NCBI GenBank assembly: GCA_013416795.1 | Contig: RQSC01000025.1 | Coordinates: forward strand, 346,858-410,857 | DNA length: 64,000 nucleotides | Source: Prasinococcaceae sp. CCMP 1430 | Taxonomy: Eukaryota; Plantae; Prasinodermophyta | Reading direction: 5' to 3' | Shown here: one piece after another, positions 1 through 64,000 of the stretch | Numbering within the stretch: position 1 is the first letter of the stretch | How the letters are laid out: every line of letters starts with the position of its first letter | Made by a program: the position numbers and the translations under genes | The notes under the pieces: model-generated | Seen by the model: the letters and a program-made list of their open reading frames with translations, nothing else | Databases searched by the model: none | Told to the model about the DNA's origin: nothing

Positions 1-2959
1 GCGGTACTGCACTATCGCTCTCGGCTGCTGGGGATGGCGCTGCCCCCGCTGGGGCTACCACGGTTTCAGCACCAATCGCACCGGTGTCGACTTTGCCGCC
101 ACCAGCGGCGCGGCCTGCCACACGTTGGCGCCGCCGCTCGCCATCGCGGACGCGGCGTTTGGGCCCGCCGAAGAAACCCGTTTTGATCACACCGGCTTCC
201 TTGTCATCATTTGCAGCAGATGGTGCCGCTGCCCGTGCGGCGGAAGCCGCCTTCACCTTGGGCTTGCCCGAGAGAGAGTCCTGAGCGAGCTCGCTCGCTT
301 CCTTTGCTGGCGCCGCGCCCCCGGCAGGGGTGGCAGCGGCGCTGCTTGCGCTGGCCTGTTCTGCCAATGCCGGGAGTCCCGCAGGCTTTACGGCCTTCGT
401 CGCTCTCGCTGTCAGAGCCGCGGCTGCGGCGGGCTTGGCGAGCCCGCTCTTGCGCCATGGCCTGCGCGTGATGGCGCTCTCCATGTCGAGCAGCGCCTCG
501 TAGCCCATCTGATCCCAGCAGCCTCCACGTGGTGGGTGGAGCCCGCCGCCCGGTCCGCGCGCGCGATCGACGCTCAGCACAAATACTTGGCGGGCGGCAG
601 CTTCAAGGTGCACGTCGGCGAGACCCGAGCCCTCCTCTGGCACGCCGTCCGTCTTCTCGTTTCGGCTATTCCACTTGCCCTGCACGGTTGCGCCTTGCTG
701 CAAGATTGTCCACACCGCAATGAGCGCGCCGTCCTTGCGCGCGAGGTGATTGAAGTCGTTGCCTGGCATGGTGTCGATGATTGTAGCCACGCGCCGCATG
801 CCGCGGTACTTTAGACGAGACGATGAGCTGAGGATGAGCCCCCCCAGTGGCACGGCAGACGTGTCCACATCGAGCATGTCCGCCACGAGTCCCTCACATG
901 ATACTGCCAGCCGCGCGTAGATGCGCTCCACGGTGGACACCACGCTGGGAGTCGCCCATTCGCAGAACGGGCGCAGCAAGTCGTGCACCCCCGAAGCGTG
1001 GAGGGCGCGTGCGGCGCTCGGGATGTTGGCCGCCGCAAGCACGGCACTCAGGGCAAATTCTATGACGGTCGTACCCTCTGAATGAGTGAAATCAGGCGTG
1101 CCATCCCTAGTGATGGATGCAATGTAGTCGCCCGAGCGATTATCCTCGTAGTCAGCTGCGTACTTGCGCTGCTCGTACGCCTTGGGCTTCTGGTCGAGCC
1201 CGAGCACCACAGTGGACTTGCGCGGCGACCGCAACTCGACGGCCGTCACGGCCGCGAGCAAGCCCGGAAGCAAATCGCCAATCACGGTCTTGCTCTGGCC
1301 CATCATGTTGGAGCGGCGGTCGAAGGCGTCAGCGCGCACCAGTGCCGGGTCGCGCATGAGCGTGGCCAGCGCAGCCATGCACGTGCGGCGCAGCGCCACC
1401 AGCCGCGGGTTGTAGATGCGCTCGCTCTCGCGCAGCATATACTTCACGATGCCTTCCTCGCTCTCGGCGTTCGCCAGGCTCGTGGGAACATCCTCGCCCT
1501 CGTGAAGCTTTGCGTCGCGCAGTAGCTCGCACCGCGAATAGCAGTGCAGCAGTGCCTTGAGAGGCTCGCAGCCGCACGCAGCAAGCGCGGCGCGGCTGGC
1601 CGAGTCCTCGCCAAAGCGGCGCAGCATTGTGGCGGCCGCCTCTGCGGCAGCGACGCTCGTGCGCGAGAGCGCCTCCGAGCTAAGTAAGGTGCGGCAGGCG
1701 AGCACGCACGGGCCGCCGGTGCCCTCCTCGCCGGGTTCGGCACGCTCGGCGTATGCGCCGCAGCGCTGCGCGGGGTCGCGCGAGCCCCATGCGAGCAATG
1801 CCGCCAGCGACGCATTCGCACCGGCGCTCATGCCCGACGAGAACGCGCGGCGGGCGAGGATGCCCGGCAGAGTGCTGGGCCACGACGTCTCCGACGTGGC
1901 GGCGGCGGCGCCAGTCCTGGCCTTCGCCTGCGATCCATCCTTGTTCGCGCCCTCTTCGTAGCCCACTCCTCCGCCGGCTTTGACAACAGCCTCGACCCTG
2001 CGCGTCTCCACCTCGATGTACTGCAGCGCAGCCTGGTAGCCACGGCACGCGGCGAAGTACCTGCGCGCGACGGTCGAGCACACGAGCACCTCGTGGAGCT
2101 GCTCGAGTGCATCGGCTGGCGACAAGGATTCGACGTCAGCGTCCCCCCCAATGTCCTCGCAGTTGTCGTCGTCGTCCAGGAGCACGCCGACGAGCGCCTC
2201 GACCAAAAGCGCGGGCTCAGGCGACACGAGGCGGTTGCGGCGGCGCTGCGGCGTGCCATGTGCTTTGCGGGCGGCGGCCGCACGCGCGCGCAGGTCGGCG
2301 GCGCCCTCGGCCTCGAGGCGCGCGGCGGTCGCGCGGCGGTGCAGCGCGAGCACGGCCGCGTCGTTCGGCGTGAGAGCCTTGGCCTTGGCGCACCACTCGA
2401 GCGCCAGCTCGTACAGACCGAGCCCGAAAGCCGCCGCACCCGCACGGTAGTGCGCCTTGACGCTCCCCGGATCGAGCGCAGCAGCGTCGATGCAGTCATT
2501 GAGCGCATCGCGGAAGCGCCCCAGGCGTAGGTGTGCCTGCGCGCGGTTGCAGCGCAGCACACATCGTCGACCGCACTGCGTCCCCGCAGACTCCTTTCCA
2601 GGCGAGGCGCCAGACCCCGTGACCTTCTCGAGCGCGTCCACCGCAACGGTGTAGTGCCTGGTCGCCTCCTCGTACCTCCCCTTGCGAAACGCGTCGTTGC
2701 CGCGCTGGCGCTCGACCTCCGCGCGCTCCTCCGGATCGGCGATGGACGTCCACGCGTCATGGTCGCGGCCGGCAGGCGCCGCAGGTGCGCGCCTCGCGCT
2801 GAAGTGCCGCTTGCGCGCGCCCGCTCCGAGCACCGAGCCATCCGCGCCGAGCGCCACGCCCACCGACCCCAGCACCACCTCATCGTCGTCCTCCAGCCCC
2901 GGCATTCCCACGCGCGCATTTCCCTCGTCGTCTGGTGGTAGCTCCTCGAGCACTACCAT
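1..2959 (-). CDS. Large TPR-repeat protein with a long helical (ARM-like) C-terminal region; 3' end runs off the window
   Basis: ATG at 2959 (MVVLEELPPDDEGNARVGMPG...) opens a frame I read without a stop to base 1; it is absent from the ORF track because no stop lies in the window. TPR-like segments: ERQRGNDAFRKGRYEEATRHYTVAV, LRCNRAQAHLRLGRFRDALNDCIDAAALDP, VKAHYRAGAAAFGLGLYELALEWC. The ARM-like assignment of the remainder is inference. Confidence 0.8.
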   Translation of the reverse strand, partial: MVVLEELPPDDEGNARVGMPGLEDDDEVVLGSVGVALGADGSVLGAGARKRHFSARRAPAAPAGRDHDAWTSIADPEERAEVERQRGNDAFRKGRYEEATRHYTVAVDALEKVTGSGASPGKESAGTQCGRRCVLRCNRAQAHLRLGRFRDALNDCIDAAALDPGSVKAHYRAGAAAFGLGLYELALEWCAKAKALTPNDAAVLALHRRATAARLEAEGAADLRARAAAARKAHGTPQRRRNRLVSPEPALLVEALVGVLLDDDDNCEDIGGDADVESLSPADALEQLHEVLVCSTVARRYFAACRGYQAALQYIEVETRRVEAVVKAGGGVGYEEGANKDGSQAKARTGAAAATSETSWPSTLPGILARRAFSSGMSAGANASLAALLAWGSRDPAQRCGAYAERAEPGEEGTGGPCVLACRTLLSSEALSRTSVAAAEAAATMLRRFGEDSASRAALAACGCEPLKALLHCYSRCELLRDAKLHEGEDVPTSLANAESEEGIVKYMLRESERIYNPRLVALRRTCMAALATLMRDPALVRADAFDRRSNMMGQSKTVIGDLLPGLLAAVTAVELRSPRKSTVVLGLDQKPKAYEQRKYAADYEDNRSGDYIASITRDGTPDFTHSEGTTVIEFALSAVLAAANIPSAARALHASGVHDLLRPFCEWATPSVVSTVERIYARLAVSCEGLVADMLDVDTSAVPLGGLILSSSSRLKYRGMRRVATIIDTMPGNDFNHLARKDGALIAVWTILQQGATVQGKWNSRNEKTDGVPEEGSGLADVHLEAAARQVFVLSVDRARGPGGGLHPPRGGCWDQMGYEALLDMESAITRRPWRKSGLAKPAAAAALTARATKAVKPAGLPALAEQASASSAAATPAGGAAPAKEASELAQDSLSGKPKVKAASAARAAAPSAANDDKEAGVIKTGFFGGPKRRVRDGERRRQRVAGRAAGGGKVDTGAIGAETVVAPAGAAPSPAAESDSAVP

Positions 2960-3147
2960 GGCGCGGCCTCGCCAAGGACGACTACTGCCGCCGCCGCCGG
3001 GGCGCCGCCGCCGCGGGGAGCGGAGTGCCCGCGGCGCGCGCACGTCCGGGGGGGGGCGGCGCGCCACTTCGATATTCCGGCGGTGCGCCGCTTCGGCAGC
3101 CGCGCGCGCGCGCCGCGGGGGAACGGAGCGCAACGCCAACGCGTCGC

Positions 3148-3224
3148 CATCAAAACGCATCCGGTCTCATCAAAACGCATCCGTTCGACCCGGCGGCGTC
3201 GCCCGTCGCCCGTCGCCCGTCGCC
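3148..3224. repeat. 16-bp direct repeat (CATCAAAACGCATCCG x2, period 20) followed by (CGTCGCC)4 in a divergent promoter region
   Basis: Copies at 3148-3163 and 3168-3183; heptamer tandem at 3197-3224, read directly. Confidence 0.85.
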
Positions 3225-3857
3225 CGTCCCGGCAGAGCCGCGGCCGCGCCCCCGGCTGGCAGCTGCTCCGGCCGCCGGCGGACGTGTTTGGGTTGTGTTT
3301 GGGATTAAAATCAGGGTAAACAATCCGCGCAACGCAACTTCAGCTGGGTGTGATTGGGGGGGCGGTCAGAACAAAGGCGACGCGCGGGTTGGTTCCCTCG
3401 GGCGAGGAGCGCCAAATGTGAAATGAATGGTGGTTGATGGGTAGTCGGGGGAGGAAAAAGAACAAGAAAATATCGCGCGAGCGCTCGGGGTGCGTTGCGC
3501 GCATCGGGAGCGAGCGTTCCCCGGATGCGTATTCGGAGGCGTTCCGCGCGGGGGAACCGCGGTTCGTAGATCAAAGCGGTGATGAAATGGCCACTCGTTG
3601 GCGATGCGTCGCTCCGTGAATTTGGCGGGGCGACAACGTCGTCCAACCGCCTGCGGCGGGCGGCGGTTGGCGGACGCGCGGGGGCGCGCCACACGCCGCT
3701 CGTGCCCCCCACGTTGCGATCCGAGCGCGCCTCACCTCCCTCCTCCTTCTGCGATCACATGCTCGCGGCCTCCTCGCGCGTTGCAACGGCCGCCTCGCGC
3801 GTCTCTCTCCGCGCGTGCCCGAGAGCACGTCCCGCGCGCGCCGCGCGAAGCCGCAGC

Positions 3858-4301
3858 ATGGGGGGCTTCATGTCGCGTCTCAGGGCGTTCGCGTCCGTCT
3901 CGCCAGAGGATGACGTCGCCGCCGTGAAGGAGTGCATCAAGGGCTTCTGGGGCCAGGCGGATCTCCGCAAGGAAGAGCGCGACAAGTACGCGCTCGACGA
4001 CTGCATGCTGATCCGCCCGACGGGCAATCCGATGACGATGGCGCTGATGGACGGCATGCTCGACAGCACGGACATCAGCGTCGAGCTGCAGGAGGTCACC
4101 GAATTCCATCACGTGGATGTCAGCGGCGACCGCGCGTTCACCTGCTTCAGCCAGCACGCCAAGTTCAGCTTCAAGGGCACGCCCAACGACGACCTGGCCG
4201 TGTTCACAGCCTATCTCCACCGCACGCCTGCGGGATGGCGCGTCGCGTATGCGCAGCGCTCCTCCGGCCGCGCTCCGACCGACGACAAGCCCTCGTTCTG
4301 A
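3858..4301 (+). CDS. DUF3804-like (NTF2/SnoaL-fold) protein, 147 aa
   Basis: MGGFMSRLRAF...DDCMLIRPTGNPM...KFSFKGTPNDDLAVFTAYL...GWRVAYAQRSSG matches, from memory of the family, the IRPSGNP / F.YKG..N.D / W...QRS pattern of DUF3804 proteins. Codon usage is strongly C/G-ending and gene-like. Confidence 0.75.
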   Translation: MGGFMSRLRAFASVSPEDDVAAVKECIKGFWGQADLRKEERDKYALDDCMLIRPTGNPMTMALMDGMLDSTDISVELQEVTEFHHVDVSGDRAFTCFSQHAKFSFKGTPNDDLAVFTAYLHRTPAGWRVAYAQRSSGRAPTDDKPSF

Positions 4302-4516
4302 GCGAGGCGCGCTGTCTCAGTGTTTCACACCGCGCTGCTCGCTTCATATGGCCAACCCCATGGGACTCGATAAGACACAATCCGTTCTTGCGCTGCCCCA
4401 GACCCGCCGCGTGCGAGGCGAATTCGACAGCAGCTGTCACATCAGTGCCAGGCGAGGGGACGGACGTCACTGCTCCGCGCGCCCCTGAGTACACCCACCG
4501 TTTGTCGTCTTGAAAA

Positions 4517-6136
4517 ATGCGCCACGTGGGAACGCAGGCGGTGCGGGCAATGAGTGCCACTTGCGTGCGCGCGACGGATGACGCGCGGGGATGGCAGGCA
4601 TGGATGGGGCGAAGTCAGGAGCGCGCGCGCGCGAAAGATGGCAGCGTCCCCGCGCCACACCTCGTCGCGTGGAAGCCGCAGGCGAAGATGCCGATGCCAT
4701 CCTCGGCAGCGCGCCCTTCAGGTGGCGCTGGCGCCCACACTGCACTCACCCTCACCTACTACCGTATGCACCCGCACGCCGCCGGTGGCTGCCGCAGCCG
4801 CAGCACCAGCGTGGAGCTCACGCCGCGCGCGTTTGAGCTCGTCGACATTGCGCTTGAGGCGTACGTGTCTTTGCGCGTTGATCATTTGATGCGGGCGACC
4901 GGTCACCATAATCAGCAGGAGGAGGCATGCGCAGTGGCGCATCCCGAAGGCGCTTCTACGGGCGGAGTGGCTGGATGCGCAATCGCCGAGGCTGAGGGTG
5001 ATTGTAGGCTCGCCGAACGTCTTGCAGAACGTGATTCGACGGGCAGCAGCGAAAGCAGTCGAGCACCAAGCATGTCTGCTCTCGCCGAGCGTGGCGTGAG
5101 CGTTGTGCACGCACAGCATCCTAATTCGACAGCGGCCGACGCTGCGGGCTCGAGCACGTGGCCGAGCTCCAGCGACGGCGCAGCCGTGGCGCCACCTGCG
5201 CTGCCAATGCGCCGCGAGCACAGCGCCGCCTCGTCGCTTGGCTCCTCAACCGGCTCCAACATCGTCGCCTCGTGCCCGCCACGTGATGTGAGGAGCTCGC
5301 GCGGCTGGCCACCGGCCGGTTGGCCTGCAGGAGAGCGAGATGTGCCCGTCGACGCCAGAATGGCGCCATCGCCATGCGAGGCGTCGTCTGAATCGTCGTG
5401 GGCGATAGTGGATGACGCAGCGGAGGCAGCAGGGCGTGCAAGCGACAACGATTTGAGGAGCGGGCGGGGCTTTGCCGTGGGCGCCTCCGATGCTGTACAA
5501 TTTTTTGAGTTGCCCGACGCCCGGCCACTCGACGCCGACTTCGAGGAGCTCCCTGAGGACTGCGCCAGCGTCCTGAGCACAGCGCTTGCGCGCCCCGCCG
5601 TTTTTAGCAGCATCCCGAGCTCCTCGAGCGAGAGCGCCGGAGCAAGCACGCGCGAGAGCACCAACTGCAGAGTGCATGCAGGCACGGCGAGATCAGACAC
5701 GAGCAGTGGAGCCGCCAGCAGTGATGGCGGGGCCGAGGAGCTCATGGAGGCAATCGAGGCTGCAATCATGACCGTACCGTCCTCGCAGCCGCAGAGCCGA
5801 GCGGCTCCAATAGGCACTCAGATGTCGACGGCGGCCGCCTCGTCCTCCGGAACGACGACGCCGATCGAACCGAACATGATTGACAACGCTCATAGCTTTC
5901 TTTCACACGTACTCGGTGCTATGTCGGGCGGCCTGCGTCGCGTGCGCGACAGCTGCCTCCGCAGGGTACTATTTCAAGAGGCTACCGATGGCTCGGTCCA
6001 CCTGCGCAACAGCGCCATGGCACTGATCATCGCGGTGGCCATAATCTCTTTCACGCGCAGCTCAAGCTCACCCGCAGGGCGCACTTTGCTGAAGGCGAGG
6101 GTCTTGCGGCGCGAACAGCGGCGCTCGCAAAACTAG
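4517..6136 (+). CDS. Hypothetical Ser/Ala-rich, largely disordered protein with a C-terminal hydrophobic segment; start codon uncertain
   Basis: 539-codon open frame that converges on VTA1. Hydrophobic stretch SAMALIIAVAIISFT (about 6011-6055) is followed by a basic tail. No recognised domain. Confidence 0.55.
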   Translation: MRHVGTQAVRAMSATCVRATDDARGWQAWMGRSQERARAKDGSVPAPHLVAWKPQAKMPMPSSAARPSGGAGAHTALTLTYYRMHPHAAGGCRSRSTSVELTPRAFELVDIALEAYVSLRVDHLMRATGHHNQQEEACAVAHPEGASTGGVAGCAIAEAEGDCRLAERLAERDSTGSSESSRAPSMSALAERGVSVVHAQHPNSTAADAAGSSTWPSSSDGAAVAPPALPMRREHSAASSLGSSTGSNIVASCPPRDVRSSRGWPPAGWPAGERDVPVDARMAPSPCEASSESSWAIVDDAAEAAGRASDNDLRSGRGFAVGASDAVQFFELPDARPLDADFEELPEDCASVLSTALARPAVFSSIPSSSSESAGASTRESTNCRVHAGTARSDTSSGAASSDGGAEELMEAIEAAIMTVPSSQPQSRAAPIGTQMSTAAASSSGTTTPIEPNMIDNAHSFLSHVLGAMSGGLRRVRDSCLRRVLFQEATDGSVHLRNSAMALIIAVAIISFTRSSSSPAGRTLLKARVLRREQRRSQN

Positions 6137-6256
6137 TGGTAGCCACCCGCGCAGACCCAAACCACGTGCCACGGATGGAGGTTGCACACGATCGTATACA
6201 TGGGGTTAACGTACAGCGGCAGGACAGGCTCTGCAGCGCCCGCCGCTCAACGCGCT

Positions 6257-7397
6257 TTAGGACGGGCGCGTGAGCAGAGCTAGTGCGGCATGCAGCGACT
6301 CGACAGCACTCTCCACGTCGTCGAATCCCAGCGCGCTCACTGCCACGCGGCACGCCTTCTGTGCGTCATCGACTGCCTTGCGGCTGGGCGCAAAGCCGGG
6401 CACGGCGGTGGGTGGCGCCGCCGGCGCAGTGGCCGCCTGCGCAGGCAGGGGTGTGTGGGAAGGGGCGGGTGCGGGTGGTGGCTGCATCGGCGGTGCTGAT
6501 GGCACAACTGGGGGCGGATACGCGGCTGCGGGCGGAATGGAAGGGGGCGCCGCTGGCGGGGCTGGCTGGCTCGGCACTGCGGGGGGGGGCGGGGGCTGGG
6601 GCAACGGCGCTCCGCCCGCCGCGGCTTCAGGCGAGGGCAGTGGCGCCGTGTCGTCCACCACCGACAGGTCTCCCAGGGATGGCAAATCTGGCAGCGCATC
6701 GCCGGGGTCTTGAGCAGCCCCGTCCGCCACCGCGCCCGCAGTGAGGGCGTCCTCTGCATCGTCGGCCAGCGGGACCACTCCTCCGGGCATTGGCTGGCGG
6801 CCCTCCCGAAGCGCGGCCTGAATGTCCGCCGCCTTCCAAGCAGCGTATTTCATCTTCTCTTGGATGTCCTCGCGCAGATCGCCGAAGTGCAGGAGCACCT
6901 CGAAGAAGCGCGCTGCTGCGACGAAGGCCTTGGCCGTCGTGAGCGTCGCCTTGCCCGCGAGGTCGACCTTAGCGGCGCGGCCGAAGACGGCCAGCGCAAA
7001 CCCCTCGCAGTGGAGCGCGTCCTCGTCGCGAGTGCCGAACTTGTTTGCAGCCGTCAACGCCGCCTGACGTGCGAGCGTGACGCGTGCGCGCGCGCGTGCA
7101 CACGTCAGCACGCCAGCACAGCGCTCGCGCTCGTGGGAGGTCCGCTCGCAGTGGGGCGTAGCGTAACCACCTCCTGCGAGGCAGAGCGAAGAGGGGGTCT
7201 CCGCCGCGCACCTTGTCCTTCTCAAGCTGGTTCAGCACGGAAAGGAGCATGCCTCTATCCGCGCCGGAGCCCATGCCGAGATCCATCGCGTACATGCGGC
7301 AGTAGTACGCGACCAGCGGGTCGACCTTGGCGATCTCCTCTGCGCGCTTCAGGAACGGCACGATCGCCTTGGTCGCCTCATCCATCGGCGCCGCCAT
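6257..7397 (-). CDS. VTA1: ESCRT-associated Vps4 activator VTA1/LIP5; exons 7397-7212 and 7063-6257
   Basis: MAAPMDEATKAIVPFLKRAEEIAKVDPLVAYYCRMYAM (MIT domain), phase-0 GT-AG intron, then EKMKYAAWKAADIQAALREGRQP, a Pro-rich linker and a C-terminal VSL motif AQKACRVAVSALGFDDVESAVESLHAALALL. Confidence 0.92.
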
Positions 7398-8111
7398 AGC
7401 TCGCTGACGCGCGCCCGCGCGCGCGCCGGAGCCCCGTGGGTGGGTGTGGGGGGGTGAGGGATGGCGCGGCGATTGTCGCCGCTTCTTCGCTGCCCTCTCT
7501 CCCCCTCCCCTTCGACCCTCCCCTCGCGGGGACGCGCCCTCGGCCGCCGCCGCGACCGCGCGGCAGCGCGCGAGCGCGCGCGCGCGCTGTGGCGCGCGCG
7601 GCGCGCCGCGCCTCCCTCGCTGCCGGGACGCGCGCCACCTGGAAGCGCCGGCAGGCTTGACTGCACAGGGCGCGAGGTTACGGTTCACTTTAGGGTTATT
7701 TGTGTAGGGTTCCATCAATTTTTGACCCGTCGAAGGTTACAGTTCGTTCGTTGGTTCGTTCCCCGGCGTTGGGCCGTTGGGATGTGGATGCGATGCGGTG
7801 CGGTGCGATGCGATGCGTTGACGGTGGAGATCGGCCGCGCGCGCGAGGGAGAGCGCAGCGCGCGCCCTGTGGGGGCGGTGGCCACACGGCGCGCGCCCGG
7901 CGCGGGGAAGCACCCCCTTCCACCCAGCCTGTGCCGGTGCGCGCGATGGCCTCGGCGGAACATGGCGGTGCGACCGACGAACAGCTCGTTAATGTGAAAA
8001 AAAAAGAGAAAAAGGTTCGACGTCCCACCGAATGAAAAGGGGGGGGCAGGCGGGCGGGCGCAGCCGCCGCGCGCTGTGGCGCGCGCGCGCGCTCGATTTC
8101 GCCCCTCTTCC

Positions 8112-8127
8112 GAGGAAATATTTCCTC
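8112..8127. promoter_or_regulatory. Perfect 16-bp palindrome GAGGAAATATTTCCTC in an AT-rich island between divergent VTA1 and ATG11
   Basis: The sequence is its own reverse complement; flanking TCTTCC / GGAAGA extend the stem with a 2-nt bulge. A regulatory role is inference. Confidence 0.45.
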
Positions 8128-9307
8128 TGGGAAGACTCTTTCAATATCTAATCCGCTAAATAGTATCTTCTACACATACGAAGCATATGTCGTTTCATCG
8201 GTACGCAACAATTCATCACCGTCAATTAATGCACCCTTTCCGCGGTCGGAGCGCGCGCACCCTAGGCAGCTACTGCAGGGAGCTCGATCGATCGAGACAG
8301 AGGGCTCTTGAGCCGAGCCACGTCCCCTCCCTCCCTGCCGCGCGCGCGCGGCGCGGCGGAAAAGAAAAAAAAAACGAGGGCGGATTTGATGGACGATGCG
8401 CTGCAGCGGGCGGGCGCCCCGTCGCCGTCGCCGTCGCGTCGCCACACCCGCCCGGGGCCGGCCCCGGCCTTTCTTCCGTCGTCGATCGCTGTGTTTCGCC
8501 CCATTTCGATCCGGATCTCTCCGTGGATGGGTCGTTCCCCGGCTTGGTTGGTCGGTGGGTCGCCCCGGTCCCGATTAGAAAAAAGGGGCGCGGGCCGGGC
8601 GCGCCGCGCGCCGCGCGCGGATCTGAAACGCCCGCCTTCCCTGGCGCGGCCGCGGAGGGACGGGGGCGCGCCAAAAGGCGCGCTTTCCTCCGAGATGGCC
8701 AGGTTGGAGAGGGCCTGATATTCGGCAACGATGCGCGCACGCGCGAGCGCGGGCGCGGCGCAGGGGGCGCGGGGGGCGGGCGGGCGTGCGGAGGGAGGGG
8801 GCAGGCGGGAGAGAGGAGGAGAGGGCGAGGCGGCGCGAAGGCGCGCCCGGTGCGCCGAGGGTAGGCCAAGCGCGGGGGTGAGAGGCGGCGGGCGGAGGAG
8901 AGGGGGCGTGCCTCGAGCGGGCGCCTCGTCGCCCGCCCCCCTCACCACCCCCTACCTGCGGCGGCGGTTTTTCCGTGCGCTCGCCGCGCGCGCGTGGCAG
9001 CTTCCGACCTGCGCGCGCGCGCGCGCGCGGTGCGGGCTTCCTCTCCCCGCCCCGCCCCCCCCCCTCTCTCTCGTACGCGCAAAGGACGCGGCACACCCGC
9101 TGCGCGGCGACGAGGCGCTCGGACCTCAGGGGGTCGTGGGCTGAGGCAGGCTGAAAGTCCCGGCACCCACTCGCTCCAGAAGGGACACTCCAACCCCACA
9201 CGGGTGGGCACAGGGAGGGCGGGGGAAGGGGGCCGAAGGGCAGAGCTGTGCACGTGCGGGGCGAGGGGTGCTTGCGTTGACCTTCGCCTCAAGCGTACGG
9301 CGCCGGG

Positions 9308-11800
9308 ATGCTCGTGCTGGTCGCGGCCACGGGCCGCTCATTTGAGCTGGACGCGTCGCCCACCACGCGTGTCGACATTGTGCAGCGGGCGCTCGAATCG
9401 CTCGCCGGCGTGCCAGTCGCCGAGCAGGTCCTCATCAGCGGTGGAACGAGGCTGGACCCCGGCAGGGAGCTGCAGCACTATGGTCTACCGAGCGTGTCCC
9501 CGCGGCAGCAGCAGCAGGGAATGAGCTCGTCCACTTCGAGCCTCCGAACGCTGCGCCACGTATTTCTCTTCAGCAAGGATCTGCTGAGGGGCGGCACAGG
9601 CAGCGAGGAGAGCCGCGCACCACCCCCGATAGAGCCCCCGGACGATGACGATGCCGTGGCCCCACCGCCATACGACGATGCTGGCGCTGCGGCTGGCCCG
9701 CGCCATCCCCTCGACAATGCGCCCAGCCCCCTTCTGCGGGCGCTTCCAGACTACCAGCGGCGCTTTCGGCACCACCTGGGCTACGCTCGAGCACTGTGGG
9801 GATGCAGCCAGGCGCGACTAGCGACGGCTCGGCGTCTCGTGGCGGAGCAGCACGTGCAGGCGCTGGCAATTGACAGCGCACGCGAAAACGTCGAGGCGCA
9901 CTACGAGTACATCGTGCGCTTCTACGAGAGCTTCGTGGCCGACTTTGAGCGCCGGCGCGCCGAATTCCGCGCCACGCTGTCGCGCTTCCCGCAAGACCTC
10001 GAGCGCCTGCAGACGATCCCGACGGTGGGTGCGGCGACTGCGGCGGGCTTCACCTCGCTCGCCGACTGCGTCAATGCCGAGCGCCTGCGAGGTCGCGCCG
10101 CGGAGTGCGAGGAGGGGCTGGCGCGCTTCGAGGTCAAGGTGCAAGATTTGGGGTCCAAGTTCGTCGAGCTGCAGCAAGCGGTCGAGGCACTCATGATGAC
10201 CGGCCCGGACATTGACATCGGCGAGCTCGACGCCGACCTGCGCGACGCAAGCGCCTACGTTGAAGAGCAAACAGCGGTGACGCAGTCGCTGCAGAAAGAC
10301 CTCGAGACGGTCGAACGCATGGCTGAGGAGACCCTCCGCCAGCTCGAGGGGCGACAAGGTGCAGGTCATGCTCCGGCCTCCCTGACTAGACCCGACGTCG
10401 GCGCGCTGTCGGCGTCACAGTCAATGTCAGCTTCGCCGCTGGACAACGTGGCCGCCCTGGATCCGATGAATGCGCTGCACACCAGTGCTCACCTCCCGCA
10501 GATGGAGTCGTGCGACGCGCACCTGGACGCCCTTGCGCGTCGCTGCCATGCGGCGAAAGCGGCTATGACTGCCGCAGTGCACTCGCAGCTGCGCGATGTG
10601 AGCCGGCTCCAGGGCCGCATCCGTGACATGAAGCGCACTGTCACTCTCTTTGGCGAAGTGATGTCGCGGCAGGCGTCGGCGTTTGACGAGCTACGCGCAG
10701 CTGCGCGTGCCCCCGCAGCGTTCAGCGCGTGCCTCGCCGAATGCGCGCGCCGTCGCGCCTTCCAGAAGCACTACGCGGCCAAGGCGGCCGCTATGGCCGA
10801 AGCGCTGGCGGTCGCGCGAGCCGCTGAGGCTGACCGTGCCTCGAAATTTGCTCGTTCTCATGAGCGATACCTCCCACGCCAGCTGCTCGACGCGATGGGT
10901 CTCTACGCTACGCCGCCAGGATGCGACGTGTCGGTGCCACCTGCAGATGGAGGGGCCTATGGTGGCGCCATGACCGACACCGAAATGGCCGCCCTTCCTG
11001 CAGATCTCCGCGCGCAAGCCGAGGCGGAGGCCAAGGAGGCGGCGCGCGCCGCTGACGCACGAGCTGCCCAGGAGGCCGAACACAATGATTCAGCAATGGC
11101 GGCACTAGCATCCGACGTGACTCAGGCTGAAGCTGCCCTTGGCAAAGCCGAGGCGGAGCTGCAGGCCCCCGTCGAGCCGCTCGCCGTGTCGGCGGCGGCA
11201 GCGTTCCCCGAAGTGCCAGAGCCAGGCGCACCTTCGAATAGTCAAGCGCCGTCCACTCAGTGCCCTGACGACACTGGGAGGCTCACGGTCGCTCTCAATG
11301 AATGCGGTGTGTCGTGCGCACTCCCAGTGGGATCCTCGCAGGCGGGACCCAGCGAAGAGCCGCTGCGGACTGGTGCTGCCAAGGCGAACGCAGACGATTC
11401 TGCGTACTCGTGCGAAAGCGCACCAGAGCAAGGCCCCGTACCAGAGCAAGGCCCAACCATGCATGCCAATCAGCAAATCGAGGGCAGCCGCCACGAGGGC
11501 GTGCTGTGCGGGGAGGGCGAGGCGGCAGTCGCGTCTTCAGAGCCAAGGGACGCTCCGCCGATCCAACTGACCGCCGTTGAGCCAGAGCAGCGCTCGCAAT
11601 CGTCGGCGGAACAGCGGGGGGAACATGCCCGGGCGGAGGCGCCCGCGGGAGAGTGCGAGACGAAAGGCGATGGCTGTCCGAGCATTCCTGCCGAAGTGAC
11701 TACCCCAGCCCCCGCTGAGTCGAGCGACTCTGAGGACGACGGCGCGATCCCAGACCTCGACGAGGCAGTCGCGTCAATGCACAGCGACGGCCTTTGCTGA
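9308..11800 (+). CDS. ATG11: ATG11/ATG17-family autophagy scaffold, 830 aa, intronless, no recognisable C-terminal Claw domain
   Basis: The N-terminal ubiquitin-like domain LVLVAATGRSFELDASPTTRVDIVQRALESLAGVPVAEQVLISGGTRLDP...YGLP...VFLFSK parallels plant ATG11. It is followed by an ATG17-like helical region (QHVQALAIDSARENV, HLPQMESCD, PAAFSACLAECARRRAF, HERYLPRQLLDAMGL). Confidence 0.82.
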   Translation: MLVLVAATGRSFELDASPTTRVDIVQRALESLAGVPVAEQVLISGGTRLDPGRELQHYGLPSVSPRQQQQGMSSSTSSLRTLRHVFLFSKDLLRGGTGSEESRAPPPIEPPDDDDAVAPPPYDDAGAAAGPRHPLDNAPSPLLRALPDYQRRFRHHLGYARALWGCSQARLATARRLVAEQHVQALAIDSARENVEAHYEYIVRFYESFVADFERRRAEFRATLSRFPQDLERLQTIPTVGAATAAGFTSLADCVNAERLRGRAAECEEGLARFEVKVQDLGSKFVELQQAVEALMMTGPDIDIGELDADLRDASAYVEEQTAVTQSLQKDLETVERMAEETLRQLEGRQGAGHAPASLTRPDVGALSASQSMSASPLDNVAALDPMNALHTSAHLPQMESCDAHLDALARRCHAAKAAMTAAVHSQLRDVSRLQGRIRDMKRTVTLFGEVMSRQASAFDELRAAARAPAAFSACLAECARRRAFQKHYAAKAAAMAEALAVARAAEADRASKFARSHERYLPRQLLDAMGLYATPPGCDVSVPPADGGAYGGAMTDTEMAALPADLRAQAEAEAKEAARAADARAAQEAEHNDSAMAALASDVTQAEAALGKAEAELQAPVEPLAVSAAAAFPEVPEPGAPSNSQAPSTQCPDDTGRLTVALNECGVSCALPVGSSQAGPSEEPLRTGAAKANADDSAYSCESAPEQGPVPEQGPTMHANQQIEGSRHEGVLCGEGEAAVASSEPRDAPPIQLTAVEPEQRSQSSAEQRGEHARAEAPAGECETKGDGCPSIPAEVTTPAPAESSDSEDDGAIPDLDEAVASMHSDGLC

Positions 11801-11963
11801 GCGTGCGCACGCCATGCAACTGCGGTGCGTTGCGCCGCCTCGGGGCAGCCTGTTGCTCCGGGCGATTCGCCGCTGGTGAGAGGATGGACTTCTGCTCATG
11901 TCGCTGCACATCTGTTCTTTGTTTGTTACATACAAAACATTGGTCAGCCCGCACCCGCCCTTC

Positions 11964-12692
11964 TTAATGAAGGCGCCTTTCCTTGTACCTCGTCCTTTCC
12001 TCCTCCATGGCCTCCACCTCTCTCAGCCACATGAGGCGTTTGCGCTTGGCCTCTTTACGGAGGCTGATGATGCCACCCCCGGCAGGCTCGGCCGCGCGGC
12101 CCGGCGCTCTGCTCTCTGCTCGCTCGCGCCCCTCGCCCGCCTCGTGTTCTCGCTGACGTCGTTCCAGCTGCTCCATTGGATCCACTGGCGGCGGCGTGCG
12201 CGAGCGCGAGCGCCTCCGCCCCGGTGCAGCGGCGGCCGCCTCACCGTCGCCGTATCGCTTTCTAAGAAAGTCGACCATGCACGCGCCATCGCCGCCGTCC
12301 TCGCTGTCATCGCCGAGGCCGCCGCCGCTCGCGAGGAGTTCATCATACAGCTGCGCCTTGCGCTCCAGCGCGCTGTGTATGCTTGGCCGATCCATAGCAC
12401 TCAGTGCAGCCGCATCGGCAGCAGCACGCTCACGGACGCCTCGGTTGTGCACGCTTGGCTCATCGTCTGCTCCCGATCCACGCCCCGCGCCTGGCTTCTT
12501 GAGGCGCAGGCCGCCGCCCGTACCCGAACTGGGCCTGCCGTGACATCTCCTCACCCGCGCCCCTTCCGCCCCGGCGAGCTGCGCTTTGAGCCCATCGAGC
12601 GCACTTCCATCCACATTCCCCGGAAGCAGCTGCTTCTGACGCTTGCGTGCTGCCACGTTGTGAACCGTTGCGAGGAAGCCTGCGCCACCCAT
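11964..12692 (-). CDS. CCDC174-like (DUF4078-family) protein
   Basis: GNVDGSALDGLKAQL ... HNRGVRERAAAD ... SALERKAQLYDEL ... MVDFLRK resembles CCDC174. Start placed at ATG 12692 (MGGAGF); an upstream ATG is possible. Confidence 0.7.
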   Translation of the reverse strand: MGGAGFLATVHNVAARKRQKQLLPGNVDGSALDGLKAQLAGAEGARVRRCHGRPSSGTGGGLRLKKPGAGRGSGADDEPSVHNRGVRERAAADAAALSAMDRPSIHSALERKAQLYDELLASGGGLGDDSEDGGDGACMVDFLRKRYGDGEAAAAAPGRRRSRSRTPPPVDPMEQLERRQREHEAGEGRERAESRAPGRAAEPAGGGIISLRKEAKRKRLMWLREVEAMEEERTRYKERRLH

Positions 12693-13170
12693 GCGGCGTG
12701 CGCTGCGCGTGAAATGCTCGGCCTGCACAGCTCGCTCATCGCCGCCCCGATGCACGGACATCACACGCGACACGCGCGTCAGAGGGGGGGGGCAGGCCAA
12801 GCACACGGTCCAAAGCTTGCGGAGCCGTGCAGTCCGGCGTAGCGGTTGGCGCCGCGGCGGACGCTACGGTGCCCCGCGCGTACCACTGTGCTCGCCTTGG
12901 CGCGCGCCAGAGCGTGGCGCAGTGAGTGCTCGACACTTGCTCGGTGTGCCCGCCTGGGCGCTGCTCGCGGTCGTTCGCTCGCCCGCACCGCGTAGCCCGG
13001 CTCAGGCCCCTCACGGGTCAGCGTTGGGAGCGGCGGCGGCAGCAGCAGCGGCGGGTCAGGCTGGGTGCGCTGTGTGATGCGCCGTCCGCGGCAGCAGCAG
13101 CAACAGCAGGTCTCGGCGGGCGCGCCGTGTGACGCGCCGTCCGTGCTACTCGAGCGTCCCGTGCCTACCA

Positions 13171-13291
13171 GTACTGCGCGTGGGTACCTGGCATGGACCA
13201 CATGGCATGTCTTTTAAGTTTTTTTTGGTCACCGGGTACACGTGCGGTACCCCAGGTACGCGTGTGCCTGGAGACCTGGTAGTCGGGGTAC
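13171..13291. promoter_or_regulatory. Cluster of six GTAC motifs in 121 bp within an intergenic island
   Basis: GTAC at 13171, 13184, 13236, 13247, 13256 and 13288, counted directly. Function is inferred only. Confidence 0.4.
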
Positions 13292-14640
13292 GCAATCTTG
13301 AGGTCTTGAGGATACCTTCCGATCGGCGGGCAGCTCGGTCCGGGCAGCTCGTCGTACGACAGACAAGACACCCCTTGGCTGGCACGGCACTCTCGGGCTC
13401 GCACCACGGGTCGACCATCGATTCCATGGTGCACGTGCACATGCGCGCGTCGCTGGGCCGGTCGATGCGCAAACTCGAGCGCCCGCCGCTGCGAGTGGCG
13501 ATCGGATCCAAACCGACGCGTCCTCACGCGCGCGCGCGGCCGCACGTCGCTCCGGCCGGCCGGATCGAGATCCCCTAGCAACCACCCAACCAACACCCCG
13601 GCGGGCCTGCCTGCTGCCCTGCCGGCCGGCCGCGGCGGCACGCGCGAGGCGTCACCGCGTCTCCGAGCGGCGAAAACCAAAAAAAAAAACGCGCACGCGC
13701 GCGCGCGCGCGCGCCTTCCCCCCACCCCGCGGCCCCGCACGGAAGGGATTCCACCTCAGCGCGCACGCGCGACCTCGGCGCGCGATCGTAACGCAACGAA
13801 GGCGGAGTTTGCCCCGTTCGCGCAGCACGCGCGGCCGGAAGGATTCCGCCCGCGCGCGGCGCGGGGGTGCCGCAGTGTGGAATCCCCTCGGGCGAAAGCG
13901 CGCGCGCGCGCGCGCGGCCAGACCGAGCGCAGCAGCGCCCCCCGGCCCGGGGTGCGGCGGCGACGCCCATTTTTTTTTTTTTTTCCGAGGGGAGCGGAGG
14001 CGGGCGGTGGTGGGCTGCGGGGCCGCTGCGCGCCCGCGCCGCATGCTTTTTGATTTTGATTTTGTTATTTTTTTAGGCGGGCGCATTTTTCGCCCAATTT
14101 CCCCAAAAAAGGGTGGGCACGAGCGACGGCGCGCCCAGCCGCGGCGCGGGTGGACGCGGCGCTGGCGCCGGTCGCCGCACGCGAGCAGGCTGCAGGGAAG
14201 AGAGGGCTCACGCGAGGGGACGCCTTCCTGGGACCCTGATCCAGCCAGCCCGAGGCGCTCGCGCGCGCGCGCGAGCTGTTGCGACCCCTGCGCCCGACGC
14301 TGCTTGCTCCTCTAGCACAGCGCGGTTTGGCCCCCCATTTTTGGGGGGGTGGGCGGGAAGGTGACGCACAGGAGGGGGGAAGTGGGAGGGGAGAAGGGCG
14401 CCCGACGCCCGGTGGGGAGCACGCCCACGCGTGGTTGGAGCTGTCGCGAGATGGCATCGGCACAGAATCCGACACTTCGATGCCGAGGCGCGCTTCCTCA
14501 GGCTGTTGGTGGGCCCCTGCTAGCGCGTCGTCTCCGCGCCAACAGTTTTCAAATGCTCATGTGCGTTGTGCTGACCGCCCAGCGCGCGTGATGTTCTCTT
14601 TGCCTCGCGCGTGCACGTGCCCTGCAGGCTACACCACACC

Positions 14641-15409
14641 ATGGGAGGACCGGGCTCGGGCCGCAAGAGGGGCTCCAAGAACAAGACGCCATCCAAGGCG
14701 GCGCAGGCCGCGGCGGGGATGGGCGTCCCCACCGACAGCACGCCGAAGGTGATGCGCGCTCGGTGCCCCCCTCCAAAACTTTCCTCTTTTGCCGCTCCTG
14801 CCCCTGCAGCGCGTCAGGTTCGAACACAAGTGCTTGCGGGTCGAGCACAAGTGCCTGTGTTGGCGGGTAGACGCTGGCGCAGTCGTTTGCGTGGGCGCCC
14901 ACCTAGCCTCGGCCTGGATTGGAGGCGTGTCGTCTCGCGCGTCCGTCCCGTGCGTGGGCACGTGCACGCGCGCGCACGGTGCGCACGCACTACGGACTGC
15001 CGTGTCGTGTCGCGGCTGGAGAGATGAACTCTGCCATAGCGATGGGGATCGCCATCGTCCTCGAGTAGCGCACAGATTGTGTGGATTGGTGCGCGGTGCT
15101 CTGGGCAAGCTGAAACGCTGATGCTGACCATGATCCGCGCGCGCTGCCTGGCGTTGCGAGCAGAAGCGCGGCCGCCCAAAGAAGGATCGCTCGATGGAGT
15201 CGCCCGTCGCTAAGCGCCCGCGCGGCCGCCCGCCGAAGGCACGCGCAGTGCCCATCGAGTTCCGCCCGACGCCGCCCGCCTCCGTCAAGGAGGGGGAGGT
15301 CGTGGCGTACCTCGATCTGCAGGATGGCGGGCTGAAGGTGAAGCTGACGAAGAACGGCACCCTGTACACCGGTCTGCTGCCGCTCGTGCTCGAGGCCGAG
15401 ACCAAGTGA
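14641..15409 (+). CDS. Small AT-hook DNA-binding protein; exons 14641-14748 and 15164-15409 (an extra middle exon is not excluded)
   Basis: Spliced phase-0 product MGGPGSGRKRGSKNKTPSK...STPK|KRGRPKKDRSMESPVAKRPRGRPPKARAVPIEFRP...VKLTKNGTLYTGLLP has two clear AT-hooks (RGRP) plus a related basic motif. Confidence 0.7.
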
Positions 15410-15823
15410 GCGCGCGCCATGCTACGCGCGCACGAGCACGCGCGGTCATGGTCGCGCGGCGTGCGCCCGCTCCGCCTCATGAGCGCGCGAGGTATACTGA
15501 GCGCGAGGAGCGCCCTGTCCCAGGCGCAGCCATGTAATCAGGGCTGCACTCGGTCCCTTTGATAGATCGATCGTGGTCACGGCTTGCTGCAGCGCTTTTG
15601 CGCGCGCAGAGCATGCTGTGGACACAAATCCCAAACGGGGAAGCCGCGCCGAAGGCGGCGCCATGGCGCAGTATGTGCCCCCCTTTTCTTGAACGAAGCG
15701 CAATCGAGACAGTCCTACGAATGCCGACGCGTCGCTGGCCGCGTCTGAGCGAAGGCGCTTCGCACATGTGAGAAGCGAGCCACGCGACTTCAAAATTACA
15801 CAGCGTGGCGCACGAGCGCAACC

Positions 15824-18337
15824 TCACTTGCGCTTGCGCGCGGACCGGCGCACGGGCGAGGCCGCCTCCTCGGGCTGTGCCGCCACCGGGATCACCGCTT
15901 CGTTGGGCTCATCGTTTTGGAGGCGCTTGAGTGCCAGGGGCACACTGGGGGAATCGACGCTGGGTGCTGCCCCGGCACTGCGCTTGCGTGAGCGCGTGCT
16001 GCGTGCCGAGGTGGGATCGCTCGGTAGCGCTTTGGTCGCCCCTGTCCGCGCCACAGCTGTCTTGGCAGTCGCGCGAGCAGTCGGCCGCCGCAACTTGCTC
16101 CCCCTCCCAGCGGTCTTTGCATCGATCGTTGCAGTAGAAGCAACAGGTTCCACGGGGGTGGCCTCCGGCGCCGGCGGGCCCTCGTCGCGAGCGGCAGTCT
16201 GGGCAGCCTCGCTCAGACGCCGCAGCAAGTCGGCCTTGCGGCCAGTCGTGGGAAGGCCGCGCGCCCCCAGCTCGCGCTCCAACTCGGCCACTTTCATTGC
16301 AGACATCTCCTCCTCGGAAGGGAAAGGAGTGCTTGTGGTCGCTGGCAGCGCAGGCGTCGCGGTTGTAGGCGCAGGGGTTGCCTCCGGCTCCGGCGCGCCC
16401 TCGTCGCGAGCGGCAGTCTGGGCAGCCTCGCTCAGACGCCGCAGCAAGTCGGCCTTGCGGCCAGTCGTGGGAAGGCCGCGCGCCCCCAGCTCGCGCTCCA
16501 ACTCGGCCACTTTCATTGCAGACATCTCCTCCTCGGAAGGGAAAGGAGTGCTTGTGGTCGCTGGCAGCGCAGGCGTCGTTGCAGTCTGGGCAGCAGCTAG
16601 CCCGGACACAGCTTCGGCTCCGCGCTGGCGACTCGAGCGCCGGCCGGCGCCAGAGGTGGGTGCGACCGAAGGTGCCGATGCCTGTACCGGCTCCGGCGAC
16701 TCAATCGCTGCCTCGCTCGGGGTTGGCACAGCACGGCTGGCACGCCGAGACCGCTTTGCTGGCGGGGCCGCGTCTTCCTGAGCCCCGAGGCCAATCTCGG
16801 CACCGCCTGCTGGCTCCGCCGCGTCGACACTGATGCGCTTCGAGGATCGGCGCCTCTGAGGAGACACAGCGTCACGCGAGGCGACCTTCTCTGCTACGCC
16901 GCGCTCCTTGTCCTTGCGCTTGCGTGAGCCTCGCGGAGACTTTCCTGCCGGAGACTTTCCTGCCGGGGACTTTCGCGCTTGTGCAGACGTGTGCTTGGCC
17001 TCCGCGTGTGACGCCTTCGCGTCCTGTAGGATCTTCTCCTTGTCCGCAATAGCTTTCTGACGTATCGCGTCCGCCTCAGCCTTCGCCGAAGCGAGCACGT
17101 CCTGCGCCTTCAGTTTTGCAGCAGCCAGCGCCTCTGTTGCGTCCCTATGCGCTGCTTCAGCCTCCTCGCGCCTGCGCGCAGCATCAGCTCGAGCCGATTC
17201 AGCCGCGGCAAGTTTTTCGGAAAGCTGCACCTCCTTCTCAGAAACGGCCGCTTCATGCGCCTTGAGGGCGCCCGCACGGCTTTCAAGCTGCGCACTCTGG
17301 ACTCGCAGCTGTTCCATCCGATCCTCGTATTCCTGCCGCTCCTGCTCGGCGAGCGCGCGTGCCTCCTGGTGTGCCGTTTCTGCGAGCGCGGCGGCCTCCA
17401 TTCGCTCTGTGGCCTTCGCCATTTCGCGGCGTGCGGCGGCTTTCGCAGCTTCTTGGTCGGCTGCTGCCGCCGCGACGCGAGCTCCTGCGTCTCGTGTTGC
17501 CGTGTCCGCTGCGGCTGTTGCCACCTCAGCCTTGGCCTGAGCCGCCTTCATCGCCGCCTCCATCTTGCCGCTCTGGGCCTCGGCGGCGAGGGCCCTTTCC
17601 TCCGCGCTCCTCCTCGCCTCGACGAGCTTTGCAGCCTGCGCTTCGTGGGTCTTAAGCGACGCCGCCTCATCCGCTGCAATCTTCCTCGCAGCCTCTTCGG
17701 CGGCTTCGATCTTCTGCTCGGCCTCCAGCGCGCGCTTGCGCCACTCCTCGACCTGCGACGACGCCATGCTCATCTGGAGCTCGGCCTCATTGCTTCTCTG
17801 GGCGGCTTCGGCCATGGCCTTCCTTGAGTTGGCATCGACCTCGTCGATACCCGCGTGCGCAATCTCCAGCCGCTCCAAAAGGTCGTTGCGCTCGACGGTG
17901 TACTCCAGCCGCTCCGTCTCGAGCGCAGCAATGCGCCGTTCCATCTCCTGAGCGCGCGCGCGACTCACTGTATCACCTGAAGTCCCGCCACACGCGCCAA
18001 GGGCGCCGCGATCGCGGAATGTGTCCCACACCGAGCGAACGGGAGGCACCGCGGCCGAGGCGGGACGCGGCTGCGGCCTTTCGGTGAATTCTTCGCCTGC
18101 CTCATCCAGCGACGAGAAAAGCGGCATGCGCATGCCGAGCGAAGCGTACGCCCTCTTGGCGCGCGCGCTTGAGAATGCGCCCCCGGACGCTGGAGGCTCG
18201 CGTGGCTGTGGCGTGGCCGCCGCGGCGGTGGCAGCCGCAGATACCAAGAGCGCGCCCGCGCCTTCCAGACCCTCGCCACCTGCGCCGGGCGATGCAGCGA
18301 AAAGCGGGTTCGTAGCGCCGAGCTCGGCCATCACCAT
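15824..18337 (-). CDS. Nuclear coiled-coil protein with two tandem SAP domains, 837 aa
   Basis: ATG at 18337 (MVMAELGATNP). Long E/A/K/R heptad region, basic NLS-like motifs (GSRKRKDKE, RRSARKRK), and two copies of MSAMKVAELERELGARGLPTTGRKADLLRRL (SAP consensus). Confidence 0.85.
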   Translation of the reverse strand: MVMAELGATNPLFAASPGAGGEGLEGAGALLVSAAATAAAATPQPREPPASGGAFSSARAKRAYASLGMRMPLFSSLDEAGEEFTERPQPRPASAAVPPVRSVWDTFRDRGALGACGGTSGDTVSRARAQEMERRIAALETERLEYTVERNDLLERLEIAHAGIDEVDANSRKAMAEAAQRSNEAELQMSMASSQVEEWRKRALEAEQKIEAAEEAARKIAADEAASLKTHEAQAAKLVEARRSAEERALAAEAQSGKMEAAMKAAQAKAEVATAAADTATRDAGARVAAAAADQEAAKAAARREMAKATERMEAAALAETAHQEARALAEQERQEYEDRMEQLRVQSAQLESRAGALKAHEAAVSEKEVQLSEKLAAAESARADAARRREEAEAAHRDATEALAAAKLKAQDVLASAKAEADAIRQKAIADKEKILQDAKASHAEAKHTSAQARKSPAGKSPAGKSPRGSRKRKDKERGVAEKVASRDAVSPQRRRSSKRISVDAAEPAGGAEIGLGAQEDAAPPAKRSRRASRAVPTPSEAAIESPEPVQASAPSVAPTSGAGRRSSRQRGAEAVSGLAAAQTATTPALPATTSTPFPSEEEMSAMKVAELERELGARGLPTTGRKADLLRRLSEAAQTAARDEGAPEPEATPAPTTATPALPATTSTPFPSEEEMSAMKVAELERELGARGLPTTGRKADLLRRLSEAAQTAARDEGPPAPEATPVEPVASTATIDAKTAGRGSKLRRPTARATAKTAVARTGATKALPSDPTSARSTRSRKRSAGAAPSVDSPSVPLALKRLQNDEPNEAVIPVAAQPEEAASPVRRSARKRK
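16178..16578. repeat. Identical 182-bp internal direct repeat (16178-16359 and 16397-16578, period 219 bp = 73 codons) encoding the SAP domain
   Basis: Base-by-base comparison of the two copies showed no mismatch. Confidence 0.95.
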
Positions 18338-19315
18338 CGTCGTAGCCGCGTGGCACGGCGCTCGGCGGCGGCGGGGGCTGCGCCGGCGGCTGCAGCGCGC
18401 TCCAGGCTGGGCGCGCGCCGCTGTGCACGGAGTGGCGCCGCCCGCGCGTCCCCGCCACATAGGGCACGGCCGGAGGCGCCGCGCGCCGAGTCGCCGCGAA
18501 AACGCGCGCGCGCCCTTTTTTTCCCCCTCCCCCCGGGGGAAATAAACAAAATAAAAAGCGCCAAAAAATGGGCGCGGAAAAAACTCGGCGCGGCGCGCGG
18601 CGCGCGCGAGCGCGGCTGGAGGGTGACACGTCGGGTGCCACGCTGCAGACTCCCCCGGTGTCAGCCAGGCCAGCCAATAGTAGCTATTGGAGTGACTTGG
18701 GACTAGTCCATGTCAGCGCGGCATGTGATCATTCCGAATTGATGCCGGGGATGGCGGCCGGACCGGTCCCGGGCAGATTCGGTCTGCGCAATCGGGATCC
18801 TCGAATCCTATCTGGCGCGCGCGGGCGAGCGAGGACCGCAGCAGGCCCCCGAAAAGCGCGCCGCGCAATCGCGCCGGCGATGATAATTACAGGCGCTGGC
18901 TGGAGGGCGCACGCAATCGCGCGCGCGCGCGGCGGCCAGCCGCCCTTATCCTCTGCGCCGCGCGCGCAGAGGCGGCGCGCGCGCGGGGCGCAAACGCAAG
19001 GCCCAGCGCGCGCTGCTGCGGCGGCCGCTTCTGCCGCGCCACACGCGCACGCGCCCTCGCGCACGTTCGCAGGCTTGCGCGCGCGAGCGCACATACGCTT
19101 CCCCGGCTTGCCCCCGCTCCAGGTTCCCTCCCCCGCTCGCGCCTAACCAGCACACCCACACATCAACCAGCCCCACACCCCTTCCGCTCAGTCCTTCGCA
19201 CCCATCCGCGCACGCAACTTGCCTCTTCCTGGCGCGCTGCTGACGCTCCGTCGGCGAGGATCGAGAGCCACGCACGCGCACAAGGACGCGCACACGACAC
19301 GTGACCATCGTGCCG

Positions 19316-20473
19316 ATGACGAACGGCAGCGCCGCATTGGCTCAAGCTTACGTCGCGGGGGAAGAAGAGCCGTCAGGGCTCGAAGCGCTCCTCTCGGCAG
19401 ACGGTCCTTGCCTGGGCCCGATCGCGATCGCCTGCGTCGTCTTCCTCGCCATTCACGTGTGGGCGCAGAGGGCATTTCCCGATTCGGACGCGTACACCAA
19501 CACGGTGCGAGCGAGCGGGTGCGCCCTTGCGCGCATCCGTGCCAATGGAGCTTGCCCCTGACACCGCGCGCGCGTGCCTTCGCGCAACGCGCACGTTCGC
19601 AGGCGATCGGTCGCGGCGCTGCGGCGACAATCCTTTGCGTGATGGGTGCCATCGGTATGGCGGGCAACTCACACCATGCTGGCCGCGGCTTCGTGCCCGT
19701 GGAAGGCACGGAGGTCGACCAGAGATACCTCGCGCTGCCGCAGAGGAGTGCGTGGGCGCGCGCGCGCTCGCACGCGCGTGAGCAGCGCTTGCACCTGCGT
19801 GCGGAAATGTGCGCGCATCCGTTCACCTGCTCTGACACTTGCCCTCTCGCCACAGTCGCGCTAGGTCACTTCGTGGCTGATCTTTTGTGGCTGGTGTACG
19901 CGAAGCAGCGATACGCGCAGGCGCCGCGCAAGGACTTGGTCGCTCACCACCTGCTGTGTCTGTTGGGGTACACGTACATGATGGACACTCCGGGGGCGCT
20001 ACTCGCCAGCACAGCAGTACGTGTGCGCTCTTGTGGGCTCTTGTGGGCGTGTCGCGCCGCGCGCCGCGCGCGTGCACGTGCCGGCACCGACTGACATATC
20101 ACATACGCGACACAAACGGCCCCGGACTCCTATCCCTTAGATGACCGCCGAGCTGATGCCTGTGACGTCCTTTTTGGGTGCTCTTGGAAAGGCAACGGGC
20201 AACAAAATCCTTGTGCATGCGGCACCTGCCGGCCGCCTGGCGAGCCTGGTGCTCTGGCGCGTGCCCATGTGGAGCGTTATGGTGTATCACTGCATCAAGG
20301 CGCTCACGCAAGGCTCAACTGGCGAGATGCGCAGCATGCATATCATGGGCATCCTCCTGGGCGTGTCCATTGTCAGCATGGACACGCACTGGACCAAAAA
20401 GTGCATCAAGCGCGTCGCCAGTGGCAAGGGGTGCGCAGTCCCTGCGCTAGAAATCAGGGCCAAGGTCGCGTAG
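19316..20473 (+). CDS. TLC (TRAM/LAG1/CLN8) domain membrane protein, about 4 exons
   Basis: Hydrophobic exons GPIAIACVVFLAIHVW, ALGHFVADLLWLVY...KDLVAHHLLCLLGY (HH motif), and final exon MTAELMPVTSF...LVLWRVPMW...VSMDTHWTKKCIK are typical of TLC domains. They are separated by GT-AG introns with GC-run interiors. Confidence 0.75.
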
Positions 20474-20913
20474 GATGGCTGCGCGTACGAAACGCGCACG
20501 CTAGCAGATGCATTGCCGCCCCGTGGCAACAAGCCGTACATGGCGCTTCTGCACACGCACTGTCGATGGTACCTGGTACGGCGAACAGCACCTGTGCTTG
20601 TGCTCCGATGTGTGTGTGTGTGTGTGTGTGCGTGTTTGTGTGCACTTCAAGGAAACGTAACGCGCGTGGTCACAGCTCGCGAGGACCATGCGCAGGTGTG
20701 CGGAGGCAGCAGCTACGTAAATTGTTGTGTTAACGAATGCAAAATTGACCCACATCCTCTACACATGAGGGTCGGTGCCATGTGCGTGCGCGGCACGCGC
20801 GCGCCCACGCACAAGCCGCGAGTGCGAACGCGGGCGTGCATATGCGCGCTCGAAGTCATTCCCGCTCTGTCTCGCGCACAGAAATGTCAAAGGACAAAGC
20901 GTGTGGTTCCTCG

Positions 20914-22555
20914 TCACTGCCGTTGGGCTCCACTGCTGCCAACGCCGCGCGTATCGCTTGCGCTCCGACCTGCAGAGTTGTGCCCCCTCGAATTTCCGTC
21001 CGAGTCAACCTTCGTTGAACGCGTCTGCACGGCCTCAGCCGACCCGTGCAGTGTGCCTGCTTTGGTGGTCGCCATTCGCCTCTTGCCAGGGCCATCTTTG
21101 CGCTTGGCGACGAGCGCGGCAGCAGCACTGCGGCGCTGCTGCGCTGGCGTTGGCAGCGTGGCGAACTCCTTGCGAAGAAAGATGGCATTGGGGACATTGA
21201 GAATGGAGCCGCCGTCCTCGCCGTCGCAGCGAAGTGTGACAGTGCGCAGGTTCACGCTCTCGCATGTGGCCTCCACCCACTGGCCACCGACGCTCAGGCC
21301 GACGCGCCGCCCGGGTTGCACGACACCGCCCGCCACGAGCTGGAGGCCCGACACGACGTTAGCAGCGATGTCGCGCGTGGCGAAGGCCAACGAGCACCCC
21401 ACGGGGATGACCATCGAGGAGATGCTCACACCCAGAACCGCAAGAGACATGACGCCGCCGCCCAGCATCGCGCCCATCTCCACCACGATGGTCGCCGGGA
21501 CCACGTCAGCACGGCGCAGCAAGCCGCGGCGCGTGGCACGCGCCAGCAGATCCGACGCGCCGCGGCACACCAGGTAGGACGCCCAGAGGATCACGCTCAC
21601 AGACGCAATCTTGGGGAGCATGATTGAGACGTTCTGAGCAGCGCCCTTCGCGACTGCGAGCGCAACAGCGCGCGCCGCGTCGTGTGGCGTCCACCCACAT
21701 TGTTCCGTGTGGAAGCGCGTCAGCGTCGCAGAAAGCGGGCATTGGGAATCGCCAATCCATGCACGCGCGGCAGGCGTGCCCTTCAGGCGCGGTCGCGAGC
21801 GCGCGCCTGAGGCGTCAGCTAGCTGGCGGCCACGCACCGAAGCCGAGGGAGATGAGCAGTGGCGCGAGCAGCGACAGGCTTGTCTGCGCGACCACCCACT
21901 GGCCGAGCGCCGCAGTTTGTGTCATCAGCATGGGCAGTACGACCGGCATGTTGACGATGGCAGCCGAGACAGCCGTGAACTGGCGCGCGGTCGAAAACAT
22001 GGGGTTCCTGAACGCCGCCACCACAAGTGCGCCCACGCGGCCGAAGACGCCGAGCGCGCGCCCCTTCTCCTCTGTGCTGCCCGCCCCCGCGCCCCTGCTG
22101 CCGTCGTCACCCCCGCCCTTCTCCCCATCGCTCCCATCTTGGGCCAGGCCGCCTCCAGCGGCCGAGTCCTCGCGCTCAGTCTCACTGTCGACAGGTCCTC
22201 TCGCCCCCTCGCCCTCCTCGCCCCCAGCCGTGAGTGCATCCACCTTTGCGATCGCCGCCTCGGCCTCGTGTGCGGCCTCGTGCGCGCCGGCGTCCTCGCC
22301 GCCCGCCCGTTCGTGCTTGCTCTCGTCCACCACGCGGCCCTCGGCCTCGGTGCCGCAGTCGCCTGTACGTGCCTCGTCGGCGCCCCTCTCAGCATCGTTC
22401 TGGCGGTAGCACCGGAGTACCCCCGCGGCCGCGCTGCCGGGCATGGGAGTGTGGCGGCACGGCTGCCGCGACAGCCGCCGTGGCAGTGCCCCGCGCGCCG
22501 TCCAAGGAGCGCGCACGTGAGCGCGGCCCTGCAGCGTCGCGCCCGTCGCGCTCAT
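20914..22555 (-). CDS. MscS-like mechanosensitive ion channel, probably organellar; exons 22555-21838 and 21653-20914
   Basis: C-terminal exon carries the MscS core LAFATRDIAANVVSGLQL...VVQPGRRV...ESVNLRTVTL...LNVPNAIF. The phase-1 intron 21837-21654 restores the frame. The N-terminus is R/A-rich like a transit peptide. Confidence 0.8.
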
Positions 22556-24441
22556 GGTCGCTGTCGCGCGCTCTGCCTCGCACGCAAGCCGCGGCTGGCC
22601 GGCGGACGGGCGGGCGAGTATGCAGGTGTGTGCGTCTCCGGGTGGCGAGGCGCTTGCCTCGCGCACCTGCCCCGCGCGCGCTGTGTGGCACCCCGGCTCG
22701 CCTGCGCGCACGGGTGGTAGCTGCCGCCGCAGGTCCTTTCGGCCGTGGCGTTGCAGGAGCAGCGCCTGCCGCGCCCCCGCCCCCTGCGCGAGGGCTTGCC
22801 GTGGGGTGCAGGCGTGCGGCGGTGGATAAGCGCCGGGCGACACACCCTCGAGAACATGTCGCCCGACCCGCGCTGCGACGCGCACTTCGCGGAGTTTTGC
22901 CGCAGCCGAATCCCTTCCGCAAAGTCGGCCCGCCGGCCTGCGGAAACGCACCCGAGACACCGCCCGTTCCCGCGGAGCGCCGCCGGACGAAATCCCGCCA
23001 GACTTCGGGTGCTTGGAGCTTGGGGTTGCCTTGGCAAAGCGAAGGTTCGAACGAACGAATGGGACCCTGGGCGCGCGCTGTTTAGGGTAATGTAAGAGGG
23101 TTTATAGCCTGTTTTTGAACCTGGTGCTGGGGAAGGGGGGGGAAGAGAGGGGGGGGGAAGGAGTGGAGTGGCGGGGTGGTCACTTCGAGGACTAGAGGCA
23201 GGGCCTCGCGCGGCGGCGCGCGGTGCGCGCCGCCGCTGGGCGACTGGGGGATGGCGAGCGCGGGCGCGGACCCCGCGATTTGAGGATGTCCACACACGGC
23301 GTGAGGCGAGGCAGCAGCGGCTGGTGCGGCGCCCCGCGGCGCCCCGCGGCGCGCGCGCGCGCGCGAATCTCGCGGTGGGGACAGCTGCACACAAAAAACA
23401 GCCAATTCAACGCAAAATCAAAAATGGCGTGCGACACTCCTCGCACGACCGAACCGAGTCGACCGACTCGCCGAACAATTGGAAGAGAGGATGGCAGGAG
23501 GCACAGCGCGAGGGATTTGCAATGCACTCGCAGGCTGGCCGGAATTAAGAAGCTTCGTACAGTACTTTGCGTGTTGGTTCGTGGCTGGTTGGGTGGTGTC
23601 AAACTACTTGCAAATTCGGAATCTCATTTGAATCAACCAATGGAACCTTCGTACCCCTGATGTAAAAAAGCCATCCAGCCAGACACTCGGTCAGTCGGCC
23701 AGCAGAAGAAGCCGGAACGGACGGCGCGCGGCGCGAGCGCGCGCGGCGGCAAGGCAAAATATCCGGCCGCGGAGGTGGGGGAACGCACCCGGCCGGCCTT
23801 AGGGCGGCGCAGCAGGGCGGGGTGCTACCAAGGTAGACGCCACCGCCGCGTGGCCCGCAAAACAAACCAACCAGTCGTCCGCCGATTGACAATGGAGAGT
23901 TCCGCGGAAATTTGCCGGAAACACAAGGTTGGCACAGGGTGCCAGCGGCTGGTTCTAATCCTGCCTCTGAGGTAGCAACCAACCAACACTTGGGTTGGTT
24001 GTGGACTTGGCTCGGGTGAAGACAGCGGGGTCTGTCATCAGGAACCGGTTTTGGCAGTGTGCCGTGCACGCGCCGTGTCCTCCCGTGACGTGGCGCGCGC
24101 ACGCACGCTCCTCCCGCTACTACCTACTGCACCCCCCCGCCCGGCCGGAGGACCGGCAAAGCTCCTGTCAAGCACAGACGGGGTCCATCGACTCCCTTGC
24201 TTCGCGAGCCGCGGATCCCCGCCGGGGTTCCTGCATTTATTCGAGGTTTGGCAGCATTCGTTGTGGATAGACCGGCCTGGGTCACGCAGGTGGTTCCTGG
24301 CGGCGCCGCCGCCGATGGCTGCCGCCGCAGCGCGGGGTCGCGGCAGCGCCGCGCCAACGGCAGCGGCGGCCCGCAGGGGGGTCACAGCGCATGCAGCGCG
24401 GGCGGCCGGCCACCCACCGCGCACAAGGGGCTTACGCACTC

Positions 24442-25219
24442 ATGCTCGCGTGCGCCACACTCTGCGCAGCCCGCGCCGCAGCCGCACCCATCAGGCCCAC
24501 ACCGTTCGCTCGCGCCACCCGCTCCACCAAGACGGCAACCCCTTCGTGCTCCCTCCGCATGGGCACCACCGCGAGCGCCCCTGATGGTCTCAGCGATGGC
24601 TGCAAAGGCGCGCCCGTGATGCCTGGACAGAAGGTGCGCCTACACTGCGCTCCCCCCCTGCTGCTCGTCTCTGTCTTGAAGCTCTCTGACCCCCACGACC
24701 ACGCTCCCTTGCACGCAACCAACCCCACGCCCAAACATCCAGCTGCCGCTGGTCGGAGACGAGAGCATTATGAGCAAGAAGGCGCACGGTACCACCGACC
24801 GGCCGGTGCAGCAGGGTCTGCGCTGGGGCTGCTCGCAGCAGACCGCAGACAAGATCGTGTCCTTCAACCGTCACTACGCGGAGCACAGCGGGTACTGGCT
24901 GACGACGAACTTCCTTGAGGAGGAACCGGCCGCGTCGGGCGAGCCTATCACCTTCCGCGACTCCGTGACGGGCGCGCCGCTCTTCCGTGCGCCCATCGGC
25001 CGCTCCTGGGACGCCTTCGTGACCGAGTCCCGCCAGCACGGTTGGCCGTCTTTCCGAGACGAAGAAGTCGTGTGGGATAATGTGCGCGTGCTGCGCGACG
25101 GCGAGGCCGTGTCCGTGACAGGCTCACACCTCGGCCACAACCTGCCTGACCGCACCGGGAACCGCTACTGCATCAACTTGGTGAGCGTCGCGGGCAACGA
25201 GCCCGTTGCCGAGGAATAG
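24442..25219 (+). CDS. Methionine sulfoxide reductase B-like (SelR fold) protein; exons 24442-24633 and 24743-25219
   Basis: FRDSVTGAPLF, HGWPSFRDEEV, HLGHNLPD and NRYCINL align with MsrB motifs (GWPSF, HLGH, RYCIN). A phase-0 GT-AG intron joins a transit-peptide-like first exon. Confidence 0.85.
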
Positions 25220-25545
25220 AATAGCGCGGCCCAGCTTGGGACGCAGGGGGCGCCCCACTCGCGGGTGTAATGAGAGTGGTGTTATCATGCATTGCCTGCA
25301 CATCTTCGCCGACCGATCGTTATCATCGCCCGCGCGCGCGGCGCGCGCGCTTGGGGGGTGGATGCTTCGAGGCGCGCGCGCACGCCTCGCGCGTGTACCG
25401 CCCCCAAACTTCCCAAAAAATCGCAGCCACATCTTTACAACCCGGCACGTGTGCGTGAGCTTGAAACGGGGCCCGACGCTGGCCTGCCCCACTCAGACGT
25501 TGACCCACCCCCACTCCAAGTGCGTCGCTGCCGCGGCACCCGGTC

Positions 25546-27272
25546 TCATGCCCGCGGGGTGGGTTTAGTGGGCACCGCGGGCGCCCACGGGGCGGTGCTA
25601 CCCCCTGCGCTGCCTTGGCCGTTGCCGCTGCTGTCGTCACCCGCGATGTTGTCGTCGTCGTCGGGTCGCCGGGTCGGCAGCGTGTTGCCGAGCTGGTCTA
25701 TGCGATCGTTCCAGTTGAGGCAGCGCGTGAGGCTGGCGACCCAGTCGTCGGTCTGATCCTTCTTGTTGATGGTAGGCAGCGGGTGCGCAGACATGCGTAT
25801 GGTGACCGAGTCGCCGCGCTGCAGCTGCTGCCGCTTCTTGCCATCAAAGCACACCCACGCCGTGTCCCGCGCGTCGTCCGGCACGCGCAGCTCGAGCTCG
25901 GCGGAGTCGGGCAGCACCACTGGGCGGAAGCTCAGCGAGTGGGGGCAGATGGGCGTGAAGAGGATGGCGGGCACAGAGGGATGCACCATGGAGCCACCGG
26001 CGCTCACGCTGTACGCCGTGCTGCCCGTCGGCGTCGACACAATGACGCCGTCCGCCTGCACCTTGGTGATGAGCCTGCCGCGCTCATAGCACTCAATCTT
26101 GGACAGGTAAGGGTTGGAGCCTCGGTCCACAACGACCTCCTGCTTGCCCGTGGCCACGCGTGTTGGCGCGCGCAGGCGTGCGCGGGGGCATGGGAGGGCA
26201 GCGGGCGAGCGCCGAACGCACGCGGTGAGCGGGCGAACGAGCGGCAGCGGCAGCACGCGCGGCAAGGGGTACGCACGATGCGCGCACGCACATTAAGTAC
26301 GCTGTATGTCTTGCCCGGGAGGCGCTTGCCCTTCCGCAGTATCTCGCAGTGCAGGCGCATCCGAAGGGTGATATACACGGGCTCGTTGTGCTGCGCCGCG
26401 CTGATGAGGCGAGTGAGGTGCCAGGTGTGATCGGCGAAGCTGTGGTTGGCGAGGAAGCCGAGCGAACCGAGATTGAACGAGACGATCGGTGGCGCCGCAC
26501 CCGTGAAGAGGCCGCTGGCATGCAGGATGACTCCGTCGCCCCCTAGGCACAGCACGAAGTCCACGCGGCGGTGCAACGATGCTGCCTCCACCTGTGGGGC
26601 GAAGGTCTCGAGGAAGGGCAACGAGTTGTGCAGCGCTTTGAAGTCCGCCCACTCCACTATTACGCGCATGCCGTGCTCCGAGTGCAGCCACAGCGCCATT
26701 TCGTATAGCTCAGGCAGCAGCTGCGGTCCCAACTTCTTCAGGATGAGCACGCTGCAAGGCTTCGTCTTCCAGTAGAAGAGGTTCTGCTGTGTGGTTGGCG
26801 AGCTGAACTCGATGCTGTTGCCGCACACGCGCTCGTTGCCCACGAAGCCGTCCGTGCGGATGACGCACACCTCGGCCCGGCCGTCCTCACCCTCAGCTTC
26901 GTTCACGTCAGGTGGCCCGGGGGCGGTCTGAGTCTGGCCTGCTGTGACTGCGCCGCTCGTTCCCGGTGACTGGCCACCGGTGGACGTGGGAACCTGCACG
27001 ATCTCGTACGAGCCGCACTTATCGTCGTCCAAGACCAAGCACTCCGGGTCGTCGGCGAGCTCCTCAAAGCCTTCGTTTGATGGCCAAGCCCCCTTGCTCG
27101 CGTCGTCATCCCCGCCCCCTTTCGCTGCTGCTGCGCGCACTGCCCGACTCCTCCGGGCGTTCGCGGAATACGGCCGCCTTGCCTCCGGTCCTCGCTGCCG
27201 CGAGGCCATCGCCACAGGCGCGCGACGCGCGCCCGCGCGCGCGCCTGCTTGCCCTACCACCAGCGCATCCAT
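25546..27272 (-). CDS. NADK: ATP-NAD kinase with transit-peptide-like N-terminus; exons 27272-26292 and 26139-25546
   Basis: [13 protein letters not shown] (GGDG), [10 protein letters not shown], spliced VLN|EVVVDRG (NE motif), [39 protein letters not shown]. Confidence 0.95.
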
Positions 27273-27482
27273 GGTTGGGGCCCGCGCTGGCGCTTCGCGT
27301 TGCCTCGAGGCGCTCCGCCGCGGAGCCCCGACCCGGCCCACCCCACACACAACGGTTGCCCTCCCTTCGTGCTCACAGCGCGCTCGAGCGCTGCAGCGTG
27401 CACCCCCACCTGCCCACCCCCCAGCCACCGCAGCTGCGGGGAAGGCCGCTTCTTTCCCCGCAGTGCACTCGCTTCCGCTCCC

Positions 27483-27483
<1 letters not shown>

Positions 27484-27565
<82 letters not shown>

Positions 27566-27566
27566 N
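27484..27566. repeat. 82-nt poly-C tract ending in N; probable assembly or sequencing junction
   Basis: Homopolymer read directly, terminated by N at 27566. Confidence 0.85.
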
Positions 27567-28210
27567 GCGCGTCGGCGGTGATGAGCGCGCGCACCGTCCA
27601 AGTCGCGGCCCCAGCCGCGCACCCGCGCGGCCGGACGGCCGGCCGCGGCGCGCGCGCCGACCGAGCCGCGAGACGGAACCCAGCCAGACCAGCCAGGCCC
27701 CCGGGCCAGCTGACTCCAGCCACCCCCAGGCAGCCTCCAGCCAGCCAGCCAGCTGGTCTGCTGACTGAGAGAGGCCGCGCCCGGCCGGCAGCCAGCCGGC
27801 CTCTGCGAGCGCCTCGGCTGAAGACGCGCACAGCCTGAAAGAGTCGCGACGAGTCAACTAGTACCATCAGATCGTACTACTACAGCATAGCTCTGCCTGT
27901 TGTTGTTGTTTGTGGCGGGTGTCGTGCACCTCGCGGTCGGATGTAGAATGGGATGAAAAAGCATGAGGAGTGGAGAGCGCAGCAAGCGTCCAGTCCGCGC
28001 ACACCTACTACAGTAGGTAGCTACTGTGGATGAGGAATTGGAATTCGAGTGAGATGTGTGCACGTACGTGCGGCTGGGGAGGCAGCCGGCGCGTCCGTGG
28101 CCGGCTCGGACGCGTGCGTGCGCGGGTGGGCCGCCGGGCGTCGACGCGGGGGGGTGCGCANTGCTGCTGCCTGGGTGAGAGCGGACCGGGGGGGGAGGCT
28201 GACTGACCAG

Positions 28211-29383
28211 GGTCTGCACGCGCGCGGCGGCGGCGAGTACGTGCGGCGCCAGTGGCAGCGCGCGCGCGGCAGGGCTGGTGGGGTGGGGGGCACGCCTTCG
28301 CGCGCAGCGCGCGGCGCGGATGGCGGTCTCCATGGGGCATCGAAATCGGCGAGGCCCAGGGGGGGGGTATCCCAGGCGGCAGGCGGGAGCGCAGCTGGCG
28401 CGGGTGGCCCGGCACCACAGGCACTCCGCGGAGGCACTGAGGCCCAGTGGGCGCTCGCGGACAAGCTCGCCGCGCCGGTCGGCTTCGCGGCGGGCGTGTT
28501 TGGCAGCGTGGTGGGCGTCGGGGGTGGTACAATCATCGTGCCTGCGCTCACATCTTGCGCGGGCGTGGCACAGAAGGTAATCAGCGGCACGAGCCTGGTG
28601 GCCGTGCTCGCGACGAGCGCTGCGAGCAGCGCCGCGTATGCCACGAACGGGCTCATCGACACCAAGGTGCGTTGCGCTCCACGCGGGCGTGCAGGGCGTG
28701 GCACCATCTCCGCGCTTGTGCTTCGGACCGCAAAGATTGCTTTCGTGGGCTTTGCTCACGGCTGCACGGAGCTGACCCGGCGCGCGCCGCGTGCCTTGCC
28801 TGCGGGCGCGCCTCCTCCTGCTCCTCAACAGGCCGCTGCCATCGTGGCAGCAACGGCGCTACTCAGCGCGAGCTTCGGCGCGCGCGCAACAGCCACGCTC
28901 TCCACACAGCAGCTCAAGCGTTTCCTTGGCTTCTTCCTGGTGAGCGTCGCCCCGCTGATTCCCCTAAAGAAAGCCATCTACCAAGGTCGAAAAGACGAGG
29001 CGGTCGTTACGGGTGAGCTCGATGCGGCACGGGCATGCGTGCTCGCTGCGACGGGCGCCGTGGCGGGCTTCGCGAGCGGCCTACTGGGCATCGGCGGCGG
29101 CACAATCGTCACCCCATTGCTCGCGTTGACGACCGACCTGCCACAGGCTGGCGCCGTCGCGACCTCACTCGCAGCGATGTTCCTGCCGAGCTGCGTGGCC
29201 CTTGCGACACACGCTTCCTTGGGCAACGTGCGCTGGCGCATGGGCGCTTTCCTGGCGATGGGCACAGCGCTCGGCGCGGGGGTCGGCAGCCGGGCAGCAT
29301 TGAGCGCCCCGGACGGGGCGCTCGAGGGTGTGTTCGCCCTGGGCATGGCCTTTCTAGGCGCGCGCACGCTCAAGTGGGTGTGA
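28211..29383 (+). CDS. TauE/SafE (TSUP, sulfite exporter) family membrane transporter; intron 28667-28831; 5' end unresolved
   Basis: Two repeats of the family motif (AGVFGSVVGVGGGTIIVP...SGTSL and AGFASGLLGIGGGTIVTP...AVATSL) and a hydrophobic profile. The true start is unclear near the N at 28161. Confidence 0.85.
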   Translation, partial: GLHARGGGEYVRRQWQRARGRAGGVGGTPSRAARGADGGLHGASKSARPRGGVSQAAGGSAAGAGGPAPQALRGGTEAQWALADKLAAPVGFAAGVFGSVVGVGGGTIIVPALTSCAGVAQKVISGTSLVAVLATSAASSAAYATNGLIDTKVRCAPRGRAGRGTISALVLRTAKIAFVGFAHGCTELTRRAPRALPAGAPPPAPQQAAAIVAATALLSASFGARATATLSTQQLKRFLGFFLVSVAPLIPLKKAIYQGRKDEAVVTGELDAARACVLAATGAVAGFASGLLGIGGGTIVTPLLALTTDLPQAGAVATSLAAMFLPSCVALATHASLGNVRWRMGAFLAMGTALGAGVGSRAALSAPDGALEGVFALGMAFLGARTLKWV

Positions 29384-30560
29384 GGGGGCGCGCCCCCGTC
29401 ACCGCGCGGCCGCCGATCACTTGTGCTGATGGTATGCCTCACTCAAACACATGGACGGCCGGCCCCCATAATTATTCGGCCTTGTCGTCGATTTTCCTGC
29501 CAGAGCCGAACCCGCCGCCGCACCGCGCCTGCGACTGCACCCCCCCCACATACAGACCCCCCCCCCCAAAAATTGGTATCGTGGTTTTCCTACTCAAGTT
29601 CGTACTGTACAGTGTACTGTTCGACGCAGCTTGATTGATGGGCATGTTCCTCGTCGTGCGGGCCATGTGGTCAGCATTGCGCGCCCGCGCCCTCCGCCGC
29701 TGCCCCTCTCCCCCCCCCCCCCTCTCCTCTGCCCTCCCGCCTGGCTGGCGGTGCCCCCCCGGCGCGCCGTTGGTCAGCCCGCGTCGATTCCTGGCCCACC
29801 GCGGGCGAAGCGCCTTTTCCCGCCGCGGACCCCGCACGATCGTCGGCCGGCCGGCCGGCGATTTCCCCCTTGGCTGGCTTGGGTCCTGTCCGCCCCTGGA
29901 CTGATTGGATTTCCGTTTCCATTCGTCTGCTCGTGCGTCTGTCGGTCGGTCTCGGTCTCGGTTTCGTTCTGGATCTCGATCTCGATCTGTGGCTGTGTGT
30001 GTGTCTGTGGCTGCGACGCGGCGCGCGGCGCGCGCTCGGCCGGAGCGAGCGGCTGCCGCGGCGGCGATCGGTCGGTNCGCGAGGATGGCGATGTAGTCGA
30101 ATGAGCGCGCGCGCACAGGCACGCGCGCAGGCGCGCTCGTCGCACAGGCACACGCACGCACGCTTGCACGCATGGTCGCACACACACCTCCCTCACCCCC
30201 CAGTCGAGCACGAATGCGACGGCGCCCGAGAACTCAGCGCGAGAGAGCTGCCGCCGCGCAGGGGTGCCGGGCGCGCCGCTTGCGCTTGCGGGGAGGCCAA
30301 GGCGGCGGGTCCACGCAAGTGGCGTTGCGCGGCGGTGCGTGCCCGTGCGCCCGCGCCGCCCTGCGAACCGCGCTGCGCACCGTCGCTCTGAGAAACCCTA
30401 GCGGGCGTACTGAATTCGCGCCGGGGAGGTTGCGAGGCGTGCGCAACCGTCGCGGGTGCAGCCGGCGGTGGTGCGCCAGCCGCGGAAGAGGCCTATCATC
30501 TTGACGAGGATCCGACTGACCCTAGCCCCTACGCGCAGGTCTCACGCGGCGCGTGCAGTC

Positions 30561-33500
30561 ATGAGCACGCTCAGTGCCTCGGGCGCCAAGGTCGTCGCAC
30601 AGCTGATGCGCCTTGCGAAGGCGAACCCGGCACTCGCTGTTGGGTCACTCGCGCTGCTGTGGCCTGCGCTCAGTGTCGCGAGCGTGAGCTTCGTGCTCCT
30701 CCTGCCGCTGCTCATCCCGGCATCCGTCATCGCTCTTGCCGGCATCGTATTCTACAAGTACGTGGGCGCAGGCAATGCACACACTGCAACGCCGGCGCCA
30801 GAGGCGAAGGAGCAGGCACCTGCCGCAACCGCCGCGGCGAGCAGCGATGACCTGCCGCCAGCGCCGAAGGAGCAAGCACCTGCCGCACCCACTGCGGCAA
30901 GCAGCGAAGACCTCCCGCCGGTGCCCGTGTACAAGCAGTGGGTCGACCCCATCCCCGAGAACGAGACGTTCGACCAGCTCCGCAAGATCATGGACGAGCG
31001 CATCATCGTGATTGACGGCGCGATGGGCACGTCTGTGCAGAAGTACAAACTGGAGGAGGAGGACTACTGCGGCACGCTGTATCCCGACCACTCGGTGGAC
31101 CTGAAAGGAAACAACGACCTGCTGGTGCTCACCCGCCCGGACGTCATCGAGGAGATCCACAACAACTTTCTCGAGGCGGGTGCGGACATCATTGAGACAA
31201 ACACCTTCAACGGCACGTTCATCTCGCAGGGCGACTACAACATGGACACGTACGACGAGGTGTTCGCGATCAACAAGGGCGCGGCCGAGCTGGCGAAGAA
31301 GTGCACGACTGCGTGGACCCAGAAGGACCCGTCGAGGCCGCGCTTCACCGCCGGTGCCATCGGGCCCACCAACAAGACTCTGTCGGTGTCGCCGTCGGTG
31401 GAGAACCCGGCGTTCCGCGGCTGCACGTGGGACGAGGTGGTGAAGGCGTACTACGAGCAGTGCGAGGGCCTCATGGCCGGCGGCGTTGACCTGTTCTTGG
31501 TGGAGACCATCTTCGACACGCTGAACGCCAAGGCCGCGCTGTTCGCCATCGACAAGTTCTTCGCTGACAAGAAGTGCAGGATTCCCGTGTTCGTGTCAGG
31601 CACCATCGTGGACAACTCGGGGCGCACGCTCTCCGGCCAGACCAACGAGGCGTTCTGGAACTCGCTGGCGCACAGCAAGCCGCTGGCGATCGGCCTGAAC
31701 TGCGCGCTCGGCGCAGACGACATGAAGCCGTACGTCGAGAACCTGAGCAGCTGCGCGGACTGCTACGTCTTCTGCTACCCCAACGCGGGCCTGCCCAACG
31801 CGATGGGTGGTTATGACCAGAAAGGTGACGAGTTCGCCGAGGAGATCCGCCCCTTCATGGAGGCCGGCATCCTCAACGGCATCGGCGGCTGCTGCGGCAC
31901 CTCTTTCGAGCACATCAAGGCCGTCGCGGACATGGCCAAGGAGTATCAGCCGCGCGCGTGCCACGCCGTCAAGTCGCTCATGCGCCTGTCCGGCCTCGAG
32001 CCGCTGAACTACGAGCCGTGCCTGAGCAACATGCGCTCCACTTTCCTGAACGTGGGCGAGCGTTGCAACGTGGCGGGCTCGAGCATCTTCAAGAAGGCCA
32101 TCGTGGACGGCAACTGGGACAAGGCACTGTCCATCGCCGTGAAGCAGGTCGACGCGGGTGCGGACGTTGTCGACATCAACGTCGACGACGGGCTGATCGA
32201 GCCCATCGGCGCGATGACCAAGTTCGTCAACCTGCTGGTGTCGGATCCCGAGGCCTCCAAGATGCCCTTCATGATCGATTCGTCCAAGTTCCACGTGGTT
32301 GAGTGCGGCGTCAAGTGCTGCCAGGGCAAGTCCATCGTCAACTCGATCTCGCTCAAGGAGGGCGAGGAGGCGTTCATCAAGAACGCCAGGATGGTGAAAG
32401 CGTTTGGCTCGGCGGTGGTAGTGATGGCGTTCGACGAGAACGGTCAGGCCGCGACCTGCAAGGAGAAGGTGTCGATGTGCCAGCGCGCGTACAAGATCCT
32501 CGTGGAGGAGGTCGGCTTCAACGCGCAGGACATCGTGTTCGACCCGAACATCCTGACGATTGGCACGGGCATGGCGGAGCACAACGACTACGCGGTGGAC
32601 TTCATCAACGCCACGCGCGAGATCAAGCGCACCTGCCCGGGCTGCAAGATCTCTGGCGGCGTGTCCAACCTGGCTTTCAGCTTCCGTGGCAACGAGCCGG
32701 TGCGCCGCGCGTGCCACAGCGTGTTCCTGCACTACGCCTGTGCCGCGGGCATGGACATGGGCATCGTCAACGCCGCCCACTGCATCGAGGACAAGTACGA
32801 GAACATCGACAAGGAGCTGCTCGGCTACGTGGAGGACCTCGTGCTCAATCGCTGCGACAACGCGACCGAGCGCATGCTCGAGTACGCCGCCACGCTCGAC
32901 CCCAAGTCCAAGCCGTGCGCTCTGCGCAAGAAGGATGAGCACAAGGCCTTCGTCGCTGCTCCCAAGATCAACGAGCACGGCGTCGACCGTATCGCCGAGC
33001 CCGATGCGAGCACGCTCGTCCCGGTGCCCGTGTACAAGCAGTGGGTCGACCCCATCCCCGAGAACGAGACGTTCGACCAGCTCCGCAAGATCATGGACGA
33101 GCGCATCATCGTGATTGACGGCGCGATGGGCACGTCTGTGCAGAAGTACAAACTGGAGGAGGAGGACTACTGCGGCACGCTGTATCCCGACCACTCGGTG
33201 GACCTGAAAGGAAACAACGACCTGCTGGTGCTCACCCGCCCGGACGTCATCGAGGAGATCCACAACAACTTTCTCGAGGCGGGTGCGGACATCATTGAGA
33301 CAAACACCTTCAACGGCACGTTCATCTCGCAGGGCGACTACAACATGGACACGTACGACGAGGTGTTCGCGATCAACAAGGGCGCGGCCGAGCTGGCGAA
33401 GAAGTGCACGACTGCGTGGACCCAGAAGGACCCGTCGAGGCCGCGCTTCACCGCCGGTGCCATCGGGCCCACCAACAAGACTCTGTCGGTGTCGCCGTCG

Positions 33501-36500
33501 GTGGAGAACCCGGCGTTCCGCGGCTGCACGTGGGACGAGGTGGTGAAGGCGTACTACGAGCAGTGCGAGGGCCTCATGGCCGGCGGCGTTGACCTGTTCT
33601 TGGTGGAGACCATCTTCGACACGCTGAACGCCAAGGCCGCGCTGTTCGCCATCGACAAGTTCTTCGCTGACAAGAAGTGCAGGATTCCCGTGTTCGTGTC
33701 AGGCACCATCGTGGACAACTCGGGGCGCACGCTCTCCGGCCAGACCAACGAGGCGTTCTGGAACTCGCTGGCGCACAGCAAGCCGCTGGCGATCGGCCTG
33801 AACTGCGCGCTCGGCGCAGACGACATGAAGCCGTACGTCGAGAACCTGAGCAGCTGCGCGGACTGCTACGTCTTCTGCTACCCCAACGCGGGCCTGCCCA
33901 ACGCGATGGGTGGTTATGACCAGAAAGGTGACGAGTTCGCCGAGGAGATCCGCCCCTTCATGGAGGCCGGCATCCTCAACGGCATCGGCGGCTGCTGCGG
34001 CACCTCTTTCGAGCACATCAAGGCCGTCGCGGACATGGCCAAGGAGTATCAGCCGCGCGCGTGCCACGCCGTCAAGTCGCTCATGCGCCTGTCCGGCCTC
34101 GAGCCGCTGAACTACGAGCCGTGCCTGAGCAACATGCGCTCCACTTTCCTGAACGTGGGCGAGCGTTGCAACGTGGCGGGCTCGAGCATCTTCAAGAAGG
34201 CCATCGTGGACGGCAACTGGGACAAGGCACTGTCCATCGCCGTGAAGCAGGTCGACGCGGGTGCGGACGTTGTCGACATCAACGTCGACGACGGGCTGAT
34301 CGAGCCCATCGGCGCGATGACCAAGTTCGTCAACCTGCTGGTGTCGGATCCCGAGGCCTCCAAGATGCCCTTCATGATCGATTCGTCCAAGTTCCACGTG
34401 GTTGAGTGCGGCGTCAAGTGCTGCCAGGGCAAGTCCATCGTCAACTCGATCTCGCTCAAGGAGGGCGAGGAGGCGTTCATCAAGAACGCCAGGATGGTGA
34501 AAGCGTTTGGCTCGGCGGTGGTAGTGATGGCGTTCGACGAGAACGGTCAGGCCGCGACCTGCAAGGAGAAGGTGTCGATGTGCCAGCGCGCGTACAAGAT
34601 CCTCGTGGAGGAGGTCGGCTTCAACGCGCAGGACATCGTGTTCGACCCGAACATCCTGACGATTGGCACGGGCATGGCGGAGCACAACGACTACGCGGTG
34701 GACTTCATCAACGCCACGCGCGAGATCAAGCGCACCTGCCCGGGCTGCAAGATCTCTGGCGGCGTGTCCAACCTGGCTTTCAGCTTCCGTGGCAACGAGC
34801 CGGTGCGCCGCGCGTGCCACAGCGTGTTCCTGCACTACGCCTGTGCCGCGGGCATGGACATGGGCATCGTCAACGCCGCCCACTGCATCGAGGACAAGTA
34901 CGAGAACATCGACAAGGAGCTGCTCGGCTACGTGGAGGACCTCGTGCTCAATCGCTGCGACAACGCGACCGAGCGCATGCTCGAGTACGCCGCCACGCTC
35001 GACCCCAAGTCCAAGCCGTGCGCTCTGCGCAAGAAGGGTGACGTAGTGGAGAAGGTCGTGGAGAAGGGCTCGTCATGGCGTGACAAGTCCGTGCAGGACC
35101 GCCTGAGCCACTCCCTTGTGAAGGGCATCGACGAGTTTGTCGTGCGCGACACCGAGGAGGCGCGCACGTGCGGCCTTTACCCGCGCCCGCTGCACGTCAT
35201 CGAGGGCCCGCTCATGGACGGCATGAGCACCGTCGGCGACCTCTTCGGCGCGGGCAAGATGTTCCTGCCGCAGGTGATCAAGTCGGCGCGCGTGATGAAG
35301 AAGGCCGTGGCGCACTTGATCCCCTTCATGGAGGAGGAGAAGCGGTTGATGGCCGAGCAGGAGGGCATTGACGCCGACGCCGACAACTCTGTGGGCACCT
35401 TTGTGATTGCCACCGTCAAGGGTGACGTGCACGACATCGGCAAGAACATCGTGGCGGTGGTGCTGGGCTGCAACAACTGGAAAGTGATCGACCTCGGCGT
35501 GATGTGCTCGTGCCAGTCCATCCTCGACGCGTGCAAGGAGCACAACGCGGACATTCTGGGCCTCAGCGGCCTTATCACTCCTTCGCTGGACGAGATGGTC
35601 ACCGTTGCCAAGGAGATGGAGAAGGCGGGCTTCAAGATCCCGCTTCTCGTGGGCGGCGCAACCACCAGCCGCATGCATACGGCGGTCAAGCTGACCCCCC
35701 AGTACAGCGGACCGACCGTGCACGTGCTCGACGCCTCGCGTGCGGTGCCGGTGTGCTCGTCACTCATTGACGAGAAGCAGTACGCCGAATTTGTCGAGGA
35801 CACGCGCGAGACGTACAAGGAGATGCGCGAGGAGTTCTACGCCGGCCTCGAGGACCGCAAGTACGTTTCGCTCGAGCAGGCGCGCGCCAAGGCGCTCACG
35901 GTTGACTTTACCACGCCCGAGAACACGCCGGTGACGCCCAAGCAGCTGGGCGTCCACGTCCTGCGCGACTTTCCCATCGAGGAGGTGGTCGATTACATCG
36001 ACTGGAACCCCTTCTTCCAGGTGTGGCAGCTGCGCGGCCGCTATCCGAACCGTGGCTATCCCAAGATCTTCAACGACGAGACTGTCGGTGCCGAGGCGAA
36101 GAAGCTCTTCGACGACGCACAGACCATGCTCAAAGACATCATCGCGCACAAGAAGCTTTCGCTGCGCGGCGTGCTCGGCCTCTTCCCGGCCAACTCCGTC
36201 GGTGACGACATCGAGGTGTACGCCGAAGACGGCGAGCGCGGTGCGCCCCGGGCGAGCTTCTACACCCTGCGCGAACAGGCCGAGAAGGAGAACACCAGCG
36301 AGCCCTACCTTGCGCTGGCGGACTTTGTGGCTCCGAAGGAGAGCGGCGTGAAAGATTACGTGGGCGCGTTCGTCACATCGGCCGGCTTCGGCCTCGAGGA
36401 GATGACCAAGGCGTTTAAGGCGGACAACGATGACTACAGCTACATCCTCGCTGAAGCGCTCGCGGACCGTCTGGCGGAGGCCTTCGCCGAGGTGGTGCAC

Positions 36501-36869
36501 ATCAAGATTCGCAAGGAGTACTGGGGATATGCGCCCGATGAGGACCTGTCGCCCGACGACCTTCTCAAGGTTAAGTACGACGGCATCCGCCCGGCGCCGG
36601 GCTATCCGTCGCAGCCCGACCACACGGAGAAGAACACCATGTGGGAGCTCATGAAGGTCGCCGAGGAGACCGACGTGACGCTCACCGAGTCGCTCGCCAT
36701 GCTGCCGGCCGCCTCGGTGTCTGCGCTCGTGTTCGGCGGCAAGTGCTCGAAGTACTTCGCCGTTGGCAAGATCACCGACGAACAGGTGCAGGACTACGCC
36801 GCGCGCAAGAAGATGGACGTCAAAGAGGTCGAGCGGTGGCTCGCGACGAGCCTCAACTATGAGCCTTGA
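30561..36869 (+). CDS. METH: Cobalamin-dependent methionine synthase, 2102 aa, intronless, with N-terminal hydrophobic extension and duplicated Hcy- and folate-binding modules
   Basis: Hcy domain ([28 protein letters not shown]) x2; pterin domain ([31 protein letters not shown]) x2; cap ([23 protein letters not shown]); B12 motif [10 protein letters not shown]; activation domain ([21 protein letters not shown]). Confidence 0.98.
30918..35037. repeat. 2017-bp direct repeat inside METH (30918-32934 and 33021-35037, offset 2103 bp = 701 codons), with a unique 86-bp spacer at 32935-33020
   Basis: The translations of both copies are identical and every nucleotide stretch I compared was identical. 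Boundaries were read directly (CCGGTGCCCGTG at the start, AAGAAGG at the end). Confidence 0.95.
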
Positions 36870-37191
36870 GATGGTGGTAGTTGTCCCTGTCTTTCAGCGA
36901 GGTGGAGATGTGCGTCGTCCGCCGGGTGTCTTCTGTCGTGGTCGGGTTCCGCGCGAAGCTTATTCTTTGGTGGCTTGTGTAAGATTTGTTACAGTCTGTT
37001 CTACGAATCTGTGTCGTGCTCGTGTTCGTGTGGGCGGGCGGGCGGGCACTTTGTTTACACACATAGCTAAGATGCCAGCGATTCTCTCCCTAGTAGTCAC
37101 CTGGCGAAGGGCGCGTCGGTCACGAGAGAACGCGCCCTGTGCGCACTGTCCGCGGGGGCAAGCAACGCCACGCACGTGAAAGACTTGGCAG

Positions 37192-38572
37192 CTAGACCGG
37201 GCACTCGCCGAGCGGGGCGTGCTCGTGCTGGCAGAATCCCTCGTGCACTCCTTCAAGCTCTGATTCAGCCGCGACGGCCTCAAGGAAAGCCTGCACCACC
37301 TTGACGATCTGTTTGTGCTCATCGACCCTGCCTGTGGCGAAGGTCACGGCATCAGCTACGGATGAGCCCGACGATCTCACCTGAATAATCCCGTCGTGCG
37401 GGGCCCAGAACGGAGTATTATTAGGAGATTTGAGCAGGTGTGGTTGATCGGTGCGCGGGATGTACCAGTCAGGTCATTTTCATCCAGCCACACTATGCGC
37501 GTGCGCTCGCGCACGCGCGCACACGAACGCGCAGTGCGTACGCTCGCTCACCTCAACCATGCCCGGCACTGCGTGGACTTCCGGGTGCGCGCCCAGCTCG
37601 ACGCTGCGCTCGTACACCTCGACTCCGGCCACCTCCCATGCCACTTGCGCGCTTCCCCCCGTGGCTCTGTCCATGGCGACCGTCAGCGTCGCCGTCGCCC
37701 CTGAAACCGAGGCCGCCTCGGTGCCAGCGGCCGTCGCCAGAGACGCCCCCGCCGCCCAGAAGGGCGCGGCGAACGCCACGAAGAGGAGCGGCGCGCCGCC
37801 GTCGAGCGACGACCACGTCCACGCCGCGACGGTGAGCAACCACGCCGCGCTAAGCCCGACCAGCGCGCCGGTCGCAGGCGTCGGATCGCGCGGCAGGGCA
37901 ACCAAGCGCATTGTCCCGTTCCCGTATGTCTGCGAGTGGTCAACCTCGAGGTTGAATCTGCGCGGCAGGGGCACGAGCTCCCCGCGCGGGAGACCGCTCT
38001 CAAGCACGCCCCCCGGCGCCACCATGTACACGCTGCTGACGTCGGCGGCACCAGCGGCGGCGCCGTAAGCATCCACATCAAAGCCTCTCGTGTCCGTGCC
38101 GTCACGAACGGCCTCCAGCGGGTGCAGCACGCCGATCAGGGCGGCGGACATCACCACCAGCAGCGCAGCAGCAGCACGGTGGGCGCTCAGGTTTTCGTCA
38201 CGCACGTTGTCGTCGTCCTCCCAGTCGTCCGCTTGGCCAGGCTGGCCGAGAACGAGGTCCGCAGCCCACTCGGCAGCCTCTGCGGCTGAAAAGAATGACC
38301 TGTTTCGACGGTGTTGGTTGCGCCAACGAGCGCGGCCGCGCCTCCTCTTCCTGTGGTCCTTTCCAACGATGACGTCGCCATGTGCTAGAGGGAAAAGGGG
38401 GGGTGGGGGGTGGGGGGAAGGGGGGGGGCGCCTGTGGGTCAGCATCGAGCGCGTGGGCTCGGCCACGCTTGTGGACGCGCGCTTGTCTGTGTGCGCCATG
38501 CATCGTCGCCCGTGGTGGAACTGGGGGGATATTTGCGAGGTGCTCTCGAGGGGGGGGAGGGGGGGGGGGGAA

Positions 38573-38607
<35 letters not shown>

Positions 38608-39163
38608 CTGTCGCCCGCCCCGGTCCCACCACAGCGGACGCCCTGGCGCCAGCGCCTGACGTCTGACGCCTGCACGCACCATCGTCGCTTTCTGAGCCCG
38701 AGTTTCCAGTGCTGCTTTCGCTACCCTCCGCTGGTGGGGGGACATCGTGCCCATCCCAACCTGGAGGTACGAAGTCCGGGTGCTCGGAGAGGAAAGCCTG
38801 CACCTCCCTGCGCTTGTCCCAGTTGGTGTACACGCGCGTCGAGCGCAGCAGCCGGTTTGTGAACGGGTCGCGCAGCCGCCTTGGCCTCGCCGCGTGGCCG
38901 CGTCCCATGGCCTCGCCGCCCGCGTTCTCCTCCTCGGCGCCTCGCGCAGTGGCCAACGTGGCCCAAAACGACTTGAGCGCCTCGCGCTCGTACGTCGTCC
39001 CTGACTCGGGCACGAACACAGGGTCGCGAAAGAGGCCGCGAGTCACCGGGCAGCAGAGGTGCTCTGGCTCAGTTGGCGACACGAGCGACACGCACTCCGT
39101 CGCCTCGGCCATGGGGGAGGCGAGGGGTCGGCGGCCCTTTGGGTCTGTCCGAGGGGGCGCCAT
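37192..39163 (-). CDS. U-box (E3 ubiquitin ligase) domain protein with C-terminal membrane segments; exons 39163-38680, 38384-37552, 37380-37192
   Basis: U-box PEHLCCPVTRGLFRDPVFVPESGTTYEREAL...DPFTN...NWDKRREV. The intron phases (1, then 0) join the exons in frame to TM segments AAAALLVVMSAALIGVL, LVGLSAAWLLTVAAWTW and LLFVAFAAPFWAAG. Confidence 0.78.
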
Positions 39164-39183
39164 TGGGCACCTCCAGCGGAGAT

Positions 39184-39222
<39 letters not shown>

Positions 39223-39351
39223 TGGGTGGGGGTGGGGCAGGGATGTCTGCCTTTCCTCTTGCCTCGCCTCGGGCGTGTGCGTGCGTCTCTTTCTCGGCGC
39301 GGCGCGCGCCGCGCGCGCGCGCGCGCCGTGTGGCGAGCGTCGCACGTGCAG

Positions 39352-39781
39352 TGTGGCCGTTTCGTTTCGTGGAGGAGCGTGCGGCTGGGGGGCGTTGGTG
39401 GGTGGGTACGGGGCGCTCTACAGTGGGCTGTCCGCAGCCATCATGCGGCAGTGCACATACACGACCGCTCGCATGGGCGTCTTCAGGTCGCTGAGCGACT
39501 GGCGGTCGGAGAGCGCGCACGGCGGCGCAGCGCTGCCGGTGGCGGAGAAGGCGCTCTGCGGGCTCGCCGCCGGCTTCATCGGCGCCTTCGTCGGCACGCC
39601 GGCGGACCTGACGCTTGTGCGCATGCAGGCCGACGCCATGCGACCGGTAGCCGAGCGACGCAACTATCGCGGCGTCTTTGACGCGCTCGCCCGGGTCGTG
39701 CGCGAGGAGGGAGTCCTCAATCTCTGGCGAGGCTCTGGGCCGACCATCGCGCGCGGCATGGTGGTCAACATGGCCCATCTC
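39352..39781 (+). CDS. Orphan internal exon of a mitochondrial carrier (2-oxoglutarate/malate or dicarboxylate type); 5' and 3' exons missing
   Basis: GALYSGLSAAIMRQCTYTTARMG, FVGTPADLTLVRMQAD and RRNYRGVFDALARVVREEGVLNLWRG are the oxoglutarate/dicarboxylate-carrier signature. The exon is cut by N at 39782 and preceded by a (GT)n(GA)n tract. Confidence 0.85.
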
Positions 39782-39954
39782 NTCCGACCGCGCGCGGGGG
39801 GTGGCGCACGATCGGCGCGCAGGGGTGGGTGGGTGGGCGGGTGGGGTGGGGTGGGGTGGGGTGGGTGTCGCCAAACGGTGCGCGTCTGACGGCGCGTGTC
39901 GGCCACAACTGGACAGGAGGCCGCCCCCTGGCCCCGCCCCACCTCGTGGGCACC

Positions 39955-42900
39955 ATGTCGAAGTTCTTCGGCGGCGGCTCCGACTCCGACTCCGACTCCG
40001 AGCTCGAGTCGTCATCCGAGGAGGAGTTTGAGTCCGGATCCGAGCTCGAGTCGTCCGAGGAGGAGTCGTCATCCGATGACGAGGCCAACACGTTCCTTGC
40101 GTCGGACTCGGACGACAGCTCGAGCGACGACGACCGGCGCGTCGTGCGCTCTGCCAAGGACAAGCGCTTCGACCAGCTGCGCGCTGCATGCGACGCGCTT
40201 ACGCCGATGACCAAGAACAACGACTGGATCGCACTGCTGGTACGTACAGTGGCATGCATGAGCATGCGTTGTGCGCGCAGCAGATCTGTGGGGAGGGCGG
40301 CGATCGCTGTGTGCGATCCGAGTGAGAGGAGGCCGTGCCGCATCCCCCACTGTTGGGCTGTTGCCGGAGGGCGGGGGGGAGCTGTGTGTGTGTTTGCGCT
40401 CTGTGCTGTACAGCCCGCGCCGAAGCGTGCAGAGACCGCGCAGTGCCGGCGACGAGGGGCGTTGGGGTGCTCGAGCGCATTGAGTTCCCACCCCAGGGCA
40501 ACGCCTCCTCTTCTGTCTTGCTGCGCAGGGGCGTAGCCGCAAAGCGCGCGTGTGCTGCCCTGCTCATTCTGAATCGCTTTCCTCGCGATTTTTTTTTTTT
40601 GGCGAAGGGCTTTCCGCCCGCCGCCGTCGGGCGCGCGCGCGCCTCTTGTGAGGGTGCGCTCAGGCCGCAGGCCGCGCGCGCCCGCGGGGGGTGTTTTGGG
40701 GGGCACTCTGAGACACGTGGGCGCCTCCTTACCCCCGGCTGCGCACGTTCAGGTCGTGGGGTCCGCGCGGAGGGCGCGCGGCTGGGTCCCCTCGCGCGCG
40801 CCGCGTGACCTGCGCGACCGAAAAATCCGCCGATTTTTTTTAATGCGCTCTGACGAATTGGCGGTGTGCACCGCATCATCTCCTCATACCACCCACGCGG
40901 ATCGCAGGGCGGATTCGACAAGATGAACACCCAGCTTGACAAGACCATGCGCGTGGTGCAGGGGCAGAAGAAGACTCCGCGGTTTTACATCAAGACGCTG
41001 GTCATGCTCGAGGACTTCCTGGCCGCCACGATGGCCAACAAGGAGGCCAAGAAGAAAATGTCGTCCACCAACTCGAAGGCGCTGAACGCGATGCGCCAGC
41101 GCCTGAAGAAGCACAACGTCGGGTACGAGGCCGACATTGCGACTTTCCGCGAGAATCCGGTCGCAACCGATGATGAGGAGAGCGAGAGCGAGAGTGAGGA
41201 GGAGAGCGAAGACGAGAACGTCGATGAAGAGGAGGAGCCTGAGGTCGAGGACGAGGCCGACAAGGGCAAGTCCAAGTCGCAGAAGGCCTTCGACAAGGAG
41301 TTCACCAAGGACCCGAAGAAGGTGACCTACGCGATGGTCATGGCCAAGCTCGCGGAAATCTCGGCCAGCCGCGGCAAGAAGGGCGTCGACCGCCAGGAGC
41401 AGGTCGACCAGCTGTCGTACCTGGCGCGTGTGGCGAAGACGCCCGCGCAGGCCCTCGAGGTGATGACCGCAGTGGTGTCCGCGCAGTTCGACCTGACCCC
41501 CTCGATGGCCACGCACATGCCTGTTGAGGTGTGGAGGTCATGCGTGGCCAACCTGCATCAGATCTTCGCCATCCTTGCCGCCTACCCCAAGATCAAGATG
41601 AGTGACTCAATCGACGAGTCGCTCCAGGAGAAGCACCGCCTGGACGACGACGGCGAGCTCAAGCCGCTCGAGGAGGGCGCCGAGGAGCCTGAGGTGCACG
41701 TGTCAGGCAACCTCGTGTCGTTCCTCGAGCGCCTCGACGACGAGCTCTTCAAGTCCCTCCAGTGCATCGACCCGCACACCGTGCAATACATGGACCGCCT
41801 GCGCGATGAGCTTGTGTACATCTCGCTCGCCCAGGCCTCGATGGCCTACTGCAAGACGGTCGAGGACGGCCGCGCGCTGGCCCGGGTGCTCGTGCGCGTG
41901 CTCGAGCACATATACTACAAGACTGATGCCGTGTACTCGGCCACCGTGCGCATCCACGTGGAGATGACGAAGAAGGCTAGGGAGGAGGCCGCGGCCGCGA
42001 AGGAGGAGGCCATGAAGGCGGCCGAGGGGGCTGACGAGACCGATCCGGACGCGCCGGTTGTTCTGCCTGAGCCAGAGTGGTTCAAGGTCGACATGCTCGA
42101 GACAACCATGCCCGAGACCGTCTCGGCATTCGCGAAGCAGCTCGCTGCCACCATCTACAAGCTTGGCGACGAACGCACCAAGGCGCGCTGCATGCTGTGT
42201 GAGATCTACTCGAAGGCGCTGGCGGGTGACTTCCACCGCGCGCGCGACCTGCTGCTCATGTCGCACATGCAAGAGAGCGTGCAGCACATGGATGTGGCCA
42301 CGCAGATCCTCTTCAACCGCGCCATTGCGCAGCTCGGCCTTAGCGCCTTCCACGCCGGCCTCATCCGCGAGGCGCACTCGTGCCTGAGCGAGCTGTACAT
42401 CGGTGGCCGTGTGAAGGAGCTGCTCGCCCAGGGCGTGCAGCTGCAGCGCTTCCACGAGCGTGATCCGGAGCGTGAGAAGTTGGAGAGGCGTAGGCAGATG
42501 CCCTTCCACATGCACATCAACCTGGAGCTGCTGGAGGCGGTGCATCTGATCTGCGCTATGCTGTTGGAGGTGGCCAACATGGCCATCCACTCGCATGACC
42601 TGCGCGGAAAGCTCTTCTCCAAGCCGCTGCGCAGGCTGCTCGACATCAACTCGCGCCAGCCCTTCACAGGCCCGCCCGAGAATGTGCGCGACCACGCAGT
42701 GGTCGCCACGCTGGCGCTGGCGAAGGGCGACTGGCAGACGGCGCTGGACATGCTTCTTGGCCTGAGCGCGTGGAACCTCGTCCCCGAGGGCCAGCGCGAG
42801 AAGACGCTGAGCATGCTGCAGGCCAAGGTGAAAGAGGAAGCGCTGCGCACGTACCTCCTCACGTACGCCACGCACTACTCCAGCCTGAGCCTGGAGCAGC

Positions 42901-43428
42901 TGTGCTCGATGTTTGAGCTTTCAGAGCAGACTTGCCACGCACTGGTGAGCAAGGCCATGCTCAGCGGCGAACTGCATGCCAGCTGGGATCAGCCCACGCG
43001 CTCCATCGTCATGCACAACATCGAGCCGACGCGGCTGCAGCGCATGGCCTTGCAGCTGTCGGAGAAGGTCCAGCAGCTGGCTGAGGCCAACGAGCGCGCC
43101 GCGGACGCGCAGGGCGGCATGCGCATGGAGGGGATGGACGGCGACGACGATGGCGATCGCCGTGGTGGTGGTCGCGGCCGCGGCCGCGGCCGCGGCCGGG
43201 ACGGCGGCCGCGGCCACGAGCGCGCGCAGGGCGGGCGGCCTGTGGTGCTCGTTGGCATCTCGCTTGGGGCGTGGGGGGTTCGGCGGCGGCTACGGCGGCG
43301 GCGGGCGCGGGCGCGAGGACCGCTTCGGCCGTGAGCGCTACGGCTACAGCAGCGTGGGCGCGTTCGGATACGCCGATCGCTCGAGCCGCTACCAGGACTC
43401 GGCCGCGCGCGTGCCTGTCGGGCACTGA
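39955..43428 (+). CDS. EIF3C: Translation initiation factor 3 subunit C; exons 39955-40239 and 40908-end; probable 1-nt indel near 43266-43270
   Basis: Acidic/Ser N-terminus, VVRSAKDKRF, spliced NNDWIALL|GGFDKM, RGKKGVDRQEQV, ILFNRAIAQLG, QMPFHMHINLELLE, GPPENVRD and a PCI domain. The frame from exon 2 stops at 43334; the RG-rich tail ending at 43428 is in another frame. Confidence 0.95.
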
Positions 43429-43675
43429 ACGGACTTGCGCCCGTAGGCGACGTTCGGGGGGGATCACGGGCGCGGCCTCGGTCAGTCTGATGGCGCGCAC
43501 GACGATTTAACTATTCTAATTATCGTCCCACCGCCACAGCGAGCTCCGTCTGGCTGGCTGCGACGCGCGTCTGCGCTGCACACCAGGTAGCGGGCCTTGC
43601 TCCTCATGCGAGTTCGTTTCGCTGTCGGTCGCCTCGCTGCGTGTGTTGGGTGCCTGTGCGTTTTTATTAACCCGG

Positions 43676-43870
43676 GTACGTACTTGGGTACCTACCAAGA
43701 TACCAGGACTGTTACCCATCACCTGGCATGTCCCCTGGTTATGTAGCCAGGTTGTACCCTGGGACGGTAGTCTTTTTTTTTTTTTGGTCGCCGTGTTGTT
43801 AGCCTTCCTCTCTTCGGCGCCGCCGGCCCTCAGGAATGCCACGCCCGGGTACTTCGAAGACCTCGGGTAC
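43676..43870. promoter_or_regulatory. Second cluster of six GTAC motifs (mostly GGGTAC) in an intergenic island
   Basis: GTAC at 43676, 43680, 43688, 43754, 43849 and 43867. Shares CCTGGCATG and T-run+GGTC words with the 13171-13291 island. Confidence 0.4.
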
Positions 43871-44239
43871 AAGACTCCGAAGCAGTATTCCGTATTTTAT
43901 CACACTAGAGTTCGCATTCGAGACTCCCGTTTACGCGCAATCACGCGCGCACTGCCGTCGAAAACGACGGCAAGACGGCCGAAATTCAAGGCGCGATTTA
44001 CCGAGAGGGGCGCGGCGAGCGGGCGGGGGCGGCAGCCGGTGCAGGGGAGCGGCAGAGGGGCGCGGGGCACAGCTGCGCAGCACAGCTGCAGCAGCAGCCA
44101 CACCGCCACCAGCGGCAGCAGGTGAAGCAGGCGCGCGGGCTTGCGGCCGAGTTGGCGGCAAAGAGAACAGGGCTCCCGCGGGAACGCCACCGACCGCGTG
44201 GCGGCGGCGGCAGGGCGGGCGGCGGGCCGCAGCGGCACG

Positions 44240-45226
44240 ATGAGCGATCACAGCCAAATGAGCTTCGTGCCGCCACGCACACGGCCGATGATCCGGGAGT
44301 CGCACGTCGCCGGATGGGGTGGGGGCAGGTCGTCCGTGGACATCTTCATGCACAATGAGCACGTGCGCAGCGCGCCGGGCGTGGCCGCGCGTGTCGAGCA
44401 GGAGACGCGCACAGCGCGGCCCGGCACGGCGAGTGGCGCACGCCGCACAGCCGCGCCTTTCGCGACGCACACTGCAGGCGGCAACGAGTGTGTGCCAGGC
44501 AACCACGCGAGCGGCCACCGCGGGAGAGATCCGGACCGCAACACAAGCTTTGAAATGAATGAAGTGCTGGCTGGTCGGCATACGAACGACGCCGAGCACC
44601 ACGCAAAGCGCCACTTCGACGAGCAAGCATGGGGCGCACACATCGGCTCGGGTATGCTGCCCCAAAATGGTTGCGAGGCAGTCGAGCGCCAAGGCCGCGC
44701 ACGCGTGGAGGGCCCGTGGGTACCACAGTCTGATAGCATCGTCATGGGCGAAAATGGCTTCATGGGCTCACCCGACCGCCGCCCGGCCACAGCGTCGAGG
44801 CTCGACCCTTCTATGCGCGGCACACCGGCAGGCGTGCCGCTGCAACGGCCAGGCGAGGCATCCCGCGCGCCATTCGGTCGCGATGATCAACCCCACGACA
44901 ACGCAGCGGCTATCGCCGCGCGCCGCAAGCAGCAGGCCTTCGCCACCTCACCACAGCTCTTCGTGCAGGGCTCCCGACGCAGCCCGGACGCGTTGAACAT
45001 CTTCCATGTCTCCGAGCAGAAGCAGCGCGAGCTGACCGGCACGCGCAGCCTAACAGACGCGGAGCAGACGTTCCGGCCTGGCCGTGGCGTCACCGAGAGC
45101 ATGCGCAATAACATGCGTGGCAGCGGTGACGTCATCGGGGGGGAGCAATCGCCGCCGGACAGGCTACCCGGGGGGGTCAAGCTGGGGGGGCAGAGCAGCC
45201 GGGCCTCGCAGATCGTGCTCGGCTGA
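44240..45226 (+). CDS. Hypothetical disordered protein, 328 aa
   Basis: ATG 44240 (MSDHSQMSF) to TGA 45226. Contains GGGRSSVDIF near the N-terminus and ends PGGVKLGGQSSRASQIVLG. No confident domain. Confidence 0.65.
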   Translation: MSDHSQMSFVPPRTRPMIRESHVAGWGGGRSSVDIFMHNEHVRSAPGVAARVEQETRTARPGTASGARRTAAPFATHTAGGNECVPGNHASGHRGRDPDRNTSFEMNEVLAGRHTNDAEHHAKRHFDEQAWGAHIGSGMLPQNGCEAVERQGRARVEGPWVPQSDSIVMGENGFMGSPDRRPATASRLDPSMRGTPAGVPLQRPGEASRAPFGRDDQPHDNAAAIAARRKQQAFATSPQLFVQGSRRSPDALNIFHVSEQKQRELTGTRSLTDAEQTFRPGRGVTESMRNNMRGSGDVIGGEQSPPDRLPGGVKLGGQSSRASQIVLG

Positions 45227-45439
45227 TGCGCGCGCTTCACGGCGGCTGGCCAGCCACAACCGCCAAGCGCGGCTCGCGCCGGGCCCACCACACATAGAAC
45301 TGTAGAGAGAATGCCTGCATGAGCTCGAGGCTCTCCCATCCTGCGGGTGTACTGTGAACAGTGAGTGGCCTTACAAGAGCCCCAAAAGGAGGTGTGAGAG
45401 CGCCGCGAGCAGACAGACAGGCAGCGCGGGACGGCACGC

Positions 45440-45850
45440 CTACCTGTCTCCGCCCTGACCGAGGCCGACGAGCGCCTTGATGAGGCCGCTGCCAGCTGCG
45501 CCTGGCGCTGCGCCACCGCACTCAGTTTCGAGCTTGAGCACGAGCTGTTTGAGCCTGCGGTCGCCCTCGTCGTGCTCGCGGCCGGCACGCGCCTCGGAAG
45601 CCTCCGCCCTTTCGACGCCCTCAGCGCGCGGTATCTTGGTGAGCACACCGTTCGGGAGCGCGCACCACACACGGCGCCCTTCAGCGTTCGTCATCTTGCG
45701 CAGCTCGCGTGTGGCGCGGCGGGCTCCCTGCCGTGCCTCATCGCGCGACACCTGAGCAGCACGCTCAAGCGCCACATCGGCACCAATTGCCTCCGCCTTG
45801 GCAATAGCCTGTCGGAGATTCTCCACCGCCAGTGCCTGCGACGTCGCCAT
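45440..45850 (-). CDS. PDRG1: PDRG1-like prefoldin-beta-type protein, 136 aa
   Basis: The two-helix pattern with a central beta hairpin (RRATRELRK...VWCALPNGVLTKIP...RRLKQLVLKLE) and the C-terminal GSGLIKALVGL resemble plant/animal PDRG1. Recognition is from memory of the family. Confidence 0.6.
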   Translation of the reverse strand: MATSQALAVENLRQAIAKAEAIGADVALERAAQVSRDEARQGARRATRELRKMTNAEGRRVWCALPNGVLTKIPRAEGVERAEASEARAGREHDEGDRRLKQLVLKLETECGGAAPGAAGSGLIKALVGLGQGGDR

Positions 45851-46419
45851 CACCGGCAGTTGCCCCGCGCCAGCTGTGCTTTCTCCGCGAGTTGCCGCCA
45901 GCGACTGCCGCCAATGATTACGCAAACGGCGCGGGCTTACTCCAGCAGCAAGGGCGCCGTGTGCGTGAGTTTGGGCCCACGAAGAGACGGTTGCCACCAG
46001 CAGCAGCCGCCTGTGACCACCGCTGCCGCTCGTGCTCACGGCTGCGGCCAACGGCTGCCAGCGCAGGCCCGCGCCTTTCGCGCGGCCGCCCCGCCCAATA
46101 CCTGTAGCGAATGGACGCACACCGTCCAACCAGCACGCCCACCAGCCTCCTGTCTATCGTGATGTCGGCGGGCCAGTAGGCAGGCGCGCGGGCTGGCGGA
46201 GGCGCACGCCGGGCGGTGGGTGTGTTGGTGGGCGAGAGCGTTGCGTGCCGACGGGCGGGCGGGCGGGCGCGTGCACAGCCGCGTGCGCTTTTTTCGGTTC
46301 GCCGGGTTTGGGGTGTGGCGTTTGGCGGCTGCCTGCCCAGGCTGCCACAGCGCGCGCGGCCAGCACGCCCGCGCTCCTCCCCCCCACACACACGCACACA
46401 CGCTCCTCCCCCCGCGGCG

Positions 46420-46547
46420 ATGGGGGAAGGCACCGCGGGCGAGATGGCGCCCGCGGGCGGGGCGGGCGGCATGGACGTCGACGGCGCTGCGTCCCCGGCA
46501 GCGGGGGCCGAGCGCGAGCCGGCGCCCGAGGCCGCGCTCGGCGGAGG

Positions 46548-46583
<36 letters not shown>

Positions 46584-49343
46584 GGACTTCGACGAGGGGG
46601 CGTTCGATGGGCTGGACGGGGACGAAGAGGAGGCGAGGTTTCCGCTCCACGCTGCTGTGGAGGTGCGCGCGCGTCGACGCACGCGTGCGGGGGTGTGGGG
46701 GGCGGGGCGCTCCCTATCGCGCCGGGTGGGCGCCGCGGGCGCCTAGGTTTCTCGCATCTTGCGCATGTGCCTTGCAGCGCGCGTCCGCGTGCTGATCCGC
46801 GGTCCCATCCCTCCGCGCTCCGCCGACGCTGCTGCGCCCGAGCGCAGGCTGGCGATGCCGGGGCTATCGCCGAGCTCCTCGCGACACCGGCCCCGCCGCC
46901 GGTGGACCACGCCGCGATTGCCGCGCGCGTCGCCGCGGCCGGCGCGGACGCCCCGGAGGGCCTCGCCGAGTTCCTGACGCAGCGCGCGATCGAGGAGGCG
47001 GCCGAGGCCGTCAAGGGCCCGGACGCCGACAAGCGCGACGACGAGTACCTGAATACGACTGCGCTGCAGCTCGCGCTGCTGCGCCGCGACGCCGCGTGCG
47101 CCGCGGCGCTGCTCGACGGTGGCGCCGATGTGACGATGCGCCTGGAGGGGCTGCCCGCGCTCCACGTGGCCGTCGCCGCGGCATCACTGCCTGTCGACAA
47201 CGGCGGCGTGGCCGCGGGCGACCAAATCGCGTGCGTGAAGCTCCTGCTGGAGCGCGGGGAGAGCGCCTCGGGGTGCGACGACCACGGGCGGTTGCCCCTG
47301 CACATCGCCGCCGCCGCTGGGCTGCCCGACGCTGTCGGGGTGCTCCTGGCCGCGCACGAGGCCCAGGAAGGCGAGAGCGGCTCGCTCGCCGATGCGCTGG
47401 TGGCGGCCGACCGCGAGGGAAACACACCGCTGCACGTCGCGGCGTATGCGAGCTTTTTGGACGCGGGCGATTCTCTGAAGCGCATGCTGGCCAGGGTCAG
47501 CGCACCCAGCGACGCGCAAGCTGCGGCGGGCTCGGGCGCTGACGACGTGCACGCCTTGCTCCGTCAGAACAAGGCCGGGCAGACGCCACTCCACGCCGCG
47601 CAGCTCACTGGCGTCGCGGAGTGTGTCGACGCGCTGCTGTCGGCGCCTGGAGGTGCCGCCGCGGAGAGCGCCAAGGATGCGCGCGGGCGCACGCCCGCGC
47701 AATGTGCCCCTCAGGCCGCCACCGCCGTTGGTGGTACTCCGCCGACGCTGATCGTGTCGAGCGAGGTGTGCGCAAACCACCACACGGTGATGCCTCCGCC
47801 GGAGCGCGAGATGGCCGAGGATACGCCGCCCGAGAACGTGCTGCGGTACGGAGTGGTCGCGGGCGAGCGCGGGGTGCTACGCACGTCCCCGTTCGGGGGC
47901 GCACAGTGGGCGGAGGCGCCGCGCGCGGCGCTCGCGGACGTGCTGCGCGTGCACGATTGGAACTACGTACAGAAGCTGCGCGCCGCGTGCGCGAGTGCGA
48001 GCGACGGTGACGGCATCATGCCCGCCCGGTGCGCCGACTTGGACTCGGACACCGCCGTCAGCCGTGAGTCGGCTGAGGCCGCGCTGCACGCAGTGGGTGG
48101 GACCATCGCCGCGGTGGACGCAGTGCTCACGGGCAAGGCCCCCAATGCCTTCGTCGTGGCGCGCCCGCCCGGTCACCACGCGGGACCCAAGGGCGTGGTC
48201 ACGAACGTGAACGACCCGTACGGCTCGCACGGCTTCTGCCTGCTCAACAATGTGGCGTGCGGCGCGGCGTACGCGCTGTGCTGCCACCGCGCGTCGGGTG
48301 TGCGCAAGGTCGCCTTGCTGGACTTTGACGTGCACCACGGCAACGGCACGCAGGCGTGCGTGGCCGCCGTCATGCCGCAGCGCCACCGCCACAAGATGAG
48401 CGTGCCTGACTTTGGCCCGGACGTGAGTGTGTCGTGGGAGACCTTCAAGCCATGGGTGGACGAGGGCGACGAGGAGCGCGTCTTCTTCGCCAGCGTGCAG
48501 GGCTTCGGCCCGAGGGATCCAGAAGCCGGGCCTGAGGGTGGGTTCGTCTATCCGGGCAGCGGATCGACGGCTGCGCTCTTGCCGGAGGCCTTGCGCGAGC
48601 CCGAGCGCGACAGCATGCCCTCGTGGCAGCAGCTGGCATTCGACCCCAACGAGGCGCGCGAGAGCGCGCCCAAGCCTCAGCCGCCGGCGCATGCGCCGCC
48701 GCGCATGGTCAACGTGGGCATCCCCGGCCCCGGCCGCAAGTCACGCCTGTGGCGCAAGGCTTGGCGCGACCACGTGCTGCCGGCGCTGGCGGCGTTCGAC
48801 CCTGACGCCATATTTATCAGCGCGGGCTTTGACGCCCACCGCAAGGACGCCATGAACTGCAATTACGTCGGGCTGGACGACGAGGACTACGCGTGGGTCA
48901 CGCACGAGATCCTCAAGGTGGCCAACAAGTGCTGCGACGGGCGCGTGGTGTCGGTGCTCGAGGGCGGCTACCGCATCCAGGGCGAGCTGGTGAGCCCATT
49001 CGCGCGCAGCGTGGCGTCGCACGTTGGCGCGCTCATGCACCCCGCGGGACGACACGAGCGCTGGAGCGAGGCTGATGCGGCCGCCGACCGCGAGAAGGAG
49101 GCGCGCGAGGCCGAGGCAAGGCGCGCCCGCAAAGAGGCCGCGCAGGCGGAGGCGGCGGCGCTCGCCGCCGACGCCAACGCCAACGGTGGGGCGTCGGCCG
49201 ATGCCGGCGGCACCAAGCGCGCGCTCGAAGGCGAGCCAGAGGAGGCACCACCCAGTGGCCGGCGGCGCAGGGGTGGCGCGCCCGTCGACTACGTCGCGCT
49301 TGCCAAGAAGCTCGACGAGGAGAGGCAGCAGCAACAAGAGTAG
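46420..49343 (+). CDS. Ankyrin-repeat / class II-like histone deacetylase fusion; exons 46420-46662 and 46848-49343
   Basis: Ankyrins (FPLHAAVE|AGD, TALQLA, PALHVAV, GRLPLHIAA, GNTPLHVAA, GQTPLHAA) followed by HDAC motifs RPPGHHA, HGFCLLNNVA, DFDVHHGNGT, SAGFDAH and VLEGGY. Confidence 0.92.
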
Positions 49344-49503
49344 TGAGGCGCGAGCGGCGGGCGGCAGCGCGCTGCCGCTCCTAGTAATACCAGTAGCGAC
49401 AGCGAGACCACAAGCTCGGGGGGGCGCTGTGAGCGGGCGCCGGTGGTCGAAAGAAGAATGGCTCAAAAATGTCGCGCGCTCGTGCGCCGGCGCGCCGCGG
49501 CGC

Positions 49504-50201
49504 TCACAGCGTGCCCCTCAGCCGATGCCACCACATCCGCGCCTGCCCGCGCACGTCCCCCTGACTGCATGTCAGGGCGCTGTGGTACAGGTCGAAATTG
49601 GCCGCCTCGAGCGCCTGGAGGTGCGCGTCGGCGCTCACCGCCGGCAGCAGCGCACGGCGCGCGGGCTCGGGCAGCGCAGACGCGAGCTCGCGTGCGTGGT
49701 CCAGGTGCTGCTTGGCGGCGGTGGCCACCTCGAGCGCCACGTCTGCCAGTGCCTCGGCCGCGCGCTCGCCCGCGCGCTCGCCGCGGTAGATGTCCTCGGC
49801 GCTCAGCCCGTGGCGCGCCGCCACGTCTGCGGGGATGAACGTGCGGCGCTTGGGCGCCAGCACTGGTGTGGCACGAAGCGCGAGGGCGAGCCCCGCCGCC
49901 TTGCCCACGTGGGACGCCGCGTGGTCCGCCTGCGAGTCGCGCACGCCGCACGCCTCGAGCGTGAGGTACAGCACGCTGCTCTGCGTGGCTTCGGCATAGT
50001 CCTCGAGGTGGCGCAGCGTCGACGGCTGGCGGCCGTCCGCCGCGTCGTCTGCTCGCGCGTTGATCAGACGCGAGAGGAACAGTTTGCTCAGCTGCATGCG
50101 GCTGCACACCTGTGCGAGGCTCGCCACCACCGGGTGCGTGCTCGCGATCGACGCCCCGCCCTGCATGCGGTTGTGGGAGTGTGTGCGTGTGTGTGTGTGA
50201 T

Positions 50202-50232
<31 letters not shown>

Positions 50233-50655
50233 GAGGGGGGGCGTCAGCACCTGCAGCTGCCTGCGCGTTGTGCCCAAGTTGAGAACTCACGGAACGAGGG
50301 AAGAAGGCGGTGGGGAGTGAGGGTGGGAGGGAACGAGGGCGTACGCAGGCGGGTGGGTATGCGGCGGGCGCCCTCACCCCCCCTGCCCCCTCCGCTGGCG
50401 ACGCGCGCGCGAGCAGCCTCCCCGAATGCGCCTCGCCGACCGACCGGCGCCACCAGTCGAAGCGCGCGGCCGCCGCGGGCGCAGACGGCGCCGCGTCGGC
50501 GACGGTGGCAACCTCCGCGTTGAGCGCACGCACGGCCGTCGCGGCGACGCGCGCGCGGGGATCCGCCAGGTGCCACACCGCCAGGTGGCCCTCGTAGTCC
50601 CTCGCCCGCACGAGCTTGGCGCAGTAGTCGTACGCGTCGCGCGCCGAGCCGCGGC

Positions 50656-50708
<53 letters not shown>

Positions 50709-50761
50709 GCAGCCGCGCGCGCGCCGATGAACGCAGCGGAGCGCAGCAGCGCAGCGCACAT
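49504..50761 (-). CDS. NDUFAF6: Complex I assembly factor NDUFAF6 (squalene/phytoene synthase fold); exons 50761-50378 and 50160-49504
   Basis: YDYCAKLVRARDYEGHL, ALNAEVA, RFDWWR, HPVVASL, LEDYAEATQSSVLYL, ADHAASHVGKAAGL, FIPADV. The N-terminus is interrupted by an (AC)n tract, so the true start is uncertain. Confidence 0.88.
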
Positions 50762-50811
50762 CCGGAATATCTGCCGGCGCCGGCGTTGGAGGTCGACCGG
50801 GGGTTAGGGGT

Positions 50812-51550
50812 ATGACACTTAAGGGTAGGTTTTACAAATGCTCAGGCCCGGCCCAATCCACTTTCGGAGGCGCGCTCGCAAGCACTAACAATGGCACCTC
50901 GGACGGCGTTCGAGGTGCTCTACACAAACCAGGTTGTGGCTTTATTGCGGCAAGACACAAGCTGACGGGGGGCCCGCTATCATCAGCGGTCGCGGCCTGG
51001 GCACTAATGCCCAACCCCACCGTGCCGGCCATGTTCAAGCTAATACGCATGCTAGGTGTGGGCGCGGCCACGCTTGTCGAGTGCATTGCTAACGATGACA
51101 CCCTCACCGATGTTGTCAGCGTGGCGTGGAGCCGGCCGCTGCCTAGCACGGCCCAAGCAAGGCCGGTGTTCGCTGGAGCTCGTCCAGTGCATAGAGGTGG
51201 TCACCGGCCCTCACGGCACCATCCCAGGCAAGGACTTGGCGATCCAAGTCTACGAGCACGATGAGGCGATATCCTTTGCCAACCTAGCAAGTGCCTACGA
51301 CAAGTTTGGGCGGGACCAAGGGGAGCTAAGGATGAACTTCCCGGAGACGGTCATCGAGATACAGGCTTACAAGTACGTGAGGTTGGGGACCCGCCTCGCG
51401 GGTGACGGTCATGTCATGCTGCTTTCCGTCCGCACCGTAATACACGATCAGGACCGGCGCGGCACCATACTGCATGAGGTCCTCGTCGGCGAGGTTGGGG
51501 TTGCGGTGTGCAGGGGGTGGGCCTGCCGCTTGCTGTGGGGGACATATTGA
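50812..51550. pseudogene. Compositionally distinct about 0.75-kb island with broken reading frames; possible decayed gene or element
   Basis: Lacks the (GC)n runs of its flanks. Plus-strand frames 50812-51264 and 51056-51550 overlap out of frame, and a protein-like minus frame is broken by TAG stops. No family recognised. Confidence 0.3.
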
Positions 51551-52004
51551 ATTCGTGTGCCGAATCCCACCGCGAGGAGCCTTCGTCGTTCCGACCCGGC
51601 TCCGTTCCGCCGACCTCCCATCCCCTCGCATTGTGTCAATCAACGGAAAGTCGATGTCGGCAAATTCCGCGTGGCTACACATGAGCGCACGCCGCGAGCC
51701 GCGAAATCGAAACGCGCGCCGAAAAAACACGCCGCGAGTGTGCGCGCGCGCGCCGCGTCAGCTGTTCGCACGTCACATTCCCTTGCAGCCGCAGGCGCAG
51801 GTCAAAACGCATTACGCGCGCGCCCGCGTCGCCGCTGCGGGCTGTTGGCTGTTGCTGTTGGCGTTGGCGCGTCGCGGGGCGCCGCCGTGCGCCACAGCGC
51901 CCCGCCGCCGCGCGCCCGGTGCCGCGGGAGAGTGCTCGGCGAGGGGGCGACCTCCCCGCCGGACTAGGGCTCGGAGGCGGAGGCGCGCCTGCCAAGTGGC
52001 GGCG

Positions 52005-54005
52005 ATGGCAGGGCTGCGGAGGGCTCGGAGGCGGGGCTTCTCGGATGGTCGCCTGCGGCCGGCGCGGGCAGTGGCAGTGGCAACAATGACAGCCTTGGCA
52101 GCTGCGGCTGCGGCCGCGCTCGTGGGCACGGCGGCGGGTGTGGCTGTTGGCAGCGAGGCTGCAGGAGACTTGGAGGCGGCGCTGGGCGAGGTCGCGGCGC
52201 AGCGCGTGCTGGCGGCCGGCGCGGCCGGGAGCGGCGAGCCGACGCTCTGCTACGCTTCGCTGCTCTACAGCGACACGTTCCTGCTGGGCGTGCGCGTGCT
52301 GGGCCAGTCGCTGCGGGAGCGCACGTCCCGGCACCACCCCAAGATCGCGCTCGTGGCGGACAACGTGAGCGAGCGCGCCGCGGGGGTGCTCAGAAACGAC
52401 GGCTGGCGGGTCGTGCGGACGTCCCTGGTCGGCAATCCGAACCCCAGCGGGTCATACCCGGCCCGCTTCTTCGGCATGTACACCAAGCTCGCCACGTTCG
52501 GCCTCCATTCGCAGGGATGTGACAGAGTGATGTACCTCGACGGCGACACGCTCGCCGTGAACAAGGGCCCTGACGACGCGCTCGAGCAGTGTCCCGGGTT
52601 CTGTGCGAACCTCAAGCACTCCGATCGATTCAACGGCGGGGTGGAGGTGCTGACGCCATCGAGCGAGACGCACCGCCGCGTGATGGACGCGATCAAGACC
52701 GTCCACAGCTACACGGGCGGCGACCAGGGGATGATAAACGGCGTGTTCTCCGCCATGCCAGATGCCCCGCTCATCGGCGGCGAGCAGATGAGGGCGCTCT
52801 CCGCGAAGCACGCGCTGCCCACCCAGCACGGGCAGCAGCTCGCGCGCCTGCCGGCGGGATACAACGCGGACGTCGGGCTCTACATCTTGCCTGGCAATCG
52901 ATGGGCGCACGAGGGCGGAGCCGCGGCGGTGCGCGTCCTGCACTTCACGCTGGGGCCGCTCAAACCGTGGGATTGGTGGGCAGGCTGGATCTCGCCGCCG
53001 TTCGCCACGCTCGGGTGGCGCGAGGCGCGCGCGCGGCTCCCGCCCGAGCCACCGGCCCATGGCCTGGTCGGCGCAGCCCTCGCCGGCGGTCGTGGGGAGG
53101 GCGCCTATCTGCTCCTGCTCGCCGCCATGCCGCTGCTGCTGGTCGCGTGGGCAACGCGCCGCTGGCTGGCTGTGTCGTACGCGGCGGCCGCCGGCCGTGG
53201 CGGCGGGGCGCGATCGATGTGGGTGATGTGGGCGGCCAAGCTCGCCGAGGGTGACACGCGCGTGTGCATCGCGGGCGCACGCACGGCGGCAGGAGTTGGC
53301 GGTACCGAGTCGTCGGGGGCAGGCGCTTCTCCTAGCGCCCCTTCAGCAGCGTCCGTCCTGGCCCACTCGCCCTCGCAACACGCCCTCCCAGTGTGGCTGC
53401 CGGCCGCGTCCATCGGTGGCGTGCTGGCCTGCGTGGGTGTTGCCATCGGCGCGCCCGCGCTCCTGATCCCTTCAACGACGATCCCCTGGCGCGCGTGGGT
53501 GCTCGTGTACATCTGGTTTCTTTGCGTTGGCGGCGTGCTCCTGCACTCCGCCCTCCAGCTTCTGCGCGCGACCGGCACACGTGCAGGAAGGAAACGCCGC
53601 GCCCAGCGCATGCAACACGGCGCCGGCCAGCAGGCCTCCACGACGGCGACGCCAGCGACCCGGCGCTCAACCGCGCCTGTGTTGCCGAGCCCGCAGCCGC
53701 TGGGGGATGCGCTCGTGCTCTTCGCCACCGTCGGCACATGTGCAACGCTCGCGCCGTGGACGTCCACCTTCCTGGGCATAAAGACGATGATTCCTAACAT
53801 CGTTGGGCTTGTCGTCGGCGGTGTTGCCACGCTCTTTGCTCTGGTCCTCGTCGCACCCCCGGCCGGGATTGCATGGTACTCCTCGGGGTATTGGGCGGGT
53901 CTGCTGGGGACGACGGACATGACGGCGCCACTTGGGACGTGCACTTCCCCGTCTTTGAGCCCTGGCAAGCGGGCTCCCGCGGAAGGCAGCGCCTGGAAAG
54001 TGTAA
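52005..54005 (+). CDS. IPUT1: GT8 glycogenin-like inositol phosphorylceramide glucuronosyltransferase (IPUT1/PGSIP6-like), 666 aa
   Basis: YASLLYSDTFLLGVRVLGQS, NPNP...RFFGMYTKL, YLDGD (DXD), FCANLKHSDRFNGGV, SYTGGDQG, YNADVGLY and LHFTLGPLKPWDWW closely follow plant IPUT1. Multiple C-terminal TM segments. Confidence 0.9.
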   Translation: MAGLRRARRRGFSDGRLRPARAVAVATMTALAAAAAAALVGTAAGVAVGSEAAGDLEAALGEVAAQRVLAAGAAGSGEPTLCYASLLYSDTFLLGVRVLGQSLRERTSRHHPKIALVADNVSERAAGVLRNDGWRVVRTSLVGNPNPSGSYPARFFGMYTKLATFGLHSQGCDRVMYLDGDTLAVNKGPDDALEQCPGFCANLKHSDRFNGGVEVLTPSSETHRRVMDAIKTVHSYTGGDQGMINGVFSAMPDAPLIGGEQMRALSAKHALPTQHGQQLARLPAGYNADVGLYILPGNRWAHEGGAAAVRVLHFTLGPLKPWDWWAGWISPPFATLGWREARARLPPEPPAHGLVGAALAGGRGEGAYLLLLAAMPLLLVAWATRRWLAVSYAAAAGRGGGARSMWVMWAAKLAEGDTRVCIAGARTAAGVGGTESSGAGASPSAPSAASVLAHSPSQHALPVWLPAASIGGVLACVGVAIGAPALLIPSTTIPWRAWVLVYIWFLCVGGVLLHSALQLLRATGTRAGRKRRAQRMQHGAGQQASTTATPATRRSTAPVLPSPQPLGDALVLFATVGTCATLAPWTSTFLGIKTMIPNIVGLVVGGVATLFALVLVAPPAGIAWYSSGYWAGLLGTTDMTAPLGTCTSPSLSPGKRAPAEGSAWKV

Positions 54006-54162
54006 AACGAGACCGTGCGCTCGCGAGAGCGATCCGTCGGCGAGAGCACGAGCGCGCACGCGTGGCCAATGGCAGGGCGCATGCGCGCGCGCGCGTGCTT
54101 CGGCGGCAGGCAAGCGCGATCGTCCAGTGCGTGTGCGCAATGTGCGATATTATTGCCTGCCC

Positions 54163-55820
54163 CTATTCGGCACCCCCCGACGACTCGTACGGCGCCCAGA
54201 TGGCGGCGTACTGCGCGAAGCCCGCGAGCGCGCCCAGCAGGCCGCCCACCACGATCAGCTTGATCTCATCCTCCTCGAACGCCGGGTGCAGCACGCGCTC
54301 GAAGTCGCGGCTTGGAAGAACGCGCAGCTTCTCGCGCACCTCCGCCTCGAGGTCGAGCGCGCGGTCCATGTGTTCGTGCGTCGCCTCGTGATGCTCGGCC
54401 AGCATGCGCATGGTGCTCGACGCAAGCGCCTTGGTGAGCGCGGTCCAGCCGTCCGATCCAAGGTAGGCCACCAGCAGCGCCTTGGCTCCGCCCAGCCGCT
54501 CGTCGGCCAGCTCGCAGGCCTTGCGCGCCACCAGCGCCTCGAAGTCGGCCGCTTGGTGCCACGCAGCAGCTCAGGCCAGATTTCGGACGCGTTGAGGTAA
54601 AACTCGGCGTTCGTGCGGGCGAACTCGGCGGAGACCTCCTCCTGGCGCGTGAGGAAGACGCCCTGCCAGCGCTTGCCGCACACGTTGATGGGTTCGACAG
54701 GGTTGAAGATGATGAACAGCGCCACCCAATTGGTGGCGTATCCCACCAGGAAGCCGAAGAGCGGAAGCACCCACCACGGATTGTAGAACCACGCCACCAG
54801 CGCCTGCACGAGGCCGAACAGGAAGCCGAACGCCAGGCCCGAATGAATGATCAGCGGGAACTCCTTGGTGCCGCAGCGTTGGAAGAGCTGCGAGCGTGCG
54901 GGAACGCGGTGGATGTCGCGCGCGCGCGCGCGAGAGAGAGCGCGCGCAAGGCGCGCACGCGCGGCAGGTCGCGTCAGCGCTCCGCGCTAGGGGAACGGAG
55001 TCGGATGCGCGGGTCGCCATCTACGCCAGTGCGCGAACAGCGTCCGCACGCGTTCGCGCGCGCTCGGCGCGACCCGGTGCAAGCTGGCGTCGCGCACCTG
55101 GACTGCGCGCAGCTTGTGCTCGTACGCCAGCCGCTGCACCATCGCCTTGATGTCCAGCACGGAGGTGACGTCCGCCTGTACCTCGCCAAAGACGGAGCGT
55201 ATGAGATCAGGTGCGACCGCGGTAGCCTCGCGTGCGACCTCCGCTCGCACCTCCGTTGGCAGCGCGGCCCACACATCCGCGGTGGGCGCGCCCTCCTCGC
55301 CCGCGATGCCATCGAGCAGAGCGGGCATGGCCTCAGCGATGCCCGGCCCCAACAAGCGCGCGAGCTCGGCGGGATCGACGCGCCCGAAGACTGCCTTCAC
55401 ATCGAGCAGTTTGTCCAGCATCAGGTCAACCATGATGCCCGCCATGTGGCGCACCTTGGCCGGGATGATGCCCTGCCAGCCGAACAGGCCAAAGGGGGAG
55501 CCCTCGAGCTGCCACCCCTTGAGCGGCCAGAACTCCAGCGGGTAGAAGGTCATCTGGATTGCCAGCCAGTTGGTACCCCAGCCGACCAGCCCCGACACAA
55601 CGGGGACGACGATCCACATCCACCACACCTTGGTACCGAGGTCGTCATCGCCGCCGCCGTCTGCGTCCGCCGCGCCGAAGGCGTCGGAGGCGGGGAGAAC
55701 AGTCAGGTCAGCTCTGTTCTGCGGCTGCAAAGGCTCTCGCGCTCGTGCTGGTGCGTGTGCTCGCGCTCGCGCTCGCACCTTCCCCTCCCCCGCCGTCGGC
55801 CGCGCCGATTGCTTCGACAT
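54163..55820 (-). CDS. DUF445-family membrane protein, multi-exon; first exon uncertain
   Basis: Two related repeats (GLVGWGTNWLAIQMTFYP...GWQGIIPAK and GFLVGYATNWVALFIIFNP...WQGVFL) and C-terminal DFERVLHPAFEEDEIKLIVVGGLLGALAG. Confidence 0.85.
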
Positions 55821-56377
55821 CGGCCTCAGAGAGCCAGCGCATGGCGAGGGGCAGCAGACGTCCCCTCTATCCCCCCCCCTTCTACCCACCCCGCGCGCCG
55901 TGCAGGCTGTGCACGGGCGCGGGCCCCCCGCCCGGACGCGTGCGCCTGCGCGCACTTGCGCGCGTGGGGCGACTGCGCGCGCGGTACCGCGCGCGGTGCC
56001 GGGCACGCCTGCGCACCGCGCGTATGGCACGCGGCGGCAGGCGCTCGCACCCCACGCACGCCCGTGGTCGATTGCGTCCCGTCCGCGCACGCCCTGCTGC
56101 CTGCCTGCCTGCCTGCGCACGCCCGCGCCCGCCCTCGCGCACGCGCTGGGTGCGTTCCCCAGAGCTCGGCGAGGCTGGCAATTTCGCGGAATGCGTGCAC
56201 TGCTCTACCCGTCACAAATGTGTGTATTACAATGTGTATCCTTCGAATCCGCGGCAACGAAATCGACCGCCCCAGACGACCGTTTTTAACGAGTTTTGGG
56301 CGTATTTTGGGTCGAAATTCCGCGAAAAGTCGCACCGGAAAAAGGCGGCCAGTGCAGCGCCCACCCGGGCACATGGC

Positions 56378-57631
56378 TCAGCGCTGCGAGGTGAGGATGT
56401 CGACCGCGCGGGCCACGTCGCCGCCGCTCGCCTCAAGGGCGTGCGCTGCGCGGCCAGAGTCGAAGCCCATCGACCGAAGGCTCGCGAGGGCCTCCGAAAC
56501 GGGCGCCGACGTGGCGCTGTTCGCCGCCAGCCCCCCGCCGTCGCCCGCTCGGGAGGCGCGTGGCCTGCTGCTACTGCCGCCGCCGCTGCCGCTGCTGTCG
56601 CCGCTGTCCCTGCTCTCCTTGGCAGGCCGTACAGCAGTCGGCTGCTTCTGTGCACGCAGCTCGGCAGCTCGGCCCGCGAGCGCAGACACGCTGCCCCCAC
56701 CGAGCTTGTCCGCCGACACTGCCGCGAAGGCAGCATCGCCAGTCGTCAGTGCCGTCCCTGGGAAAGTGCCACCGCCGGGCGCGCCCGAAGTGCCGGCGCC
56801 CGCGCTACCCGAGCCACCGCCGGACGCCCACGTGGGCAGTAAGGCCCCGCTGCCCCACCCCGCGCGCGTGCCTCCCGCCATCGCGGGCACGTACGCACCC
56901 ACGCCCAATGCCGCGCCGCAGCGCTGCGCCCATTGCGCCTGCTCGAGCCGCGCGAGAGCCGCGTCGGACGGGAGCGCCCACTCGAGGTAGCCCTTCGCGA
57001 ACAGCCAGCCAGCAAGGAGCCCGCTCAGGTGGCCGAGGAAGCTCACCTGCGGCAGCATCAGGCTCCACAAGAGCAGCAACGCCCAGGGATAGGCCCACGC
57101 TTGCACCTCGAACCACCCCATCACCGAGCGCGTGCTGGCGGCGCCAGTCGCAACCTCGATGCTTACCGCGGCGAACACAATGCCGGAGAAGCCCACGGCG
57201 CACTGATAGTAGCCCTGCGGGTACGTCGCCAGGCCTCCGAGCGACGGGTGGCCCAGTGCCGCGCCGAGCGCCGCGTCGGTCGCGCCGGCGACCGCGGCGA
57301 GCAGCGGCAGCGCACACGCGAACCGCGCCGTGCCGAGCCTCCGCTCGACCGCGCCGCCGATGCCACCGAAGCTCAGCACATTGAAGAACACATGCAGCGC
57401 GCCAATGTGGAACAGCGGGGAGGTGAATGCACGCCACACCTGGCCCTTGCTCACCGCCAAGTACGGAGACATGCACACCGCGCCGTAGTCATCCCACCCG
57501 GCGAACGCCTGCGCAACGAAGACGGCCACCAGAGCGCACACCACGAGGAGCGTCGCGGTGGGCGTCGCCGATGCGAGCGCGCGCGCGCGCTCGGGGAGGC
57601 CGCCGCCGCCACCACCACCGCCACGCTGCAT
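56378..57631 (-). CDS. Rhomboid-like intramembrane protease with C-terminal UBA domain (plant RBL15-like), 417 aa
   Basis: GQVWRAFTSPLFHIGALHVFFN, catalytic GFSG, SFLGHLSG (His), and UBA ALASLRSMGFDSGRAAHALEASGGDVARAVDIL. Confidence 0.92.
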   Translation of the reverse strand: MQRGGGGGGGGLPERARALASATPTATLLVVCALVAVFVAQAFAGWDDYGAVCMSPYLAVSKGQVWRAFTSPLFHIGALHVFFNVLSFGGIGGAVERRLGTARFACALPLLAAVAGATDAALGAALGHPSLGGLATYPQGYYQCAVGFSGIVFAAVSIEVATGAASTRSVMGWFEVQAWAYPWALLLLWSLMLPQVSFLGHLSGLLAGWLFAKGYLEWALPSDAALARLEQAQWAQRCGAALGVGAYVPAMAGGTRAGWGSGALLPTWASGGGSGSAGAGTSGAPGGGTFPGTALTTGDAAFAAVSADKLGGGSVSALAGRAAELRAQKQPTAVRPAKESRDSGDSSGSGGGSSSRPRASRAGDGGGLAANSATSAPVSEALASLRSMGFDSGRAAHALEASGGDVARAVDILTSQR

Positions 57632-57749
57632 CGCGGGGGGGAGCGCAACGGCCGCACCGCGGCTGTTCGCCCGCCGCGCCGCGGGCGCGCAGTGACGCGA
57701 GGCGACGCGCGCCAGCGCGCGCGCGTCGAGCTGTCACGAGCCCGCGCGG

Positions 57750-59608
57750 ATGGGGGCCAGGGACCGTCGTCGACCCCGCTACACGCTGCGTGGGCCTCCG
57801 AGCGCGCAGCAGCCGCCGCCGCCGCCGCGTGTGCATCGCGCGCCGGCGGCTGGTCGCGCCGCCCGTGCGACCCCGCGATCGACGGCGGCGAGGATGCGTG
57901 CCATCCGCTCGAGAAAAGCGCGCGCCTCAGCTGGGGGGTGTACGCATGGGGTGACGAGGGCGGCGGCGGCGGCGGTGGCTGCGACCCCTTCGGAACGCGC
58001 GGGCGGTATCTCGATGCCGCCGCCGCGCGAGCGGTGCTGCGCGGCCGGCGGCTCCTCTTCGCCGGCAATAGCGTGCTCCGGCAGGCGATGTGGGCGGCTG
58101 TCGATTCCGCGCAGGGCGCCGCGCACCGGCGCACCGTGCAGTGGGCCGAGCGCGCGGGCGGGCAGGGTGCGCGCTGGATGGGCTCCATCGAGGCCGACGC
58201 CGAGGCGGCAGGCGGCCACGCGGTCATCTACGACAACCCCGACTACAATCACGTGGCGCAGTTCGCGCCGATCGACCTCTCCGACGCGCCTGGGGTTGTC
58301 CCGGCCGACCCCCGCGAGGGCGAGCGGCCGGAGTGGCGCATGCCCCAGAGCAGCTACGCGGACTCGCTATGCAACGTCAGCGACGCAATTCCGGGGCGCC
58401 TGCACGAGCGCGTGCCGGGCGAGAACCTGCCCTCGCGCGAGGAGCTGGCCGAGTGCCGACGTCAGTGCCGCGTGTCGCAGGGGCTCTACTGCCCGCGCGG
58501 GACGCGCCCTGCCGCACTCGCGGACAGCACGCGCTGCAAGGCGGGCGCGGGCGTCCAAGCGTGCTTCTTGTACGCGTTCACCGAGGACGGCGCGCTGCCC
58601 AGCCTGCCGTGGGAGCTGCTTGAGCTGCCGCGCGGCAGCGAGGAGCGCCACGTTGGCACGGGCGCCGACGTGGTGGTAGTGCAGATGCGCAGGCCGGAGG
58701 GCGCGCTGGCAATGATGGAGGTGCGGTCGCGGTCGCGGTCGCGCGCGAACATGCTCGTTCGCCGCACCTGCGAGCGCGCGCTTGCACAGACACGCGCGCT
58801 CGCGCTGATGCTTTGCTTTCCGTCCTCTTCCCTCCCCCCTCCACCACACGCACACGCACACACACACCCCTCGCCGCCCGTTCCCACCAACGCACCCCTC
58901 GCGTGCGGGCAGGCCATACGCATGCTACGCGATGACGCCGCGCAAGGCCTTCGCGCGTGGCCGCACGCGTGCACGCGCTTCCTGTACTTCGAGGTGCGTC
59001 GCGGCATGGCGCGCGCGCAGACCACACCGTTCTCGCGACCTGCCGTGCTCTGACGCGCCGCGTCCCCGCCTGCGCTCGCGCGCGCGCTCGTGCGTTGTGC
59101 GTTGGGCTCGTGCGCGCCGCGCAGCCCACGCACTGCAAAAGCTGCGCGGTGCCCACAGCTGCGGTGCGCGCGACGATTGCGCGAGCGGCCGCCGAGGCCG
59201 GCGTGGGCGTCGTGCCGCTCACGAACGCAACCATCCAGGGCATTGAAGGTGCGCGCGCGCGCGCGCGCGGGCCGCGTCGTCGTGCGCTGCGCGCGCTGAG
59301 CCCTGGCCCTCTGCGCGCGCGCGTGTGCGGGGAGGACGCGCACGCCGGACGTGCGCGCGCGCGTGCTCACGCCTTTGTGCGCGCACCCTCTCGCGCCCCA
59401 ACGCGTGCGCGCGCGTGCTCGATGGCCCTCCCGCACGCGCCGTGACACAGGGGGCTTCCTGCACCACGAGGTTGAGAACGGCCTGCACTACCTCGACAGC
59501 GGGCGCGAATTCGCCGCGCAGATGGTGCTACAGACGCTCTCGTGGATGGACGCCGCCGAGGCCGGCCCGTGCGCGCACGGACGCGCGGCGCGCGACCTCG
59601 CGGTCTAA
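57750..59608 (+). CDS. SGNH/PC-esterase-like (TBL-type) protein; introns 58721-58912, 58994-59124 and 59249-59450; start unresolved
   Basis: CDP...AARAVLRGRRLLFAGNSVLRQ resembles the GDS block I of PC-esterases; the last exon has ENGLHY in place of DxxH. The three introns join in consistent phase. ATG 57750 is not in the main frame. Confidence 0.6.
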
Positions 59609-59673
59609 TCACTCGGTCAGTCTCTCCGAATCAATACTGTACACTGACTGACTGGCGCGTCGTCGTGGCGCCG

Positions 59674-60270
59674 TCACCGCCACTGCGGCTGCTCGAGGAG
59701 CAGCACCTCGGCCTCCTCGGCGCTGAGAGCGCGCGAGCACGCCGCCTGCACGAGCTCGCGCGCGCTGGCGAGGCCCTCGTGCCGCCAGAGCTCGGCGCCG
59801 TCGCGGAAGAGGAAGGTCGTCTGCGGGCGGGCGCGTGCGGCGCATCTGACGTGAGCGGACGGGGCGGCGCACTCGTGGCGCGCGGGGGCGCGCGAGGGTG
59901 TGGCGAGCGCGCGCGCGGGCGGCGGGGGCGTACCGGGTACACCTCCACGCCGAGGCGCGTCGCCAGCTCCGGAAAGTCGTCCGCGTCGAGCTTGCCGACT
60001 GCGCTCGACGCAGTCGCGCGGGGGCGCAATGGGCGCGTGCGTGCATGCGTCAGCGCGCGCGCGATCCCTCGACGCTTGGCGCGAGCGCTCGCGCTCCGCC
60101 GGCCCCCCCTCCCCTTCCACGCGCGCACCTTCGACCACGTCTTCGAGCGCCTCCGCCGTCGCCTCCAGCTCTGGTGCGAGCGCCGCGCACGGACCGCACC
60201 AGCGCGTGCCAACCGAGAGCAGCGCCGGCGCGCCGCCGAGGAGCTCGCACTCGGCGCGCTCGCCATCCCA
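59674..60270 (-). CDS. Thioredoxin with WCGPC active site, at least 3 exons; 5' exon unresolved
   Basis: TGG TGC GGT CCG TGC at 60201-60187. Following exons read VGKLDADDFPELATRLGVEVYP and TTFLFRDGAELWRHEGL (cis-Pro YPT position). Confidence 0.85.
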   Translation of the reverse strand, partial: WDGERAECELLGGAPALLSVGTRWCGPCAALAPELEATAEALEDVVEGARVEGEGGPAERERSRQASRDRARADACTHAPIAPPRDCVERSRQARRGRLSGAGDAPRRGGVPGTPPPPARALATPSRAPARHECAAPSAHVRCAARARPQTTFLFRDGAELWRHEGLASARELVQAACSRALSAEEAEVLLLEQPQWR

Positions 60271-60592
60271 CTGCAGCAGGCCGCGCGCGCGCGCTGGGGA
60301 GCGACGGGCGCGCGGGCCCGCAGGCGCGGGCGGGTCGGGCGGAGGGTGCGATGGCCCCCGAGCAGGCGCGCGCGGCGCCGCTCCGCCCCACAGACCGCGT
60401 CATCCCCCGCCCGCCCGCCCACCCGGGGGCGGGGGGCGCTCGCTCTCCCTCTCCCTCCCTCTCCCTCTCTCTCTCTCTCGCGCGCGGTGTGTGGCGCACC
60501 CAGCGCACGCCGCATGTCCCGGTGCGCCCGCCTCCCTCGGATCCGGATCCTGCTCCTGCCCCGGTACACATCATCCCATTAGAGCTCAAATC

Positions 60593-60657
60593 TACCCACG
60601 GGCGATCAAATAAATACATCAACTGTATGGTAGCATCAAGTATACCCACGGGCGATC
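60593..60657. repeat. 15-bp direct repeat TACCCACGGGCGATC x2 (50-bp period) in the divergent promoter between thioredoxin and the carrier gene
   Basis: Copies at 60593-60607 and 60643-60657 with an AT-rich spacer. Confidence 0.85.
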
Positions 60658-61110
60658 GATTTTTTTTGCCGGGCGCCCGGGCTCGTCCCGTGTGCGAACT
60701 GATGGCCGGCCGCGCCGGCGACGCGTCGGCGCTGCCGGGCGGGGTAAAGGGCAAAAAAAAAAGCAGCAGAACTTCTTCCTTCCCCGAAGAAGAATGGTCA
60801 CCCTCCCCCGAAGTCGACGGACACACCGGGGTCGGCGGATCAGGGTGTACTGGGTTGCACAGTCCGCACCAGGTGAGGTGGCCATCCCCCCCCACACCCA
60901 CCCACCAATTGAATGAAAAAACGGCGCGGCGGAGCGCGCGCGCGTTCTCGCCGGCGCGCGCGCGACGCTGGGTCGTTTTTGGGGTCGCCGACGGCCCTCG
61001 CGGAAGCGCCTTTTTTTTTTAGGGCCCTGCCGCGCGGGCGGCGGGGCTCGCCGGGCCGCGCAAAGAGGCGTGGGCGAGGGTGAGTTCCGCGGGGAGGGAG
61101 AGCGGGCGAG

Positions 61111-62627
61111 ATGTCGCCCGCCGCCGACGGCGGGGCGAGCGTGCCCTTGGCGGGCAAGGCGCTCGCGGCGGGCAGCGCGGCGGTCGTGAGCGCCGTGCTC
61201 ATGAACCCGTTCCAGCTGGTGTCGACGCGCATGCAGGCGGCCGGAGCAGGGGCGTACCGCGGCGTGGCGGCGTGCGGATGCGGCGCCGGCGGCGCCGGCG
61301 GCGCGGCCAACGCGGCGAGGGTGGTGGAAACGCGAGCGGCGTTCGGGTCCCTCGCGGCTGCCAAGGTGCGATCGCCGGCTGACGCGCGAGGCACGGCCCT
61401 GTCGGAATGGCGCGCTCGCGGCTGTCCTCCTCGTCGTCTCGCGCGTGCGCTGGCGTGCGCTGACGCGCCTACCCGCTGCGCGCGCGCGCGCGCCATCCCC
61501 CCGCGCGCGCTCGCCCGCGCGCGAACTGGGCTGGCGCGCTCCCAGATGCCGTGCGGCGCCCTGCCGGCGCACTGCGCGGTCATCGCGCCGGGCGACGGCG
61601 CCCTCGGCGCGCTCTCAAAGATCGTCCGCCACGAGGGCGTCGCCCAGCTCTGGCGCGGCACGTCGGCGTCGCTCGCGATGGCCGTGCCGCTCGTGGGTGT
61701 CTACATGCCGTGCTATGAGGCGCTGAGAGAGGTGCGTGCGCTGAGCGCGGAGGCGTGACCGTCGGAGCTCTCTCTCTCTCTCTCTCTCTCGCGCGCATGC
61801 CCCCCCCCCTCCCCCCCCGCATCGTGTGCCAACAACCGCCGCACGGGCGCTGTGGCTGACACCGCCGCGCGCGTGCCCCTGCGCGCCTGCCGCGCGCGCC
61901 CCGTCCGCAACGGCAGGCACTTCTGGAGCGCGGGGCGAACGACAAGGCCGCGCCGTTGCTCGCAGGCGCCATCTCCCGCACGCTCGCTGTGAGCGTGGTC
62001 GCTCCCATCGACTTCGCGCGCACGCGCCTGCAGGCGGAGGCGGCGGCCGCGGCGGCGGCGCGCGGGGGTGCCGGCGGCGGCGCGATGCGAGGGTCCGGGG
62101 TGAGCGGCGGCGGCGTGGTCAAGGTCTTCGAGCAGTTTCTGAGGCGCGCGGACCGCCGAGGCTACGACCTGAGCCCGGGCCGAGTGCGCGCCCTCTGGAC
62201 CGGGATCGGGCCCACGCTCATGCGCGACGTGCCGTTCTCCGCGCTGTACTGGGCGGGCGTCGAGGGCGTGCGCGAGGGCATCACGCGCGGGCGAGAGGGC
62301 CGCGGGCTGCCCACGACGCCCGCGGACGCCGCGGCCATCAACATGGCGGCGGGCACCGCCTCGGGCGCGCTCGCCGCGCTGGTGACCACGCCGCTCGACG
62401 TGGTGAAGACGCGCCTGCAGGTGCGCATCGCCGCCGACGCGGAGGGCTTTCGCTCGCGCGGCGAGCTGGCGGCGACCGCGGGCGAGCTGCGGGCGGTGGC
62501 GCGCGAGGGCGGCGTGTCGGCGCTCTTCACGGGCGTGGTGCCGCGCGTCGCGCGGCTGGCGCCCAGCTGCGGCATCGTGCTGGTGAGCTACGAGGTCGTC
62601 AAGCGCACGTTCGGGCCCGCGGCCTGA
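61111..62627 (+). CDS. Mitochondrial carrier, SLC25A39/40 (Mtm1-like) subfamily, 3 exons
   Basis: MNPFQLVSTRMQA, IVRHEGVAQLWRGT...MAVP...YMPCYE, VAPIDFARTRLQA, LWTGIGPTLMRDVPFSALYW, TTPLDVVKTRLQ and LFTGVVPRVARLAPSCGIVLVSYE. Confidence 0.9.
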
Positions 62628-62711
62628 GCGCGCTGGGGTGGCAGGCGCGCGCGGGCGCTCCCTCCTCCGTGGTAATAAGTGTACGATTCTTTCGCGGCGG
62701 AGCGCACGCGC

Positions 62712-63341
62712 TCAGCGGCGCTTGCCCTTGCCCCTGCCCATGCTCTTGCCGCCGCCCTTCTTGGCGCGCTTGGCCATGGAGCCCGCGCTCTCCCACTTGA
62801 CCCCCGTCTTGGTGGCCCCCTTGGCGGCGGACGTGCCGCTGCCGAAGCCGGTGGCGCCCGCGCGCTCGCCCTCGGGCGGCGTCGCGCCGAACTCGTCGTT
62901 GGGCCCGGGGAGGGCCGCGTCCAGCTTGTCGACCCGCCTGAAGGAGCGGCTGTACATGCGATCGACGTACAGCGTGCCGTCCAGGTGGTCGACCTCGTGC
63001 TGCAAGATGCGCGCCATCCAGCCCTTCGCGACGAAGTCGACGTCGTTGCCCTTGTGGTCGAGCCCCGTGCACCTCACCTCGAGGTGCCTCTCGACCAGCC
63101 CGCGGTAGCCCGGCACGCTCAGGCAGCCCTCGAAGAAGACGGCCGTCCTGTTCCCGACGGGCTCGAGCACGGGGTTTACTATCACCTTGGCGGCGAAGGC
63201 CTCGCGCCGCTGCGCCTTGACGACCTCCGGGTCCATCTTGTCGATCTCGTCTTGCACGTCCTCCAGCACGATCACGCGCGACGGGATGCCCACCTGCGGC
63301 GCGGCGAGGCCCACCCCGCGCGGCGAGGTGCCGGGTATCCC
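62712..63341 (-). CDS. PDF1A: Peptide deformylase 1A-type, last exon; 5' exons lie in or beyond the N gap
   Basis: Motifs GVGLAAPQ, EGCLS and QHEVDHL. The long insertion between motif I and VIVNP and the GWMARI segment are typical of PDF1A. Confidence 0.92.
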   Translation of the reverse strand, partial: GIPGTSPRGVGLAAPQVGIPSRVIVLEDVQDEIDKMDPEVVKAQRREAFAAKVIVNPVLEPVGNRTAVFFEGCLSVPGYRGLVERHLEVRCTGLDHKGNDVDFVAKGWMARILQHEVDHLDGTLYVDRMYSRSFRRVDKLDAALPGPNDEFGATPPEGERAGATGFGSGTSAAKGATKTGVKWESAGSMAKRAKKGGGKSMGRGKGKRR

Positions 63342-63470
63342 CTTTTTGGTTTTGGTTGGGTTGGGTTGGGTTGGTTGGGGGCGCCGCGCAGGGGATGGTT
63401 GGCGGGCGCGTCAGCTCTGCTGCTGCGCGCGCCGTCGCGCGAGGCGTGCGCGGTCGGCGCGCGTCCCCCC

Positions 63471-63593
63471 NNNNNNNNNNNNNNNNNNNNNNNNNNNNNN
63501 NNNNNNNNNNNNNNNNNNNNNNNNNNNNNNNNNNNNNNNNNNNNNNNNNNNNNNNNNNNNNNNNNNNNNNNNNNNNNNNNNNNNNNNNNNNNN
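63471..63593. other. Assembly gap (123 N)
   Basis: Run of N. Confidence 1.
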
Positions 63594-64000
63594 GCGCGCG
63601 CTCGCGCTGTGGCTGCGGCGCCGCGCCCCCCGCGGATAGAGCCGTCGCCGCGCGCTGGCGCGCGCGCGGCCACGGATAATTGGCCCCCTCGACAGTACAG
63701 CACATGTACATGTACTTCTTCCGCAGGCAGCTGGATTCGCATACATGAATCGAATTACATGGAATCCTTTCATTTAAAAATGTTCTTTAATGAATGTTGG
63801 ATTCGCATGGATTCCTCGTGATGGAGGCCGTGCTTCGGTGTGGGTTCGAGCCCATCGACGTTTCGCACTCGTGTCTGTTCTGCACGCTCCGTACGGTTTC
63901 GTGTCGGGCTTTCTTCGATCGAGTCTGAGCTGGCCTGCGGTGCTCGCGAGGGCGCGGCGGGTGTTGCGGGGTGTTGCGCCTGCAGAGCGACCTTTGCCTC

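Follow-up and report, generated by a model that had tools for sequence, protein, structure and literature searches.

How does a gene come to carry two copies of a 2 kb coding segment that do not differ at a single nucleotide, and would both copies serve the enzyme that it encodes? The question is raised by a methionine synthase gene (METH) in a 64,000 nt stretch of DNA from a prasinodermophyte alga, here termed the window.

Organization of the METH gene

The METH coding sequence (30561–36869, forward strand) is intronless, extends from ATG to stop and encodes 2102 aa; its start and length match those of Tara gene calls. It lies in a single open reading frame (30456–36869, forward strand) that runs across both repeat copies, the linker and the tail. 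Self-comparison at an offset of 2103 shows a direct repeat of 2017 nt with 0 mismatches, formed by positions 30918–32934 and 33021–35037 and separated by an 86 nt spacer (32935–33020). The repeat period of 2103 nt equals 701 codons, and the copies are therefore in frame. The only other repeat of at least 100 nt in the window is an unrelated 219 nt tandem at 16155–16592.

Each copy encodes a complete homocysteine–folate (Hcy-Fol) unit. In copy 1 the Hcy barrel is at ~31005–31934 and the pterin/folate barrel at ~32055–32771, both on the forward strand; copy 2, also forward, is identical and adjoins the B12 half. Pfam finds the Hcy S-methyltransferase (PF02574) and pterin-binding (PF00809) domains twice each. 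Both copies have the zinc motifs GLNC and GGCCG, at unit positions 259 and 323, such that all zinc ligands are intact, as the preliminary description had stated; its coordinates, linker peptide and domain order are also correct by self-comparison, translation and Pfam. The SNxxFSFRG motif is found in the pterin-binding (methyltetrahydrofolate) barrel. The spacer, read on the forward strand, encodes a 29-residue linker (DEHK...STLV), which aligns with other green-algal linkers.

A single tail follows (35038–36866, forward strand), recognized by Pfam, translation and PDB matches (3bul, 1k7y, 2o2k). It consists of a Fol-to-cap linker, the B12 cap (~35094–35318), the B12-binding domain (~35397–35672) and the AdoMet activation domain (~35976–36812), with one match each to B12-binding_2 (PF02607), B12-binding (PF02310) and Met_synt_B12 (PF02965; 391 bits). 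The DxHxxG motif of the Rossmann B12-binding domain reads DVHDIG in the translation; PDB matches are 1bmt and 3bul for the cap and B12-binding domains and 2o2k and 1msk for the reactivation domain. The 3′ UTR (36870–37004, forward strand) ends at a poly(A) site: a transcript scaffold (L002) follows the window with 100% identity as far as 37004, beyond which it closes with a stretch of A.

The module order, Hcy-Fol-linker-Hcy-Fol-cap-B12-AdoMet, departs from the canonical Hcy-Fol-Cap-Cob-Act with one copy per module, in that two Hcy-Fol units precede a single Cap-Cob-Act. Judged by its sequence, the protein is a member of the cobalamin-dependent methionine synthase family (MetH/METH/MTR) with a variant architecture. 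It shares all five Pfam domains, the zinc motifs, DxHxxG and the activation domain with canonical enzymes (Escherichia coli MetH and human MTR; structures 9ssp, 8ssc and 8g3h), and copy 2 plus tail (1282 aa) aligns end to end with the solved full-length 1265 aa enzyme 9ssp (1549 bits). In the canonical enzyme each B12 domain is paired with one Hcy-Fol unit, whereas the window protein adds a complete unit, the conserved 29-residue linker and an N-terminal hydrophobic hairpin. This hairpin (30621–30755, forward strand; ~aa 21–65; Kyte-Doolittle maximum 2.63) is in the leader before unit 1. A comparable segment is present in 51 of the 68 related METH proteins that have leaders of at least 60 aa, and it is a putative membrane anchor.

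Other readings of the locus can be set aside. Fusion of two tandem genes in a gene model is rejected, as there is one intronless reading frame and only one B12/AdoMet half. Bacterial contamination is rejected, the neighbouring genes being eukaryotic (eIF3c, ankyrin-HDAC), and a chance repeat is rejected also.

Reality of the doubling and exactness of the identity

Perfect repeats are a classic signature of assembly artefacts, and a tandem mis-join or a duplicated contig might double a gene that in reality has one unit. Single-unit contigs (1401 aa) of the same genotype as the two-unit form do occur in Tara assemblies. Against this, nine independent Tara Oceans metagenome contigs with distinct alleles contain the linker and both junctions and encode a matching 2102 aa protein. 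One of these (L001) has 34 differences from the window over 6309 nt, and their linkers have 1–2 substitutions relative to that of the window. Junctions and linker are found as well in the polyadenylated transcript scaffold, which is 100% identical to the window over 6087 nt (both copies, linker, tail and 3′ UTR), and in the annotation published for a PacBio-based assembly; the published Prasinoderma coloniale model PRCOL_00000848 spans both units. In addition, dozens of other algae have homologous linkers, and most members of the family show the doubled form. A wholly artefactual doubling is exceedingly improbable. The METH gene is genuine and transcribed, from a Prasinoderma alga, and its doubled architecture is almost certainly real. 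The proposal that a doubled Hcy-Fol unit feeds a single B12/AdoMet tail is confirmed by the reading frame, Pfam and recurrence in other assemblies, and the earlier argument that the linker speaks against a mis-join is borne out, since it is the conserved inter-unit linker of green-algal METH.

Exact identity of the copies is a separate matter, and in the living strain they may differ. For P. coloniale, annotation of a published 22-chromosome PacBio-based assembly gives a protein (P0121) that equals the window protein in copy 2 and tail, but at the protein level has nine residue differences, all in copy 1 (G37D, VEN161-163RDD, V174M, V195L, C646R, N648D and D661N). The RDD, M, L and 661N states also appear in an MMETSP transcript whose tail is identical. 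It is thus a serious possibility, if one that falls a little short of probable, that the architecture is real but that its perfect nucleotide identity was made by assembly, one short-read or polished consensus having been used twice over a true difference of ~1%. As DNA, the independent copies of this species' gene are all from apparently short-read assemblies, which are able to traverse one collapsed repeat node twice, and the same genotype has been assembled with one or two units. The window has Ns, and its assembly is more fragmented than the published 22-chromosome one. The transcript scaffold covers window positions 30533–30950 and, after a gap of 100 Ns, 30918–37004, such that the gap falls exactly at the repeat start. 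In the Tara contigs, all differences between the two copies are confined to the 81 nt nearest the 3′ junction.

Several observations weigh against identity made by assembly. The window and the transcript scaffold agree at all sites they share, and both have the copy-2 state beside the linker, 36 nt from the junction, where supporting reads would be needed unless k was very small. Random choice at assembly bubbles predicts mosaics, not one pure type in two assemblies. Near-perfect unit pairs also occur in large-contig assemblies of other species (2 mismatches over 2069 nt in a Pedinophyceae contig, L008). Tara alleles P0127 and P0130 likewise show 0 differences between copies. It should be pointed out that the strains may simply differ. 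Degenerate-pattern scans of metagenome contigs for unit residues 161–163 gave 0 matches, the window's own type included, as the collection is without this gene.

Spread, age and probable homogenization of the units

Of the 120 best database relatives, about 90 combine two, three or four Hcy-Fol units with no more than one B12/AdoMet tail. Multi-unit METH is found in Chlamydomonas, Volvox, Chlorella, Dunaliella, Mesostigma and Chlorokybus, and unit number varies between close relatives, with two in Chlorella vulgaris and three in C. sorokiniana; some species or assemblies show one unit. An architecture of 2–4 units thus appears to be common to most green algae. The preliminary description had considered that the doubled form might already be widespread and described in algal METH. 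A search of the databases shows that it is widespread. No description was found in literature searches (subscription-only papers were outside their reach), nor any paper that comments on the database entries. These relatives (C. reinhardtii CHLRE_06g250902v5, Chlorella sorokiniana, Volvox carteri, Dunaliella salina, Haematococcus and Bryopsis) resemble the window METH in unit boundaries, kind of linker, single tail and near-identity of units. They differ in having 2–4 units and usually introns, whereas the window has two intronless units with 0 nucleotide differences. When a representative library was searched with the unit, no multi-unit protein from green algae ranked near the top, the 50% clusters being represented by fragments or distant proteins; an unrelated 2×(Hcy+pterin)+KR architecture turned up in this search.

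The absence of differences over 2017 nt had led to the suggestion of a very recent duplication, and a Prasinoderma-specific tandem event can be envisioned, without an older history and with the junction occupied by filler DNA. Clustering of units by species is expected from recurrent duplication as well. However, the linker, initially considered unique, does not fit. The motif of green-algal linkers resembles P[KR]x[NC]...DxLAP, and the window linker has PKINE...VDRIAEP. This linker-specific motif is present in 69 of 86 linkers, in 0 of 39 true N-terminal leaders and in 3 of 81 Fol-to-cap linkers, and is shared by chlorophyte and streptophyte-alga METH, although part of the similarity could be due to shared constraint instead of common descent. 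Linker length (26–36 aa) and unit boundaries are also conserved across species. Divergent Tara alleles are all two-unit with the same linker, and in a 101-unit tree the Chlamydomonadales have cross-species groups of first units (C. reinhardtii with C. incerta; C. eustigma with P0015). A very recent duplication is considered highly unlikely, because it is at odds with a motif and boundaries that different green-algal phyla have in common. Comparison of the sequences argues instead, with good confidence, for an ancient origin combined with concerted evolution.

Identity of METH units is 90–100% within a protein and 65–74% between species, and in the 101-unit tree units cluster by species, as concerted evolution predicts. 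On large contigs (L006; L007 from Chlorella sorokiniana; L008 from Pedinophyceae; L009 from C. incerta), unit nucleotide identity is 98.5–99.9%, introns included. Gene conversion or unequal exchange appears to fit best as the explanation of unit identity. Ongoing conversion was one of three causes originally proposed and, together with unequal exchange, is the one favoured. Homogenization by assembly fits less well and might account for the last ~1%, where the nine copy-1 differences of the P. coloniale protein lie. Most likely, multi-unit METH with 2–4 units had one origin early in green-plant evolution, after which homogenization at the DNA level would have kept the units near-identical within each species; conversion and unequal exchange would also alter unit number. 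The zero-difference state of the window would then be an extreme of homogenization, possibly sharpened by assembly. Overall, the locus is very probably best explained as a transcribed two-unit METH of ancient architecture with homogenized units. It represents an unusually clean case of concerted evolution, in which a ~2 kb unit, a two-domain enzyme module, is homogenized within a single gene.

Pelagophyte METH proteins (Chrysophaeum taylorii, Aureococcus and metagenome proteins) also have two or three Hcy-Fol units, 94–100% identical within a protein, and a B12/AdoMet tail in those that are full-length. They sit on a separate long branch of the unit tree, and, unlike in the window METH, their repeat unit includes a ~100 aa leader, with no evident similarity to the green linker. 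The pelagophyte form is probably of independent origin.

Polyubiquitin genes are tandem coding repeats under concerted evolution. Duplicated mtrA is described as having undergone long-lasting gene conversion (PMC4632066). As far as these descriptions go, both resemble the window METH in that head-to-tail or paralogous coding units of variable copy number are homogenized at the DNA level; the METH repeat is, in contrast, a ~700-residue two-domain enzyme module that must cooperate with a single downstream cofactor domain. In MetE, the cobalamin-independent synthase, the copies of the barrel diverged long ago and the N-terminal barrel lost catalysis. The window copies differ in being near-identical and in keeping all catalytic motifs. 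The two enzymes are nevertheless alike as methionine synthases shaped by internal duplication of a catalytic barrel, MetE being a duplicated barrel according to Pejchal and Ludwig (2005, cited in PMC11197592).

Function of the upstream units and B12 use

Where copies are identical, homogenization alone would keep upstream units intact without selection. The extra unit might thus be an inert passenger, only the unit adjoining the B12 domain being at work and conversion from this working copy repairing the others. The canonical enzyme needs one unit only, copy 2 plus tail is a complete canonical METH, and some species or assemblies have a single unit. Some first units have escaped homogenization. 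First units that are 5–22% diverged from the last unit have changes in 0.4–2.1% of 243 invariant columns (in one example, 3 of the 243, where ~55 would be expected), and they retain GLNC and GGCCG. Since invariant residues (98–99%) and zinc motifs are kept in such units, upstream units appear to be under selection. Units 2 and 3 of C. incerta encode one and the same protein sequence (100% identity) but have 26 nucleotide differences over 2763 nt. Deep green-algal lineages have, moreover, kept the architecture, and pelagophytes have probably evolved it anew. The passenger explanation is accordingly rather improbable, and upstream units are probably functional.

To our knowledge, mechanistic studies have without exception taken the enzyme to have a single Hcy unit, a single folate unit and one B12 domain that swings between the two. 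If every Hcy-Fol unit were catalytically competent, any unit might serve to methylate and demethylate the one B12 domain of the protein, or those of anchored molecules next to it, and more loaded substrate stations per cobalamin would result. Such a multi-station, B12-sparing mechanism is plausible but somewhat doubtful, the only support found for it being purifying selection at catalytic and invariant positions of upstream units. In an AF2 model of Fol (unit 1)-linker-Hcy (unit 2) (pLDDT 87, pTM 0.88), the linker is a coil with block-mean pLDDT of 72–82; the packing may only mirror the normal Hcy:Fol interface, as each domain in the construct is without its own partner. The joint reading, in which an anchored METH has one cobalamin domain (or neighbours in trans) cycling among 2–4 active units, with origin in the green-plant ancestor, concerted evolution and reinvention in pelagophytes, is tentative and as a whole unlikely. 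P. coloniale is reported to be a B12 auxotroph without the B12-independent isoform (PMC7455551).

There are practical consequences for surveys. Short-read assemblies and gene models often collapse or skip METH units, as with the 1401 aa and 2102 aa forms of the same genotype, and a pedinophyte METH has two annotated units where the DNA has four. Algal surveys are therefore no reliable guide to METH length or copy count.

Through METH, about half of all algae depend on vitamin B12 from bacteria, and the properties of this enzyme thus bear on marine productivity and on partnerships between algae and bacteria. Multi-unit METH, in which 2–4 intact substrate units face one cobalamin and which is found even in the model alga Chlamydomonas, would allow the reach of the B12 domain to be tested directly; it could also show whether conformational sampling or product release limits turnover. 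If the anchored multi-station enzyme proves true, it would raise methionine output per molecule of scarce B12.

The doubled methionine synthase gene

The methionine synthase gene (METH) is on the forward strand. Self-comparison of the window with a shift of 2103 nt shows that two stretches of 2017 nt in this gene are identical without interruption, 30918–32934 (copy 1) and 33021–35037 (copy 2); they are separated by an 86-nt spacer (32935–33020) that occurs only once. The repeat period is 701 codons, and therefore copy 2 is in frame. Both copies lie within a single open reading frame (30456–36869; ATG at 30561) that encodes 2102 amino acids. Pfam detects the homocysteine S-methyltransferase (Hcy) and pterin-binding (Fol) domains twice each, the pair forming one unit, whereas the B12 cap, B12-binding and AdoMet activation domains, which form the tail, are detected once each. 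The zinc motifs GLNC and GGCCG are present in copy 1 and in copy 2. Self-comparison, reading frame, Pfam domains and zinc motifs thus bear out the preliminary description of a doubled catalytic module with a single tail. Copy 2 plus tail can be aligned from end to end with a methionine synthase of known full-length structure (1265 residues) and therefore makes up a complete canonical enzyme, to which unit 1 and the linker are extra.

The genes around METH are eukaryotic and include those for eIF3c, an ankyrin-HDAC protein, an ATG17-like protein and NAD kinase; GC content in the window is 63–75%. About 1.2 kb upstream of METH is an open reading frame of the TauE/SafE sulfite-exporter family (28049–29383, forward strand), so that two sulfur-metabolism genes adjoin, which may be coincidence. 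The window also has a shorter tandem repeat of 219 nt (16155–16592; two copies, 95% identical), located within a minus-strand reading frame of 878 aa (15824–18460) that has two SAP-domain matches.

The doubling is real, as metagenome, transcript and published annotation concur. A protein of 2102 aa with two units and one tail is found in nine Tara Oceans contigs; its leader is that of the window gene, and so is its linker, apart from 0–2 substitutions. One Tara contig, L001, differs from the window DNA at 34 of 6309 nt, and the Tara contigs are distinct natural alleles, not copies of the window's assembly. L002, a JGI transcript scaffold with a poly(A) end, matches the window at 100% identity over 30918–37004 and so extends from copy 1 through linker, copy 2 and tail to a 3′ UTR of 135 nt. 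The published Prasinoderma coloniale protein spans both units, and the EukProt model for this species, PRCOL_00000848-RA, shares a 90%-identity cluster with the window METH, which places the source of the window in P. coloniale or its immediate kin. One Prasinoderma genotype has been assembled in different Tara assemblies both as a 1401-aa form with one unit (L003–L005) and as the 2102-aa form with two (P0127); either an assembly loop was skipped, or there is a true copy-number polymorphism.

Unit number among green algae

Repeated Hcy-Fol units in METH appear to be undescribed, as far as could be seen. No description was found in the openly searchable full-text literature, nor in the P. coloniale genome paper (PMC7455551), a dinoflagellate metH/metE study, or papers citing the Chlamydomonas gene. 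The same holds for a plant-lineage survey of B12 enzymes in which METH Pfam domains were scored. Multi-unit sequences are nevertheless public, and some are labelled methionine synthase.

Unit 1 was used as query against a collection of 5.8 billion proteins, lengths of 1175–3740 aa being admitted, and units were then delimited by phmmer. Bit scores rise in steps, near 1100, 2250, 3350 and 4250. Multi-unit METH is the rule among green algae, not the exception. Among the 120 best relatives, four units are present in Haematococcus and Bryopsis. Three are found in about 12 proteins, e.g. those of Chlorella sorokiniana, Botryococcus, Myrmecia, Trebouxia, C. incerta, C. eustigma, Volvox carteri, V. 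africanus and Dunaliella, as well as C. reinhardtii (CHLRE_06g250902v5), where one of the three is partial. About 60 proteins have two units, for example those of Chlorella vulgaris, Parachlorella, Micractinium, Nannochloris, a pedinophyte, the streptophyte algae Mesostigma and Chlorokybus, and many marine metagenome proteins. None of the 120 has a second B12/AdoMet tail.

It should be pointed out that annotated unit counts are lower bounds. In Pedinophyceae sp. YPF-701 (L008:2766–11270) the DNA contains four units with a period of ~2.2 kb and 98.5–99.9% identity, versus two in the annotated protein, and therefore counts from gene models are too low; reading frames at this locus are broken at 4812/4865 and 7012/7065.

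The Mesostigma viride protein (P0073) has a glycogen-binding-type CBM (PF16561) at its N-terminus and again between its two Hcy-Fol units, as part of the repeat unit. Three distant proteins of ~2000 aa with 33–38% identity (P0150, P0197, P0230) consist of an N-terminal region of ~450 aa, two Hcy-pterin units and a C-terminal ketoreductase (KR) domain; neither a B12 nor an AdoMet domain was detected in them, and thus their architecture is different from that of multi-unit METH.

Origin and homogenisation of the units

The linker between units can be aligned among Prasinoderma, prasinophyte-like metagenome proteins, core chlorophytes and Chlorokybus. A motif, P[KR]x[NC]...[DNE]x[LIV][ASG]xP, is present in 69 of 86 linkers, the misses being mostly one-residue variants; it is absent from all 39 genuine N-terminal leaders and occurs in 3 of 81 linkers between Fol domain and cap. 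As the motif is linker-specific, separate duplications of a single-unit ancestor would not be expected to remake it. The linker of the window gene had been called unique. It does occur once in the window, but two units leave room for one linker only, and the same type is present in other algae. Where proteins have three or four units, successive linkers are alike, and therefore the true repeat is unit plus linker.

Multi-unit METH proteins also have in common their unit boundaries and a linker length of 26–36 aa. First units group across species in two cases: that of C. reinhardtii pairs with that of C. incerta, and that of C. eustigma with that of the database protein P0015. In these pairs the duplication is older than speciation, and homogenisation has been incomplete. 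A single early origin followed by concerted evolution is favoured on the basis of linker motif, boundaries and cross-species first units. The phylum of P. coloniale is reported to have diverged before the chlorophyte–streptophyte split (PMC7455551); if it branches so early, the origin of the multi-unit form would lie at, or close to, the root of the green-plant tree. Pelagophyte-type proteins, in which the repeat consists of a ~100-aa leader, Hcy and Fol, form a separate long branch in the tree, which points to convergence.

Units within one protein are 90–100% identical, typically 97–99%, versus 65–74% across species, and they cluster by species almost throughout a maximum-likelihood tree of 101 units. 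The likeness resides in the DNA, not in the protein alone. Units 2 and 3 of Chlorella sorokiniana, together with their introns, have 99.25% identity over 3850 nt; in C. incerta the figure is 98.95% for 2763 nt. The C. incerta unit proteins are identical, and thus the 26 nucleotide differences are confined to introns, synonymous sites or the linker. One pair of pedinophyte units has 2 differences in 2069 nt, and the units of a Mamiellales-like METH on a 1.7-Mb pilon-polished contig are 98.45% identical over 2001 nt. Close relatives differ in unit number, which is a prediction of unequal exchange.

Complete identity over 2017 nt stands at the far end of a continuum that is real in other algae, and is not secure for the strain of the window. 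The window sequence contains Ns, and its assembly is not the published P. coloniale assembly of 22 chromosomes (PacBio, Illumina-polished; PMC7455551). That assembly sharpened the perfect identity is quite possible, if somewhat short of an even chance. The published protein is the same as the window in copy 2 and tail and has nine differences in copy 1, some of which recur in an MMETSP transcript whose tail is identical. In L002, a 100-N gap lies precisely where the repeat starts. However, the window equals L002 at every site, both show the state of copy 2 at a site 36 nt from the linker junction, and the copies show no difference at all in Tara alleles P0127 and P0130. Copy-to-copy differences in Tara contigs are confined to 81 nt at the 3′ junction, and interior variants are always in both copies, a pattern equally expected from conversion and from a de Bruijn repeat node traversed twice.

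Upstream units, leader and possible function

First units that escaped homogenisation differ from the last unit at 5–22% of positions. Of the 243 columns in which last units never vary, only 0.4–2.1% are changed in the same first units, and both zinc motifs are kept; the first unit of P0015 has 3 invariant columns changed versus ~55 expected under random spread. Judged from these alignments, there is purifying selection on the upstream unit itself, and its fold and active-site residues are preserved. Use of the unit by the single B12 domain is a separate matter.

The leader (30561–30917) contains an N-terminal hydrophobic hairpin with internal prolines (30621–30755). Of 68 related METH proteins whose leaders are at least 60 aa long, 51 have such a hydrophobic segment, including those of Chlamydomonas, Volvox, Mamiellales-like MAGs and Chlorokybus, and an AKANP motif ahead of the hairpin is common to several leaders. 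Green METH looks membrane- or lipid-droplet-anchored; the hairpin probably keeps the enzyme at a membrane, and crowding of molecules there would follow. Directly before unit 1 is a short imperfect tandem of ~20 residues (30861–30917; 14 protein letters, not shown, then [DE]DLPP, twice), a region that varies in Tara alleles (T90P, E116D).

In canonical MetH the B12 domain docks by turns on the folate and Hcy barrels, with an occasional visit to the AdoMet domain. The Pro-rich linker of ~29 residues, a predicted coil, would tether a second rigid Hcy-Fol pair. The extra units might serve for substrate capture only, or serve neighbouring molecules only. They might also be a nearly neutral array, which is opposed by the invariant-column conservation in diverged first units. 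The simplest function, suggested only tentatively, is that multi-unit METH would let each cobalamin draw on more stations loaded with substrate, whether in cis or in trans.

What the first reader, a model, noticed from the sequence alone, without database searches (positions are those of the whole stretch)
30561..30920. METH carries an N-terminal hydrophobic hairpin resembling a lipid-droplet or ER anchor
Seen in sequence: before the first catalytic domain, residues encoded at 30630-30764 form a 42-residue uncharged stretch ([42 protein letters not shown]) with three prolines, flanked by basic residues. It is followed by a flexible linker made of an imperfect 60-bp tandem repeat ([18 protein letters not shown] / [18 protein letters not shown], from 30807 and 30867). 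Established knowledge: MetH is normally a soluble enzyme, and long proline-kinked hydrophobic hairpins anchor oleosin- or LDAF1/promethin-type proteins in monolayers. Inference: this is a membrane-tethered methionine synthase, possibly supplying SAM locally for lipid methylation. I do not recognise this as a described architecture.
Basis: partly seen in the sequence, partly recalled or inferred. Interest (0 to 1): 0.7.

Follow-up and report, generated by a model that had tools for sequence, protein, structure and literature searches.

The report
Membrane-anchored methionine synthase of green algae
The vitamin-B12-dependent methionine synthase of this marine green alga begins with a transcribed, roughly 45-residue greasy segment that very probably ties this normally free-floating enzyme to a membrane, and the same undescribed anchor sits on the enzyme across the green algae.

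Summary
ORF 30561-36869 (+) is a complete B12-dependent methionine synthase (MetH). It starts with a short basic helix, a 45-residue uncharged stretch (A21-Y65; prolines 23, 35, 49, 53) and an Ala/Pro/Ser-rich linker holding a 2 x 60-bp repeat.

RNA-derived contigs from four runs cover 30537-30947 without a joint. They carry a spliced 5' leader with no ATG in the 20-36 nt visible, so the segment is in the mRNA, and every in-frame ATG upstream of the catalytic domain lies before it.

The anchor is not peculiar to this genome. The pattern [R/K]xxP-x11-P-x13-17-PxxxP-about 12 hydrophobic residues occurs at the N-terminus of MetH in Prasinococcus, Ostreococcus, Bathycoccus, Chloropicon, Cymbomonas, pedinophytes, trebouxiophytes, Volvocales, Chlorokybus and Closterium. 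A profile of it, run against 1.84 billion proteins, recovered only short proteins; those I could judge are MetH 5' fragments. Pfam has no model for it, and I found no paper on it.

Best reading: an uncleaved membrane anchor, probably a hairpin with both ends cytosolic. Which membrane is unknown. The oleosin or lipid-droplet link and the lipid-methylation idea remain untested, and oleosin membership fails by sequence. This is a new variant of a known enzyme. The scan had separately noted the doubled catalytic module on this same window.

The parts
30537..30560 (+). Last 24 nt of the 5' UTR. RNA contigs join a 20-36 nt leader here, at an AG acceptor at 30537-30538. The leader is absent from the 64-kb window.
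30561..30563 (+). Start codon. It is the first ATG in the known mRNA. The next in-frame ATGs are codon 16 and codon 144.
30567..30623 (+). Short basic N-terminal helix (residues 3-21; K10, R17, K20; no acidic residue), ending in the conserved A-[K/R]-x-x-P.
30621..30755 (+). 45-residue uncharged hydrophobic anchor (A21-Y65) with conserved prolines P23, P35, P49 and P53.
30756..30917 (+). Ala/Pro/Ser/Glu-rich linker (residues 66-119).
30796..30919 (+). Imperfect 60-bp tandem repeat, 2.1 copies, inside the linker.
30918..32934 (+). Catalytic module 1 (homocysteine-binding plus pterin-binding domains), opening with the conserved PVPxYKxWVDP motif.
32935..33020 (+). 86-bp in-frame spacer between the two identical modules.
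33021..35037 (+). Catalytic module 2, 100% nucleotide-identical to module 1.
35038..36869 (+). B12-binding cap, B12-binding domain, activation domain and stop codon.

Best explanation
The first 65 residues of this MetH are a translated, uncleaved membrane anchor. A short basic helix lies on the membrane surface. The following 45-residue, proline-punctuated hydrophobic segment is buried in the membrane, most likely as a helical hairpin or re-entrant loop with both ends on the cytosolic side. A floppy linker of about 55 residues then lets the two catalytic modules, the B12 domain and the activation domain work in the cytosol while tethered. Shown: the segment is in the mRNA, it is conserved in sequence pattern across green algae, and it is found only on MetH. 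Inferred: membrane insertion, hairpin topology, lack of cleavage and cytosolic orientation. The membrane is unknown. I guess ER and ER-derived lipid droplets first, and the plastid or mitochondrial outer envelope second. According to the P. coloniale genome paper, that alga has no B12-independent methionine synthase. If the window is from it, all methionine regeneration would run on the tethered enzyme.
For: RNA. Contigs of two organism-A transcriptome-like runs and of marine metatranscriptomes cover 30537-30947 with no joint. They carry a spliced leader without ATG. No in-frame ATG lies between codon 16 and codon 144.

Coding signal. In the anchor GC3 is 0.80 against GC2 0.47. In a wild RNA contig, 3 of 3 changes in the anchor are synonymous, and the only amino-acid change is in the linker. 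A Tara metagenome scaffold encodes the same 2102-aa protein.

Conservation. 22 orthologues align with P35 and P53 at 90% or more, with the [R/K]xxP-x11-P-x13-17-PxxxP pattern and an uncharged run of 37-51 aa. Named carriers span Prasinodermophyta, Chlorophyta and streptophyte algae.

Flanks. Net charge is positive on the N side in 18 of 22 and on the C side in 15 of 22. That fits both ends being cytosolic.

Specificity. The profile search of 1.84 billion representatives gave 31 hits, all of 57-239 aa. Those I could judge are MetH 5' fragments; two run into the catalytic domain.

Structure. AlphaFold2 gives a confident helical model, pLDDT 90.9.
Against: There is no experimental localisation, and no topology or targeting predictor was available. 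AlphaFold2 models residues 23-72 as one continuous helix, not a hairpin, and the atlas look-alikes are long single helices. The unitig over the extension is 0.2-0.6 times as deep as the single-copy junction unitigs further 3'. That fits 5' coverage loss, but it does not exclude some shorter transcripts. Contigs cannot show the true transcript start. Cleavage after insertion is not excluded.
Confidence: 0.62

Rival explanations
1. Single-pass signal anchor. The hydrophobic run is one long, proline-kinked or tilted transmembrane helix. The short N-terminus lies on the far (luminal or intermembrane) side, and the enzyme lies in the cytosol.
For: AlphaFold2 gives one uninterrupted helix 23-72 with pLDDT above 90. 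Shape matches are long single helices such as synaptobrevin-like proteins. K or R usually follows the stretch directly.
Against: A conserved hydrophobic length of 37-51 residues is about twice what a bilayer needs. The N flank is net positive in 18 of 22, which disfavours translocating it. Four conserved helix-breaking prolines suggest turns or kinks.
Confidence: 0.17
2. Organelle import device. The N-terminus directs MetH into the plastid or mitochondrion. There it is either cleaved or used as an inner-membrane or thylakoid anchor, so that methionine is made where homocysteine arises.
For: The first 20 residues are Ser/Ala/Lys/Arg-rich with no acidic residue. The Closterium model carries a CBM48 starch/glycogen-binding domain (PF16561) between the anchor and the enzyme, and the Mesostigma model has it at its N-terminus without a predicted anchor. 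Starch is plastidic in green algae (established knowledge).
Against: In many orthologues only 10-14 residues precede the hydrophobic run, and some of these include Asp or Glu. That is too short for a transit peptide. A 45-residue uncharged run with fixed proline spacing is not transit-peptide-like. The conserved structure argues for a retained part rather than a discarded one.
Confidence: 0.15
3. Annotation or assembly artefact. The extension is untranslated leader sequence, and the real protein starts at the catalytic domain.
For: Depth over the extension is lower than further 3'. Many database models of green-algal MetH lack it.
Against: The only downstream in-frame ATG (codon 144) would cut into the conserved domain start. 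The 'anchorless' metagenome models begin with a GTG-Val exactly at the VPxY motif, which is a gene-caller artefact at an exon boundary. The segment is conserved at the protein level across three phyla, and the changes in it are synonymous only.
Confidence: 0.03

Closest known systems
Cobalamin-dependent methionine synthase (MetH / MTR; E. coli, human)
   Same: All canonical domains are present in order: homocysteine-binding, pterin-binding, B12 cap, B12-binding with DxHxxG, and activation domain.
   Different: The known enzymes are soluble with about 20 residues before the first domain. This one has a 119-residue N-terminal anchor plus linker, and a doubled Hcy+pterin module.
Oleosin / caleosin-type proline-knot hairpins of lipid droplets
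   Same: A long uncharged segment with central prolines and basic flanks. The [S/A/T/L]P-x3-P[A/G] motif resembles the SPX3P half of the oleosin knot. That motif is recalled from memory, so it is a lead and not a test.
   Different: The stretch is 45 rather than about 72 residues. The full PX5SPX3P motif is absent, and the arms around PxxxP are asymmetric (about 26-30 and about 12 residues). PF01277 gave no hit at E<=5 and no oleosin appeared in the profile search.
Signal-anchored enzymes of the ER or of organelle outer membranes (for example cytochrome P450s, plastid OEP7-type proteins)
   Same: An N-terminal uncleaved hydrophobic anchor with basic flanks holds a cytosol-facing catalytic domain through a linker.
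   Different: Those anchors are single helices of about 20 residues. This one is about 45 residues with four conserved prolines and a preceding basic helix.
CBA1, the algal B12 acquisition protein
   Same: It belongs to the same pathway (B12 use). PMC10828217 reports it at the plasma membrane and endomembranes of Chlamydomonas, and as abundant in a lipid-droplet proteome.
   Different: It is an unrelated protein. Any co-localisation or hand-off with MetH is my conjecture.

Membership tests
Cobalamin-dependent methionine synthase (MetH) | Homocysteine S-methyltransferase domain with zinc-binding cysteines | tested here: met
   PF02574, E 2.9e-181, two copies. The Cys in the GLNCALG motif and the Cys-Cys in GGCCGT are visible in the translation.
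Cobalamin-dependent methionine synthase (MetH) | Pterin (methyl-tetrahydrofolate) binding domain | tested here: met
   PF00809, E 9.1e-108, two copies.
Cobalamin-dependent methionine synthase (MetH) | B12 cap and B12-binding domain with DxHxxG | tested here: met
   PF02607 and PF02310. DVHDIG is present in the translation.
Cobalamin-dependent methionine synthase (MetH) | SAM-dependent activation domain | tested here: met
   PF02965, E 2.6e-117, residues 1806-2084.
Oleosin | Sequence match to the oleosin family model (PF01277) | tested here: not met
   No hit at E<=5 for eight N-terminal extensions. None among the 31 profile-search hits.
Oleosin | Hydrophobic hairpin of about 72 residues with a central PX5SPX3P proline knot | tested here: not met
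   The stretch is 37-51 aa. Only PxxxP is conserved, and the next upstream proline is 11-18 residues away.
Oleosin | Localisation on lipid droplets | not testable with these tools
   No localisation data found. The Goold 2016 proteome paper is not held.
Cleavable signal peptide | h-region of about 7-15 residues followed by a small-residue cleavage site | tested here: not met
   The uncharged run is 45 residues and its whole length is conserved.
Chloroplast or mitochondrial transit peptide | Hydroxylated/basic presequence of 30 residues or more, without a long hydrophobic run | tested here: inconclusive
   Only 20 residues precede the hydrophobic run here and 10-14 in several orthologues. No targeting predictor was available.

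The most novel reading that the evidence does not exclude
Across the green lineage, MetH, which is the sole methionine synthase in B12 auxotrophs such as Ostreococcus and P. coloniale, is an ER or lipid-droplet-tethered enzyme. It would sit at the membrane system where the B12 acquisition protein CBA1 resides, so that the scarce cofactor is handed directly to the enzyme and the methyl cycle runs on a membrane surface. The anchor would then be an ancient (more than about 1 Gyr old), MetH-specific hairpin module of a previously unnamed family.
Probability: 0.2. Interest if true: 0.85.

Novelty: new variant of a known kind. Interest (0 to 1): 0.68.

Why it matters
MetH is the textbook soluble enzyme that links the folate and methyl cycles, and it is the reason why about half of all algae need vitamin B12. 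A conserved membrane tether on it in the whole green-algal lineage would change where methionine and SAM regeneration, and B12 loading, are thought to take place in ecologically dominant picoplankton such as Ostreococcus, Micromonas-like algae and Bathycoccus. The idea is directly testable in transformable species. It also shows that many database models of algal MetH are truncated at the 5' end or collapsed.

Tried and rejected
- **Pfam, whole protein and eight N-terminal extensions, E<=5:** nothing on the anchor.
- **ESM Atlas by features on residues 1-80:** no usable hit. A first call failed on the length limit.
- **Foldseek against PDB with the AlphaFold2 model:** no match. The atlas shape search gave only generic long helices.
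- **Word search with the extension, residues 1-125:** only the same protein from a Tara scaffold.
- **Search for the 5' leader in the window:** absent on both strands, by exact, 1-mismatch and 4-error fuzzy search. A cis exon within 30 kb is therefore rejected, but I could not tell a distant exon from trans-splicing. Earlier notes on this genome mention no spliced leader.
- **Literature:** six full-text searches found no description of a membrane-anchored or N-terminally extended algal MetH. The Chlamydomonas lipid-droplet proteome paper could not be read.
- **Chlamydomonas reinhardtii METH:** not recovered by the last word search. Only Pleodorina and Volvox were found.
- **Rejected idea:** that the 'anchorless' 198x-aa metagenome relatives are genuine soluble forms. 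They start with GTG-Val at the exon boundary.

Full report
**What is in the sequence.** The + strand carries one open frame from ATG 30561 to the stop at 36867-36869, 2102 codons. Pfam finds every MetH domain: two homocysteine S-methyltransferase domains, two pterin-binding domains, the B12 cap, the B12-binding domain and the activation domain. The first 119 residues match no Pfam family, even at E<=5.

They consist of three parts:
- Residues 1-20 are a basic stretch (K10, R17, K20, no acidic residue).
- Residues A21-Y65 form an uncharged run of 45 residues with prolines at 23, 35, 49 and 53. The Kyte-Doolittle 19-residue mean peaks at 2.63.
- Residues 66-119 are an Ala/Pro/Ser/Glu-rich linker that holds an imperfect 60-bp tandem repeat (30796-30919, 2.1 copies, 85% matches).

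The only slip is that the quoted 42-residue string ends at 30755, not 30764.

**Is it expressed and translated?** All public runs that hold the stretch are kept as contigs, so starts and levels cannot be read. Even so, contigs cover 30537-30947 without any joint or indel in two runs of 'organism A' and one marine metatranscriptome. The organism-A runs are small contig sets that behave as transcriptomes, because they contain spliced forms.

Upstream of 30537 these contigs carry a common leader of 20-36 nt. It replaces the genomic sequence at an AG acceptor (30537-30538). The leader contains no ATG and occurs nowhere in the 64-kb window. The independent Tara DNA scaffold agrees with the window upstream of 30537, so the difference is splicing, not misassembly.

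ATG 30561 is thus the first ATG of the known mRNA. The next in-frame ATGs are codon 16, still before the anchor, and codon 144, which would cut into the conserved start of the first domain.

Three further signals point to coding sequence:
- The anchor shows coding-type composition, with GC3 0.80 and GC2 0.47.
- In the wild-population RNA contig the three changes inside the anchor are all synonymous. The single amino-acid change (T90P) is in the linker.
- The Tara scaffold has 2 differences in the 357-bp extension against 6 in the 220 bp upstream.

One caveat remains. The unitig over the extension has 0.2-0.6 of the depth of the single-copy junction unitigs further 3'. I attribute this to 5' coverage loss on a 6.4-kb mRNA. 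No contig joins anything else to 30918 except the internal duplication joint. A minority of shorter transcripts is still not excluded.

**Relatives.** A word search with a canonical single-module version of the protein (33021-36866) returned hundreds of eukaryotic MetH proteins. I measured what lies before the first DGAMGT motif in the 120 best. About 45 of them, roughly 30 once near-identical entries are removed, have an N-terminal extension of 80-250 residues with a hydrophobic peak of 2.2-2.9.

Aligning 22 of them shows a shared design:
- a short helix ending in A-[R/K]-x-x-P;
- 11 residues, then a proline, often as W-P;
- 13-17 residues, then [S/A/T/L]-P-x-x-x-P-[A/G];
- about 12 more hydrophobic residues, then usually K or R.

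P35 and P53 are present in at least 90% of sequences. The uncharged run is 37-51 residues, mean 45.5. The N flank is net positive in 18 of 22 and the C flank in 15 of 22.

Named carriers are:
- **Prasinodermophyta or Palmophyllophyceae:** Prasinococcus capsulatus, the closest named relative.
- **Mamiellophyceae:** Ostreococcus tauri and Bathycoccus prasinos.
- **Other prasinophyte-grade lineages:** Chloropicon primus and C. roscoffensis, Cymbomonas tetramitiformis, and a pedinophyte.
- **Trebouxiophyceae:** Nannochloris, Trebouxia and Auxenochlorella.
- **Volvocales:** Pleodorina, Astrephomene and three Volvox species.
- **Streptophyte algae:** Chlorokybus and Closterium.

The feature therefore predates the split of the three green phyla. 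Doubled MetH proteins of stramenopiles such as Hondaea lack it. The apparently anchorless green-type metagenome proteins of about 1980 aa begin with a GTG-encoded Val exactly at the VPxY motif. A bacterial gene caller has started them at an exon boundary. Matching 5' exon fragments with the anchor exist separately.

**Is the module used elsewhere?** A profile of the alignment was run with HMMER against 1.84 billion representative proteins. It gave 31 hits at E<=0.001, all 57-239 aa long. Those I could judge are 5' pieces of green-algal MetH genes. Two run on into the catalytic domain, and most others repeat the anchor of a 2144-aa MetH and then read into an intron. For four hits (P0196, P0198, P0199, P0202) I could not show this. 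No oleosin, caleosin or other family appeared. As far as sequence methods can see, the anchor is a MetH-specific module.

**Structure.** AlphaFold2 with this alignment gives a confident model with pLDDT 90.9. It has helix 3-21, a break at N22/P23, and one continuous helix 23-72. Foldseek finds nothing in the PDB, and the ESM-atlas shape search returns only long single helices. The model supports helicity but does not support a tight hairpin. AlphaFold2 has no membrane, and I could not inspect the coordinates for kinks.

**How it most likely works.** A hydrophobic length conserved at about twice the thickness of a bilayer, four conserved prolines, positive charge on both flanks and a preceding basic helix are the hallmarks of a hairpin or re-entrant anchor with both ends in the cytosol. 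The enzyme's substrates and cofactors are cytosolic (established knowledge), which fits. The variable low-complexity linker (55 residues here, 50-130 elsewhere) would act as a leash.

The rivals are a single long kinked transmembrane helix, favoured by the AlphaFold2 model, and an organelle import or inner-membrane anchor role. The latter is hinted at by the CBM48 starch/glycogen-binding domain that the Closterium and Mesostigma models carry in their N-terminal region. I cannot name the membrane.

The lipid-droplet or oleosin idea keeps one point in its favour: the [S/A/T/L]PxxxP[A/G] motif resembles half of the oleosin proline knot, as I recall it. It fails the sequence and length tests.

A more concrete conjecture comes from PMC10828217. 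In Chlamydomonas, the B12 acquisition protein CBA1 is at the plasma membrane and endomembranes and is abundant in a lipid-droplet proteome. A tethered MetH could receive B12 there.

**Organism.** Earlier notes of this scan name Prasinoderma coloniale. I did not prove this. It fits the 63-75% GC of the window against the published 69.8%, and it fits Prasinococcus as the nearest named relative. According to the genome paper (PMC7455551) that alga is a B12 auxotroph without a B12-independent isoform, so this tethered enzyme would be its only methionine synthase.

**Context: the doubled module.** Bases 30918-32934 and 33021-35037 are 100% identical (2017 bp) and are separated by an in-frame 86-bp spacer. 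Metatranscriptome contigs contain the joint 33020 to 30918. The Tara scaffold has the same layout, with most of its differences from the window mirrored in both copies. Doubled or tripled MetH proteins are common in green algae. This was noted separately by the scan (s1-399981) and is not my finding. It does matter here, because the anchor precedes the first of the two modules.

**Novelty.** Six full-text searches found no mention of a membrane-anchored or N-terminally extended algal MetH. I rate it a new variant of a known enzyme. It is real, ancient and lineage-wide, with the mechanism inferred and not shown.

Noticed in passing
window 30918-35037: The two Hcy+pterin modules are 100% nucleotide-identical over 2017 bp. 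In a Tara metagenome scaffold (L001), at least 9 of its differences from the window appear in both copies at +2103, and only 3 sites differ between its copies. This looks like concerted evolution by gene conversion. RNA contigs contain the internal joint.
   Followed up: partly
P0156, P0175, P0208, P0209: Some green algae have MetH proteins of about 2780-2850 aa: Chloropicon roscoffensis 2794, Cymbomonas 2783, Volvox carteri 2783 and V. africanus 2844. These sizes suggest three catalytic modules. The same species clusters also hold 13xx-14xx-aa versions, which probably come from collapsed short-read assemblies.
   Followed up: no
window 30537 and upstream: The MetH mRNA carries a 5' leader of at least 36 nt, ending ...GGGCGAGGCG, spliced onto 30537. 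The leader is not present anywhere in the 64-kb window. It is either a very distant first exon, an unassembled stretch or trans-splicing.
   Followed up: partly
window 30188-30233: A 30-46 nt segment upstream of the gene occurs inside several different transcript contigs of organism A. Their flanks match nothing in the window. It is a short repeated element or a conserved piece of a gene family.
   Followed up: no
P0116:127-199, P0046:30-95, also P0117 and P0118: MetH of streptophyte algae (Closterium, Mesostigma and relatives) carries an AMPK-beta-type CBM48 carbohydrate-binding domain (PF16561) in its N-terminal region. In Closterium it lies between the anchor and the enzyme.
   Followed up: partly
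window 30918-30950 and 33021-33053; orthologues: A conserved motif PVPxYKxWVDP lies directly before the first catalytic module in many green algae. In this window it precedes both modules. Its function is unknown.
   Followed up: no
window 28049-29383 (+): The upstream neighbour encodes a TauE/SafE-type sulfite exporter family protein (PF01925, E 2.4e-36). This puts a second sulfur-related gene next to MetH, which may be coincidence.
   Followed up: no
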